DNA of 64,000 nucleotides from Syntrophales bacterium (GCA_963668175.1 OY764159.1:2944001-3008000); one strand, 5' to 3'. Shown: positions 1 to 64,000, counted from the stretch's first letter. Numbers and translations are program-made. Notes: generated by a model from the sequence alone, not told the origin.

Positions 1-1101
1 ACCATTGCCCGGAACACGAAGAAGGTATGGCAGGAAAAATCGGCCCTCGAGGCCCGTCTGGAGGAGAACGAGCGGAAGAGCAGGGAACTTCAGGAAGCGA
101 TGCAGCAGACGGACGGACGGAGACAGGCGTCCTGGGAGATCACGGCATGGTTCAAGGGGCCGGACGCCGAAGAGGCCGTGATCGGCTTCTCCTATGTCCT
201 CGCCGATTGCGGCTGGCAGCCTCTCTTCAGGCTTAACGCCCTTTCCCGCGAGAACACGGTCGTCGTCAGCCGCGAGGCCGAAATCTGGCAGCATTCCGGC
301 CGCGACTGGCAGGGAATAGATCTGGTCCTGGCCGACGGGAAAGCGACCCCGACGGCCGCACCGACGGAGATGTCGCCGTGGCGCATCGGTCCTTCCGGAC
401 CCGACGTCAAGAAGGCCAAAACGCGAAGCAGGAAGAAGCCCGTCAAGAAAACCGATTCCGGGGACAATACCGCGGACAGGCCGCCTGCGGCTCTTCTTCC
501 GTCGGTTGCCGCCGGAACCCACAGCCTGGCGTCGGGCGTCAAGGGCAGGATCGTTTTGCAGGAAGAGCGCCGGCCCGCAGAGTTCGTTTACGTCGCCAGG
601 CCCCGTGAGAGCACCCACGCCTACCTCGTGGCCACGCTTTCGCCCCCGTCCGGGCCGCCCGCCGCCGGCGGCAATGCCGCATTCATGATCGACGGGACCC
701 TCACGGGCAAACGACCTTTCGCCCCTTCCGGCCTCGAAGCAACCGTCCTGTTCGGCGCCGATCCCAGGATCGCCGTGGCGGCGTCCGTCATTCCCGTCAA
801 CCCGGCCGGGAATCCCGCCGAAAAGAAGAATGCTCCGGACAGGGAAAAAAGGATGTGGCGGAAACGGATCGACATTCACAACGGGTCGCCGGTATCCGCC
901 AAGCTCAGGATCGAGGAACCCCTCCCCCTCACCGGCGACGACCGCATCAGGGTCGCCCTCGCCTTCCTGCCGGAACCGTCGGAACGGACGACGGCGTCGG
1001 CCTGCTGGCTCTCGGACCTTCCCGCCGGAGGCAAGGCGACGGTGACGATCGACATTACCGTGGAATCCCCGCCGGGCATGAAACTGGACATGGGCTGGTG
1101 A
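1..1101 (+). CDS. DUF4139-domain (MuiA-like) protein, 5'-truncated by window edge
   Basis: Frame is open from base 1 (coiled-coil EARLEENERK...); DUF4139-like motifs 'WQPLFRL', 'IWQHSGRDWQGIDLVL', 'FGADPRI', 'IEEPLP..DDRIRV'. Confidence 0.7.
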   Translation, partial: TIARNTKKVWQEKSALEARLEENERKSRELQEAMQQTDGRRQASWEITAWFKGPDAEEAVIGFSYVLADCGWQPLFRLNALSRENTVVVSREAEIWQHSGRDWQGIDLVLADGKATPTAAPTEMSPWRIGPSGPDVKKAKTRSRKKPVKKTDSGDNTADRPPAALLPSVAAGTHSLASGVKGRIVLQEERRPAEFVYVARPRESTHAYLVATLSPPSGPPAAGGNAAFMIDGTLTGKRPFAPSGLEATVLFGADPRIAVAASVIPVNPAGNPAEKKNAPDREKRMWRKRIDIHNGSPVSAKLRIEEPLPLTGDDRIRVALAFLPEPSERTTASACWLSDLPAGGKATVTIDITVESPPGMKLDMGW

Positions 1102-1122
1102 GGCCGGCCTGGACGCGCCCCG

Positions 1123-3075
1123 CTAGTCTTTCCTTCTTCCGGCCGCGCTCTGGACGGAAAGGATGATCTGCGTGATCGCCCTCTTGGTCCGTTCGATGAC
1201 CTTCTCGTAAAACTGGCTGTTCCGCTGGACGTAGCAGTTCACGTCCGCGTAGGTCAGATGCTCCTGCTGGTCGTAGAGAAAATCGTGGAGGTGGTGCATC
1301 GACTTGAGGCGCGAGAAGAAAAGCTCGCCCCAGTTGTTGCAGTAGAGGACAGAGACATCGACAACCTCCTTGTCGATGCGGGTTTCGTCGATGCTGGCGA
1401 CGACGAGGATTTTCGTGACGCGCTCCGGCTTCAGGAAATTCTGGAAATCGATCGACGAGATATCGTAGAACCCGAACATCTCCCTGATCCTTCGCGCCAG
1501 TCCCATGATCTCCTGGATCGAGACGGGGGTCTGGTTGGGGTTCATCCGCACCTGACCGGGAGCATAGATGTCGTTCCAGACGAGGTACGCGATGCAGTAG
1601 ACAATATCCGAGCTTTCGACGAGCGTTCTCGTCTCCTCCTTGGCCGGATAGACCCGCCACGCCTTGCCGTCGACATTGAACACGAGCGTCGGCAGGTTCA
1701 GGTTCTCCAGGGGCTTGTGTACGATAGGGACCTTGTTCGCTTTCTTTTCCAGGCACGATGCGAGTTTACGGCCGATGATCGTCAGATCCTGGGGGGCGAT
1801 GCCCTGGGCGATGCCCTTCTGGAGCAGGGTGATGCCGTTGTAGATGTTGAGGAGGAGCGTCAGGGCCTGGTCGCCGAATTCCATCTGTTCGTGAAGGGTC
1901 CAGCGCGCAAAATCGTTCAGACGGTAGATTTCCTTGCGGTCGATAGCGTACTGTTTGAAGATCGGCCGGCAGAGCGTCTCCTTCAACGTCAGTTTCTTGG
2001 ACTGGAGACGAACCTCGTAACACAGGTAGAAGCATTTCTTGATGAACTCCAGGGTCTCTTCTTCCACGCCTTCGTTGTACCTGAATACGGCGTCCATCGT
2101 GAACATGCTGGGGTCCATGAAAGCCTGGCCCGTCTTCTGCGAGAGGACATGCTGCCGGAAACGGTGGCAGAGGAGTTCCTCCCGCGGAGCGACAAGGAGC
2201 ATCTCCATGAGCAGCATCTTGATGATCGACTTCAAGGGATGCGTCAGGGACTTGTTGAACTGCCACAGGGCCGATCCGAAATATTCGCCCCTGTCCACCG
2301 ATTCGAGGTTGCCAAGGTCGATGAAATCGTAGTCCCCGAGGGACCCGTAAGCGTAACTCTCGCTCAGTTCGTTGTAGTCGGCCGGCTTGTGCTCGTCGTA
2401 GCATACCCACCAGAGGGGAATCTTGCCGCAAATGAGGATCGTCGTCCGGTAGAACTCCTCTTTCAGGATATTCTTCTGCGTGCTGCCGGAGCTCTCCATG
2501 CCGATATTGCCGTAGTTGCAGGTCCTGATGTCTTCCAGGTCCGTGACGAAGAAGAAGACGGGCATGCGGAAATTCGCGTCGAACCAGTCCTTGATGAGGT
2601 TGATCTTCAGCACGAGCTGGTTCAGCACCCTGTCCTCGAACTGCTTCCTGTCGATGCATATCCAGATGTCGCAGTCGGAGCGGCTTGTCTGGCTCACCGT
2701 GCCGACGCTGCCGATGGTATAGAGGCCTTCGATGATGTTCTCGTTCGCCCGGAAACGCAGGAACGACACTTCGCTCTTGAGGCCGAACCGCGTCTTGAAG
2801 GCGGCCTCCTTTTTATGGATCTCCTTCTCCTTTTCCAGGCCGTACACCTTGAAGGGCTTCTTCAGTTCCTTGATGTAGCCGGGCACGGCGGGGTGGTTGA
2901 CGCTCAGGATCCACGGCAGGAGATAGAGGATCGCTTCGCTCTCCTTCGGGGAGAGCTGGGAAAAAATCCTTTTCCTGAACTGGTTATATGCGATATAGGT
3001 CTTTTTGTTTTGTAGAAACGTATAAGGCAGCATAGAGGACGATATCTCCCGGGAAAAGGGATATAGGTTCTCCAT
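1123..3075 (-). CDS. cyaA: Class I adenylate cyclase
   Basis: 'GLYTIGSVGTVSQTSRSDCDIW', 'ESSGSTQKNILKEEFYRT', 'GKIPLWW', 'LWQFNKSLTHPLKS' signatures; start set at ATG 3075 because the longer ORF overlaps hrpA. Confidence 0.85.
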   Translation of the reverse strand: MENLYPFSREISSSMLPYTFLQNKKTYIAYNQFRKRIFSQLSPKESEAILYLLPWILSVNHPAVPGYIKELKKPFKVYGLEKEKEIHKKEAAFKTRFGLKSEVSFLRFRANENIIEGLYTIGSVGTVSQTSRSDCDIWICIDRKQFEDRVLNQLVLKINLIKDWFDANFRMPVFFFVTDLEDIRTCNYGNIGMESSGSTQKNILKEEFYRTTILICGKIPLWWVCYDEHKPADYNELSESYAYGSLGDYDFIDLGNLESVDRGEYFGSALWQFNKSLTHPLKSIIKMLLMEMLLVAPREELLCHRFRQHVLSQKTGQAFMDPSMFTMDAVFRYNEGVEEETLEFIKKCFYLCYEVRLQSKKLTLKETLCRPIFKQYAIDRKEIYRLNDFARWTLHEQMEFGDQALTLLLNIYNGITLLQKGIAQGIAPQDLTIIGRKLASCLEKKANKVPIVHKPLENLNLPTLVFNVDGKAWRVYPAKEETRTLVESSDIVYCIAYLVWNDIYAPGQVRMNPNQTPVSIQEIMGLARRIREMFGFYDISSIDFQNFLKPERVTKILVVASIDETRIDKEVVDVSVLYCNNWGELFFSRLKSMHHLHDFLYDQQEHLTYADVNCYVQRNSQFYEKVIERTKRAITQIILSVQSAAGRRKD

Positions 3076-3167
3076 CTTATAGATGGGCAAGTTGTAAAAG
3101 TCAACCGATTGATAGGGGGAGGCTTGCGGCGGACGCGTTCTTGAGGCGCTGACCGCTTGTTGATGCC

Positions 3168-6100
3168 ATGGATAAACCGCTGAAGACATTGCCGCGACTG
3201 AACTACCAGGCGGGCCTGCCGATCCTCGCGAAGAGGGCGGAGATTGTCAGGGCCATCAAGGCGAACCGCGTGGTGATCGTGAGCGGCGAAACGGGGTCGG
3301 GGAAGACGACCCAGATACCCAAGATGTGCCTGGAGGCGGGACGGGGCAGGACGGGGCTTATCGGCTGCACGGAGCCCCGGCGCATCGCCGCCGTCACCGT
3401 CGCCCGCCGCATCGCCGCCGAGCTTAACGAAGAGATCGGCCAATCCGTGGGCTACAAAATCCGCTTCGAGGAGCGGACGGGCCGGTCGGGGCTCATCAAG
3501 ATCATGACCGACGGCATTATGCTCATGGAGGCCCAGCGGGACAGGATGCTTTCCGCGTACGACACAGTCATCGTCGACGAGGCCCACGAACGGTCTGTCA
3601 ACATCGATTTTCTCCTCGGCATCCTGCGAACGATCCTCGGGAAACGGAAGAACCTCAAGGTCGTCATCACGTCGGCGACCATCGACACGGACAAGTTCTC
3701 CCGGGCCTTCGGCAACGCCCCGGTCATCGAGGTTTCGGGCCGGACCTATCCCGTGGAGGTCCGCTACCAGCCCCCTGACCAAGGGAAAGACCAGGAGAAG
3801 GATCAGGAGGGAGGCGAAAATTACGTCGACGCCGCCGTCCAGGCCGTCGAAACGCTTCGGAACGACTACCACGGCGGCGATATCCTCATTTTCATGCCGA
3901 CCGAGCAGGACATCCGCGACACCTGCGAAATCCTCAACGGCCGCTTCGGCAACGAAGTCGCCGTACTCCCAATGTTTGCCCGCATGACCTGGACGGACCA
4001 GCAGCGCGTCTTCCAGGCCATGCCCGTCCGTAAGATCGTCGTCGCCACCAACGTGGCGGAGACTTCCATCACGATCCCCGGCATCCGCTACGTCGTCGAT
4101 ACGGGCCTCGCCCGCCTCCTCGACTACAACCCCCGGTCGCGGACGACGAGCCTGGCCGTCCGGGAAATCTCCCGGAGCAGCGCCGACCAGCGGAAGGGCC
4201 GCTGCGGCCGCGTTCAGGCAGGCGTTTGCATCCGTCTCTACTCCGAGGATAACTACGAAAACCGGCCCCGCTTCACGCCGCCGGAGATCCTGCGGACCAA
4301 CCTGGCCGAAGTCATCCTGAGGATGACCGCCCTCAAGCTGGGGAATGTGCAGGACTTCCCCTTCGTCGATCCCCCCGCCCCGAAGGCGATCCGCAACGGC
4401 ATCGAAATCCTCGAAGAGCTGGGCGCCATCCGGCCGGAAAAAGAGGAAGGACATACCGGACCGGGCGGCATCGCCCTCACGGAGAGGGGCCGCCTTATGT
4501 CGCACCTGCCGCTCGACCCCCGACTTTCGAGAATGATCATCGAGGCCCGGGAGGAAGGGTGCCTCGCCGAGATCAAGATCGTCGCCGCGGCCCTGTCCTC
4601 GCAGGACCCCCGCGAACGGCCGGCGGAAAAGGAGGCCCAGGCTAACCGGATGCACGAACAATTCAAGGACCCGGCCTCGGACTTCATGACCATGCTCAAC
4701 ATCTGGCGCCGCTACGACAAGCTCCTGAAATCGGCATCGTCGAAGGGGCAGGCCCGGAGGTTCTGCCGGGACAACTTCCTGTCGTTCCGCCGCATGCGGG
4801 AATGGTACGATGTCCACGAGCAGATTTCGGACATCCTGAAGGAGCAGCGCGTAAAGGAGAAGACGGAAGCCGAGCCTCCCGCCGGCGACAAGGAGATGTT
4901 CGGCCGGATTCACAGGTCCGTCCTCACGGGATATCTTTCAAACATCGCCCAGCGGAAGGAGAAAAATTTCTACCTCGCCGCCAAGGGCCGCGAAGCCATG
5001 ATCTTCCCCGGCTCCACGATCTTCAACAAGGGCGCCCCCTGGATCGTCGCCGCCGAGATGGTCGAGACGTCGCGCCTTTTCGCCCGGATGGCCGCCGGCA
5101 TCGAGGTCGACTGGCTCGAACGCCTGGGCGGGAACCTCTGCCGCTCCACCTATTCGGAGCCGCACTGGGAAGAGAACAGGGGCGAAGTAGTCGCCTGGGA
5201 GCAGGTCACCCTCTTTGGCCTCGTGATCGTCCCGAGGCGCCGGGCGTCCTACGGCCGGATCGATCCCGAAGAGTCCTCGCAGATATTCATCCGCAGCGCC
5301 CTTCTCGAAGGGCGGATGAAGAAGTCCTTTCCTTTTCTCGTCCACAACCGGAAACTCGTCGCCGAAGTGGAAGAGATGGAGGAGAAGATCCGCAGGCGCG
5401 ACATCCTGACGGGTGAGGACATGCTCGCGGCCTTTTATGGGGAGCGCCTCCCCGGCGTCTACGACATCCGGACGCTCCAGAGAATGATCGTCGACCGCGG
5501 CGGCGACGCCTTCCTCCGCATGACGAAGGATGACGTGATGCGCCAGGAACCCGACGCGGAAGAGCTGGCCCTTTACCCGGACGAGGTCAAGCTGGGCCGC
5601 TTCCGTTTCCGCACCCGTTACCGCTTCGATCCGGGAAGCGACGACGACGGCCTCACGGTCAACATTCCGGCCGGCATGCTCTCCCAGGTGCCCGCCTCGT
5701 CCGCGGACCGCCTCGTGCCCGGGCTCCTGCGCGAGAAGATCGACGCCCTCCTCCGGGGCCTGCCGAAGGCCTACCGCAAATACCTCCAGCCTATCGGCCG
5801 GACGAGCGAGGCCCTCATGGAGAAGATAGGCGAAACGGATGCGCCACTCGTTTCCGTCCTCGGGAAGGCGATCCGCGGGCTTTACGGCGTGGATATCCCC
5901 GTCTCGGCGTGGCCGGCCGAGTCCCTGGAGAAGCACCTGCAAATGCGGGTGGCCGTCGTCGACGGGAAGGGTCGCGAGATCGCCGCCAGCCGCGACATTC
6001 ACGCCCTGCAGGCCGAGGCCCTCTCCGACGGCGAATCTGCCGCGTTCAAGGCCCTCCAGGAGAAGTGGGAAAAGAAAGGACTTGCCTCCTGGGATTTCGG

Positions 6101-6956
6101 CGACCTGCCGGAGAGTATCCCGCTGCGCTATCACGGCCGGAACGAGGGCTACGCCTTCCCGGCCCTGGCCCAGGACGGCGATTCAGTCGATATCCGGCTC
6201 TTCCGGACGGAGAGGGAGGCCCTCGCATCCCATCACGCGGGCGTCCGCACCCTTTATGCGATCCGTTTCCGGGAGGAACTCCGTTATCTCAGGAAGAACC
6301 TGACACTCCAGGCAACGGCGAAGCAGTGGGCGTCAGAGGTCATGGGCGTCAGGCCCTTCGAGCAGGCGCTCCTCGAAAAGGTCATGCACGATCTTTTCGA
6401 ACATAATATACGGACCGCCGAGGCCTTTTCGCTCCACGGCGACGACGTCCGCCCGAAAATTCTCCCGGCGGGGCAGGAGGCGGTCCGGGCGGCCGGTCCC
6501 GTCCTGAAGGCCGCCTACATGACGCTTTCGGCCGTGAAGACCCTGGAGCAGGCCAACCGGGGCAACAAGCCTGTTTTGAAATTCCTGGCGGAACTGAGGC
6601 TGGAGGCGGGAAATCTCGTCCCGCCGCATTTTCTCGCGCTCTACGACGAAGAGAGACTCGCGCACGTCGTCCGCTACCTCAAGGCCCTGGCCGTCCGGGC
6701 CGGGCGGGGCGCCGTCCACCTGGAGAAAGACGCGGTGAAGGCCCTGGAACTGAAACCCTATATCGACTGGTACGGAGAACAGACGGCCAATCTCCCGCCA
6801 TCCGCCACGGAGGAAAAGAGGCAGGCGCTCACGGCCTTCCGCTGGATGCTTGAAGAGTACAAGGTGTCGCTCTTCGCCCAGGAGTTGAAGACCGCCTTCC
6901 CCGTCTCTCCTAAACGCCTCAGGGAACAGATGGACGCCATCGACCGCTTGTTCTGA
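3168..6956 (+). CDS. hrpA: ATP-dependent RNA helicase HrpA
   Basis: GETGSGKTTQ, DEAHER, SAT, QRKGRCGR motifs; DUF3418-like C-terminus (RWMLEEYKVSLFAQEL); 1262 aa. Confidence 0.95.
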   Translation: MDKPLKTLPRLNYQAGLPILAKRAEIVRAIKANRVVIVSGETGSGKTTQIPKMCLEAGRGRTGLIGCTEPRRIAAVTVARRIAAELNEEIGQSVGYKIRFEERTGRSGLIKIMTDGIMLMEAQRDRMLSAYDTVIVDEAHERSVNIDFLLGILRTILGKRKNLKVVITSATIDTDKFSRAFGNAPVIEVSGRTYPVEVRYQPPDQGKDQEKDQEGGENYVDAAVQAVETLRNDYHGGDILIFMPTEQDIRDTCEILNGRFGNEVAVLPMFARMTWTDQQRVFQAMPVRKIVVATNVAETSITIPGIRYVVDTGLARLLDYNPRSRTTSLAVREISRSSADQRKGRCGRVQAGVCIRLYSEDNYENRPRFTPPEILRTNLAEVILRMTALKLGNVQDFPFVDPPAPKAIRNGIEILEELGAIRPEKEEGHTGPGGIALTERGRLMSHLPLDPRLSRMIIEAREEGCLAEIKIVAAALSSQDPRERPAEKEAQANRMHEQFKDPASDFMTMLNIWRRYDKLLKSASSKGQARRFCRDNFLSFRRMREWYDVHEQISDILKEQRVKEKTEAEPPAGDKEMFGRIHRSVLTGYLSNIAQRKEKNFYLAAKGREAMIFPGSTIFNKGAPWIVAAEMVETSRLFARMAAGIEVDWLERLGGNLCRSTYSEPHWEENRGEVVAWEQVTLFGLVIVPRRRASYGRIDPEESSQIFIRSALLEGRMKKSFPFLVHNRKLVAEVEEMEEKIRRRDILTGEDMLAAFYGERLPGVYDIRTLQRMIVDRGGDAFLRMTKDDVMRQEPDAEELALYPDEVKLGRFRFRTRYRFDPGSDDDGLTVNIPAGMLSQVPASSADRLVPGLLREKIDALLRGLPKAYRKYLQPIGRTSEALMEKIGETDAPLVSVLGKAIRGLYGVDIPVSAWPAESLEKHLQMRVAVVDGKGREIAASRDIHALQAEALSDGESAAFKALQEKWEKKGLASWDFGDLPESIPLRYHGRNEGYAFPALAQDGDSVDIRLFRTEREALASHHAGVRTLYAIRFREELRYLRKNLTLQATAKQWASEVMGVRPFEQALLEKVMHDLFEHNIRTAEAFSLHGDDVRPKILPAGQEAVRAAGPVLKAAYMTLSAVKTLEQANRGNKPVLKFLAELRLEAGNLVPPHFLALYDEERLAHVVRYLKALAVRAGRGAVHLEKDAVKALELKPYIDWYGEQTANLPPSATEEKRQALTAFRWMLEEYKVSLFAQELKTAFPVSPKRLREQMDAIDRLF

Positions 6957-7105
6957 CGGCTTCTTTTGCTTTCGGCGAAAACCCGGCGCCCTTTTTCGAG
7001 GGATGCGTATTGCAGGCATGTTTCAGGCGGACGACGAATAATTCATTCGCCATCCGGCCGGGAAATATGCTATTTATCGGGCGTAAATACGGGAAAGGCT
7101 CCGAC

Positions 7106-7630
7106 ATGCCCCTTTACGAATTCGACGGCAGGAGGCCGTCCATAGGCGCGGACACATTCGTTCATCCCACGGCCGTGATCATCGGCGACGCCGCCATCGG
7201 CAGCGAATGTTACATCGGAGCCGGGGCCGTTATCCGCGCCGACTTCGCCCGGATCGTCGTCGGGGACATGACAAGCATCCAGGACAACGCCGTCCTCCAT
7301 GTCACTCCCGGCGACCGCACGGATATCGGCAGCAAGGTGATCGTCGCCCACGGGGCCATCCTGCACGATGCGACGGTCCGCGACCGGTGCGTTATCGGCA
7401 TCGGCGCGGTGCTCCTGCCGAAAGCCGTCTGCGAAGAGGACGCCTTCGTCGCGGCCGGGGCCGTCGTCACGCCGGGCATGGTGGTCCCGTCGGGAAAGGT
7501 CGCGGCGGGAAATCCGGCGAAGATCGTCAGGGACGTGTCCCCGGAACTTGAGGCCTGGGTGCGCACGGGCGTGGAGGAATACCGGATGCTGACGAAAACC
7601 ACCCTGGCCACGCTGAAAGAAATATCATAG
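7106..7630 (+). CDS. Gamma carbonic anhydrase family hexapeptide-repeat protein (PaaY/YrdA-like)
   Basis: 'FVHPTAVIIGD', 'IQDNAVLH', 'HGAILH' left-handed beta-helix motifs; start MPLYEF. Confidence 0.85.
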   Translation: MPLYEFDGRRPSIGADTFVHPTAVIIGDAAIGSECYIGAGAVIRADFARIVVGDMTSIQDNAVLHVTPGDRTDIGSKVIVAHGAILHDATVRDRCVIGIGAVLLPKAVCEEDAFVAAGAVVTPGMVVPSGKVAAGNPAKIVRDVSPELEAWVRTGVEEYRMLTKTTLATLKEIS

Positions 7631-7647
7631 CTTACGGAGAAATTTTT

Positions 7648-8163
7648 GTGACGTTTAGGCAATTCCTGGAAAAATACCGTCTGCCCATCACAATCGTCCT
7701 GGCCCTCGCCGGGATCGGGGCGATGGTTCTTTACGAGACCTGCGATACGTCGTGCTCTTCCCTTAAAGGCGATGTCTTCGGGATAGACCTGAAATTCGTC
7801 GGTCCGGCGTTCATGATTGTGATCGTGATCCTCGCCTTCCTCAAACAGAACGATCTGATCCGGATCATGCTGGCAGCGGGGATCGGCGTCGAGATATTTC
7901 TTTTCGCCTTTCAGGTCCGGGAGGATGTCTTCTGCCAGTTCTGTCTGGCTTTTGCCGTCATCGTCGCCGCGCTTTTCATCCTTTACTACAACGGGCCCCA
8001 CCGGGAGCGCCGTATGCCGAGGCGTCTCCTCTTCCTCCTCGGCTCCGCAGACATTCCCTTGCTGGGAATCAAAGACCTGCCCCTGATCCTTTTCGTTGTC
8101 CTGGGCTATATCGCCATTACCCTCACCTTCAACGGCGGCGTGATACCGACTTACGGCGCCTAG
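7648..8163 (+). CDS. VKOR-like membrane thiol-disulfide protein
   Basis: About 5 hydrophobic helices; loop Cys pair CDTSC and CxxC (FCQFCL) at the start of a TM helix. Confidence 0.55.
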   Translation: MTFRQFLEKYRLPITIVLALAGIGAMVLYETCDTSCSSLKGDVFGIDLKFVGPAFMIVIVILAFLKQNDLIRIMLAAGIGVEIFLFAFQVREDVFCQFCLAFAVIVAALFILYYNGPHRERRMPRRLLFLLGSADIPLLGIKDLPLILFVVLGYIAITLTFNGGVIPTYGA

Positions 8164-8222
8164 GACGACGTCAGGCCGTCATGACTATTTTTCATCCGTC
8201 GACGGGCCGGCATCATCTCCGA

Positions 8223-9758
8223 TCAACCGTTCCCGGACGATTCTCCTTCCCGTTTCTTCACAATCATGAAAATACCCGCCATCAGGGCGTAACCCAGGGC
8301 GATTGCGTAGTGTGCGTTGGTCGCGGCTTTCCAGGGCAAATAGAGTTCCCCCGCAGGCGACAGGGAATGGATGATCCCGAAGAGGGTTAAGCAGGCGCAG
8401 ATCACGGCGCACAGAGCCGCCCGTTTCGGCCGGTTGTCGATGAGGCAGGCCAGCATGCTGCCCCAGAGAAGCGCCGTGACGATGAAGCCGTTGCTTAAGG
8501 CCGTCAGGGTCTGGAGCAATATCTGCAAATGGACGGGGAGCGAAGCCCTGGCGACGGACGCCGCCCCCAGGAACTGGTTGAGCATGATCATGACCAGGTC
8601 CGCGGCCACGGGGAGAAAGCAGATGGTTACGGCGGGGGAATGGTCTTCCGGCGCTTCCCGGTAGGCCTGGCGGACGATCTCGAAGCCGATGTAGATGAAG
8701 ATCGGCGCCAGGACCGCCCGGGGGACGAGCCCCACGATGAGCGAAAGGAGGCCCACGACGGAGCCGACGCCCATGCAGAGCCCCGTGGCGAGGGTATACC
8801 GCCAGGTCGCTCCCATCTTCTTGTAGGCCGGATGGCCGATGTACGGCGTCGTCTGGGCCACCCCTCCGAAGAAAGCGGCCACCACCGAGGTGAGGGCCTC
8901 CGTCAGCAGGATGTCCCGCGTGCGGTAGTCGTCGCCCGCGAGACGGGCGCTTTCCGTGTTGTTGATGCCGCCGACGATCGTCAGGATGCCGAAGGGCACG
9001 GCGATCGGCAGGTACTGGATGCTCCGGGGGAGGTCCATGAGAAAGGCCGCTGAAAAGGACGGCAGGGAAAAGGTCACATCGAACTGCGGCGGCTGGAATT
9101 CCGGGAGGTATCCGCCGTAACCCAATGCGAAATGGGCGGCGGTGCCCAGGACCACGGCGACGAGTACGCCGGGTACGCGCCCCGGCAGCTCCATGCGTCC
9201 GATCAGAACGGCGAAGATGATACCCATCGCCACCATGCCGACGACGGCCTCGTTGAAAAGCTCGACGAGCGGCAGGAATCCGATGAGGAGGACACCCAGG
9301 CCGGCAATCGCGCCGAGAAGGCCGGCGGTCGGGACGATGCGCTGGACCCATCCTCCCAGGAACGACATGACGATCTTGACGGCGCCGATCATGAAGAGCG
9401 TCGCCATGCCGATATGCCAGGTAAGTTCCGCGTCGCCCGTGGCGAGATAGGCCGGACCGAGGACGGCGTAGGCCAGGCCGATGGTCGACGGCGTATCGAG
9501 GCCCAGCGGCATCGCCGTCACGTCGCTGCGGCCCGTTTTTTTCATCAGACGGAGGGCGAGCCAGGTGTACACAAGATCGCCGCAGAAGACCCCCAGGGCC
9601 GTTCCGGGTATCATCCGCGTCAAAATGATGCCCGCGGGATAATTAAAGGTAAAGACGAGAATGGCCGATAGGAAAATCAGAACGCCGACATTGTCCAAGA
9701 AGAGAGCCAGAAAGGCCGTCGTTTCCCCCCAGAAGCTCTGCCGGTTTGCTTTCGTCAT
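8223..9758 (-). CDS. NCS2/AzgA-like nucleobase permease
   Basis: 511 aa, more than 12 TM segments; 'TAMPLGLDTPS', 'NTESARLAGDDY', 'YIGHPAYKKMGA'. Confidence 0.7.
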   Translation of the reverse strand: MTKANRQSFWGETTAFLALFLDNVGVLIFLSAILVFTFNYPAGIILTRMIPGTALGVFCGDLVYTWLALRLMKKTGRSDVTAMPLGLDTPSTIGLAYAVLGPAYLATGDAELTWHIGMATLFMIGAVKIVMSFLGGWVQRIVPTAGLLGAIAGLGVLLIGFLPLVELFNEAVVGMVAMGIIFAVLIGRMELPGRVPGVLVAVVLGTAAHFALGYGGYLPEFQPPQFDVTFSLPSFSAAFLMDLPRSIQYLPIAVPFGILTIVGGINNTESARLAGDDYRTRDILLTEALTSVVAAFFGGVAQTTPYIGHPAYKKMGATWRYTLATGLCMGVGSVVGLLSLIVGLVPRAVLAPIFIYIGFEIVRQAYREAPEDHSPAVTICFLPVAADLVMIMLNQFLGAASVARASLPVHLQILLQTLTALSNGFIVTALLWGSMLACLIDNRPKRAALCAVICACLTLFGIIHSLSPAGELYLPWKAATNAHYAIALGYALMAGIFMIVKKREGESSGNG

Positions 9759-10112
9759 CGGTTACGTCCAAGGCGCAAAACTGCGTTTTTCTGCGTGACT
9801 ATAATTGAAACCGGTATACATTACAAATGAATTCACGGAGGGCAGGCAATACGGAAAATGTGCCGCCCATTCCGGGGCGATGACGGATATCCGGTGTCAC
9901 AACGAATGGTCTAACCGGCGTAAAGCCGAACAATGTATTTTGCATGACAATTATTTATAGATTTCCTGAATAAATCTTGCTACTGTATAACATCTGGATA
10001 TCGTTCCGACCGGGAATGCGCGCCCTCACTTCGATTGACGGACGGATAAATTCCCTATCGCGATATAAGCGGGTTTCTTTTCCTGATCGGGCCGCTCGGG
10101 AAGGTATCGTCT

Positions 10113-12872
10113 ATGAAAAACGAACAAGATAAGAGTTCGGACGTACGAATTGCGGGATTACGGAAAGATTCCGCGAATCTCGGCGAATCCTTAAAAATTC
10201 TCAGAAAAAAAGAGCGATTCCAAAACCTGATCCTGGACAATATCCAGGACCCCGTCCTGCTTCTGGACATGGATTTCCGCATCGTCTGGACGAACGCCTC
10301 CGCTTCCTCCGTATCCGGTTATACGAAACGCGATTTCGCGCGCCTCACCTTGGAAGACCTGATGCCCATCTCTTCCCTTGAACTCGCCCGGACGCTGATC
10401 GACTCGCATCTCTCGCCGGCGAACCTGGCCGATTGCGGCCTTACAGTCGAATTCAACTGCGACCTGCAGTTCTTCATGAAGAATAGTATCCTGCGATGGG
10501 GCCACACGCAGGTGAAGCTCCTCCGCGACCGGCGCGGCTTTCCCGTGAACCTGCTCTGCACGGTCCACGACATCACGTATCGCAAGCAGATCGAGGATGA
10601 ATTGTACGAAGGCAGGGAGCTTTTCGCCCATATCTTCGAACACTCGCCTCTGGCGATGAGCCTCACGGATCTCAACAGTCATCGAATCCTGAACGTCAAC
10701 GGAAAATTCCAGGAACTGACCGGTTATTCGTGGAACGAACTCGTCGGTCGAACGGCGTTCAATATCAAGCTGTGGGTGCACCCTGAAGAAAGGACCGCCC
10801 TGGTCGCCCGACTCCTTGCATACGGAAGCGTTCAGGATTTTCCCGCCTCCTTCCGCATCAAGGGAGGCGAGATACGGGAATGTCTCCTATCGGCCGAAAA
10901 ATCCGCAGTCGGCGGTCTTTCGGCCATGCTTGTGTCTTCCCTGGATGTGACGGAAAGCAGGCGGATGGAAGCCGCGCTCCGGGAAAGCGAGATGCGCTTC
11001 CGTTCCGTTTTCGATCAGGTGAAGGGCATCCCCATCCAGGGCTACGACAGGAACCGCGACGTGATCTACTGGAACAAAGCGAGCGAGGAGATATACGGTT
11101 ACACCGCCGCCGAGGCCCTGGGCCGGAAGCTGGAGGACCTGATCATCCCCGAGGCGATGCGGGAACAGGTGGTGAAAGACGTCCAGGCCTGGACGGAAGG
11201 AGGTCCGCCGATTCCGGCGGACGAACTCGTTTTACGGGACAAGAACGGCGACGACGTCCGCGTCTATTCGTCCCATGTGATGCTCACCAATCTCGGCGGG
11301 GACAAGGAGATGTTCTGCGTCGATGTGGATATGAAGGCCCTCTACCTGGCGGAGGAGGCGAAGCGCGAAAGCGAGGCTGCGGCCAGGGCCATCCTGAACG
11401 CGACGAAGGACGGCGTTGTCCTTCTCGATGCCAAAGGTACGATCCTCGACGGCAATCTCGCCCATGCCGAACGGCATCAATCCACGTCCGAGGCATTGAA
11501 AGGCCGGTGCCTTTGGACGTTTTACCCTCCGGACGTGGCCGAAAGAAGGCGAAAGTCGGTGGAGTCCGTCTTCCGCACCGGTCTTCCCGTCAAGCTCGAA
11601 GACGAGCGGGCGGGGCGCTGGTACAGTGCCTCCATCGAACCCGTCCTCGACGTGCAGGGGCGCGTCCAGAGCGTCGCCGTCTATGCCCAGGACATCACCG
11701 AGCGCAGGCAGATGAAAGAGCGCCTGGACCGCATGGAGAAGATGGAGTCCCTGGGCATGCTCGCCGGCGGCATCGCCCACGATCTCAACAATGTCCTGGG
11801 AATCCTCGTGGGCTACACGGAGATGCTCCTCGGCGACCTCCCGGAGGAAAGCCCGTTTCGCGAGCATATCGGGAACATCATGCAGAGCGGCGAACGGGCG
11901 GCGGCCGTCGTCCAGGACCTGCTGACCCTCGCCCGGCGCGGCGTTCACGCAAGAACCGTCTTGAATCTCAATGACATCGTGTCGTCGTGCTGCAAGACCA
12001 TCGAATTCGCGAAGCTTAATATCTGCCGGCCGGACATCCGGCTGGTGACGGAGCTTTCATCGGACCTCATGAACGTCGTCGGCTCCGCCGCCCACTTCGA
12101 GAAGATGCTGATGAACCTTATCCTGAACGCCTCGGAGGCGATGCCGGAAGGCGGCAGTCTGACCGTCAGGACCGGCAATCAACACTTCGACAACCCCTTC
12201 CGGGGCTACGACGAGATCATGGCGGGGGAATACGTCGTCCTGACCGTTTCCGACACGGGCATCGGCATATCGCCCGAGGACATGAAGCATATCTTCGAAC
12301 CGTTCTATACAAAGAAGGTCCTGGGCAGGAGCGGAACCGGGCTGGGACTTGCGGTGGTATGGGGCACGGTGAAGGACAACGGCGGCTATATCGACGTCGC
12401 CAGCGACCAAGGGGCCGGTACGACGTTCTCTCTCTATTTTCCCGTCACCCGGCAGGAGGCCGCCACGGGACAGGCATCCGTGCCGTTTGAGAAGTATATC
12501 GGGAAAGGCGAAACGATTCTCGTCGTGGACGACGAGGACGGCCAACGCCGTCTGGCGGCCCTGGCGCTGGCCAGGCTCAATTACAGGGTCGTGACGTCGC
12601 CGAGCGGCGAACGGGCGGTCGAATACCTGAAGAACAACAGCGTGCATCTCGTCATCCTGGACATGATCATGGACCCAGGAATGGACGGCCTCGACACCTA
12701 CCGGGAGATGATCAAGGTCCGTCCCGGCCAGCGGACGATTATCGTAAGCGGTTTTTCCGAGACGAAGCGCGTCTTCGAGGCGCAGGCACTCGGCGCAGGC
12801 CGATACGTAAGCAAGCCCTATCTCATGGAAAGGCTGGGTTTGGCCGTGAGAGAGGAGTTGGACAGGCCGTAA
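10113..12872 (+). CDS. Cytoplasmic multi-PAS hybrid sensor histidine kinase
   Basis: Four PAS/PAC repeats, H-box 'AGGIAHDLNN', HATPase 'DTGIGI...FEPFYT...GTGLGL', C-terminal receiver 'VVDDE...LDMIM...SKP'. Confidence 0.92.
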   Translation: MKNEQDKSSDVRIAGLRKDSANLGESLKILRKKERFQNLILDNIQDPVLLLDMDFRIVWTNASASSVSGYTKRDFARLTLEDLMPISSLELARTLIDSHLSPANLADCGLTVEFNCDLQFFMKNSILRWGHTQVKLLRDRRGFPVNLLCTVHDITYRKQIEDELYEGRELFAHIFEHSPLAMSLTDLNSHRILNVNGKFQELTGYSWNELVGRTAFNIKLWVHPEERTALVARLLAYGSVQDFPASFRIKGGEIRECLLSAEKSAVGGLSAMLVSSLDVTESRRMEAALRESEMRFRSVFDQVKGIPIQGYDRNRDVIYWNKASEEIYGYTAAEALGRKLEDLIIPEAMREQVVKDVQAWTEGGPPIPADELVLRDKNGDDVRVYSSHVMLTNLGGDKEMFCVDVDMKALYLAEEAKRESEAAARAILNATKDGVVLLDAKGTILDGNLAHAERHQSTSEALKGRCLWTFYPPDVAERRRKSVESVFRTGLPVKLEDERAGRWYSASIEPVLDVQGRVQSVAVYAQDITERRQMKERLDRMEKMESLGMLAGGIAHDLNNVLGILVGYTEMLLGDLPEESPFREHIGNIMQSGERAAAVVQDLLTLARRGVHARTVLNLNDIVSSCCKTIEFAKLNICRPDIRLVTELSSDLMNVVGSAAHFEKMLMNLILNASEAMPEGGSLTVRTGNQHFDNPFRGYDEIMAGEYVVLTVSDTGIGISPEDMKHIFEPFYTKKVLGRSGTGLGLAVVWGTVKDNGGYIDVASDQGAGTTFSLYFPVTRQEAATGQASVPFEKYIGKGETILVVDDEDGQRRLAALALARLNYRVVTSPSGERAVEYLKNNSVHLVILDMIMDPGMDGLDTYREMIKVRPGQRTIIVSGFSETKRVFEAQALGAGRYVSKPYLMERLGLAVREELDRP

Positions 12873-12899
12873 GTTCCGCGAGAACGGTCCCGTACAGGC

Positions 12900-13583
12900 C
12901 TACGAATACTCCCGGAGGTATCGCCGGATATACTGTTTGACCTGGTCTTTCGTCTGGAAAATCCCGAAATGCCCTTCGCAGAGGATGTCCGCTTCAAGCT
13001 CCAGGAGCTTCTCCATGGATGTCCGCCAGCGGGCCTGGTCCGAGCCGAAGGCCGCCATGAAGGGCCCGTGGATGTCCTGCCCGAAGAGGACCCTTTTGCC
13101 GCCCCGGTCCAGCCAGACAACCATCGAGCCCGGCGTGTGCCCCGGCGTATGCAGGCAGTGCAGTTCTTCCCCCTGAAAGACGAGAATCTCCTCGTCGCCC
13201 TTGAGCCTTCGGTCGATATTGGTCGGAGGAAAGTCCGTGTCGTACCAGTTGGCGGCCGTCCGCACGGGGTCGCCCCTTTCGACGGCGTCGGCGTCGAGGT
13301 CGTGCATCACGAGCTTGCAGCCGAACTGCTCCCGGAACCAGGGGGCCGAACCGATATGGTCGATATGGCAGTGGGTGAGGATCAGCGTGGAGATGGCGGA
13401 TGGAGAAAGGCCCAGCTTCTCGATATTCTTTTTGAGCAGCTGCGAACTGCCGCCGGCGCCGGCGTCGATCATGACGAGCTCGCCCGCAAAATCTATAATG
13501 AAGACCGTGGCGTCGTCGGAGCGCGAGATGCCCGGGCCGCCGACAATGTAGATGCCTTCCGCAATGGCTTCGGGCTTCGACAT
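12900..13583 (-). CDS. MBL-fold metallo-hydrolase
   Basis: THCHIDHIG, HTPGHTPG, LCEGH motifs. Confidence 0.9.
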   Translation of the reverse strand: MSKPEAIAEGIYIVGGPGISRSDDATVFIIDFAGELVMIDAGAGGSSQLLKKNIEKLGLSPSAISTLILTHCHIDHIGSAPWFREQFGCKLVMHDLDADAVERGDPVRTAANWYDTDFPPTNIDRRLKGDEEILVFQGEELHCLHTPGHTPGSMVVWLDRGGKRVLFGQDIHGPFMAAFGSDQARWRTSMEKLLELEADILCEGHFGIFQTKDQVKQYIRRYLREYS

Positions 13584-13587
13584 GGCG

Positions 13588-14511
13588 TTACCCCTCCCCT
13601 CTTTCCCTGAGCGTTCCGATCAGGTCGTTGATGTTTCCTATGCCGCGGTTCGCGCAGTAGGCCTCGATGCCGTCCAGGACCGCCATCGTCGCTGCGGGAT
13701 CGACGAGATTCGCCGTACCGACCTGCACGGCCCTGGCGCCGACGATGAGAAACTCGACGGCGTCCCTGGCATTCATGATGCCCCCGATGCCGATAACGGG
13801 GATGGAGACGGCCTTCGCCGTCTGCCAGACCATCCGCAGGGCGACGGGCTTGACGGCCGGACCCGAAAGCCCGCCCGTGATGTTTTGCAGATGAGGCACG
13901 CGTTTCTCGATATCGACGGACATCCCCGTGAGCGTGTTGATGAGGGAAACCGCGTCCGCCCCGGCGTCCTCGACGCTCTTCGCGATGACGGTTATATCCG
14001 TCACGTTCGGCGTCAGTTTGACGATGACGGGGAGGTCGGTGGATTGCTTCACGTTCCGCGTCACGTCGGCGGCCGTGTCCGGATCGGACCCGAAGCTGAT
14101 CCCGCCCTTCTTGACGTTGGGGCAGGAGATGTTGACTTCCAGGGCATGGACGCCGCCCGCGGCGCTGAGGGCTTCCGCCGTCAGGCGGTATTCCTCGACG
14201 GACTCCCCGAAGATGTTGGCGATGACCGGGCAGCTTAAGGTTCGCAGATACGGCAGCTTGTCGGCGATGAAGGCCTCGACGCCCACGTTCTGCAGGCCGA
14301 CGGCGTTGAGCATGCCGCCCGTCGTCTCCATGATGCGCGGCGGCGGGTTCCCCTCCCGGGGACGGAGCGAAAGGCCCTTCACGACGATGGCGCCGAGCCT
14401 GTTCAGATCGACGTACGGGGCGAACTCCCGGCCATAGCCGAATGTCCCCGAGGCCGTCATGACGGGATTCGCGAGCGTAAGCCCGCCTATCGTCACCTGC
14501 ATCCGTGTCAT
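13588..14511 (-). CDS. pyrD: Dihydroorotate dehydrogenase (family 1B) catalytic subunit
   Basis: '[11 protein letters not shown]', 'NISCPNV', '[10 protein letters not shown]', '[10 protein letters not shown]'; overlaps pyrK. Confidence 0.95.
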
Positions 14512-15434
14512 GATTCCCTGCCCCCTTGATCTCCGCCGCTCGTCGCCGTTCCCTCCGCAGGGCCGCAGCCGTTATCCGTTTCGCCGTTGTCCCAGACGAC
14601 GTCGCGGATGTCGAAGACCGGTCCTTCCTGGCAGGCCCTCTTGTAAACGGTCCCGCCTCCGGGGCCGGCGATCCGGACGGCGCAGCCGAGACAGGCGCCG
14701 ATGCCGCAGGCCATCCGTTCTTCGACGGATACCTGGCAGGGAATGTCAGTGTCCTTAAGAATATCCGCGACCGCCCGCATCATGGCCGTCGGGCCGCAGG
14801 CATAGATGGCCGTATCGTTTTCCCTATAGGCGGCGAGATCTTCGCGTAACATATCCGTCACGAGGCCGCAGCAGCCGCTGCTGCCGTCGTCGGTGCTGAT
14901 CTTTACGTCCGTGCAGTACATCCCCAGGCGCTCATGGCCTACGAGTTTGTCGCAGCATTGCGCCCCGAGGTAGCCCACGATTTTTCTTCCGGGGGCGTTT
15001 TTTTCGGGAGTGCTGTAATGAAAGGCGAGATACGTGAGGGGAACGATGCCTACGCCGCCCGCGACAAGGACGATGTTCTTCTTCCCGGGGGCCACGTCGA
15101 AACCGCGGCCGAGGGGCCCCAGTATTTGCAGCCTGTCCCCGTGTTTGAGCCTGCTTAACAGCGTCGTTCCCTTCCCGCAGACCCGGTACAGGAGGTCCAG
15201 GACGGCATGGCGGGGATTCCGGTGAAAACCGTAGACGCCGAGGGGCCTGCCCAGCATGGGATCGTGCCCGCCGGACGTCCGGACCATGACGAACTGGCCG
15301 GGAGTAGGTTCCGGAAAGGACAGGGGCAACTCCAGCGAGAGGAGAAAATGCTCCGCCGCCACTTCCCCGTTGGCGACAATCTCTCCGGTAACCTGGTGCG
15401 CGCTCGGATTCACAACCTCTACCCCCTCAGACAT
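14508..15434 (-). CDS. pyrK: Dihydroorotate dehydrogenase electron transfer subunit
   Basis: 'PGQFVM', 'GPLGRGF', 'AGGVGIVP', 'ACGP', 2Fe-2S motif '[11 protein letters not shown]...CQEGPVF'. Confidence 0.93.
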
Positions 15435-15457
15435 CGGCGACGGTCAAGACATCCGGT

Positions 15458-15919
15458 TTAAAGGTCCCTGCCCATCAGCAGGGCGTCGTCCCCGTCGTCA
15501 TAGTATTTCCGGCGGACTCCTTGTACCACAAAACCGTTTTTGACGTAAAGGGCAATAGCGCCTTCGTTTTGGGAACGGACTTCTAGCGTCGCCGCCGTCG
15601 CGCCTTCGCTGACGGAAATGTCCCGGAGGGCGGCGAGGAGCCCGGAAGCAACGCCGCGATCCCGGAAATCCCTTTGGACAAAGATATTCTGGATCTGGGC
15701 CTCGCCGGCGACAAGCCAGAAGCCGAGGTAGCCGATGACCTTTTCTCCCGACACGGCAACGAGGTTTCGCGCCAGGGGCATCTGCAGTTCGCCCTTGATG
15801 ATATCCGGCGACCACGGGTGAAAAGAGGCTTCCCGCTCGATGGCGGCCACCGCCGGAAGATCGTCGGCCGTCATGGCTCTGATGGAGAATTCGGGGGACG
15901 ACGGCGGATTACGATCCAT
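15458..15919 (-). CDS. rimI: Ribosomal protein S18-alanine N-acetyltransferase
   Basis: GNAT fold; 'LEVRSQNEGAIALY', 'RRKYY...DALLM'. Confidence 0.85.
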   Translation of the reverse strand: MDRNPPSSPEFSIRAMTADDLPAVAAIEREASFHPWSPDIIKGELQMPLARNLVAVSGEKVIGYLGFWLVAGEAQIQNIFVQRDFRDRGVASGLLAALRDISVSEGATAATLEVRSQNEGAIALYVKNGFVVQGVRRKYYDDGDDALLMGRDL

Positions 15920-16610
15920 GCAGCCATTCCCATACGATGACCAGGATGAGGAAGGCCCCGGAGAAGACGGGGATCAGGCCCCGGTGATTGATCGTGTTCA
16001 GGGCGACGGCGATGCCGACCAGGGGAAAAGCGTAATAGCCCCATGTGAGCGCCCTGACGGCGAACGGCGGAAGCGCCGGGTAGAGTGTAAGCGCCAGAGC
16101 CAATCCGGCCAGCGTGAGAACGAGGATCAATGCGGCCGAAACGACGGCATAGCGGAAAATAGCGAAGAGATGCTTGCCGGCGATACCCTTGAGGTCGGCC
16201 TCCGCGGCGTCTCTTTCGGCGGCCTTGGAGAGGACGTCGTTGCTGCTGACGATCCAGGCGTCGACGGCCTGCGTCAGGAATCCCGCAGGAACAAGGACAA
16301 GGATGGAAAATGCCGCGAGTCCGTGGGACGCTTTCCCCGGTGCGGCCATGACGGCCGCAGCGGCCGCGGCCACGGCGATGATGGTTTCGTTGGGAGGGAC
16401 ATACGTCCCGACGGGAAGGCGGTCCAGCCACAGAAGTTCGATGACGGCGCCGATGTAAAGGCCGGTATACGCATCTCCTCCGCACAGGCCGACAAGGGTC
16501 CCCGCGACGACGGGCCGCGAGATCATCGCCTGCAGTACGACCCTGTCCAGGCACAGGAGTCCGCCCACTCCGGATACGATAAGCGCTTTTGTCAGCAACT
16601 GCGGAAACAT
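15909..16610 (-). CDS. PTS mannose/fructose/sorbose family IIC component
   Basis: 'MISRPVVAGTLVG', 'GLYIGAVIELLWL...PVGTYVPPNET'; hydrophobic. Confidence 0.85.
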   Translation of the reverse strand: MFPQLLTKALIVSGVGGLLCLDRVVLQAMISRPVVAGTLVGLCGGDAYTGLYIGAVIELLWLDRLPVGTYVPPNETIIAVAAAAAAVMAAPGKASHGLAAFSILVLVPAGFLTQAVDAWIVSSNDVLSKAAERDAAEADLKGIAGKHLFAIFRYAVVSAALILVLTLAGLALALTLYPALPPFAVRALTWGYYAFPLVGIAVALNTINHRGLIPVFSGAFLILVIVWEWLHGS

Positions 16611-16616
16611 GGGTTG

Positions 16617-17114
16617 TCAGGAAATGTTTTGCGGCCCTGCGGCCGGAAGGACTTCCGTAACGTTCATCGGCTTTTCCCTCGGGATTCGCTGCAATTCCAC
16701 CTTGACGCCGGCGGCGACCAGATACCGGATGCTTTCGATGTCCGTCGTACCCAGGAGGACGGACGGCGAACATTCCTTGACGCAGTCCTCGTTATGGACA
16801 TTGCCGATATTGAGATGCTCGAATGTGAAGCCGTTCTTGTAGCAGGTGACCGCATCGGCGACCTCCGAGAAGAGGATGATCGTCCGTTTGCCCTGCTTGC
16901 TCTGCAGATAATACCGAGTGAAATCCTCGACGCTCGTGATGACGACGTCGATTTCCCTGGGTACGGCCATCTTGATGACGGTTTCGCGGAAGAAGTCGCT
17001 CGCGACGTGGTCGTCGACGACGATGATACAGCCTGCCTGGCAGTATGGGACCCAGGCTTCGAGAATCTGGCCGTGAACAAGTCTGTTATCGACTCTTACT
17101 AGGGCAATATCCAT
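16617..17114 (-). CDS. PTS mannose family IIB component
   Basis: 'RVDNRLVHGQ' phospho-His motif; 'LNIGNVH'. Confidence 0.9.
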   Translation of the reverse strand: MDIALVRVDNRLVHGQILEAWVPYCQAGCIIVVDDHVASDFFRETVIKMAVPREIDVVITSVEDFTRYYLQSKQGKRTIILFSEVADAVTCYKNGFTFEHLNIGNVHNEDCVKECSPSVLLGTTDIESIRYLVAAGVKVELQRIPREKPMNVTEVLPAAGPQNIS

Positions 17115-17199
17115 AAGTGCCAACCGGTTGACGGCCAAGATTCGGGATCATGATCGCAGGATTCACTCTCGGTTTTGCGTCCGAAGAACGCGATGGCGG

Positions 17200-17613
17200 T
17201 TATTCCGGTACCTTTTTCTTTAAAATCTCACTCGCCACGGAGATGTTTTTCTTGCCGTAATCCTTGATAACACAGGAAAATTCCTGCAAGGTCATGGATG
17301 TCCTTATATCGTCCGTCAATTTGAGCAGCATGGGCAGGTTGACGCCGGTGACCACTTCCACCTTCCCTTCTTTCAGGAAGGAAAGGGAGATATTGGACGG
17401 GGTGCCGCCGAAGAGATCCGTTAGAATGAGAACGCCTTTCCCGTGGTCCAGTTTCTTGATCGCGGTGCTGATCTCTTTCTTCAATTCTTCCAAGCCCTTC
17501 GACTGATCGACGGAAACATGGATCAAACCCTTGATATTGCCTTTGATAAGCTCGGCGGCGCGGATCAGTTCGTTGCCGAGATTTCCGTGGGTTGTTATGA
17601 GGACCCCGATCAT
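17200..17613 (-). CDS. PTS mannose family IIA component
   Basis: 'ITTHG', 'LTDLFGGTPSN', 'GVNLPML'. Confidence 0.92.
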   Translation of the reverse strand: MIGVLITTHGNLGNELIRAAELIKGNIKGLIHVSVDQSKGLEELKKEISTAIKKLDHGKGVLILTDLFGGTPSNISLSFLKEGKVEVVTGVNLPMLLKLTDDIRTSMTLQEFSCVIKDYGKKNISVASEILKKKVPE

Positions 17614-17766
17614 ATTGCCACTCCGGATACGCGAATATAGGCGGCTACGCTAAATGATTGCCGTGTAATTGTCAAGGTTTTATAAAAAGGCGAAAACACC
17701 CTTGACAGGCGGCGTCAAATCATCCTAAATGCCCGGTGACAAAAACATCTCAAGGAGAAATGCGAC

Positions 17767-19122
17767 GTGAATCCTGAGGTATTCCGGGAATATGATGTAC
17801 GGGGTGTCGTGGACAAGGACCTGGATGAAAACTTTGTCCGCCAGCTGGGCAGGGCCATCGGCACCATGGCCGCCGAAAAGAACATTCGCACACTGACGGT
17901 GGGAAGAGACTGCCGTCTCAGTTCCGAAAATTACCGCAACGCCCTGGTCAAGGGGCTTCTTGAGTCGGGCATCCACGTGATCGATATCGGCCTCTGCGCC
18001 ACGCCCATGCTCTATTTTTCCATCCGCTATCTCCATGCGGGAGGCGGCGTCATGATTACCGGCAGTCATAACCCGCCGGAATTCAACGGTTTCAAAATAT
18101 GCATCGGCCCGGACACGATCTACGGTCTCGACATCCAGGAACTGCGTACCATCATGGAAAGATCGGCCTTCATCGCCGGCAGCGGGAAGCTGTCGCAGTT
18201 GGATGTCTCCCCGGCTTACGCGGACTATCTCTTCGACAGCGTCAGGATCAAGAAAGGCATCAAGGTCGTCGTCGACGGCGGCAACGGCGTCGGCGGACAT
18301 TTTGCCGTACCGCTCCTCAAGCGGTTCGGCTGCCGCGTCACGGACGTGTATTGCGACCCCGACGGCCGTTTTCCCAACCACTTTCCCGACCCCACCATCC
18401 CGGAGAATCTCGAAACCCTGATCGAACTTGTCAGAAAGGAAGAAGCGGACATCGGCATCGCCTACGACGGAGACGCCGACCGCATCGGCGCCGTCACCGA
18501 CAACGGCACGATCCTCTGGGGCGACGAACTGCTCCTGCTCTTCTCCCGTTTCATTCTCAAGGAATCGCCGGGAGCGGCGATCATCGGCGAGGTGAAATGC
18601 TCGCAGAAACTCTACGACGACATCGCAAAGAACGGCGGCAGGCCGATCATGTGGAAGGCCGGCCATTCCCTCATCAAGGGCAAGATGAAGGAAGAAAAGG
18701 CGCTGCTCGCCGGGGAGATGAGCGGCCATATCTTCTTTGCGGACCGCTACTTCGGCTACGACGACGCCATCTACGCGTCCCTTCGCCTCCTTGAAATCGT
18801 TTCCGGCTCGGATCTTGCGCTGAGCGACATCCTGGCCGACGTGCCGAAAACGTTTACGACACCGGAAATCCGGATCGACTGTCCCGACGCCTTGAAATTC
18901 AAGGTCGTCGAGATCGCCCGCGCCCATTTCCGCGAGACATTCCGGATCATCGATATCGACGGCGTCCGTGTCCTTTTCGACGACGGATGGGGATTGATCC
19001 GCTCGTCGAATACCCAGCCCGTCTTGGTCCTCCGTTTCGAGGCGGCCTCGCCGGAGCGGCTTACCGCCATCCGCCGGCAGATCGAGGCGGTCCTCAAGGA
19101 CATCATGGCCAACATACATTAA
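17767..19122 (+). CDS. Phosphomannomutase/phosphoglucomutase (AlgC-like)
   Basis: 'FREYDVRG', 'TGSHNP', 'DGDADR', 'GEMSGH', 'RSSNTQP'. Confidence 0.93.
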   Translation: MNPEVFREYDVRGVVDKDLDENFVRQLGRAIGTMAAEKNIRTLTVGRDCRLSSENYRNALVKGLLESGIHVIDIGLCATPMLYFSIRYLHAGGGVMITGSHNPPEFNGFKICIGPDTIYGLDIQELRTIMERSAFIAGSGKLSQLDVSPAYADYLFDSVRIKKGIKVVVDGGNGVGGHFAVPLLKRFGCRVTDVYCDPDGRFPNHFPDPTIPENLETLIELVRKEEADIGIAYDGDADRIGAVTDNGTILWGDELLLLFSRFILKESPGAAIIGEVKCSQKLYDDIAKNGGRPIMWKAGHSLIKGKMKEEKALLAGEMSGHIFFADRYFGYDDAIYASLRLLEIVSGSDLALSDILADVPKTFTTPEIRIDCPDALKFKVVEIARAHFRETFRIIDIDGVRVLFDDGWGLIRSSNTQPVLVLRFEAASPERLTAIRRQIEAVLKDIMANIH

Positions 19123-19193
19123 ATCTTTTTATACCGGAGATCGGTTTCGCGGCGGCCCGGGTGGACCGGCTGCCGGTCTTTCCTCTCTGAAAC

Positions 19194-19240
19194 GAAAAAG
19201 CCGCAGCCTGACGTGAACGTCGGCTGCGGCTTTCTTATTT
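19194..19240. terminator. Bidirectional intrinsic terminator between PMM/PGM and ferritin
   Basis: AAAGCCGCAGCC...GGCTGCGGCTTT inverted repeat with A/T tails between convergent genes. Confidence 0.75.
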
Positions 19241-19275
19241 ACTGTCCGCTTTGTAGTGTTACGGCGGAGTCAAAA

Positions 19276-19812
19276 TCAATTGACGAGGTTGTAGGCGGCG
19301 GGATCGAGGGGCGATCCGGCCACGAAGACACGGGCCCCGAGTTCGCGGTCCAGCATGAAGAGCCCTTCCTTGCTTGTGCCGACCATCTCCAGCTGCCGGA
19401 GAATCTTTTCCGCCGTCGCTTCCTCTTCGACCTGCTCCTTTGCAAACCAGGCGAGGAGCGGTTCCGCGGCAAAGTCGCCCTCTTCCCTCGCCAGTTTTAC
19501 GAGGGCGTGGATCTTGCCCGTGATGAACTGCTCGTGGGCCAGCGTATCCTTCCAGGCTTCCTGGATCGATTTCCAGGTCGGTTTGAGCTGTTTCAAGTCC
19601 AGGAGCTTTACCGTCCCGCCCCGGTCGTTGATGTGGTCGAAGAACTTCATGGCGTGGATCATCTCTTCGTGGGCCTGGCACCTCATCCAGTGCGCCATGC
19701 CGTCCATATTCTTCGAACTGAAATAGGCGACCATGGACATGTAGATATAGAACGATTCCATTTCGTGTTTGATCTGGACGTTTATGGCCTCGTACATTTT
19801 CTTTCCGATCAT
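19276..19812 (-). CDS. ftn: Non-heme ferritin
   Basis: 'EMESFYIY', 'QAHEEMIHAMK', 'HEQFIT', 'WFAKEQVEEE' ferroxidase residues. Confidence 0.92.
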   Translation of the reverse strand: MIGKKMYEAINVQIKHEMESFYIYMSMVAYFSSKNMDGMAHWMRCQAHEEMIHAMKFFDHINDRGGTVKLLDLKQLKPTWKSIQEAWKDTLAHEQFITGKIHALVKLAREEGDFAAEPLLAWFAKEQVEEEATAEKILRQLEMVGTSKEGLFMLDRELGARVFVAGSPLDPAAYNLVN

Positions 19813-19914
19813 TTTTCTATGCCTCCTTTATCATCCGTAAATCCGGTAAAGTTCAATTCCTCTTCGACGGCGGCCCCGGGAGGCCGCCCTTCCTTACGCG
19901 AAAAAAAAACGCCT

Positions 19915-20538
19915 TCATCCTGAAGGCGGATTGTCCTTCATGATTACTTCCCTGTAAAACCTGTGGAAATACGCTATGCCCGAATAGACGGACAGCAAAA
20001 GGGAGATATAGAGCATCACCATGCCGACGACGTGGGCATCCGCCCCGAGAAACGGGTAGTGGATGATCAGGGCCGCAACGGCGAATCCCTGGGCGATGGT
20101 CTTCTGCTTGCCCAGGCGGCTGGCCTCTATGACGATGCCCTCGGCGGAGGAGATTGTCCGGATGCCGTCCACGATCAGGTCGCGTATTACGAATACGGCC
20201 ACGATCCAGGCCGGAACGCGGCCGATGGGGATCATCATGATCATGGCCGTGTTGATGATGAGCTTGTCCGCCAGGGGATCGAGGTACTTGCCCATCGTCG
20301 TGACGATCTCGTAACGCCTCGCAATATAACCGTCGAGAAAATCCGTCAGGGCGGCGACGATGAAGAAGAAGGCGATGATGAGGCTGCCCACCTCTTCCGG
20401 CGGCAGAAGGAGGAAGAACAGGGCAGGCACGACCAGCATGCGGACCATCGTGATCGAGTTGGGCAGGTTGAACACTTTCCTGCTCTTCTCGGCGATGGGC
20501 AGCCGGTCGAAAGATCTTTTCATGTAGTCGATGAGCAT
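19915..20538 (-). CDS. pgsA: CDP-diacylglycerol--glycerol-3-phosphate 3-phosphatidyltransferase
   Basis: 'NLPNSIT..R', 'TDFLDGYIARR...GKYLDPLADK', 'GKQKT'; start uncertain (20523-20556). Confidence 0.9.
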   Translation of the reverse strand: MLIDYMKRSFDRLPIAEKSRKVFNLPNSITMVRMLVVPALFFLLLPPEEVGSLIIAFFFIVAALTDFLDGYIARRYEIVTTMGKYLDPLADKLIINTAMIMMIPIGRVPAWIVAVFVIRDLIVDGIRTISSAEGIVIEASRLGKQKTIAQGFAVAALIIHYPFLGADAHVVGMVMLYISLLLSVYSGIAYFHRFYREVIMKDNPPSG

Positions 20539-20650
20539 AGTGGTCATTCGCCGCACGGAACATTCAACGCAGCCGCATCACGCACCGCCGGTGTCGTCTC
20601 GGGGGATCCGTTTCCGGATGCGGCCGGAAACATCAGGCTGGCCCAGGGGC

Positions 20651-21298
20651 CTACTTCTTCGGGACTTTTTTCCAGTCGGCCAGAAAGGCTTCGATTCCCT
20701 TGTCGGTCAGGGGATGCTTCGCCAGCTGGGCGATTACCTTGAATGGGATCGTGGCGATATCGGCCCCCATCATGGCCGCTTCCAGGACATGGAGCGGATG
20801 GCGGACGCTGGCGACGATGACCTCCGTCTCGAAACCGTAATTGTCGAAGATCGTGATGATCTGGTCGACGAGTTCGAGGCCGTCGTGGGAGACGTCGTCG
20901 AGGCGGCCGACAAAGGGGCTTACGTAGGCGGCGCCAACCTTGGCGGCCATCAGGGCCTGGAGCGGCGAAAAGATCAGGGTCTGGTTCACGCGGATGCCCT
21001 CCGCCGCAAGCAGGCGCGTGGCTTTGAGGCCTTCCGTCGTCAGGGGGACCTTGACGACGACGTTGGAACCGAGCTTGGCCAGCTTTTTCCCTTCCCTGAA
21101 AATCCCCGAAGTATCGAGACTGACGGCTTCGAGGCTCACGGGACCGTCGACGATCGCGAGGATCTCCTTGATGATCTCGTCGAATCCCTTCTTCTCCTTG
21201 GCGACCAGCGTCGGATTCGTCGTTACGCCGTCCACCATGCCCAGGCTGATGCCTTCCTTGATTTCGTCAATGTTGGCCGTGTCGATGAAAAATTTCAT
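20651..21298 (-). CDS. tal: Transaldolase / fructose-6-phosphate aldolase (FSA family)
   Basis: 'FFIDTAN', 'GVTTNP', '[11 protein letters not shown]', 'HPLTDKG'. Confidence 0.93.
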
Positions 21299-21322
21299 GA
21301 TTCCTCCAGTACTCCTTCTTCG

Positions 21323-21583
21323 TCAGTTTTCGCGATCATATTTGTCCCGGCACGCCTCGCTGCAGAAATAGAGCGTTTTGCCGTCTTTCGTTACCTTGTG
21401 GGCCTGGCTCAACGGAATATACCGGTGGCAGTAGGGGTCTTCGACGAGGTCTTCGTCGATGGACCGCTGCGGTTCGTTCCGGATGGTCTGTTTCGAGGCG
21501 TTGGCGGCCAGGATCCATTTGACGGCCTTGATGCCGAGATAGATCAGGAGGCCGATGACAATCAGTCTTATAAGTCCTGCCAT
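21323..21583 (-). CDS. Small membrane-anchored YHS/TRASH-domain protein
   Basis: N-terminal TM; 'DPYCHRYIP...YFCSEACRDKY'. Confidence 0.8.
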   Translation of the reverse strand: MAGLIRLIVIGLLIYLGIKAVKWILAANASKQTIRNEPQRSIDEDLVEDPYCHRYIPLSQAHKVTKDGKTLYFCSEACRDKYDREN

Positions 21584-21589
21584 ATGTCT

Positions 21590-22102
21590 TTACCGGATAA
21601 GCTCCACGGCGCTTTCGTCCGTAAGCCTGTCCATCAGTCCTTTCACGGATATGCCGAATGCAGGGTGTACGGCGTAGGGCGCCAGTTCCGCCAGCGGCTG
21701 CAGGGCAAACCTTCTTTTATGCAACTCCGGATGGGGGACGACAAGGTCTTCCTCGGCGATGACGTTCTGCCCCATCAACAAGATATCCAGGTCGATGACC
21801 CTGGGACCCCAGCGGATTTCATCCTCCTTCCGTCCCATGTCCCGTTCGACGGCCTTGAGCAAGCGCAGCAGATCCCGCGCGGACAGCCCCGTCCTCAGTT
21901 CGACGACGGCGTTCACGAACCAGTCCTGGTCCTTGTAGCCTACAGGCTCCGTCCGGTACAGCGACGATCGCCGGAGCAGCACGCTGCCCTTGATGCGCCC
22001 GATCCGGTCCATTGCCTCGCGGCAGCGGGCCGCGGCATCGCCCAGATTGGAGCCGATGCCGATGAAGGCGATGATGCCTTCCGGTGCGGGATGCTTCGGC
22101 AT
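21590..22102 (-). CDS. folK: 2-amino-4-hydroxy-6-hydroxymethyldihydropteridine diphosphokinase
   Basis: 'IGIGSNLG', 'WFVNAV', 'RWGPRVIDLDIL', 'PHP'; ATG overlaps the dapB stop (TAATG). Confidence 0.93.
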   Translation of the reverse strand: MPKHPAPEGIIAFIGIGSNLGDAAARCREAMDRIGRIKGSVLLRRSSLYRTEPVGYKDQDWFVNAVVELRTGLSARDLLRLLKAVERDMGRKEDEIRWGPRVIDLDILLMGQNVIAEEDLVVPHPELHKRRFALQPLAELAPYAVHPAFGISVKGLMDRLTDESAVELIR

Positions 22103-22908
22103 TACCCCTTCAGTCCCAGGACGTCCTGCATGTCGTAGAGGCCGTTCTTCTGGCCGACGATCCATTTCGCCGCCCGGATCGCCCCCTTGGCGAAATTGTC
22201 CCGGCTGTGGGCACGGTGGATGAATTCGAGGCGTTCTCCCACGGCCCCGAACATGACCGTGTGCTCTCCTACGATGTCGCCGGCGCGGAGCGTCTGGATG
22301 CCGATCTCCGCCTTCGTCCTCTCGCCGATCATGCCCTTCCGTTCGTAGACCCCGACCTTGTCCAGGTCGCGGCCGAGCCTCGCGGCGATAACCTGGGCCA
22401 TCTTCATGGCCGTTCCGCTCGGCGAATCTTTCTTCAGGTGGTGGTGCGCCTCGACGATCTCGACATCGTAATCGTCGCCGAGAATTCCCGCCACCATGTC
22501 GAGGACCTTGAACATGACGTTCACGCCCACGCTCATGTTGGGCGCCAGGACGCACCTGGCGTTTTTCGCGATCTCCTTCGCTTTCGTCATTTCGTCGGCG
22601 GTGAAGCCCGTGCTGCCGATGACGATCGCCTTGCCCTTCGCGGCGCAAAGCTCAAGGTGCGCAAGCGACACTTCGTGATGCGTGAAGTCGATCACGCAGT
22701 CGCCCTTCCCGATGCATTTCTCCAGGCCGTCCTCGATGACGACGCCCGATTTGCCGAGCCCAAGCGACTCCCCCAGGTCCCTGCCGACCCAGGGGTGTGC
22801 TTTGGCCTCCGCGGCACCGACGACTTCGATGCCGTCGGAAGTTTTTATTAAACTGGCAATCCGCCCTCCCATGCGCCCGCCGGCGCCGGTCATAACGACT
22901 TTAACCAT
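22102..22908 (-). CDS. dapB: 4-hydroxy-tetrahydrodipicolinate reductase
   Basis: 'GAGGRMG', 'EAHHHLKKDSPSGTA', 'RAGDIVGEH'. Confidence 0.95.
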   Translation of the reverse strand: MVKVVMTGAGGRMGGRIASLIKTSDGIEVVGAAEAKAHPWVGRDLGESLGLGKSGVVIEDGLEKCIGKGDCVIDFTHHEVSLAHLELCAAKGKAIVIGSTGFTADEMTKAKEIAKNARCVLAPNMSVGVNVMFKVLDMVAGILGDDYDVEIVEAHHHLKKDSPSGTAMKMAQVIAARLGRDLDKVGVYERKGMIGERTKAEIGIQTLRAGDIVGEHTVMFGAVGERLEFIHRAHSRDNFAKGAIRAAKWIVGQKNGLYDMQDVLGLKG

Positions 22909-22930
22909 AATATGACCCTCCCGTCGTCGC

Positions 22931-23806
22931 TCAGGAAATAAGCCCGTAATCCTTCACGGCCTTCTTCAGTTTGTCGTAATTGGCGTCCGACATCTTGCAC
23001 AGGGGAAGCCTGACTTCGTACTGGATCTTGCCCATCATGGCCAGCGCCGCCTTGACCGGCACGGGGTTCGTCTCGATGAAGAGCGCGTCGATGAGCTTCG
23101 CCATCTTGTGGTGCAGTTCGCGGGCCTTCTTGAGGTCTCCGGCCATGAAGGCGTCCGTCAGGCCTGCCATGTCCGCCGGGGCTACGTTGGAGACGACGGA
23201 GATGACGCCGTGGCCGCCGATGGCCATGAGCGGCAGCGTGAAGGCGTCGTCGCCGGAAACGACCGAGAAATCCGGGCCGCAGAGGCCGACGACGTCGCTC
23301 ATCTGCTTGATCGCGCCCGACGCTTCCTTTGTCCCGACGATGTTCTTGATCTTGGCGAGCTTCGCCAGGGTTTCCGGCATAAGGTTCACGCCCGTGCGCC
23401 CCGGGATATTGTAAACGATGATCGGGATCGGCACCGCCTCGGCGACGAGTTTGTAATGCTGGTAGAGGCCCTCCTGGCTCGGCCGGTTGTAGTAGGGGCA
23501 GACCATGAGTGCGCCGTCCGCGCCGGCTTCGTAGGCATGCTTCGTGAGGCGGATGGCCTCGGCCGTGCTGTTGGACCCCGTGCCGGCGATGACCGGGACA
23601 CGCTTCTTCACCGCGTCGATGGTGATCTCGATGACCTTGTCGTGTTCCTCGTGGGAAAGGGTTGACGATTCGCCGGTAGTACCGCAGGGCACGATCCCGT
23701 CCGTGCCGTTGGCTATCTGGAACTCTATCAGGTCCCTCAACGCCGGCTCATCGACCTTGCCATCCTTGAATGGCGTTACGATCGCTACGATTGCTCCCTT
23801 GAACAT
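22931..23806 (-). CDS. dapA: 4-hydroxy-tetrahydrodipicolinate synthase
   Basis: 'GTTGES', 'PYYNRP', 'YNIPGRT', 'KEASG', 'ETNPVPVK'. Confidence 0.96.
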   Translation of the reverse strand: MFKGAIVAIVTPFKDGKVDEPALRDLIEFQIANGTDGIVPCGTTGESSTLSHEEHDKVIEITIDAVKKRVPVIAGTGSNSTAEAIRLTKHAYEAGADGALMVCPYYNRPSQEGLYQHYKLVAEAVPIPIIVYNIPGRTGVNLMPETLAKLAKIKNIVGTKEASGAIKQMSDVVGLCGPDFSVVSGDDAFTLPLMAIGGHGVISVVSNVAPADMAGLTDAFMAGDLKKARELHHKMAKLIDALFIETNPVPVKAALAMMGKIQYEVRLPLCKMSDANYDKLKKAVKDYGLIS

Positions 23807-23827
23807 AAAAATCCCCTCCTTGCTGCG

Positions 23828-25090
23828 TTATAGTTTTTTTAAGAAGTCCGGCATCTTCTCATGCCTCACCATGTCGGCGTATTCCTCCCGCTCCCTGATA
23901 ACGTAGAAGCGGCTGCCCGTAACCATGACTTCGGCGACGCGCGGCCTGGAGTTGTAGTTCGACGACATCGTAAATCCGTAGGCCCCGGCACTCATGACGG
24001 CCATCAGGTCGTCCCTTTCGAAACGGGGCAGATTTCTCTTCTTTGCCAGGTAGTCGCCCGACTCGCAGATGGGGCCGACGACGTCGGCGGTGATTCCGTC
24101 CCTTCCCGCGTCGATCACGGGCTGGATGGCGTGGAAGGCCCCATAGAGGCTGGGACGGACGAGGTCGTTCATCCCTGCGTCGACGACAATGAAATGCTTG
24201 TCCTCGTTGGACTTGGTGAAGAGGACCTTCGTGACCATGATGCCGGCGTTGCCGACGATGACCCGGCCAGGCTCGAATATGAACGTGCACTTGAGGTCCG
24301 CGGCGGCGGCGATGATCTCCCGGGCATACTCCGTGGGATGGGGAGGCGATTCGCCGTCGTAGGTGATCCCGAGGCCGCCCCCCAGGTCGAGATACTTGAC
24401 GGCTATCCCTTCTTCCGCAAGAAGCCCGATCAGCTTCCTGATCCTCGCCAGGGCGTCCACGAACGGGGATACTTTCGTCAGCTGCGAACCGATATGGCAG
24501 CTCACGCCCCGGATGTCGATGTTTTTCAAATTCATGGCCAGGCGGTAGTCGTTCAGGGACTTTTCCAGGTTGATGCCGAACTTGTTTTCCTTGAGGCCCG
24601 TCGAGATGTAGGGATGCGTTTCGGGATCGACGTCCGGATTGACGCGGATGGCGATTCCCGCCTTCCTGCCCAGCCGGCCCGCGCAGGCGTCGATCCGCTC
24701 CAGTTCCTGCGTCGATTCCACGTTGAACATGAGGATGTTCGTCTTGACGGCGTATTCGATCTCGTCGTCCCTCTTCCCCACGCCGGAATAGACGATCTTC
24801 CGCGGGTCCGCGCCCGCCTTGAGGGCCCGGAAGAGCTCCCCGCCGGAGACGATATCCACGCCTCCCCCTTCCCTGACGAAGGCCCGCAGGAGGGCGATGT
24901 TGGAATTCGCCTTCACCGCGTAGCAGACGATATGCGGCACGGCTGCGAAGGACTTGTCGAAAACGTTGAAGTGATGTTTTAACGTCTTGTAGCTGTACAG
25001 ATAGAAAGGCGTGCCGATCTCCCGGGCGATGTCCGCCACGGGAACCTCTTCGCACAAGAGCTGTTTGTCACGATAGTGGAAATAGTTCAT
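23828..25090 (-). CDS. lysA: Diaminopimelate decarboxylase
   Basis: 'YAVKAN', 'HIGSQ', 'EPGR', 'GPICESGD', 'MSSNYNSR'. Confidence 0.96.
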   Translation of the reverse strand: MNYFHYRDKQLLCEEVPVADIAREIGTPFYLYSYKTLKHHFNVFDKSFAAVPHIVCYAVKANSNIALLRAFVREGGGVDIVSGGELFRALKAGADPRKIVYSGVGKRDDEIEYAVKTNILMFNVESTQELERIDACAGRLGRKAGIAIRVNPDVDPETHPYISTGLKENKFGINLEKSLNDYRLAMNLKNIDIRGVSCHIGSQLTKVSPFVDALARIRKLIGLLAEEGIAVKYLDLGGGLGITYDGESPPHPTEYAREIIAAAADLKCTFIFEPGRVIVGNAGIMVTKVLFTKSNEDKHFIVVDAGMNDLVRPSLYGAFHAIQPVIDAGRDGITADVVGPICESGDYLAKKRNLPRFERDDLMAVMSAGAYGFTMSSNYNSRPRVAEVMVTGSRFYVIREREEYADMVRHEKMPDFLKKL

Positions 25091-25114
25091 GGACCTTTTC
25101 TTTTCTCCAGCACC

Positions 25115-25567
25115 TCAGAATTTAAGTTCCGCCGGATCGGACGGCTCGCTGCACAACCCCCTCAAGTCGCAGACGACAACCCGGTATGTATAGAGCCATC
25201 CGGCCTTCACCCGGTAGTCGTCGAACCGCACGGCCCGGCCTTCCCTGACAAGCTTCGGATCTTCTGCCAGGAAAGCGGCAATCTCCTTATAGTCGCGCGG
25301 ACACTCGGGACAGTCGCCCCGGAGCGTTTCCAGTTCGCTTCTCTGTATCCGGACATCCTTGATGTTCCGGCCTTCGCCCGCCGTCTCCCAGGAAAGCCGA
25401 ATCGCCTCACCGGCCTTCTTCGCGGCAAGATTCCTGACCGCTTCCGGCATTTTGACGTCCGGAGGCGCGGGATCGTCCTTCTTGCCGCAGGCGGAGATTC
25501 CCGCCAGCCATAGGATCAATACCGGCAACAGACAATAGAGGACGATATGGCTGCGCCTTGGCTTCAT
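25115..25567 (-). CDS. Lipoprotein with fibronectin-III-like fold
   Basis: Lipobox 'ISACGKK'; 'LSW', CPEC, 'YTYRV'; sits between argH and lysA. Confidence 0.7.
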   Translation of the reverse strand: MKPRRSHIVLYCLLPVLILWLAGISACGKKDDPAPPDVKMPEAVRNLAAKKAGEAIRLSWETAGEGRNIKDVRIQRSELETLRGDCPECPRDYKEIAAFLAEDPKLVREGRAVRFDDYRVKAGWLYTYRVVVCDLRGLCSEPSDPAELKF

Positions 25568-26949
25568 GAGCGGCCGTCGATTTCCCGGATGCGTTTCAGG
25601 ACCGCCTCCGTGGCCGTGCCGCCGGTGCCCTTCCTGCGGTCGACGCAGGCGGAGGCGGCCAGACGTTCGTAGATGTCCTCTTCAAATCCTTTGTAGTACC
25701 GGCGGAATTCGGTAAGCGATAGATCGGCCAGGTTCTTTTTCCCCTTCCCGGCCGCATAGGCGACGAGCCGGCCGACGATGCCGTGCGACTCCCGGAAAGG
25801 CACCCCCTTCACGACCAGGTACTCGGCGACGTCCGTGGCCGCGGCGTATCCCGCGCCGGCCGCTTCCGAAAGGCGTTCCCGGTTGAAGGTCAGGTGAGGG
25901 ATCATGGCCGTCAGGACGTCCAGGCAGTTCCGGACCGTGTCGACCGTTTCGAAGAGGGGCTCCTTGTCTTCCTGGAGGTCCCTGTTGTACGTCATCGGCA
26001 ACCCCTTCAGGACCGTGAGGATCGCCGTCAGGTTCCCGTAGACGCGCCCCGTCTTGCCGCGGATCAGCTCCGCGACGTCCGGGTTCTTCTTCTGTGGCAT
26101 GATGCTGCTGCCCGTCGTGAAGGCGTCGGAAATCTCGAGGTAGCCGAATTCCTCCGTGGACCAGATGATCAGGTCCTCGCAGAGCCGGCTCAAGTGCATC
26201 ATGACGAGCGAACAGACGAAAGTGAATTCGGCGATGAAATCCCGGTCCGCCACCGTGTCCATGCTGTTCTTCGACACGGCGGGGAAATCGAGGAGCGACG
26301 CGACGTACTCGCGGTCCACGGGCAGGCTTGTCCCCGCCAGGGCCGCGGCGCCCAGGGGCAGCACGTTGACCCTCACCAGGCAGTCGGCGAGACGCGATTC
26401 GTCCCGGTCGATCATCTCCCAGAAGGCCAGAAGGTAGTGCGACAGAAGCACCGGCTGCGCCTTCTGGAGGTGCGTGTAGCCCGGGGCCACCGTCTTGATC
26501 TCCTTCTTGGCCAGGTTGAGGAGCGCCGCCTTCATCGCGGCGAGCTGCCATCGCAGGAGGCCGATTTCGTCCCGCAGGTACAGCCTGATGTCGAGGGCCA
26601 CCTGGTCGTTACGGCTGCGCGCTGTATGGAGTTTTCCGCCGGCATCGCCCACCTTCGCGATCAGGGCCTTTTCGATGGCCATATGGATGTCTTCGTCGCT
26701 CGGATTGAACGGGAAGACGCCCCGTTCGATCTCCCGGCGGATGGACGTCAGGCCGTTCACGATCGCCGTCTGTTCCTTGCGCGTCAGGAGGCCCTGCTTG
26801 CAGAGCATCCTGGCGTGGGCGATGCTGCCCTCGATGTCGTAGCTGTAGAGGCGGCAGTCGTAATGGATCGACGCCGTGAAGGCTTCCACCTTCTTGTCCG
26901 TGTCCTCGCGGAAGCGACCGCCCCAGGGTTTTGTCGTTTTGCCCGCCAT
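25564..26949 (-). CDS. argH: Argininosuccinate lyase
   Basis: 'WGGRF', 'HTARSRNDQ', 'GSSIMPQKKNPD'. Confidence 0.97.
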   Translation of the reverse strand: MAGKTTKPWGGRFREDTDKKVEAFTASIHYDCRLYSYDIEGSIAHARMLCKQGLLTRKEQTAIVNGLTSIRREIERGVFPFNPSDEDIHMAIEKALIAKVGDAGGKLHTARSRNDQVALDIRLYLRDEIGLLRWQLAAMKAALLNLAKKEIKTVAPGYTHLQKAQPVLLSHYLLAFWEMIDRDESRLADCLVRVNVLPLGAAALAGTSLPVDREYVASLLDFPAVSKNSMDTVADRDFIAEFTFVCSLVMMHLSRLCEDLIIWSTEEFGYLEISDAFTTGSSIMPQKKNPDVAELIRGKTGRVYGNLTAILTVLKGLPMTYNRDLQEDKEPLFETVDTVRNCLDVLTAMIPHLTFNRERLSEAAGAGYAAATDVAEYLVVKGVPFRESHGIVGRLVAYAAGKGKKNLADLSLTEFRRYYKGFEEDIYERLAASACVDRRKGTGGTATEAVLKRIREIDGRS

Positions 26950-26959
26950 GGATTCAATC

Positions 26960-28177
26960 TCAGCTTTTCTTGCGGTTGACCATGTTCTGCATCTTCAGCC
27001 TCAAGGCATTGAGCCTGATGAAGCCGGTGGCGTCCTTCTGGTTGTAAACCTCGTCTTTCTCGAACGTCGCCAGGGCTTCGCTGTAAAGCGACCAGGGGGA
27101 CTTTCTCCCCACGACAATGGTGTTCCCCTTGTAGAGCTTCACCCGGGCCGAGCCCGTGACCCGCTCCTGGGTCTCGTCGATCATCTTCTGGAGGACGGTC
27201 ATCTCCGGCGAGTACCAGAAGCCGTTGTAAACGAGTTGGGCATACTTGGGAATCAGCGAATCGCGCATCAGCATGACTTCCCGGTCCATCGTCAGGGTCT
27301 CCAGGGCCCGGTGCGCCGCCCAGAGGACCGTGCCGCCCGGCGTTTCGTAGACCCCGCGGGACTTCATGCCCACGAAGCGGTTCTCCACCATGTCCACGCG
27401 GCCGACACCGTTCTTCCCGGCGATGTCGTTCACGTGTTCCATCAGGGCGGCGGGGCTCATCCTGACACCGTCCACGGCCACGGGATTACCCTTCTCGAAT
27501 TCGATCTCCACGTAGGTGGGCTTGTCCGGCGCCGCTTCGGGAGAGCAGGAGAGAACGAAAATATCCTCCGGCGGTTCCGCCCACGGGTCTTCGAGGATTG
27601 CGCCCTCGTGGGAGATGTGGAGCAGGTTGCGGTCGCTGCTGTAGGGTTTGTCCTTCGTCAGGGGCAGCGGGATGTTGTACTTCTCCGCGTAGTCGAACAT
27701 GGACTCGCGGGAATCGAATTTCCAGTTGTCGTCCTTCCACGCCGAGATGATCTTCATCTCGGGACAGAGGGCCATGTAGGTCAGCTCGAAGCGGACCTGG
27801 TCGTTGCCCTTTCCCGTCGCCCCGTGGCAGACGGCGTCGGCGCCCTCGGCCAGGGCGATTTCGATCTGCCTCTTGGCGATCAGGGGCCTGGCGATGGAGG
27901 TCCCCAGCATGTAGGTCCCTTCGTAGATGGCGTTGGCCCGCAGGCAGGCGAAGACGAAGTCCCGGGCGAATTCCTCGCGCAGGTCGTCGATGTAGATCTT
28001 GCTGGCGCCGGTGTTGATGGCCTTCTCCTTCAGACCGTCCAGCTCCTCCTTCTGGCCGACGTCGGCCGCGAAGGCGATGACTTCACACCCATAGGTTTCC
28101 ACCAGCCATCTCACGATGACGGACGTATCGAGTCCGCCCGAATAGGCCAGGACGACTTTTTTGTACTGTTTTGACAC
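26960..28177 (-). CDS. argG: Argininosuccinate synthase
   Basis: '[10 protein letters not shown]', '[14 protein letters not shown]', '[10 protein letters not shown]'. Confidence 0.97.
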
Positions 28178-28181
28178 GGTT

Positions 28182-29096
28182 CTAACCTCCCATCAATATT
28201 TCCAGGATGGCCTTCTGCGCATGCAGACGGTTTTCGGCCTGGTCGACCACGACCGACCGGGGGCCGTCGATGACGTCCTCCGTAATCTCCTCGCCGCGAT
28301 GGGCGGGCAGGCAGTGCATGACGATGGCATCCTTCTTGGCATAATCCAGAAGCGGCGAATTGACCTGATAATTCTTCAGGACTTTGATCCGCTCCGCGTG
28401 TTCGCTTTCCTGTCCCATGCTGGCCCAGACGTCCGTGTAAATAACGTCGGCGCCGCGGACGGCGTCCGCCGGATCGGCAAACAGTTCGACCCCGAGAGGG
28501 GCTTCCTTCATCCCCCGTTTCAGGATGTCCTGATCCGGATGGTAGCCCTCGGGACAGGCGAGCGTCAGTTGAAAAGGCAGGCGGGAAGCGGCGTCGATCC
28601 ATGAATTGGAGACGTTGTTTCCGTCCCCCACGTAGGCTATTTTCAACCCTTCGTAACGCCCCTTCTTTTCAATGATCGTGAATATATCGCTGAGTATTTG
28701 ACATGGATGCAGCAAATCTGTCAAACCATTTATCACGGGAATCGATGCATATTGCGCAAACTCTTCGACCGACTGCTGGGAATACGTCCGGATCATGATG
28801 CCGTTGAGATAGCGGGACATGATCCGCGCCGTGTCGGCGATGGTTTCTCCGCGGTTGATCTGGGTGTCCCGGCTGCTTAAAAAAAGCGCGATGCCCCCAA
28901 GCTGGTACATGCCGACTTCGAAGGAAATCCTCGTGCGCGTCGAGGATTTCTCGAAGATCATCCCCAGGGTTTTGCCCGCAAGAGACGATACGGCCTTGCC
29001 TTCCTTAAGCTGCTTCTTGAGGAAGGCGGTCCTTTCGAAAAGCCGGTCGAATCCGTCCCGGTCGATTCCGTCGAAGCTTAAAAAGTCCTTCTTCAT
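28182..29096 (-). CDS. argF: Ornithine carbamoyltransferase
   Basis: 'FEKSSTRTR', 'HPCQ', 'WASMGQE', 'MHCLP'; start MKKDF. Confidence 0.96.
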
Positions 29097-30292
29097 TTCC
29101 CCCCCAAAATAGAATCGAGTACGAAAAGCAGGCGGTCCACCTGGGCCTCGCTGACAATCAGCGGCGGCAGGAAACGAAGGACACGGGGCCCCGCCGATGC
29201 AACGAGAAATCCCTTGTCCAGGCACTTGTTGACGGTGCCCGCCACTTCTTCTTCCATTTCGACGCCGATGATGAGACCTTTGCCCCGGACATCCCTGATT
29301 ATTCCGTATTTTGCCTTCCGTTTCGCAAGCTCCGCCATGAAATAGGCGCCGACCTTCCGGCAGTTGGCCAGGACGCCGTCGGAGAGCATGACGTCCATCG
29401 TGGCGAGGGCGGCCGCCATCGCCAGGGGGTTACCCCCGAAGGTGCAGGCATGGTCTCCCGGCTCGAAGGCCGAGGCGGCCTTGTCCGTCGCAAGCATGGC
29501 CCCTACGGGGAAGCCGTTCGCCATGGACTTTGCCAGGGTCATGATGTCGGGCGCAATGCCGCTCTGTTCGTAGGCAAAGAGCGTCCCCGTGCGGCCCATG
29601 CCGACCTGGACCTCGTCGAAGATGAGAAGAATCCCTTTGCGGTCGCAAAGCTCGCGCACGGCCCGGAGATATCCTTCGTCGGGCACAAAGACGCCGCCTT
29701 CCGCCTGGATCGGCTCCAGGAGGACGCCGCAGGTTTTGTCCGTCACGGCATCTGCCAGGGCCTCGATGTCGTTGAAGGGAACGTATTTAAACCCTTCCGG
29801 CAGCGGGGCGAAGCCTTTCCGGAACTTCTCCTGGCCGGTCGCGGTGATCGTCGCCAGCGTCCTGCCGTGAAAAGAGTTCAGCATGGTGATCAGTTCGTAC
29901 TTCCCTCCCAGCCTCGTGTGGCCGTACTTCCGGGCGAGCTTGATGGCCGCTTCGTTGGCCTCCGCGCCGCTGTTGCAGAAGAAGACCTTGTCGGCGAAGG
30001 AATTTTCCGTAAGGACCCGCGCGTAGCGGATCTGGGCTTCTATATGGTAAAGGTTCGATACGTGCAGCAGCGTCTGCGCCTGTGCGGTTATCGCCTCGGC
30101 GACCCTGGGGTGGCTGTGCCCCAGCCCGCAGACGGCAAGCCCGCCCGCGAAGTCGAGGTATTCCCTGCCGTCGGTGTCCCAGACGCTCATGCCGGCGCCG
30201 CGGGTAAGGACCACGGGAAAACGCTTGTACGTCCCCATGACGTGCTTATCCCCGGCTTCCATCCATTCTTTCATGGCCATTTTATCTTCCAT
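29093..30292 (-). CDS. argD: Acetylornithine aminotransferase
   Basis: 'FCNSGAEANE', 'FHGRT', 'DEVQVGMGRTG', 'TLAK'; arg operon context. Confidence 0.93.
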   Translation of the reverse strand: MEDKMAMKEWMEAGDKHVMGTYKRFPVVLTRGAGMSVWDTDGREYLDFAGGLAVCGLGHSHPRVAEAITAQAQTLLHVSNLYHIEAQIRYARVLTENSFADKVFFCNSGAEANEAAIKLARKYGHTRLGGKYELITMLNSFHGRTLATITATGQEKFRKGFAPLPEGFKYVPFNDIEALADAVTDKTCGVLLEPIQAEGGVFVPDEGYLRAVRELCDRKGILLIFDEVQVGMGRTGTLFAYEQSGIAPDIMTLAKSMANGFPVGAMLATDKAASAFEPGDHACTFGGNPLAMAAALATMDVMLSDGVLANCRKVGAYFMAELAKRKAKYGIIRDVRGKGLIIGVEMEEEVAGTVNKCLDKGFLVASAGPRVLRFLPPLIVSEAQVDRLLFVLDSILGGK

Positions 30293-30308
30293 CCTTACAT
30301 AAATCTTT

Positions 30309-32620
<2,312 letters not shown>

Positions 32621-32629
32621 ATCTTTTCG

Positions 32630-33220
32630 TTACTCCTTGGACCGTCTCTTCGATCTCTTGCCGTTGTCTTCCTCCGGCTCGCCTTCCAGATCGAGTTCTT
32701 CGACGGTGATGTTGTCGTTCGTGTAAATGCATATTTCCGAAGCGATCCGGACCGACTCGGCGGCGACTTCGGCGGCCGAAAGGTCCGAATACTTCACGAG
32801 GGCCCGGGCCGCGGCGAGGGCATAGGGGCCGCCCGATCCGATGGCCATGACGTTGTCGTCGGACTCGATGACGTCGCCGGTTCCCGAAATCATCAGGAAA
32901 TGCTCGCGGCTCGCGGCCACCATGATGGCCTCCAGGTGCCGCAGCATCCGGTCTGTCCTCCAGTCCTTCGTCAGTTCGACGGCGGCGCGCAGGAGATTGC
33001 CGCGATACTGCTCCAGCCGCTGGTCGAAGCGGTCGAAGAGCGTAAAGGCGTCGGCCGTGGCCCCGGCAAAACCGATGATGACTTCGTTGTTATATAGCCT
33101 GCGGACCTTCCTCGCCCCGTGCTTCATGACGGTGATGTCCACCGTGACCTGCCCGTCGCCGGCGATGACGACCTTCCCCTTATGTTTGACGGCCACGATC
33201 GTGGTGCCGCGTATCTTCAT
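32630..33220 (-). CDS. hslV: ATP-dependent protease subunit HslV
   Basis: N-terminal 'GTTI', 'GDGQVT', 'GFAGATADA', 'AIGSGG'. Confidence 0.97.
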
Positions 33221-34179
33221 GTCTTCGTTTCCTCCTTGGTTTGTCCGGCCTGCGCATCCGTCTTGTGTTGTCCGTCCCCTTCCCCGCCGGCCTTGGGGTG
33301 GGCCTTGTCGTAGACCTCCATGAGCCTGCTCACGCTCACCTGTGTGTATTTCTGCGTCGTCGAGAGGCTTTCGTGGCCCAGCATCTCCTGGATGGAGCGG
33401 AGGTCCGCCCCGGCGTCCATCAGGTGCGTCGCGAAGGAATGGCGGAGCTTGTGGGGGCTGATCTTGCGGCCGATGCCGCTTGCCTCCACCCTTTTCTCCA
33501 CGATCCTGGCGATGCTCCGGGGATTGAGCCTCTGTCCTTCCCGCCCCGTGAAGAGCGGTCCCGCCTCGCGGCCTTCCGCATCTCCCCGCACCGCGAGATA
33601 CCGTCCCACGGCCGAAAGCGCCGGAGCGCCCACGGGAACAAGCCTCTCCTTCTTGCCCTTCCCCTTGACCTTCACGAGGGCCTGGGCCTCGTCCAGATCG
33701 GGCACGTCGAGGTTCGCCAGTTCCGAAAGCCTGATGCCCGACGAATAAAACAACTCCACGATCGCCCTGTCCCGCAGGGCCGTTTCGTCGTCGCCCCCGG
33801 CCTCCGCGTTCAGGACGTTCATCATCTCGTCCACGGACAGGAACACCGGCACGTGCTTTTCCGCCTTCGGGGCCAGTACCGCCTCGGCGGGATTGGACGC
33901 CACCCTTCCCTCTCTTACGAGGTAGTCGAAGAAGGACCGGATCGCCGAGAGCTTCCGGGCCATCGTCACCTTCTTCAGCTTCTGCCGGTAGAGCGAGGCC
34001 ATGTAGGCCCGCACCGTCAGGTGGTCGATCCCCTCTGGTTTCGGCTCCGCTCCGGGCCTGTTCTCGGCGAGAAAGTCCGTGAACTGTCTCAGGTCGGCCA
34101 GGTAATTTTTCCGTGTGTGCCCGGAAAGATTCCTTTCGACGGCCATGTATTTTTCGAACGCCGCTATCGACTCTTTCAT
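33217..34179 (-). CDS. xerC: Tyrosine recombinase XerC
   Basis: '[17 protein letters not shown]', 'GKGKKER', '[10 protein letters not shown]', 'LGH..LSTTQKY'; directly upstream of hslVU. Confidence 0.9.
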
Positions 34180-34449
34180 AAAAAAAAGCGCTCAGCCTCA
34201 GCGATCGCTCTCAGCCTTAAGCTGACATATGATAGCTGACAGCCGACCGCTTGAATCAGCAGTGCCTCGACTCCATCGGATGGAATCCGGATATTCCTTT
34301 CCCGGCCATGCATTTCCGAGCGGAAACGCCCCGCCCCTGGGGGAAAAACAGTCTGCCTTTAACGCTTACGATAGTGTGGATCATAAGAGTCGCCCCTGAC
34401 GATGAAGGAAACCGCACCGACCGGCCGTAAAGGCGGCGTCTTCGCGCCG

Positions 34450-34950
34450 CTACATCTTATATTTGCCGAAGTCGTCCGGGGAGAGGTTCTCCAGGAATTC
34501 CTTCAGCTTGTCGTCTTTTAACTGATCCAGATCGGTTACCTTCGTCCCGAAATCGATGTTCCGCGATTTCTCGATGACCTTCTCGTCGACGTAGATGGGG
34601 GCTTGCGCCCGCAGGGCCAGGGCGATGGCGTCGCTCGGTCGCGCGTCGATGATGAAACTCTCGCCGTCCTTGAGGAGATAGAGGTTGGCGAAGAACGTAT
34701 TGTTCCGCAAATCGCAGATCTCGATCTTCAGAAGCTCTATCCCCAGGATCTTCAGGAGATCGTTCATGAGATCGTGGGTCATGGGTCTCGAAAAGGAGAT
34801 TTTCTCCATTTCGGTGGCAATGGCGCTCGCTTCGAAAAGGCCGATCCAGATGGGAATGGCCTTTTTGTCCGTCATGTCCTTCAGGATCACAATCGGCGTG
34901 TTCGTGATCGGATCGATGGTCAGACCGGATATCTTCATTTCTATCAGCAT
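34450..34950 (-). CDS. Bifunctional nuclease family protein (DUF151/BFN)
   Basis: 'PIWIG.FEA', 'RPMTHDL', 'DARPSDAIALALR'. Confidence 0.9.
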   Translation of the reverse strand: MLIEMKISGLTIDPITNTPIVILKDMTDKKAIPIWIGLFEASAIATEMEKISFSRPMTHDLMNDLLKILGIELLKIEICDLRNNTFFANLYLLKDGESFIIDARPSDAIALALRAQAPIYVDEKVIEKSRNIDFGTKVTDLDQLKDDKLKEFLENLSPDDFGKYKM

Positions 34951-34963
34951 TGAGCTCCTCCTG

Positions 34964-36334
34964 TCATTGAGCTTCCGCGCGTCGTGCAATGAATCCCGGC
35001 GATGCCGCGCCTGTAAGTTCCCCACGCAGCGAATGCAGATAAGCTTTTTTGATGAACACAGGAACCGTTTCCCCGATTGCCGTTTCTCGTTGCCTGAAAT
35101 TGACGATCTTGTTCCCGCACGTCCTTCCCGTCAGATCGTCTTTACCCGTCTTGCTCGGCCCTTCGACCAGGACGTCCAGCACCTTGCCCTCCAGTTCCCT
35201 GTTCCTCTCCTGGGTGTGCTCTTCCTGCAGGGCTTGCAGCACCGAGAGCCTCTCGCTCCTGATGCCGCGGGGCACCTTGTCGCCGAACCCGGCCGCAGCC
35301 GTTCCCTCCCTTTCTGAATACTTAAAAGAAAAGAGGTTGTCAAACCTGATTTTATTCATAAGGGCGATTGTCGCCCGGAAATCTTCGTCCGTCTCCCCCG
35401 GGAACCCGACGATGACGTCGGAGGTCACGCTGATGTCGGGGCGGACGGCCCTGAGGCGCCCGACCTTGTCCAGGTAGTCGGCCGCCGTGTAGCCCCGGTT
35501 CATCCGGGCCAGGATGCGGTCGGACCCCGACTGGACCGGCAGGTGGATATGGTTGCAGAGCGTCTCGATCTCGCCGAAGCACCGGATCAGGTCGTCGGAG
35601 AGGTCCTTCGGATGTGACGTCGTGAACCTGATTCGCTTGATCCCGTCTATCTTTCCCATATCCCGAAGCAAATCGGGAAAGCGGTAACCGCTCCCGTTCG
35701 TCCCGAGGCCGTAGGAATTGACGTTCTGGCCGAGGAGGGTCACCTCCCGGACGCCGTTTTCGGCCATCATCCCGACCTCGTCCAGGATGTCCCTGTGGGG
35801 CCGGCTTTCCTCCCTCCCCCGTACATAGGGCACGATGCAGTACGAGCAGAAATTATTGCAGCCCTGCATGATCGTGACGAAGGCCGAGATTTTTCCCGGA
35901 GCCGGAACCGCCTTTAAGGCCAGCGATGGCACGGATTTGCGGAAAGCCGTCTCCGTAACCTGCACCCGTCGGAGGCTTGCCGTGCGCACCATCTCCGGAA
36001 GCTTGTGGATGTTATGGGTCCCGAAGACAATGTCCAGGACCTGGCTGCGCCTGAAGAACTTCGCCCCCCACTGCTGGGCAAGGCAGCCGCCTACCGCGAT
36101 CACGAGCGACGGCTTCTCCTCTTTGAGCGCCGCGAAGCGCCCGAGCTGGCTGTAGACCTTTTCCGCCGCCTTTTCGCGGATGCTGCACGTGTTGATGACG
36201 ATAAGATCGGCCTGGCGCGGGTCTTCCGTGGGGCCGTAGCCCGCGTCCAGCATCATGGCCGCGATCTGGTCCGAATCGTGGACGTTCATCTGGCAGCCGA
36301 ACGTCTGGATATAAATTTTCTTCTTCTCTTCCAT
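34964..36334 (-). CDS. miaB: tRNA-2-methylthio-N6-dimethylallyladenosine synthase
   Basis: 'TFGCQMNVHDS', 'NTCSIREKA', radical SAM 'GCNNFCSYCIVP', C-terminal TRAM domain. Confidence 0.95.
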   Translation of the reverse strand: MEEKKKIYIQTFGCQMNVHDSDQIAAMMLDAGYGPTEDPRQADLIVINTCSIREKAAEKVYSQLGRFAALKEEKPSLVIAVGGCLAQQWGAKFFRRSQVLDIVFGTHNIHKLPEMVRTASLRRVQVTETAFRKSVPSLALKAVPAPGKISAFVTIMQGCNNFCSYCIVPYVRGREESRPHRDILDEVGMMAENGVREVTLLGQNVNSYGLGTNGSGYRFPDLLRDMGKIDGIKRIRFTTSHPKDLSDDLIRCFGEIETLCNHIHLPVQSGSDRILARMNRGYTAADYLDKVGRLRAVRPDISVTSDVIVGFPGETDEDFRATIALMNKIRFDNLFSFKYSEREGTAAAGFGDKVPRGIRSERLSVLQALQEEHTQERNRELEGKVLDVLVEGPSKTGKDDLTGRTCGNKIVNFRQRETAIGETVPVFIKKAYLHSLRGELTGAASPGFIARRAEAQ

Positions 36335-36543
36335 GACCAACCGGAAACGTGGTTCTCCGCCGGACGCCGCAGGCATCAGGCAGCATCAAAACGCCTTATT
36401 ATATGGTCTGTCCATAGTCAACTACTTTTTACGCGTCATCCGACGGCCATACGACCGATTACATAGTCGTTTTTCCGGGGGAAAACGGGATCGGGTTATC
36501 CGGGCGCCGCTCATGCGCCCGCCGGACGGGAGAATGGTCCGGA

Positions 36544-36888
36544 TTACGCGTGTTTGACGGATTCGTCGTCGCCGGCGTAGCCGACGCCCCACTGGTACAG
36601 GGTATCCAGGATGGGCAGGAGCGTGCGGCCCGATCCGGTCAGGGAGTATTCGACCTTCGGCGGCACCTGGGTGTACACGAATCTCCTGACCAGCCCGTCC
36701 CGCTCCAGTTCACGCAGCTGCTGCGTCAGCATCTTCTGGGTGATGCCGGGCATCGTCCGCCTCAGGTCGCTGAACCTCAGGGTGTTTTCCCCCAGGTGCC
36801 ACAGGATGAGCGATTTCCACTTCCCGCCGATCAGATCGAGCGTCAATTCCATATGGCAGTGGTATTCGATATCCCTAAACCTGATCAA
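36544..36888 (-). CDS. HxlR-family winged-helix transcriptional regulator
   Basis: 'GGKWK', '[18 protein letters not shown]', '[10 protein letters not shown]'; N-terminal Cys; divergent from the flavoprotein gene. Confidence 0.92.
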
Positions 36889-36935
36889 GGCGATCCCCTC
36901 CCCGGCTCCTTATTCCATCCGCGGCAGGCGGACAC

Positions 36936-36975
36936 GGTATACAAACAGGTACTACGATACGAAATAGTGCGTACT
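36936..36975. promoter_or_regulatory. Putative HxlR operator region
   Basis: Imperfect repeats GTATACAAACAGGTAC / GATACGAAATAGTGCGTAC in the divergent intergenic region; assignment is inference. Confidence 0.35.
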
Positions 36976-37091
36976 TGCATGTTACGTTATTACCGTTTAT
37001 TCTTATAACACAGGCGGCATTATCCGGAAACGGAAAGTCGCATCCTGCGGCGTATATTTTAAATTAAAGACATGATTGGAGGAGGACGCTC

Positions 37092-37670
37092 ATGAAAGTC
37101 GTGGCATTCAACGGAAGTCCCAGGGCCAAGGGCAATACCGCCCAGAGCCTGAAAATCGTCCTGGCGGAAATCGAGCTCGCCGGCATCAAGACGGAATTCG
37201 TCCAGTTGGGGGGGCGCAAGGTCTTCGGGTGCCTGGCGTGCATGAAGTGCTGGGAGAACCAGGACGGCCGCTGCGCTCGGACGGACGACAAGATGAATTC
37301 GTACATCGAGAAGATGCAGGAGGCCGACGGCATCCTTATCGGCTCCCCCACCTATTTCAGCAACGTGACGTCGGAGGTGAAGGCCCTCATCGACCGCTGC
37401 GGCTACGTGTCGATGGCGAACGGCGGCGTCATGCTCCGGGGCAAGGTCGGCGCGGGCGTCGTCGCCGTGGGGCGCGCCGGGGCCACCTTCACCTATTCGG
37501 CCATCAACTTCTTCTTCGGGATTGCGGAGATGATCATACCCAGCAGCAACTACTGGAACATGACCCTGGCCATGGAGCCGGGCGACGTCCACAAGGACGA
37601 ATTCGGCGTCCAGACCTTCCAGCTTCTGGGCCGGAACTTCGCCAAAGTCCTCAAGCAGGTCAGAAAGTAA
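37092..37670 (+). CDS. Iron-sulfur flavoprotein (multimeric flavodoxin WrbA/Isf family)
   Basis: 'FNGSPR..GNT', CxxCxxC...C ('GCLACMKC...C'), 'GSPTYF', 'KALIDR', 'SNYWN'; RBS GGAGGA. Confidence 0.9.
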   Translation: MKVVAFNGSPRAKGNTAQSLKIVLAEIELAGIKTEFVQLGGRKVFGCLACMKCWENQDGRCARTDDKMNSYIEKMQEADGILIGSPTYFSNVTSEVKALIDRCGYVSMANGGVMLRGKVGAGVVAVGRAGATFTYSAINFFFGIAEMIIPSSNYWNMTLAMEPGDVHKDEFGVQTFQLLGRNFAKVLKQVRK

Positions 37671-37808
37671 CCCAGGGGGGCCTCCGTGGATGCGCAACGT
37701 TCGCCGAGGCCGTCTTATTGAAAGCATAATGGATCGAAGACTTGCTTCTGAAACGAACGAATAATAGGCGTCGTGTTCCTTATTTATGGGCACTTACAAG
37801 AATGTGTA

Positions 37809-38024
37809 TTATTCTTTCATAACATTGAAGAATTCCCTGACCGCGTCGAGCAATGCGCCGATACAGAAAACACCGGCAATAACGGCGCCGACGATAACAA
37901 AGGGATGGTAAGGAAGATCGTTGTTCAGGCAGAAAACAATGACAACGAATATGGCCAGGAAACAAAAGACGATTCCTGCTGCGGAATCAAGAAGAATGTA
38001 GATTTTCATCCCCATTCTGAGCAT
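37809..38024 (-). CDS. Hypothetical small two-TM membrane protein (cassette 1)
   Basis: 71-aa ORF with two hydrophobic stretches in AT-rich DNA; no family recognised. Confidence 0.5.
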   Translation of the reverse strand: MLRMGMKIYILLDSAAGIVFCFLAIFVVIVFCLNNDLPYHPFVIVGAVIAGVFCIGALLDAVREFFNVMKE

Positions 38025-38118
38025 AAAAACCCACCTGTTACGATTGTATCGCTTCTACTTCATACATATTTATAACCGTCCTCTCAATTTGTTGCAACAT
38101 GAAAATGATGGTTTAATT

Positions 38119-38466
38119 TTATCGATCCCATTCCGGTGTGCCCATCTTCATAATTTCATCGCGATACCGTTGTATGCTGATTGAGTATCCTTGATAATAT
38201 TCCTGACTATAAATAGTGACGGTGTCGTTCGGCATGACATGAATAATACCGGACGAATATTTATCACGAAATACATCATTACCCATTGCCTCAAATCTCC
38301 TGCTTTGATTCATATAATTGAGAAGAAGTTCCCTGTCTTCGCCAGAATTGAGCGGCTTACCGCCGATATCTTCTTGGTCTAAGGTTAAGACATAAGGACT
38401 GATGCCAAGCACGCTCATGCCTACGCGTCTACCATATTTAAACATCGGATACATTATGTAGGACAT
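38119..38466 (-). CDS. Hypothetical protein (cassette 1)
   Basis: AAGGAG RBS precedes ATG at 38466 (MSYIMYP..., 115 aa); AT-rich; no family recognised. Confidence 0.6.
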   Translation of the reverse strand: MSYIMYPMFKYGRRVGMSVLGISPYVLTLDQEDIGGKPLNSGEDRELLLNYMNQSRRFEAMGNDVFRDKYSSGIIHVMPNDTVTIYSQEYYQGYSISIQRYRDEIMKMGTPEWDR

Positions 38467-38670
38467 TCGAATGTTCTCCTTTTCTGTTAATTCTAAGCGA
38501 CATTCCGAAGGATATGCCCTCATAAGCTTCCATCTAATCCAAAACATTCATGCATTTGAAGTTGCACGAGCTCATGAGTGCCATGCGAATCCTTTATTAT
38601 CTTGCGCGCATTATTCCATATATGCAATATATAGTCAAGCTATATTTCTACTATTGAAATCTTCGCTCTT

Positions 38671-38823
38671 GGGATTGCGGAGATGATCGTGCCGGCGAGC
38701 AACTACTGGAACATGACCCTGGCCATGGAGCCGGGCGACGTCCACAAGGACGAATTCGGCGTGCAGACCTTCCAGCTTCTGGGCCAGAACTTCGCGAAAG
38801 TCCTCAAGCAGGTCAGGAAATAA
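38671..38823 (+). repeat. Displaced 153-bp copy of the flavoprotein gene 3' end (matches 37518-37670)
   Basis: 11 mismatches in 153 bp, no indels; translates GIAEMIVPASNYWNMTLAMEPGDVHKDEFGVQTFQLLGQNFAKVLKQVRK*. Confidence 0.97.
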
Positions 38824-38884
38824 TGCGGCGTATATCTGCTTCGGCGCAAGGCCGGCGGGGACGGAATGTTTTCGGGCGGGGATG

Positions 38885-38930
38885 CTCCTCCGATGCGAGT
38901 TTCAAGCCTTGCATCGGAGGAGGTCTTTCT
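38885..38930. terminator. Hairpin terminator downstream of repeat copy 2
   Basis: CTCCTCCGATGC...GCATCGGAGGAG 12-bp inverted repeat followed by GTCTTTCT. Confidence 0.6.
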
Positions 38931-39202
38931 AACGGCGGTACATCACACGATATGTTGCATGATCGCGGCGTATCCGGACCGTTGCGTCGGTTCTTCGGTC
39001 TGGCGAAGCATCCTGAACGGATAACCGGGCCTGTTTTCCAGGGATGGCAGGTTATTTAAACAGCACCGTACAAAACCACGTGAAAGCGAGATGTGCGGGA
39101 AATCAACTGTCGCAGGATGTCGTGTAAGTTTCGGTTCAGATCGAGAGGCAATGGAGGGCAACTTCCGGAAGTACGGTGCTGCTCCCAGCAAACCTGTCTG
39201 TT

Positions 39203-39334
39203 TCAGCCTGGGCAGCTTGTCTTCAGGTAATAAAGGCAAAGCTGCGTAACGCGCTCATTCGGCCCGTGCATGACGGGCGCCAATGTGAATTCCTCCTCCT
39301 TCTTCTTCGCGGGAACTTCCTTTTTTTCTTTCAT
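39203..39334 (-). CDS. Small 43-aa peptide (cassette 2); possibly a 92-aa selenoprotein extending to 39056
   Basis: RBS AGGAAGGA then MKEKKEVPAKKKEEEFTLAPVMHGPNERVTQLCLYYLKTSCPG-TGA; too short for the ORF track. Confidence 0.45.
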   Translation of the reverse strand: MKEKKEVPAKKKEEEFTLAPVMHGPNERVTQLCLYYLKTSCPG

Positions 39335-39664
39335 GTCGATTCCTTCCTACAACGTTCCCTTCCTTCGCGGGAGAGCATAAGAAATTTTGTCGCGCAGACA
39401 ATTGGACGATGTCTGAAAGATACATAGGATTATGACCCGGATTTAGGTAGGATTATGGGGAAGGATTACTGTACGCCGCGAGACGGTCAGGAGTTGTTCC
39501 GGATGCTGCCGAAGATACTTGGATTTTCAAAAATCCTTCCGGCCGTTCGTATTGATCATGATTCCCGGACGGAATATTATTTATTGAAGACTGACTCGCT
39601 GGATGGCTGGATAAAGGGATAGCGCGCCTTCTGACCAGAGGACAACGGGCCGTGGAATTAATCC

Positions 39665-39754
39665 GGCGACGTCCACAAGGACGAATTCGGCGTCCAGACC
39701 TTCCAGCTTCTGGGCCGGAACTTCGCGAAAGGCCTCAGGCGGTTCAGGAAGTAA
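39665..39754 (+). repeat. Displaced 90-bp copy of the flavoprotein gene 3' end (matches 37581-37670)
   Basis: 6 mismatches in 90 bp, no indels; translates GDVHKDEFGVQTFQLLGRNFAKGLRRFRK*. Confidence 0.95.
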
Positions 39755-39838
39755 TAAGGCAGGTTCTTTTAGATAGCGCGAGGCTGTGGAGGACGATCTT
39801 TTTTAGGCCGATTCTGACCACCAAACATAAACGAATGA

Positions 39839-41182
39839 TTATAGTGTTAGATAGCCCTGCTCCAAGGCATTGATTTTTGTAGCTTTAGAAGCATATACAA
39901 AAGACAGTGAGTGTTCTAATTGATGATCCTTTTCTTTCCCTCTTGCATCTTCTGCATACGACTGGACAGCATTTTCAGCTCTACTGAGCAATTCGTCGAA
40001 TGTTATTACTTCTGGATTATGGAGGTTTCTTCTGAAAGATTCAAATATCTTCATCTTATCTCTATTTGATTTTAAATCATTCGTATTTCCGATAACGAGA
40101 ATTCCTTTGGGATGATGAGTGTAAATATCTTGATCTTCAAGCAAATCTCTGTTTTCGTCTGTCCTGGAACCTTCAATTGCCCATCTCCAGCATTGTTGTT
40201 GAAGCTGTGCAACACCACCGACTAAGTCTTCCCCGAATTCATATGTTCTATTCCTATATTTTTTATCTGATACAAGATTAGAATTTGGCCGCTTGATTTC
40301 GACCAGTACAGTGAATTTTATTTGAGCAGAAGTTGCTAGTAAGAAATCGCCCTCTAGGGAACCGGTGCCCGTTAAGTCTTTGCCTCCGAATGAGGGCCTA
40401 CATTCTAATATGTGTAAAAACTGATAACTCAAGCCGTATCCGAAAATCCATTTATTTTTCTCAAAAAACTTCTGCCAGTCAGTTTCCAGCCAATCGCTTT
40501 TCTGTAAATGTGTTCGGAAGTCTTCAACTTGGGCATTTCTAATGGACCATAGGCGTTTGTGAGCCAGCACATCGGGTAATTCTGCTCCGACTTGCCCTAA
40601 AACATCCCAGAAATGTTTACCGAATACTTCTGGTAATATAGCAGCAAATTCATTTTCTCGCCCGGCAACCAGCACTTTCGGATCGATTTTAGATTCATTT
40701 AAAAGACTTATTAAAATATCAATTCTTTGCGGATCAGCGTTTTTCCATGCCCGCAGAAGTTCCAGATTGATATGCTTGCTAAACAAAGTTTTAATATCCG
40801 ATTCGGACAGCATTGACCAATCAATATTAGCAGCTGAAATTACGTCCGATCCCTTTATTAACATGGCAAAGTAAGTTGTTGCCGCATCACCGGATGCGTT
40901 TTCCAGATAATTGTCAATATTAACAACTGTAACACAATATCCTTGACCCTGCACTTTGCCTTGTTTGGCATATTTATTTCTCGTTAATAGCAATGCAGGT
41001 TTCTTGTCTGACGGACAAGAACTTGTGACCAGATTTGCTAAACATTTGCCATTGCGAAACTGAGCCTTTCCATGATGAAAAACCTCTTCCCAATCGAAAT
41101 CGTAAAATATATGAATCCCACACATATTCTCTGAGGCGCCATACTTAAATGATAACGGTGATTCCCAAGGGATTGGCGACAT
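39839..41182 (-). CDS. sduA: Shedu-type anti-phage nuclease (DUF4263 C-terminal domain)
   Basis: 'ETDWQKFFEKNKWIFG', 'DFLL', 'VLVEIKRP', 'YRN', 'GGVAQ', 'ILVIG', 'FESFRRNL.NPEVITFDELL'; AT-rich; RBS AAGGAG. Confidence 0.85.
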   Translation of the reverse strand: MSPIPWESPLSFKYGASENMCGIHIFYDFDWEEVFHHGKAQFRNGKCLANLVTSSCPSDKKPALLLTRNKYAKQGKVQGQGYCVTVVNIDNYLENASGDAATTYFAMLIKGSDVISAANIDWSMLSESDIKTLFSKHINLELLRAWKNADPQRIDILISLLNESKIDPKVLVAGRENEFAAILPEVFGKHFWDVLGQVGAELPDVLAHKRLWSIRNAQVEDFRTHLQKSDWLETDWQKFFEKNKWIFGYGLSYQFLHILECRPSFGGKDLTGTGSLEGDFLLATSAQIKFTVLVEIKRPNSNLVSDKKYRNRTYEFGEDLVGGVAQLQQQCWRWAIEGSRTDENRDLLEDQDIYTHHPKGILVIGNTNDLKSNRDKMKIFESFRRNLHNPEVITFDELLSRAENAVQSYAEDARGKEKDHQLEHSLSFVYASKATKINALEQGYLTL

Positions 41183-41599
41183 ATCATCTCCTTAATCATT
41201 GTTCTGTCGTTAACCAGCACGTTATTTTTGATTAATTTAAATACGTTCTTGGAAAAACTTTTGTAAGAGTACGTCTCTTTTCACACCCCGCCGGGAAGAC
41301 TCCGCCGTCTCTAGAAAATCTCAGCCTCGAACATTTTTAAGCATTTTTTATAAAAAAAGCGGAGAATATGACTTTATACAAATCACCAACTCCGCTCAGA
41401 TATTCACGTATTTTATAGGCGTAAATCAACTAGAAAAAAGAATATATTCTAAAAAGAAAATGTCAAGCAAGATTTTATATATACTGACATAATTCCACGG
41501 GCATCATCCCATGACAGGGGAACGCGGTCCTCAATAATGGATATACCGATAAGCTAATTTATAATCCGCAGTTTCCCTCCCCCCGCCCCCTGCCAGCTC

Positions 41600-42742
41600 T
41601 CAAACCTTCTCCACCTTGATCCCCGCCGGGATGCCGCTTTCGCAGGGGACGTTGACCTGGCAGCGGCCGCAGTAGATCGTGTAGTTCGTATTGTCCGGGT
41701 AATTGGCCTTGACGTAGGGCGTGACGACGGTGGTCACATATTTGAAGCAGGCGTTCTTGTTGCGGCCCGGCACACCCTCCTTGTAGCTCTGGATCGCCTG
41801 GGACGGGCAGTGGTTCGCGCAGATGCCGCACTGCTGCCCGCCCGACGCGAAATAGAGGCAGTAGTCGCGGTGGGAGACATAGGGCCGCGGCGTCACGGGG
41901 AGCCTCGCCTTGACGATGGCGGAGGCGCAGCGGTGGGCCTTGCCCACCGGCGTGATCAGGCCGTCGGAGAGGCCGAAGGTCCCCAGGCCCGCGCAGTAGG
42001 CGTAATGCCGCTCCGACCACGTGGACGCGAAGCCGTAGGCGCTCTGCGGGACGATCCGGAAGTGCGTCGTGATGGAGGCGGAAGCGGCATAGTAGCCCTT
42101 CGCGGAAAGCATCTCGAGGACGCCCCGTCGGGAGCGGTCGGCGGACATCTCCCCGAAGACGCGGCCCTTGCCCCAGCGGCGGCTGGGATACTTGTCTGGG
42201 AGCGCGCGCTGCTCCGCCTTCACCTTCTCCTGGAACGGCAGGATCCAACTGATCACCGTCAGGTCCGCGTCGGTGCAGGGGATGCCGGGATGGACCTTTT
42301 TGAAGAGTTCCAGCGGCGTCATGTGGAAGGGCGCGACGTTGATCTTGAGGGCGAGCACGGCGGGATCGTCGCCCCGGACGAAACCGACGATGGGCATGTC
42401 GTAGGCATGCTCGAACGGCTCCGGCGGGACATTGTTGGGGATGAGCTTGTAGTAATCGTCGCCCGCCTGCGGCGTATCCATGCCGAGGGAGTTCTGTTTG
42501 CTTTTGACGAAGTCCCTGAGGTTCCCGGCAACCTCCTTCGCCAGGGCGGCGTCGCCTTCGCCCGCCGCCGCGGCCTGGGCCTCCGCAACGGGGAACCGGG
42601 GAATGGCGGCCATCAGCCCCGCGCCCGCCGCCAGGGTGAAGAGTTTCCGGCGGGTTATTTCGACCGGTCGAAAGGGTTTGTCTTCATACGTATCCGCGGG
42701 CATCTCCGGATGCTCCGTATATTTCTCTCTTGCATCTTTCAT
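41600..42742 (-). CDS. Tat-exported QueG/reductive dehalogenase-like double [4Fe-4S] protein
   Basis: Twin-Arg 'ITRRKLF' plus hydrophobic stretch and AQA; 'SERHYAYCAGLGTFGLSDGLITP'; 8 Cys in C-x9-CxxCxxxCP...C...CxxCxxxxPC; start uncertain (up to 42787). Confidence 0.75.
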   Translation of the reverse strand: MKDAREKYTEHPEMPADTYEDKPFRPVEITRRKLFTLAAGAGLMAAIPRFPVAEAQAAAAGEGDAALAKEVAGNLRDFVKSKQNSLGMDTPQAGDDYYKLIPNNVPPEPFEHAYDMPIVGFVRGDDPAVLALKINVAPFHMTPLELFKKVHPGIPCTDADLTVISWILPFQEKVKAEQRALPDKYPSRRWGKGRVFGEMSADRSRRGVLEMLSAKGYYAASASITTHFRIVPQSAYGFASTWSERHYAYCAGLGTFGLSDGLITPVGKAHRCASAIVKARLPVTPRPYVSHRDYCLYFASGGQQCGICANHCPSQAIQSYKEGVPGRNKNACFKYVTTVVTPYVKANYPDNTNYTIYCGRCQVNVPCESGIPAGIKVEKV

Positions 42743-43020
42743 CGTCATTCTCCCCGGCGGCCTGCCGCCTGTTTCCATTGTATTCAACGCATGCGCGGAT
42801 TCACACGACCCTTCCGCGCCCGGTATCGATATATGCTATTTTAAACGCAAAGCGGCAAAATGTCATTGGGTAAAAACAGGTAGGTATTGTAGATGGAAGC
42901 GGACGGAAAAAACCGCCGGCCGATACCCGTTGACATACCGGACGGACGCCCGTATATAGAGTGACAAACCGGCGGGAAAGACCGATCATCTGAAGAGTTT
43001 CTTCGTCAAGGAGGGATGGT

Positions 43021-43584
43021 ATGCGGCTGCGGATTCTCTTTCTTCTCGTCCTTCTTCTCGTCCTTCTTCTCGTCCTTCTTCTTATCCTTGCATCCGCGGC
43101 CTCGCCAGTTTACAGCATGGACAACTGCTTTCCCGGCAAGAATCGCGTCCTGTCGTCGCCGGCAGGACATGAATGGACGTGGTCGGAAAGAAAGAGCGAC
43201 CGCGACTCGCACCGCCTTCTCTATCGTGCCGCCGCCTCGGAGCCTTTCCGGGAACTGCTGGCCTTCGACCGGGAGGTCTGCATCCTCCCGTCGCCCGACA
43301 ACAAATCCTTTGCAGTCACGGACCACATCGGAAGCAATATCTCCGAAACGCTGATCTATCGTCACGACGACATTGCCCATCCGGTCCATGTCATGGATAT
43401 TTTACCTGAGAGGCTCCGCCGCATACTCTTCAAAGGTGTATCGCATTGCTATGTCAAGGCCGTTTCCTGGGATAACGGGGGGCTGACAGTCCGCGTGCAC
43501 GGCGACCGCGATCCCGATCCCCCGCGCTTCGATGTTACACTGAGATGCATGGAAAAGGACGGGACGTGGCGCTGCGAGCCGTGA
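43021..43584 (+). CDS. Hypothetical secreted protein
   Basis: RBS AGGAGG; Leu-rich signal peptide ending ASA; beta-rich mature part ('SPDNKSFAVTD'). Confidence 0.65.
   Translation: MRLRILFLLVLLLVLLLVLLLILASAASPVYSMDNCFPGKNRVLSSPAGHEWTWSERKSDRDSHRLLYRAAASEPFRELLAFDREVCILPSPDNKSFAVTDHIGSNISETLIYRHDDIAHPVHVMDILPERLRRILFKGVSHCYVKAVSWDNGGLTVRVHGDRDPDPPRFDVTLRCMEKDGTWRCEP
43042..43089 (+). repeat. 12-bp tandem repeat (CTTCTCGTCCTT)x3 plus 1 degenerate unit, in the signal peptide
   Basis: Read directly; encodes LLVL LLVL LLVL LLIL. Confidence 0.9.
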
Positions 43585-43701
43585 TGCGGCAGGCATGGCG
43601 ATGAATCCCGCCGCAGCTTCTTTCCGGCGGCAGGCGCGGCGCGTCCCTCTGATTATAATGGCTATTGCTCGCGGGAGATTTATGGCGGGCGCCGACACGG
43701 G

Positions 43702-44292
43702 CTACGTCTTGTCCGCATCCTTCCGTTCGCAGGCGAACTCGTTCTCTTCGTCCCGGTAGAAGTCGCAGGCGTTCGACAGCGCCTCCCGCAGTTTCGCCCG
43801 GGCGCGGTGGAGCCTGATCTTCGTGGCCTGGAGGCTCAAGCCGACGATGTCGGCAATCTCGCTGTCCTTGAACCCTTCCAGTTCGCTGAGGACAATGACG
43901 GACCGGTAGGAATCGGGCAGCTGATCGACGATCCCGCGGATGCAGCCGTTCATCTCCTCGCGCAGCATCTTCCTTTCGGCGGAATGCCGCCGCTCGTCCG
44001 TCCCGATCTTACCGTCTTCTTCGATTTCCGTCATCTCATCTATGGGGAGCCGCTGCGATTCGCCGCGCGACGAACGGAGCCTGTCCAGGGCCGCGTTCGT
44101 CGCTATCCGGTAAATCCAAGTCGACAAGGCCGATTCGCCCCGGAAGGCGTCCAGGCCCCGGCCGACCCTGACGAAGACCTCCTGCGTGAGGTCTTCCGCT
44201 TCGCATTCCCTGGCTATGCGGGCCACGTAGCGCAAGACCTTCGCACGGTATTCCTCGTAGATCTCCTGAAATCTCCGTTCGGATTCGTCCAT
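43702..44292 (-). CDS. ECF sigma factor with Cys-containing C-terminal tail (SigZ/CorE-like)
   Basis: 'AEDLTQEVF', 'TWIYRIATN', region 4 'EIA.IVGLS..ATKIRLHRAR'; tail 'ACDFYRDEENEFACERK'. Confidence 0.9.
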   Translation of the reverse strand: MDESERRFQEIYEEYRAKVLRYVARIARECEAEDLTQEVFVRVGRGLDAFRGESALSTWIYRIATNAALDRLRSSRGESQRLPIDEMTEIEEDGKIGTDERRHSAERKMLREEMNGCIRGIVDQLPDSYRSVIVLSELEGFKDSEIADIVGLSLQATKIRLHRARAKLREALSNACDFYRDEENEFACERKDADKT

Positions 44293-44332
44293 CCCGTCCG
44301 TCCTTTCGGTCCGTCCTTCCGGTCAGACGCGG

Positions 44333-44590
44333 TTACGAACAGCAGCAGGGCGCTTCGCGGCCGCCGCACGGCTGATCGGCCGGCTTGCCGCCGAGAAGCT
44401 TCCCCGTCAGCTTGTCCATGCTGGCGGCGGCGCCTCCCCGGACCGCCTTCCCTACCTCGACGGCCTCCATAAGCTCGCTTTTGCTTATACCATATTCCAG
44501 CGCCTTGCCGACATGATATTCTAAACAGGGATGGCAATTGGCGCCTATCGACGCACCCACTGCAATCAGCTTTTTCACCTTATCTTCCAT
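44333..44590 (-). CDS. Carboxymuconolactone decarboxylase/AhpD-family protein
   Basis: 'LIAVGASIGANCHPCLEYH'; C-terminal CGG...CCCS. Confidence 0.82.
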   Translation of the reverse strand: MEDKVKKLIAVGASIGANCHPCLEYHVGKALEYGISKSELMEAVEVGKAVRGGAAASMDKLTGKLLGGKPADQPCGGREAPCCCS

Positions 44591-44846
44591 TTCTTTTCTC
44601 CTCGCTTTTCTTGATGGTTCCGATTTCTTCCCGCAGTTCCCCGATCTCCTTTTTCATCTCGTCAAGATCGGCGTGACCCGGCCCGCCCCAGCAGCAGAAC
44701 CGCCTGCCCGGCATCCTCGACCTCATCCGGATGCACATGAAGATGCATACCGCCATGCAGAGGAGCGGCACCAGCCACCACCATCCCCACGTTCCCCACG
44801 TTCCCCACGTTCCCCACGTTCCCCATGCCCCATCCCAACACCACAT
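44580..44846 (-). CDS. Small Trp/Cys-rich membrane protein
   Basis: RBS GGAGG; MWCWDG-(WGT)4-WWW, TM 'LVPLLCMAVCIFMC', CC pair, C-terminal coiled coil. Confidence 0.65.
   Translation of the reverse strand: MWCWDGAWGTWGTWGTWGTWGWWWLVPLLCMAVCIFMCIRMRSRMPGRRFCCWGGPGHADLDEMKKEIGELREEIGTIKKSEEKRNGR
44785..44820 (-). repeat. 9-bp tandem repeat (CCCCACGTT)x4 on the + strand
   Basis: Read directly; encodes (WGT)4 on the minus strand. Confidence 0.95.
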
Positions 44847-44875
44847 AAAGCCTCCTTTCATGTTTATGAAACCGT

Positions 44876-45103
44876 TTACGACCCGTGTCGGCAGCACCCT
44901 TTTTCCTTTTTTGTGGAAATTCCAAGAAGCGTATAGGAAGGACAGAAACCGAGAACGGCCGAAAGGAGAAGCGGTACGCTCAGGACATACAGGACCGTTC
45001 CCGTCCCTCCGCCCGCAAACGTCGCCCCGGCGATAATCAGGGCGATGCCGAGGACAATCCGCACGATTCGATCCAACATACCGACATTTCCGCTTACCTT
45101 CAT
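44876..45103 (-). CDS. DUF2892 (YgaP-like) membrane protein
   Basis: 'NVGMLDRIVRIVLG', 'GFCPSYTLLGIST'; C-terminal CC; RBS AGGAGG. Confidence 0.85.
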   Translation of the reverse strand: MKVSGNVGMLDRIVRIVLGIALIIAGATFAGGGTGTVLYVLSVPLLLSAVLGFCPSYTLLGISTKKEKGCCRHGS

Positions 45104-45138
45104 TTCCGCGATCCTCCTTTCTCTCCTTTTTGACTTAT

Positions 45139-45167
45139 TAGACGTATGGCGAACCGGAAAGGATACA
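45139..45167 (-). promoter_or_regulatory. Putative ECF-type promoter
   Basis: TGTATCC-N16-CGTCTA on the minus strand, 35 bp upstream of the DUF2892 start. Confidence 0.6.
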
Positions 45168-45227
45168 TGCCTTGCGAAAACGATTGCAGGCCGGTCGGCA
45201 AACGGAAAGGAAACCCGGCGGAAGTCC

Positions 45228-45264
45228 AAAAGAAAAGGCCGGGAGCATTGCGCTTCCGGCCCTT
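45228..45264 (-). terminator. Intrinsic terminator after flavoprotein 45292-46812
   Basis: GGCCGGAAGC..GCTCCCGGCC hairpin followed by TTTTCTTTT on the minus strand. Confidence 0.65.
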
Positions 45265-45291
45265 GTTTCATGTATCGGTTGAACTATTTTT

Positions 45292-46812
45292 CTAGCGTTT
45301 CTTGCCCTTGGCCTTCGCCGCGGCAGGCGCTTTCGCCATCGCCGCCGCTTCCGCACCGGCTATGCGACCCATGACGAGGCAGTTCGCAAGCGACGCCCCG
45401 CCGATATAGTCGTCGTAATAGAGGCCGCCCGCGCATTCCCCGGCCGCAAAGAGTCCGGGAATGACGGTGCCGTCCGCTTCCTGGGCCTGCGCCTTCTCGT
45501 TGATCCTGATCCCGCCGAAGGTCAGCGTGATGCCGGGTGAGAGCGGATAGAAGGCGTAGAACTTGGGCGTCCCGATCTTGAAAGCGAAGGCCGTTTTCGG
45601 CGGCTTCGCATCGAGGGCCTTCCCGTCCTTGACCACCGCGTTGAAATCGGCCACGGTTTTCTCCAGGGCGGCCGCCGGTACGCCGATCTTCCCTGCCAGT
45701 TCGGCCAGGGTGTTCGCTTCGACGATGTCGATTCCGAGGCCGGCAAACTGCGAGACCGCCGCGGAAACGCCGGACTGCTTCTTCAGTTCTTCGTCGAAGA
45801 TCATGGCCACGGTCTGCCCCGGCTGGCTCATCGAGGCCTTGCCGTTCGCCACGTAGCCCAACGATTCGTCGACGTAGCGGTTTCCGGCCTTGTTGATGCC
45901 CAGGGTATAGGCGATCGCCATGAAGGGGTTGCCGGCGGACGTGTTCTTCGGCGAAACGGCGGCGACGTGCACGGACGCCATACCGCCCATGTTGACCCAC
46001 ATGGCCCCTGCTTCTCGGGCCATCGTCAGGCCGTCGCCCGTGGCGTACTTCACGCCCCGGACCATCATCTCGTCGGCGTCGGGATCGACGAAGGTTTCCA
46101 GGAACTCCTTGTTGCCCCCGTAGCCGCCCGCCGCGATGATCACGGCATCGGCCATGTAGTCCTTGAGCGCCTTGCCGTCCATCGCCCGGACGCCGACGAC
46201 GGCGCCGCTGTCGTTCATGATGAGCTGCTTGGCCTTCGTGTTGTAGCAAATCTTGCCGCCCTTCTTCGCCAGCGTGTTCCGGAGGGCTTCCAGTCCCTTG
46301 GGCATGCCTTTATAGGCCGACGGCTTGAAGATGACGCACTTCACGCGGTAACCCGCCACCGTGACCGGCGGGGTCAGATCCGCACCCTGGGCCGCCAGCC
46401 ACTCGACCGCATCCAGCGTCTGGTCGGCGAGCACACGGGAAAGGACCTTGTTGCCCTTGCCGCTGCTCTTCTTCATGAAGTCTTCGTAGTATTCGTCTTT
46501 CGCCGCCTGGCTGTTCTCTCTCGGAATGGCGATGAGGCCGCCCGCCAGCTTCGAGTTGCCGCCGACGACATCCTCGCCCATCTTCTCCAGGACGGCGACC
46601 TTCGCTCCCGAATTGGCGGCCGACACCGCGGCGGCCATACCGGCCATGCCCGTCCCGATGACGACGACGTTATAGGATTCGCTCTTGGCCGCTTTCGGGA
46701 GAAGGGCCGCATCCGCCATGTCGATCTTGCCTAACGCCAGAAAACCGGCGCCAAGGCCTACGCCCTTGAGAAACTGTCTCCTGTCGACAGAACCTTTCTT
46801 CTTTTCTTCCAT
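45292..46812 (-). CDS. Tat-exported FAD-dependent oxidoreductase (flavocytochrome c/TcuA-like flavin subunit)
   Basis: 'VDRRQFLKG' Tat motif; 'VIGTGMAG', 'AAGGYG', 'TGDG', 'ITLTFGGIRIN', 'GLFAAGE'. Confidence 0.85.
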   Translation of the reverse strand: MEEKKKGSVDRRQFLKGVGLGAGFLALGKIDMADAALLPKAAKSESYNVVVIGTGMAGMAAAVSAANSGAKVAVLEKMGEDVVGGNSKLAGGLIAIPRENSQAAKDEYYEDFMKKSSGKGNKVLSRVLADQTLDAVEWLAAQGADLTPPVTVAGYRVKCVIFKPSAYKGMPKGLEALRNTLAKKGGKICYNTKAKQLIMNDSGAVVGVRAMDGKALKDYMADAVIIAAGGYGGNKEFLETFVDPDADEMMVRGVKYATGDGLTMAREAGAMWVNMGGMASVHVAAVSPKNTSAGNPFMAIAYTLGINKAGNRYVDESLGYVANGKASMSQPGQTVAMIFDEELKKQSGVSAAVSQFAGLGIDIVEANTLAELAGKIGVPAAALEKTVADFNAVVKDGKALDAKPPKTAFAFKIGTPKFYAFYPLSPGITLTFGGIRINEKAQAQEADGTVIPGLFAAGECAGGLYYDDYIGGASLANCLVMGRIAGAEAAAMAKAPAAAKAKGKKR

Positions 46813-47268
46813 GGAAACCTCCTTTTTCGTGTTACGGGTTGATTTTCACTCTACGTCATATACTTGCTGCAGCGGCCGTACCGGACCGCTTTCCCCGCAC
46901 CGCCGGCAACAGGATAAATTCCGGGCAGAAGGGGGAGAGGATACATACAGAAATAACCGTATAAAACCGGGTGAGGCAAGCCATCATTGTCAAGCGGCAA
47001 CATAGATTCCCGAGCGGCAAAATTCGCAGGATATTTGGGCATAAACGTTCGTGCATGTACTCGACGGCAGCGCCGTTGGGCATGCGACAACGCGCCGGTT
47101 GAGGCGATGCCGCTGCTCCCGGTGCCTGGTCGTTTCAGCGCTTTATCGTGTTATGCCTTTTTCGAACCGCCTCCTGCCTACCGGCCCTCGCCTATTCTCC
47201 TTAAAACACATACCGTCGGAATGCTTCGATCTCCGTTCTGTCGATTTTCGCGTTTTATGGAGAAACTT

Positions 47269-47301
47269 AAAGAGGCTGCGGTTTTCCTCCGCAGCCTCTT
47301 T
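47269..47301. terminator. Terminator after flavoprotein 47314-48807
   Basis: Perfect 13-bp inverted repeat AAAGAGGCTGCGG / CCGCAGCCTCTTT. Confidence 0.75.
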
Positions 47302-47313
47302 CGATCGTTTGAA

Positions 47314-48807
47314 TTACTTGGAAACCAGGATGCTCTTTACGGCCAGGCGCCCGAAGATCAGGGCCTTGCCGAAGGCCGTACCCGTCATGTAGGCGGCGCC
47401 GTGGACGCCTCCCACGATCTCTCCCGCCGCGTATACGCCGGGAACGACATCCCCGTAGATGTTGAGGATCTGGGCTTTTTCGTTGGTTCGGATGCCGCCG
47501 TAGGTCCCGAGGATGAAGGCCGTCGAGATCATCGCGTAGTAGGGCGGCTTGTCGATCTTGACCGGCTTGCCGAAGGCGGCCACCAGGGTGTTCCTGCTGA
47601 ACAGGGGGTCCGACCCCTTGTCAACGTTGGCGTTGTATTCATTCACCGTGGCTTCGAGAACCGCCGGGGCGATGCCGATGGCGGAGGCGAGTTCGCCGAT
47701 GGTGTTCGCCTGCTTGATCCGCCCCTTTTTCTCCAGGGATTCCGTTTTTGCCAGCTGGTCCTTGTTGGCCTCGGCGCGGATGGCCGAGTCGTAGATCTGG
47801 TAGCCGACGGCCTCGGGCTGTACCAGGGCCGCATCGCCGACCAGCTTATAGGAGATCGATTCGTTGACGAAGCGCTTGCCCGCCTTGTTCACGACGATCG
47901 CGCCCTTGTAATAGACGAGGGCGAAATCGGCCATCGTCGAGGCCTCCGTATCGAAGCCGAAGGTCGCCTTGATGTAGGGCATGTCGAGGAGGTCCGCGCC
48001 GGACGCCCAGGCCATCTTCAGGCCGTCGCCGTTGCAGCCCAGGCCGACCATGGCCTTGGCCTTCGCCATGGGGGGCACGAACTTCGCCAGGAGCTCCGCG
48101 TTGCGGGAGAAACCGCCGCTCGCCAGGATGACGCCCTTCTTGGCCCCGTAGTAGCTGACCTTTCCGCCCTTCTCCACCGTTACGCCCCGGACCTTACCGG
48201 TCTTCTCGTCGAGTACGAGCTTGGAAGCCGCCCTGTCGAGGAATATTTTGGCGCCTTTCGCCTTCGCCGCATCGCCCAGGACCTTGATGACTTCGCTGGG
48301 AGTCACGTAATGGGAGCGGGGCACGCTCATGCCGCTCGCGATTCCCAGGCCCTTGAATACGACGCCCAGTTCCTTGAGCCATTTGTAGGTATCGAGCTGA
48401 TTATCGATATAGGCCTTGACCAGCGCCGGGTCGTTGACGTTTTCACCGACTTTGAAAAGGTCCTTGCTGAAGAGCTCATTTGAATCCTGAATGTTCTTGG
48501 CGGCCTGCATATCCGTTCCCGCAAACGCCAGCGCCCCGCCGCAGATGAGGCTGCTTCCCCCCATCGCCGGCGTCTTCTCCAGGACGACGACCTTGGCGCC
48601 GCTCGATGCGGCCGCAGTCGCCGCCGAGAGTCCCGCGCCGCCCGCACCGACGATAACGATATCCACGTCCATGTCCCATTTCTTCGGCACCTTGGCGAAG
48701 GCGTCCTTCATGTCGAACGTCGTCAACATGGCCGCCGCACCGGCACCGGCCGTTGCCATCTTAATGAAACTCCTTCTGTTCAACCCTTTCTTTCCTTCAT
48801 TCTCCAT
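47314..48807 (-). CDS. Tat-exported flavocytochrome c flavin subunit-like oxidoreductase
   Basis: 'LNRRSFIK' Tat motif; 'VGAGGAGL', 'GKRFVNE', 'YAAGEIVGGVHG'; RBS GAGGAGG. Confidence 0.87.
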   Translation of the reverse strand: MENEGKKGLNRRSFIKMATAGAGAAAMLTTFDMKDAFAKVPKKWDMDVDIVIVGAGGAGLSAATAAASSGAKVVVLEKTPAMGGSSLICGGALAFAGTDMQAAKNIQDSNELFSKDLFKVGENVNDPALVKAYIDNQLDTYKWLKELGVVFKGLGIASGMSVPRSHYVTPSEVIKVLGDAAKAKGAKIFLDRAASKLVLDEKTGKVRGVTVEKGGKVSYYGAKKGVILASGGFSRNAELLAKFVPPMAKAKAMVGLGCNGDGLKMAWASGADLLDMPYIKATFGFDTEASTMADFALVYYKGAIVVNKAGKRFVNESISYKLVGDAALVQPEAVGYQIYDSAIRAEANKDQLAKTESLEKKGRIKQANTIGELASAIGIAPAVLEATVNEYNANVDKGSDPLFSRNTLVAAFGKPVKIDKPPYYAMISTAFILGTYGGIRTNEKAQILNIYGDVVPGVYAAGEIVGGVHGAAYMTGTAFGKALIFGRLAVKSILVSK

Positions 48808-49071
48808 CTGGTATTCCTCCTCGAAATTGCGTGTGATAGTGCTCATACAGTCTAACATTCACTGCTATATAAGATATACTCCTGACTCGCGGGTTCCTTT
48901 TCCTGCTTCGGCAGCATCGCTGCCTCCATGAAGGCTCCATTGAATACAAGATTGTATATACTTTAAGCTGAAGGTTGCACGGCGTCAAGGGAAATTTCCG
49001 AATGACATGAAGTATTTTCTCCCGTTTTGCCTTATCCCGTGGCCTGACCGACTTTCACAAAACACGCCTTT

Positions 49072-49116
49072 AAAAAAAACGAAGGGGCAGGATGCCTGTC
49101 GCCTGCCCCGTTTCTT
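49072..49116 (-). terminator. Terminator downstream of the alpha/beta hydrolase
   Basis: GGGGCAGG...CCTGCCCC inverted repeat with an A-run on the left (U-run on the minus strand). Confidence 0.55.
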
Positions 49117-49180
49117 CCCGATTCGTCGTACCATTCCGCTCTTCTCCGGCCGGTTTTCCAGCGTTTTACAGGCGGCTCCG

Positions 49181-49990
49181 TCACTTCCGGCAGTTTCCGG
49201 CGAGCCACCGGACGGTCTCCATGTAATCCTTCATGCCCTGGAAAAAGATGTCGTTGTGGTTCGCTCCGGGTATCTTCAGAAGTTTCTTGATCGCCGCGGG
49301 CGATCTTTCGTACAGCGCCTGCCCGTCGGAGTACGGAATGATCTGGTCGTATTCGGCATGGATAACGAGCGTCGGTCCGCCGTAGGCGGCGATCTTGTCG
49401 ATGTTCCGGAACCCCTGCTCCTCGGTCAGGCCGAGCATCTGGAGGTTGACCCCCATGAGTTGCAGGAGCGGCCCTGTGTAGGCGAAACCGCTTTCGATAA
49501 TCAGGCCGCCGATCCTGTCGCGGTAATGGGCGGCCAGTTCCAGCGCCGAGGCGCTTCCCAGGGACCGTCCCATGACGATCAGGGGGCCGGTGAAGCCGTT
49601 CTTCTCCAGCCAGTCGAGGGTATGGGCGAAGATGACATGGCTGTCCCGCATCATGGAGGTGATGGTGGGCATGCCGGTGGAACGGCCGTATCCCCGGTAT
49701 TCGACGGGATAGAAATGAAGGCCCGCTTCGGTAAAGAGCCCGGCGATGTCGTCGTAGTCGGCCACGATCTCGCCGTTGCCGTGGAAAAAGAGGATCGCGG
49801 GTGCGGTTTTATCGGCAGCCCTGTGGAACCGGGAGCCGACGACGATGCCGTTTTCGACGGGGATCAGCATGACGCCGTCGCTGTCCTCGGGGTTGGCGAG
49901 GGCCGTCCATTCGGGACGGGGATAGAAGACGAACCGGGCGATCTCCCAGCGGTCATAATCCGAGTAGTCGATCTTGGAGAGGTCTATCAT
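49181..49990 (-). CDS. Alpha/beta hydrolase
   Basis: 'FFHGNGE', 'YRGYGRSTG', nucleophile 'GRSLG', 'GANHND'. Confidence 0.9.
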   Translation of the reverse strand: MIDLSKIDYSDYDRWEIARFVFYPRPEWTALANPEDSDGVMLIPVENGIVVGSRFHRAADKTAPAILFFHGNGEIVADYDDIAGLFTEAGLHFYPVEYRGYGRSTGMPTITSMMRDSHVIFAHTLDWLEKNGFTGPLIVMGRSLGSASALELAAHYRDRIGGLIIESGFAYTGPLLQLMGVNLQMLGLTEEQGFRNIDKIAAYGGPTLVIHAEYDQIIPYSDGQALYERSPAAIKKLLKIPGANHNDIFFQGMKDYMETVRWLAGNCRK

Positions 49991-50045
49991 GACGGGTTAC
50001 CTGTGCTTTCTATGAGATTAGCGGTGTGGGATGCGGGGGAAGGAT

Positions 50046-50462
50046 TCACGCCCAGACGTCGATCATGCTCCCTTTGGGATAAGAAACGTCCCCGAGATTG
50101 GCTACGGAAGTTCCCGCCTGGACGCCGGCCTGGCTGCTGTACTGCTTAAGCGCATATACGGCCGGGACCGAGGCCGCCGCCGCGGACTTGCCGCTCTTCG
50201 CGTTCTCGCCGGCCGTTTGTTTCGCGGGAGGCGGCGGCTTTCCCTGGCCGCTCTCTTCCTGCCGCCCCCGGTCGTCCGCCTTGGCCGAGGACCAGCCGTT
50301 GATGTCGACGACGTCGTCCGGAAGCTGCGGGGGTACCGGCACCAGGACGTTTCCTGTGTCCCGGCCTTTTCCTATGTCAACAGAGCGTTTTTCGTATCCT
50401 TCTCCGATTGCCGGCGTGGAGCCCTGTTCGTATCGGGCCGGCAAGGAGGCTTCGATCTTCAT
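50046..50462 (-). CDS. Hypothetical low-complexity protein
   Basis: 138-aa ORF filling the gap between genes; ends 'KGSMIDVWA'; no family recognised. Confidence 0.45.
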   Translation of the reverse strand: MKIEASLPARYEQGSTPAIGEGYEKRSVDIGKGRDTGNVLVPVPPQLPDDVVDINGWSSAKADDRGRQEESGQGKPPPPAKQTAGENAKSGKSAAAASVPAVYALKQYSSQAGVQAGTSVANLGDVSYPKGSMIDVWA

Positions 50463-50669
50463 ATATCCCCGGCATGGTGAGGCAAACTATATGTCCGATC
50501 ATCGCGATAAACTCCGCACCTTTATCGTAAATTACATGCTAAAATCTCAACTTGTCAACAGATATTTCAGGCTTTTTTCTTCGGAAATCTCTTGACTTTG
50601 AAAGGGCGATTACGATAAACAGCGCAGACGTCTTGAAAGGACGGAAAGCACTATTCGAAAGGAGTTTCC

Positions 50670-52757
<2,088 letters not shown>

Positions 52758-52758
52758 C

Positions 52759-53247
52759 ATGATCCGCGCCGGCGTCATCACGATGAGCGACAAGGGTTCC
52801 CGCGGCGAGCGCGAAGATTTAAGCGGCGCGGAAATCGTGAGGATGCTTGCCGGAGTAGGCATTCAGGCGGAAGCGACGGTCATCGTTCCCGACGAAACGG
52901 AGCGGATCAAAGAGGCGCTCATCGACTTCGCCGATGTCAAGCGCCTCGATCTGATCGTCACGACGGGGGGCACCGGCGTAAGCCCCCGGGACGTGACGCC
53001 CGACGCGACGCTCGCCGTCATCGACCGCGAAGTCCCCGGCATGGCGGAGGCCATGCGCGCCAGGAGCATCGCCGTCACACCCCACGCCATGATCTCCCGG
53101 GCCGTCGTCGGCATCCGGGGCCGCACTCTCATCGTGAACCTGCCGGGCAGCCCCAAGAGCGTCCGGGAAAACCTGGCCGTCATCCTGCCCGCCCTCCCCC
53201 ACGCCATCGAAAAGATCAAGGGCGACGAGACCGAATGCGCCCAATGA
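52759..53247 (+). CDS. mog: Molybdopterin adenylyltransferase (MogA/MoaB)
   Basis: 'TMSDKG...REDLSG', 'TTGGTG..PRDVTPDAT', 'NLPGSPK'. Confidence 0.9.
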   Translation: MIRAGVITMSDKGSRGEREDLSGAEIVRMLAGVGIQAEATVIVPDETERIKEALIDFADVKRLDLIVTTGGTGVSPRDVTPDATLAVIDREVPGMAEAMRARSIAVTPHAMISRAVVGIRGRTLIVNLPGSPKSVRENLAVILPALPHAIEKIKGDETECAQ

Positions 53248-53743
53248 GGCCGCTCCTGGCGTGTTCGCCGTGCGTTCCCGGCCAGTATACGGAGCGGCAG
53301 GCGGGGCATCTGCGGAAGTTCCGCTGGTTCTCGAAGACATAGACGGGAACCAGGCCTTCGGCATCTTCATGCCGCATGGCTTCGAGAGGTTCGTTGCACC
53401 TGAGGCACAGACGGAAGAATCGGTCCGGATCGGCCTTAAGACCGAAGGCGTCGAACACTTCCATCAGCTGATCCTCAAGCTTGTCCGCCCGGACGACGAG
53501 CAGCCGCCCCTGGTATTGCCTCGCCGCCAACGCCCTCACCCGGGTCAGGGCCACCCGTCCTTCCCGCCCGGCCGAGAGCAAAAAGACGCCGTCCGCCCTT
53601 TCCCCATAAAGCGCCGTGTCGTAACCCAGGATGCGCAGCCACTTGGCCAGCCTGCCCACCGTGGCGTCGGCGGCGAATCTTACCTCCGCCTCCGTTTCGT
53701 CACCTTCCGTCCGACCTTTGCGCCCGATGCTGTCTTTCGACAT
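53216..53743 (-). CDS. Mut7-C RNase domain protein (DUF82)
   Basis: 'DATVGRLAKWLRILGYDT', 'LTR', zinc ribbon 'CLRCN...CPAC..VYWPGTH'. Confidence 0.85.
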   Translation of the reverse strand: MSKDSIGRKGRTEGDETEAEVRFAADATVGRLAKWLRILGYDTALYGERADGVFLLSAGREGRVALTRVRALAARQYQGRLLVVRADKLEDQLMEVFDAFGLKADPDRFFRLCLRCNEPLEAMRHEDAEGLVPVYVFENQRNFRRCPACRSVYWPGTHGEHARSGLIGRIRSRRP

Positions 53744-53874
53744 CCTTCGTCCTCCTCTTCTTGATAAAAGATAACGCGTCCGGGGAGCCCCCGCAACGGA
53801 AATCTGTTTTATTAACGGGAACATTATGGTATAACAAAGACCATATAAATGGCAGACGGGAAGGCTACGACCTT

Positions 53875-54753
53875 ATGAAATCGCAACTCCTCTATTTCGC
53901 CTACGGTTCGAACCTCAACGAATCGGACCTGCGGGCATGGTGCCGGGACAACGGCCATCCCTATCCGCTGCTCGAAGTTTTCGCCAACGCATATCTTCCG
54001 GATATGCAGCTCGTCTTCAACTACAACTCCGAAACCAGGGGCGGCGGCGCCCTGAACATAAGACACCAGCTCGGTCACGTCACCCAGGGAACCCTTTTCC
54101 GGGTTTCCGTCGAAGGTCTGGCCGCTCTCGACGAAAAGGAAAACTCGCCCCGGATCTACAAACATCTCGACGTCAGCGCCCTCACGGAGGACGGCGCCGT
54201 TCACGACGCCATCACCTACCAGGTCCATACGGCCATGATCGAAGGAAATTTTGTGCGGCCCACGCCTGAGTACCTGGCTATCCTGAAGGAGGGATTCGCC
54301 GCCCGCGGCCTCAACCCCTGCATGCTCGAAGCCGTCGCCGAAAACGCCGAACCGCCGATGTGCATCGACAAGCTTTTCGTTTACGGGACCCTCATGGAAG
54401 GCGGACCGAGGCACCATATCCTCGAATCCTGGGGAGGATACAATGCAAAGATCCTCGGCAAGGCCCGGGGGACTCTTTACGATTCCGGCCGCGGCTTCCC
54501 GTGTATGGTTCCGGCCGAGGCGGAAGGCCATGTCGTCTACGGAGAGCTCTATCCCCTGGGAAACGTCAGGAAGGCCTTCGAAATGCTCGATATCGTAGAA
54601 GCCGTCAAGCGCTTCGGCGAAAGCGGCTCCTTCTTCCGGCGGGCCATCCTCCGCGTCGAGATGGACGACGGCTCCTCCGATCTGGCCTGGAGCTATCTTT
54701 CGGACATGGACGTCCGGGGCATGGCGAGGATCGAATCGGGCCGATGGCCCTGA
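53875..54753 (+). CDS. Tandem gamma-glutamylcyclotransferase-domain protein
   Basis: Two GGCT/AIG2 signatures: 'YFAYGSNL...LDEKE' and 'LFVYGTLM...LDIVE'. Confidence 0.8.
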   Translation: MKSQLLYFAYGSNLNESDLRAWCRDNGHPYPLLEVFANAYLPDMQLVFNYNSETRGGGALNIRHQLGHVTQGTLFRVSVEGLAALDEKENSPRIYKHLDVSALTEDGAVHDAITYQVHTAMIEGNFVRPTPEYLAILKEGFAARGLNPCMLEAVAENAEPPMCIDKLFVYGTLMEGGPRHHILESWGGYNAKILGKARGTLYDSGRGFPCMVPAEAEGHVVYGELYPLGNVRKAFEMLDIVEAVKRFGESGSFFRRAILRVEMDDGSSDLAWSYLSDMDVRGMARIESGRWP

Positions 54754-55034
54754 GACGCTTTGACACCCAGCAGGCTGGCGGCATTTTTGCCTGCGAAAAC
54801 GCTTGAAACACGGGAAATAACGGAACTTGACCCGCACCTGTTCCGTCCCGGCCGGCTTATTCCCCGCCGTCGCGCCACGCCGGTCACTCGCAGAATCAAC
54901 GGAAAGACATACCCGCAGGCATCAGCCTGCGTTGCGGCCCGGCGGAACATCCTTCCGTCGCCGACAGACTATACGGACCGAGCTGAGAACCGGCCCCGGT
55001 CGTTCTATTACTATAAAGGAGGTACAGGCGGTTC

Positions 55035-56720
<1,686 letters not shown>

Positions 56721-56758
56721 AGAGACGTCACGACTTGAAAGGAAGGTAGCGTACGGCC

Positions 56759-57313
56759 ATGACGAGAGACGACGCCCTGGCGTTATTGAAATCCTATGTG
56801 ACGAACGAACGGATGCTGGCCCACAGCCTGGCCTCGGAAGCCGTCCTGCGGGCCCTGGCCCGCAGGCTGGGGCAGGATGAGGAGAAGTGGGGCCTGGCGG
56901 GGCTCCTGCACGACATCGACATCGAGGCGACCGGCGGCGACCTGTCGCGTCACGCCCTCGCGGCGGAACCCATCCTTGCCGCAAAAGGCGTCGATCCGGA
57001 TATCATCGACGCCGTCAAAATGCACAACGAGGAGGCTGCGGGATCGCCGCGGACAACAGTCTTCCAGCATGCCCTGGCGGCGGGAGAGACGGTCACGGGG
57101 CTCATCACGGCCACCGCCATGGTCTATCCCGACAGGAAGGTCGCAAGCGTCAAGGCCAAGTCCGTCACCAAGCGGATGAAAGAGAAGGCCTTCGCCGCTT
57201 CCGTCAAACGGGAGAACATCATGGAGTGCGAGGCCATCGGCCTGCCCCTGGCCGAGTTCGTGGAAATCGCTTTGGCGGCGATGACGGAGATCGGCGATCA
57301 GCTCGGCCTCTAG
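56759..57313 (+). CDS. HDIG-domain metal-dependent hydrolase
   Basis: 'AHSLA', 'GLLHDID', 'KRMKEKAFAASVKRE'. Confidence 0.85.
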   Translation: MTRDDALALLKSYVTNERMLAHSLASEAVLRALARRLGQDEEKWGLAGLLHDIDIEATGGDLSRHALAAEPILAAKGVDPDIIDAVKMHNEEAAGSPRTTVFQHALAAGETVTGLITATAMVYPDRKVASVKAKSVTKRMKEKAFAASVKRENIMECEAIGLPLAEFVEIALAAMTEIGDQLGL

Positions 57314-57331
57314 TCGCGGCCGTTACATTGA

Positions 57332-59961
<2,630 letters not shown>

Positions 59962-60141
59962 TTTGTTCGGATTTCATATATAGAAACACTTGCATTTTCA
60001 AACAATAGTATGCTATAGTAATCTCTCTGTATTGCCTAAGGCCCTTTATATGAATGATATCGGGTCTTACGATCGGACGGCGTTGAAAGATATATGAAGA
60101 CAAGATAGCCTTCAACAGAAAAGAATATGAGGTAAAAGCCT

Positions 60142-61122
60142 ATGGAAAACGATTCTAAGAAAGCAGAGAAGCTCATGAGTGAACTCTCGGCCATTCATGA
60201 GAGGATCGCCGAATTGGAAAAGACAAACTTTGAACGAACTGAAATAGAAAGGGTCCTCCGGGACGACATCACGAAGCGTATGGATCTGGAAAAGCAATGG
60301 AAGAAGAGCGAGTTCATCATCAACAGCGCCAAGGAGCTGATGACGCTGATCAACAGGGATTATGTCTATGAAGCAGTCAACGACTCCTACTGCCGGGCCC
60401 ACGAACGGACCAGGGAAGAGATTATCGGCCGGACCATGGCGGATGTCTGGGGCGAGGAAAAATTCAAGAATATCATTAAGGTCTATTTCGATCAGTGCCT
60501 GGAAGGCAAGGAAGTCCATTACGAAGACTGGTTTGTCTTCCCCCATTCGGGACGCGGCTATTACGACGTGGCTTACTATCCCTTCCGACTGGAGGGCGAT
60601 GCGGTCACCCACGTGGTTGTAACCACTCACGATATTACGGCCCGGAAACTCGCGGAAGACGCCCTGAAGAAGAGCGAAGAGGAGCTGAAGGCCAACGCCC
60701 ACCGCCTCGAGGAGATGAACGACGCCCTGAAGCTTCTCGCGAAACGCCGCGAGGACGACAAGAAGGAATCGGAGACCAAGGTCCTGGCAAACGTCAGGGA
60801 GCTGGTCGTCCCCTATATCACCCGCTTGAAGAACACCGAGATGGATAAGACCCAGACGACCTACGTCGACATCATCGAATCGAACTTGAACGAGATCGTA
60901 TCCCCCCTGCTTCGCACCCTCTCCTCGCAGATGCTGAACTTCACGCCCAAGGAGATCCAGGTGGCCGCCCTCATTCGGGATGGAAAACCCACCAAGGAGA
61001 TCGCCAAGCTGATGCGCGTCTCGAAGGGCGCCATCGACATCCACCGGAACCACATCCGGACGAAGCTTGGGCTCAACAAGAAGAAGGCGAACCTGCGCTC
61101 CTACCTGCTGTCTCTGAAGTAG
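60142..61122 (+). CDS. PAS-domain LuxR-family transcriptional regulator
   Basis: PAS/PAC, coiled coil, C-terminal HTH 'FTPKEIQVA...GKPTKEIA...HRNHIRTKLGL'. Confidence 0.9.
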   Translation: MENDSKKAEKLMSELSAIHERIAELEKTNFERTEIERVLRDDITKRMDLEKQWKKSEFIINSAKELMTLINRDYVYEAVNDSYCRAHERTREEIIGRTMADVWGEEKFKNIIKVYFDQCLEGKEVHYEDWFVFPHSGRGYYDVAYYPFRLEGDAVTHVVVTTHDITARKLAEDALKKSEEELKANAHRLEEMNDALKLLAKRREDDKKESETKVLANVRELVVPYITRLKNTEMDKTQTTYVDIIESNLNEIVSPLLRTLSSQMLNFTPKEIQVAALIRDGKPTKEIAKLMRVSKGAIDIHRNHIRTKLGLNKKKANLRSYLLSLK

Positions 61123-61145
61123 CGATTCTTTATGAAAATATGAAT

Positions 61146-61186
61146 AAAAAAGGGGACTTTCGCAAGAAGTCCCCTTTTCCTTTTTA
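61146..61186. terminator. Bidirectional terminator
   Basis: AAAAAAGGGGACTT..AAGTCCCCTTTT between convergent genes. Confidence 0.8.
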
Positions 61187-61231
61187 TGATCGTCGCGATG
61201 CGGCGGACCGGCGGTCCATCGCTTATAATCG

Positions 61232-62413
61232 CTATCGGTATTCCTTTATTGTTTCCCGGAAGCCGTCCATGGCGTTGACGATCGTCTTGTCGTCGACGCA
61301 GTAGGCGATGCGGAAATGGCCCGGCCCGCCGAATCCGCTTCCCGGCACGGTGAGGATTCTTCTCTGCTGGAGGGCCCTGACGAAGGCCACGTCGTCGGCA
61401 ATGGGGGTTTTCGGGAAGAGGTAGAAGGCCCCCTTCGGCCTGTCGAACTCGTATCCCATGGAGGCCAGGCCGTCGCACAGGAGGTCGCGCTTTCTCTTGT
61501 ATTCCCCGACGTCCACCGTCACGCCCTGGAGCTTCGCGACGACCCGCTGCATGAGCGCCGGCGCGTTCACGAAGCCCAGGATGCGGTTACACAGGACGAG
61601 GCCGCCCATGACCGTTTCGACATCGTCGATGCCGGGACTGACGGCGGCGTAGCCGATACGCTCGCCCGGCAGGGCCAGGTTTTTCGAATAGGAGGTGCAA
61701 ACCAGGCTGTTCTTGTAAGCGGCCGGAATGCTGGGGACCTTGACGCCGTCGTAGACGATGTCGCTGTAAGGCTCGTCCGAGACGAGATAGATCGTCCGGC
61801 CGAACTCGGCGCTCTTCTTCTCAAGGAGCGCCGCCAGCGCTTTTATCGACGCCTCGTCGTAGACCTTGCCCGTGGGGTTGTTCGGCGTATTGATGAGGAC
61901 GACCTTGGTCTTGTCCGTTATCGCCTGCGCCATGCCGGAAAGATCGAGGGAGAAATCCGCCCGGGAGGGAACGAGGCGCACGGCGCCGCCCGCGTTGTCC
62001 ACGTAGAACCGGTATTCGACGAAGAAAGGCGTCGGGACGACGACCTCGTCGCCGGGATCGAGGAGGGTCTTCAGGATGATGTTCAGGGCCCCGCCGGCGC
62101 CGCAGGTCATGACGACATGCTCCGCCTTCATCGGCACGCCGTGGACGGAGGCCAGATAGGCGGCGACGGCGGCCCGGGTGTCGGGATAGCCCGCATTGGG
62201 CATATACCCGTGCATGCCTTGCGTATCCATTGCGGCGATCTCGCGGATTTTCTCCTTGACCGCAACGGGAGGGGGGACGTTCGGGTTCCCGAGGCTGAAG
62301 TCGTAGACGTTATCCGCCCCGTACTGCTTCGTGAGATTGATGCCTTCCTCGAACATCTTCCTGATCCAGGACGACTGGGAGATGAAACCGTTGATCTTGC
62401 TTGCGATGGCCAT
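61232..62413 (-). CDS. PLP-dependent class I aminotransferase (aspartate aminotransferase-like)
   Basis: 'SWIRKMFEEG', 'NTPNNPTG', 'SDEPY', 'SYSKNLALPGERIG'. Confidence 0.92.
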   Translation of the reverse strand: MAIASKINGFISQSSWIRKMFEEGINLTKQYGADNVYDFSLGNPNVPPPVAVKEKIREIAAMDTQGMHGYMPNAGYPDTRAAVAAYLASVHGVPMKAEHVVMTCGAGGALNIILKTLLDPGDEVVVPTPFFVEYRFYVDNAGGAVRLVPSRADFSLDLSGMAQAITDKTKVVLINTPNNPTGKVYDEASIKALAALLEKKSAEFGRTIYLVSDEPYSDIVYDGVKVPSIPAAYKNSLVCTSYSKNLALPGERIGYAAVSPGIDDVETVMGGLVLCNRILGFVNAPALMQRVVAKLQGVTVDVGEYKRKRDLLCDGLASMGYEFDRPKGAFYLFPKTPIADDVAFVRALQQRRILTVPGSGFGGPGHFRIAYCVDDKTIVNAMDGFRETIKEYR

Positions 62414-62655
62414 GGGTGGGCTCCTTCGGGATTTTTTGTCGTGCGGACCCCAGAGTCTTTATTCGACCGGGGACGTCCCTGCCGCAAAATAACGAAAATT
62501 ATCGCGGCCCGCCGCTGTCCGTATCCTCTACTGAAACTTCGTGCCGTTGTCAATCCTTTTGCTTTCAGCCGGCCCGCCGTTTCCCGGCCCCGCCGCGCCC
62601 TTGACAAAAGATGTGCGGAGGCATAATATAGTCCTAAAAAAGAGGCCCGAACACG

Positions 62656-62913
62656 ATGCCCATCTACGAATATCAATGCAAGAAGTGCTCTCAAGAGTTT
62701 GAAGTCCTCCTTCGCTCCGGCGACAAGGAATCGTCCCTGACCTGTCCCAAGTGCCAATCGAAGAAGATCAAGCGGCTGATGTCGTCCTTTGTCAGTAACG
62801 CCGTCAAGTCCCCCGGGGATTACCTCTCGGATTACGGCGGCGGTGCCGCCTCCTCCGGCGGTTCCGGCTGCGCGTCGTGCACGTCGTCGAACTGCGCCTC
62901 CTGCGGACACTGA
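62656..62913 (+). CDS. FmdB-family zinc ribbon protein
   Basis: 'MPIYEYQCKKC...CPKC'; Cys-rich tail; upstream TTGACA promoter at 62601. Confidence 0.88.
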   Translation: MPIYEYQCKKCSQEFEVLLRSGDKESSLTCPKCQSKKIKRLMSSFVSNAVKSPGDYLSDYGGGAASSGGSGCASCTSSNCASCGH

Positions 62914-63109
62914 ACGGTCCTCGAAACGGATTCGGCGGGGATCGCCACACCCGTTTTCAGCGCCGATATTTTGCCGTAAACAAGCCATAATTAAGATTGA
63001 TAAAAACCTTGCAATCCACTATATAGGTGCACAATTTGGAAGGCCGCCGGAAATGCGACCTCTTTCCCGCGCACTTTCCGAATGCACTATTGTGAAAGGA
63101 GTCTTGCAT

Positions 63110-63784
63110 ATGAACATCTTGATTTTTGGTCCCAACGGCAGCGGCAAGGGCACCCAGGGCGCGATCGTACAGAAGAAATTCGGCGTTCCCCATATCGAAA
63201 CCGGTGTCATCTTCAGGGAAAACATTAAGGGCGGCACGGATCTCGGCAAAAAAGCCAAGGCTTTTATCGACAAGGGCGAACTCGTCCCCGACGACATCAC
63301 GATCCCGATGATCCTGAACCGGCTCAAGCAGGACGACGCCAAGAAGGGCTGGCTCCTCGACGGATTCCCCCGCAACATGGTTCAGGCGCAGGCCCTCTGG
63401 GAGGCCCTCGAAAAAGAGAAGATGAAGCTCGACTACGTCATCGAGATCGTCCTCGACCGCGAAACCTCCAAGAAGAGGATCATGGGCCGCAGGCTTTGCG
63501 CCCAGGACAACAACCATCCCAACAACATCTTTATCGACGCCATCAAACCGGCCACGAAGGACGGCAAGCCGGTATGCCGCGTGTGCGGATGCGAAACGCT
63601 GACGACCCGCGCCGACGACCAGGACGAAGCCGCCATCGACAAGCGCCACGGCATCTACTACGACACGACCACGGGCACCCTGGCCGGCGTCAATTTCTAC
63701 AAGAACAAGGTAAAAGTCCTGGAAGTCGACGGCCTTCCCGGCGTAAAGGAAGTATCCGAGTCCCTGCTCAAAATGTTAAGCTAA
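63110..63784 (+). CDS. adk: Adenylate kinase (metal-binding LID type)
   Basis: 'GPNGSGKGTQG', 'GELVPD', 'LDGFPR'; LID C-x5-H-x19-C-x2-C; RBS AAAGGAG. Confidence 0.95.
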   Translation: MNILIFGPNGSGKGTQGAIVQKKFGVPHIETGVIFRENIKGGTDLGKKAKAFIDKGELVPDDITIPMILNRLKQDDAKKGWLLDGFPRNMVQAQALWEALEKEKMKLDYVIEIVLDRETSKKRIMGRRLCAQDNNHPNNIFIDAIKPATKDGKPVCRVCGCETLTTRADDQDEAAIDKRHGIYYDTTTGTLAGVNFYKNKVKVLEVDGLPGVKEVSESLLKMLS

Positions 63785-63814
63785 TGCAACGTAAGGTGCA
63801 CCATGTATAGACGG

Positions 63815-63848
63815 AAAAGCCCTCTTAGCGACGAAGAGGGCTTTTTTT
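63815..63848 (+). terminator. Intrinsic terminator after adk
   Basis: AAAAGCCCTCTT..AAGAGGGCTTTTTTT. Confidence 0.8.
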
Positions 63849-63931
63849 AACAAGGGTTGACGGCCGCGGGCGGCTTCCGCGCAAGGGAGCCGCCGGGCGG
63901 CAGCAGCAAAAAAGGAAAATAACGGCAGCAC

Positions 63932-64000
63932 ATGGACCATATTCGCAATTTCAGCATCATCGCCCATATCGACCACGGCAAGTCGACCCTCGCCGACCGT
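63932..64000 (+). CDS. lepA: Elongation factor 4, 5' fragment (runs off window)
   Basis: MDHIRNFSIIAHIDHGKSTLADR. Confidence 0.93.
   Translation, partial: MDHIRNFSIIAHIDHGKSTLADR

What the first reader, a model, noticed from the sequence alone, without database searches (positions are those of the whole stretch)
37092..41500. Integrase-free cassette array built on repeated 3' ends of an iron-sulfur flavoprotein gene
Seen: the gene's 3' end occurs three times in direct orientation, always ending at the TAA: intact (37518-37670), a 153-bp copy (38671-38823, 11 mismatches) and a 90-bp copy (39665-39754, 6 mismatches). Copy 2 has no indels, and its changes are synonymous or mild (I>V, S>A, R>Q), so it looks like an allelic gene end rather than a decayed duplicate; a hairpin terminator follows it. 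Each copy is followed by unrelated, more AT-rich DNA with genes on the opposite strand (two orphans; a small peptide; Shedu). No integrase or transposase lies between the copies, and the copies start at different points. Inference: the gene end is a recurrent landing pad. Incoming [gene end + cargo] units restore the gene and push older ends and cargo downstream, giving a stacked defence/accessory hotspot like tRNA-targeted islands or orphan-toxin cassettes but on a redox gene. The repeats would also let cassettes excise or amplify.
Basis: partly seen in the sequence, partly recalled or inferred. Interest (0 to 1): 0.82.

Follow-up and report, generated by a model that had tools for sequence, protein, structure and literature searches.

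The report
Orphan gene tails mark integrase-free insertions
The last 90-153 bases of a flavoprotein gene recur twice downstream between foreign genes, as do the ends of 17 other unrelated genes in this bacterium, and these are likely scars of ordinary recombination with sister strains that adds new genes without any integrase.

Summary
The repeats are real: 153 bp with 11 mismatches, 90 bp with 6. They are not an assembly chimera: a contig from an independent study spans copy 2 and both its junctions. Copy 2 is a sister-strain allele; a full-length 97% homologue carries all three of its substitutions. Cargo turns over: another study's strain lacks copy 3 plus Shedu. But the gene is no special landing pad. 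18 unrelated genes in this genome have such orphan 3' tails, 15 of them in the terminus half, with no integrase in the cargo. Tails are short (median 97 bp) and under purifying selection. 20 of 21 junctions lie just past an intact gene, and in 12 of 21 the more foreign DNA lies behind the tail. So tails are probably often dragged in with new cargo by one-sided homologous recombination, not only pushed downstream. Closest known: insertion with long target duplication, rhs tip displacement, HFIR. This scan already noted the pattern at tupA in this genome and in other genomes.

The parts
36544..36888 (-). HxlR-family regulator, divergent partner of the flavoprotein gene
   Evidence: Pfam HxlR 3e-36; same pair in L051
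37092..37670 (+). Intact flavodoxin-like (FMN_red) gene, 192 aa, with a CX2CX2CX7C motif (iron-sulfur flavoprotein type; motif recalled); left anchor gene
   Evidence: Pfam FMN_red 8e-30; best non-self homologues 76-80%, named ones in Sporomusa and Desulfosporosinus
37518..37670 (+). Copy 1: 3' end of the intact gene
37671..38670 (.). Cargo 1 (1.0 kb, 41.5% GC), bracketed by copies 1 and 2
   Evidence: partly present, at about twice flank depth over the 71-aa gene, in run X2
37809..38024 (-). 71-aa hydrophobic protein, lineage-restricted
   Evidence: 3 homologues at 79-99%; no Pfam or PADLOC hit
38119..38547 (-). 142-aa orphan ORF (start could be 38466)
   Evidence: no Pfam, PADLOC or Atlas hit; promoter-like site at 38638-38610
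38671..38823 (+). Copy 2: orphan 153-bp tail, a sister-strain allele
   Evidence: 11 mismatches; V149, A151, Q181 all in full-length P0001; spanned by one 579-nt contig of run X3
38885..38922 (+). Terminator-like hairpin after copy 2
   Evidence: z -5.6
38824..39664 (.). Cargo 2 (0.84 kb, 52% GC) with a 43-aa ORF at 39203-39334 on the minus strand; shared with related strains
   Evidence: covered in X1, X2, X3; low-depth contigs join 39527 or 39606 to 41599
39665..39754 (+). Copy 3: orphan 90-bp tail; shares two synonymous changes with copy 2; last codons diverged
39839..41182 (-). Shedu (SduA) anti-phage nuclease gene, 447 aa, in a 39% GC block; strain-specific
   Evidence: zero depth over 39635-41571 in X2 with flanks at 110-150
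41600..42748 (-). Convergent 4Fe-4S protein gene (weakly reductive-dehalogenase-like); right flank and candidate right-hand anchor
   Evidence: Fer4_16 5e-4 and TIGR02486 6e-6, both under cut-off
33217..34179 (-). XerC, a housekeeping recombinase; not part of the array
   Evidence: TIGR02224 345 bits over cut-off 335; syntenic in 6 of 7 relatives examined

Best explanation
The two extra gene ends are alleles from sister strains, likely left behind when host recombination added foreign genes using long homology on one side only and joined the other end without long homology. Two polarities give the same anatomy. (a) Push-down: donor DNA pairs in the intact gene, brings its own end plus new cargo, and rejoins inside the resident gene, whose old end is displaced (fits cargo 1 and copy 2). 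(b) Drag-in: donor DNA pairs in the right-hand flank, and its left end stops inside the donor's copy of the gene. That piece is too short and divergent to cross over, so it is joined to resident intergenic DNA and arrives as an orphan ahead of the new cargo (fits copy 3 plus Shedu). Once a tail exists, unequal crossover between a gene end and an orphan can stack more cassettes with no new illegitimate joint. Shown: allelic tails, 18 different target genes, intergenic junctions, strain turnover, no integrase near. Inferred: the recombination route, its polarity, DNA entry by transformation.
For: Full-length allele P0001 carries all three copy-2 substitutions. Pooled over 21 copies pS 0.152, pN 0.057; 85 of 187 differences synonymous against 24% expected, p 8e-11. 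18 unrelated anchors (LysR, MFS, two ABC ATPases, MscS, Cmk, MBL hydrolase, CMD, PBP, DUF2585 and others) with tails of 34-526 bp, median 97, 79-100% identical and no shared junction motif by eye. 6 tyrosine recombinases (incl. XerC), 2 resolvases and 0 large serine recombinases in the genome, none at these loci. comEC, dprA and mutS present, Ku not found. 20 of 21 junctions within 350 bp of the last intact gene, against 30% of random breakpoints. More foreign DNA lies behind the tail in 12 of 21, in front in 6. First 8 nt of 17 tails are GC-richer than their gene ends (0.73 vs 0.63, p 0.009). Strain X2 lacks copy 3 plus Shedu; minor strains in X5, X6 and X7 join cargo 2 to the right flank gene. 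Two mirror cases (5' stubs upstream) exist.
Against: No donor-recipient pair was seen, so microhomology at a junction is not shown; the GC signal uses BLAST end points. The 12 versus 6 split is not significant (Wilcoxon p 0.14), and GC is a crude age proxy. Later trimming by deletion could also make junctions intergenic (identity versus length rho 0.44, p 0.06). The 18:2 excess of 3' over 5' stubs (p 0.0004) needs an extra assumption, that variable DNA sits mainly behind genes. At two multi-copy loci the copies start within about 10 bp of each other, which fits an inherited junction or a fixed site. HFIR is reported as rare, 1e-2 to 1e-3 of homologous transformation (PMC6382021, passages). recA was not searched; competence of this organism is untested.
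Confidence: 0.62

Rival explanations
1. Strict push-down landing pad (first reader; circular-intermediate model of rhs tip displacement): circles of gene tail plus cargo excise by recombination between repeats and integrate by single crossover, the newest always next to the intact gene.
For: Anatomy matches the model in PMC2935791 (passages). Cargo 1 is the most foreign DNA next to the gene, and 6 of 21 loci have host-like DNA behind the tail. Whole-gene cassettes. X2 shows a gene end joined to the 71-aa gene at depth 195 against flanks of 110-125, which could be two units. Two tupA-like cassettes share their ends.
Against: 12 of 21 loci have the more foreign DNA behind the tail. Related strains keep cargo 2 and lack copy 3 plus Shedu, the supposedly oldest layer. 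It does not explain how the first junction arises. No circle seen, though contigs could not show one.
Confidence: 0.18
2. Decayed or trans-mobilised site-specific elements (integrase islands, CIMEs, IS91/ISCR-type rolling-circle capture) that carried a replacement gene end and then lost their enzyme.
For: Phage and ICE integration with gene-end restoration is established knowledge. The genome has a tRNA-Lys fragment array whose copies share an upstream arm. A scan note (e1-9508706) blames rolling-circle transposons for a tail array elsewhere.
Against: It would need about 18 different specificities, all with the enzyme lost. Copies at this locus start 63 bp apart and share no upstream arm. Cargo is only 0.7-10 kb. 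No Y1 or Y2 transposase found in the genome (the Y2 control rang nowhere, so that test is weak).
Confidence: 0.12
3. Local duplication of resident DNA (insertion with long target duplication at a nuclease-made break, or tandem duplication followed by decay).
For: Long, variable direct repeats spanning a stop codon with no mobile element are the published anatomy (PMC2853133, section 15). One locus has a 526-bp 100% copy.
Against: A self-duplication starts identical and then decays neutrally. Here differences are mostly synonymous and match an allele from another record. Neither bracketed cargo at this locus has a nuclease hit.
Confidence: 0.06
4. Assembly chimera of co-occurring strains.
For: Related strains co-occur in the source runs; no single contig spans the whole array.
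Against: In X5 all five junctions are in contigs with 0 mismatches at depth 23-29, equal to the flanks (24-27); in X7 cargo 1 and Shedu are at 49-50. An independent study's contig spans 38580-39156.
Confidence: 0.02

Closest known systems
Insertion with long target duplication (Furuta, Abe and Kobayashi 2010, PMC2853133; passages and section 15 read)
   Same: Insert under 20 kb between long, variable direct repeats, no mobile-element gene; repeats often span a start or stop codon and leave the gene intact; mostly in naturally competent species.
   Different: Described for restriction-modification genes; the tabulated repeats seen are near-identical (43/46 to 47/47). Here the repeats are divergent alleles (79-98%), cargo is mixed, cassettes stack, and 18 genes of one chromosome are hit.
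rhs C-terminal displacement (Jackson et al. 2009, PMC2935791; passages) and Vibrio T6SS effector-immunity arrays (Kirchberger et al. 2017, PMC5361080; passages)
   Same: Variable-length fragments of the gene downstream in direct orientation, serial addition without integrase; circle or HFIR models proposed. A true Rhs orphan array lies in this genome at 2.08 Mb.
   Different: There the incoming piece changes the protein's tip. Here the tail is conserved, the protein is unchanged, and cargo genes are separate and unrelated.
[quoted passage not shown]
   Same: One homologous anchor plus one illegitimate joint integrates foreign DNA in competent bacteria.
   Different: A laboratory mechanism; not shown here. 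Orphan tails as its natural scar at ordinary genes is my inference.
Additive flexible genomic islands at tRNA ends (PMC4898812, PMC7771536; passages)
   Same: Stacked cassettes marked by a repeat of the target's 3' part; fast turnover between strains.
   Different: tRNA targets; here protein-coding genes, many different ones, with variable starts.
MGE-free HGT hotspots (Oliveira et al. 2017, PMC5635113; passages)
   Same: Accessory regions without mobile elements that diversify by housekeeping recombination at flanking genes.
   Different: Double crossover replaces content and leaves no repeat; this process adds content and leaves a countable scar. MGE-free hotspots there show no ori-ter trend; these tails lie 15 of 18 in the terminus half.

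Membership tests
Insertion with long target duplication | Direct repeat longer than 30 bp, insert under 20 kb, no mobile-element gene | tested here: met
   153 and 90 bp repeats; inserts 1.0 and 0.84 kb
Insertion with long target duplication | Insert carries R and M genes | tested here: not met
[quoted passage not shown]
   92-93% here; differences match another allele
Insertion with long target duplication | Empty site in a related genome | tested here: inconclusive
   X2 lacks copy 3 plus Shedu, but no contig shows the exact empty junction
rhs/CDI/T6SS displacement arrays | Variable-length gene fragments in direct orientation downstream of the intact gene | tested here: met
rhs/CDI/T6SS displacement arrays | Variable toxin tip fused in frame to a conserved core, with immunity gene | tested here: not met
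   Tails end at the same stop; cargo genes are separate and on the other strand
rhs/CDI/T6SS displacement arrays | Circular intermediate | not testable with these tools
   Only contigs cover the locus; raw-read run X9 does not
HFIR | Short microhomology at the illegitimate joint | tested here: inconclusive
   Parents unknown; GC enrichment at 17 junctions p 0.009; fuzzy similarity before copies 2 and 3
HFIR | DNA-uptake machinery | tested here: met
   comEC (846-aa frame) and dprA (401-aa frame) without stops; presence only, also in most control genomes
HFIR | RecA dependence | not testable with these tools
   No experiment; recA not searched
Integrase island / CIME | Integrase at or near the site, or one shared att core with a fixed start and conserved arm | tested here: not met
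   starts differ by 63 bp; flanks unique in the genome
Integron | attC sites and an IntI integrase | not tested
   No attC scan run; none of the 6 tyrosine recombinases lies at these loci except XerC
Iron-sulfur flavoprotein (Isf) | Flavodoxin-like fold with compact four-cysteine motif | tested here: met
   FMN_red; C48-C51-C54-C62 in the sequence (motif recalled); one homologue named iron-sulfur flavoprotein; no NCBIfam model over cut-off
Shedu | SduA C-terminal nuclease domain in a single-gene system | tested here: met
   PF14082 1.6e-33; PADLOC SduA 1.9e-58; activity untested

The most novel reading that the evidence does not exclude
Orphan gene tails are the failed homology arms of transforming DNA: a general, enzyme-free route by which bacteria grow (not just swap) accessory and defence islands behind almost any gene. 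Each event leaves a dated, countable scar, and tail-plus-cargo units then spread between strains as cassettes. This genome, with 18 target genes, would be an unusually active case.
Probability: 0.35. Interest if true: 0.7.

Novelty: new variant of a known kind. Interest (0 to 1): 0.45.

Why it matters
Many HGT hotspots carry no mobile element, and double crossover explains replacement of their content but not growth. Allelic gene tails at many ordinary genes give a scar that can be counted in any complete genome, with length, divergence and junction position as readouts. That makes integrase-free gene gain testable by comparative genomics and by a simple transformation assay. The polarity also matters in practice: if tails are often dragged in, the newest cargo (here an anti-phage nuclease) lies behind the tail, so orphan arrays cannot be read as a simple time series. 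The single locus, on its own, is an ordinary example.

Tried and rejected
Exact-pattern scan of metagenome contigs for the tail: 0 hits. Protein scans gave 80 + 80 loci, all at 80% identity or less, so no same-species locus with flanks. The alleles in P0001's cluster could not be listed, so only P0001 itself was compared. Raw-read run X9 does not cover the locus. A longest-ORF gene caller mislabelled strands in GC-rich DNA (8 hits in G000, 2 in 94 control loci) and was replaced by a trained caller. Flavoprotein genes near miaB in six relatives are orthologues of a different paralogue, not of this gene. Candidates dropped on inspection: 2860145 (a 5' stub), 2284251 (whole small-gene copy), the Rhs array at 2.08 Mb, the paralogue arrays at 2.14 and 2.80 Mb, palindromic repeats at 2.17 Mb, tRNA-Lys fragments at 1.75-1.83 Mb. 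REP/RAYT or NHEJ involvement: no Y1 transposase or Ku found; cargo flanks are unique in the genome. Retro-copies of mRNA ends rejected: copies are local and allelic. A dif search gave no clear site; the terminus is placed by GC skew. PDB search gave 2 weak hits. Hairpins after copies 1 and 3 are no better than shuffles. Literature searches with no hit for a genome-wide description: (0 papers each); some searches gave the analogues cited. PMC2884548 (passages) and bioRxiv 10.64898/2026.01.13.699239 (abstract) did not bear directly. The library lacks most subscription papers, so absence from print is not shown; no supplements were read.
Full report
Observation. The flavoprotein gene at 37092-37670 has two downstream copies of its 3' end in direct orientation: 38671-38823 (11 of 153 bases differ, no indel) and 39665-39754 (6 of 90), both ending at TAA. 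They are far beyond chance (E 4e-60, 2e-32) and are the only such copies in the 4.57-Mb single-contig genome. Copy 2 changes I149V, S151A, R181Q and five synonymous codons; copy 3 has two synonymous changes, both shared with copy 2, and four replacements in the last seven codons. Between them lie cargo 1 (41.5% GC; 71-aa and 142-aa ORFs) and cargo 2 (52% GC; a strong hairpin and a 43-aa ORF); behind copy 3 lies Shedu (39% GC). The nearby tyrosine recombinase is XerC.

Not a chimera. In run X5 all five junctions lie in contigs with no mismatch at depth 23-29, like the flanks. X5-X8 are one sample and probably the source, so they are not independent. Independent support comes from X3, another study, where one 579-nt contig spans 38580-39156 with 17 differences. 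No contig spans the whole array.

Copy 2 is an allele. P0001, a full-length 97% homologue from another record, has V149, A151 and Q181. So the divergence arose in a working gene of another strain, not in a decaying duplicate.

Cargo turns over. The strain in X2 (third study) covers cargo 2 and the right flank at depth 110-150 but has zero depth over 39635-41571, that is copy 3 plus Shedu. It joins a gene end to the 71-aa gene at depth 195. Minor strains in X5, X6 and X7 join 39527 or 39606 to 41599, with the letters between unknown. In the nearest held relative, G002, miaB directly adjoins the gene at 49181, so all of 36.4-49 kb is accessory. The flavoprotein's best named homologues are in Sporomusa and Desulfosporosinus, so the anchor gene is itself probably imported. 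Scan notes call the host a Syntrophales bacterium; I did not test that.

The gene is not special. A genome-wide scan found 22 genes with an orphan 3' end downstream on the same strand within 30 kb, against 5 with it upstream, 8 with a 5' stub upstream and 7 downstream. A stricter second pipeline gave 17 of 3,729 genes, 15 after dropping two members of one paralogue array. My curated set is those 15 plus three shorter cases: 18 anchors, 21 copies, one of them weak (48 bp, 79%). Dropped candidates are listed under Tried and rejected. Anchors are unrelated (LysR, MFS, ABC ATPases, MscS, Cmk, MBL hydrolase, CMD, a periplasmic binding protein and others); cargo and flanks include toxin-antitoxin pairs, Fic, TPR, HNH, metabolic and sensory genes, and the only transposase-type hit among 145 proteins is a 103-aa rve fragment outside the repeats. 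Of 18 low-GC genes tested, 2 hit PADLOC. The genome has 6 tyrosine recombinases, 2 resolvases and no large serine recombinase, none at these loci but XerC. Among 97 other loci of this protein family with at least 3 kb downstream, 1 has a tail copy (L051).

Properties of the set. Pooled pS is 0.152 and pN 0.057; 85 of 187 differences are synonymous against 24% expected (that set held a third tupA-like copy and lacked the weak 48-bp case). Tail length is 34-526 bp, median 97. 3' tails outnumber 5' stubs 18 to 2, arrays excluded on both sides. With the origin at 562 kb (dnaA; skew) and the terminus near 2.88 Mb, 15 of 18 anchors lie in the terminus half (p 0.004). 20 of 21 junctions lie within 350 bp of the last intact gene, median 123 bp, against 30% and 609 bp for random breakpoints; for two loci I ignored ORFs under 67 aa that overlap the junction. 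The 1.2 kb behind the tail is at least 5 points more AT-rich than the DNA in front in 12 of 21 cases and GC-richer in 6 (not significant as a paired test, p 0.14).

Controls. The same pipeline on about 2.66 Mb from G001-G007 and G015 gave 2 cases: a clear MaoC-type tail in a small G002 contig (family recalled from the sequence) and a weak one in G004. G000 is richer (15 in 4.57 Mb, p 0.02; 14 in 1.7-3.4 Mb, 1 outside). The control is biased: most fetched DNA is core-rich and from fragmented assemblies, and G000's own core regions are just as poor. So the process is general and tracks accessory DNA; G000 is at most enriched.

Mechanism. Many targets, variable starts, allelic tails and no enzyme point to host recombination between strains (inference). 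One long anchor and one illegitimate joint (HFIR-like) gives this anatomy in two ways. Anchored in the right flank, it drags in the donor's tail when the fragment ends too little way into the gene to cross over. The second route explains short, divergent tails, junctions in resident intergenic DNA, and foreign DNA behind the tail. At this locus cargo 1 with copy 2 fits the first and copy 3 with Shedu fits the second, though a recipient that already held Shedu cannot be excluded. comEC, dprA and mutS are present and Ku was not found; presence does not show competence. Trimming by later deletion, or circles as in the rhs model, remain open.

Comparison. The anatomy matches insertion with long target duplication, where repeats often span a stop codon (PMC2853133), but fails two of its features (R-M cargo, near-identical repeats). 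It works like rhs and T6SS displacement arrays (PMC2935791, PMC5361080) but does not alter the protein. It adds a growth route to MGE-free hotspots (PMC5635113). I found no paper describing it genome-wide at ordinary genes (limited library). This scan has noted the pattern at tupA in this genome and in at least 14 other genomes; those are unchecked notes.

Verdict. Observation confirmed; interpretation partly supported. A real, integrase-free, strain-variable cassette stack, one of 18 in the genome, and a variant of a known kind. Interest 0.45, carried by the genome-wide census and the testable drag-in polarity rather than by this locus.

Noticed in passing
G000 whole genome: GC content rises from 50-54% around the origin side (3.4-4.5 Mb and 0-0.6 Mb) to 57-59% at 1.2-3.4 Mb; the nearest relative G002 is about 48% GC. 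Unexplained chromosome-scale gradient.
   Followed up: no
window 36400-49000: The whole 12.6-kb stretch between miaB and the 49181 hydrolase gene is absent at the syntenic site of G002; it holds the HxlR-flavoprotein pair, an ECF sigma factor and two flavocytochrome-c-like genes.
   Followed up: partly
L343 (G000 2079001-2093500): Rhs gene followed by about seven orphan tip modules: a classical displacement array in the same genome.
   Followed up: partly
G000 1752444-1833320: tRNA gene (Lys by scan notes) with five downstream 3'-part copies sharing an upstream arm, with no tyrosine or serine recombinase in the region.
   Followed up: partly
L046 (G000 2165000-2173000): Four 80-90 bp palindromic repeats separate single AT-rich genes upstream of a MoxR-type ATPase gene, whose 5' 343 bp plus upstream DNA is duplicated.
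   Followed up: partly
L030 and L038: Interleaved tails: a cargo gene (DUF2585; a 277-aa gene) has itself become an anchor with its own orphan tail; in L038 two orphan tails abut within about 10 bp.
   Followed up: partly
L029 (G000 637656-642602): A 100% identical 526-bp tail of an HI0933 gene separates two diverged AMP-binding enzyme genes (unit 85% alike): likely recent capture of a second allele of the downstream gene.
   Followed up: partly
G000 2143522-2153093 and 2797894-2821211: Two arrays of genes sharing a conserved C-terminal domain of about 110 aa with no Pfam hit; one member has LysM.
   Followed up: no
L051 8001-13841 and L342 8107-9238: Orphan tails in other organisms: a Firmicute-like flavoprotein gene (72 bp, 87.5%, 5.2 kb downstream) and a G002 gene (204 bp, 95%, small gene between).
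   Followed up: partly
L037 140-2934: AT-rich three-gene block (DEDDh exonuclease, HNH nuclease, unknown 332 aa) right behind the MscS orphan tail; possible defence locus.
   Followed up: no
G000, e.g. 2563056-2563252 and 1960668-1960845: A dispersed 150-200 bp inverted-repeat family with 10-15 BLAST partners per copy, though no Y1 transposase was found in the genome.
   Followed up: no
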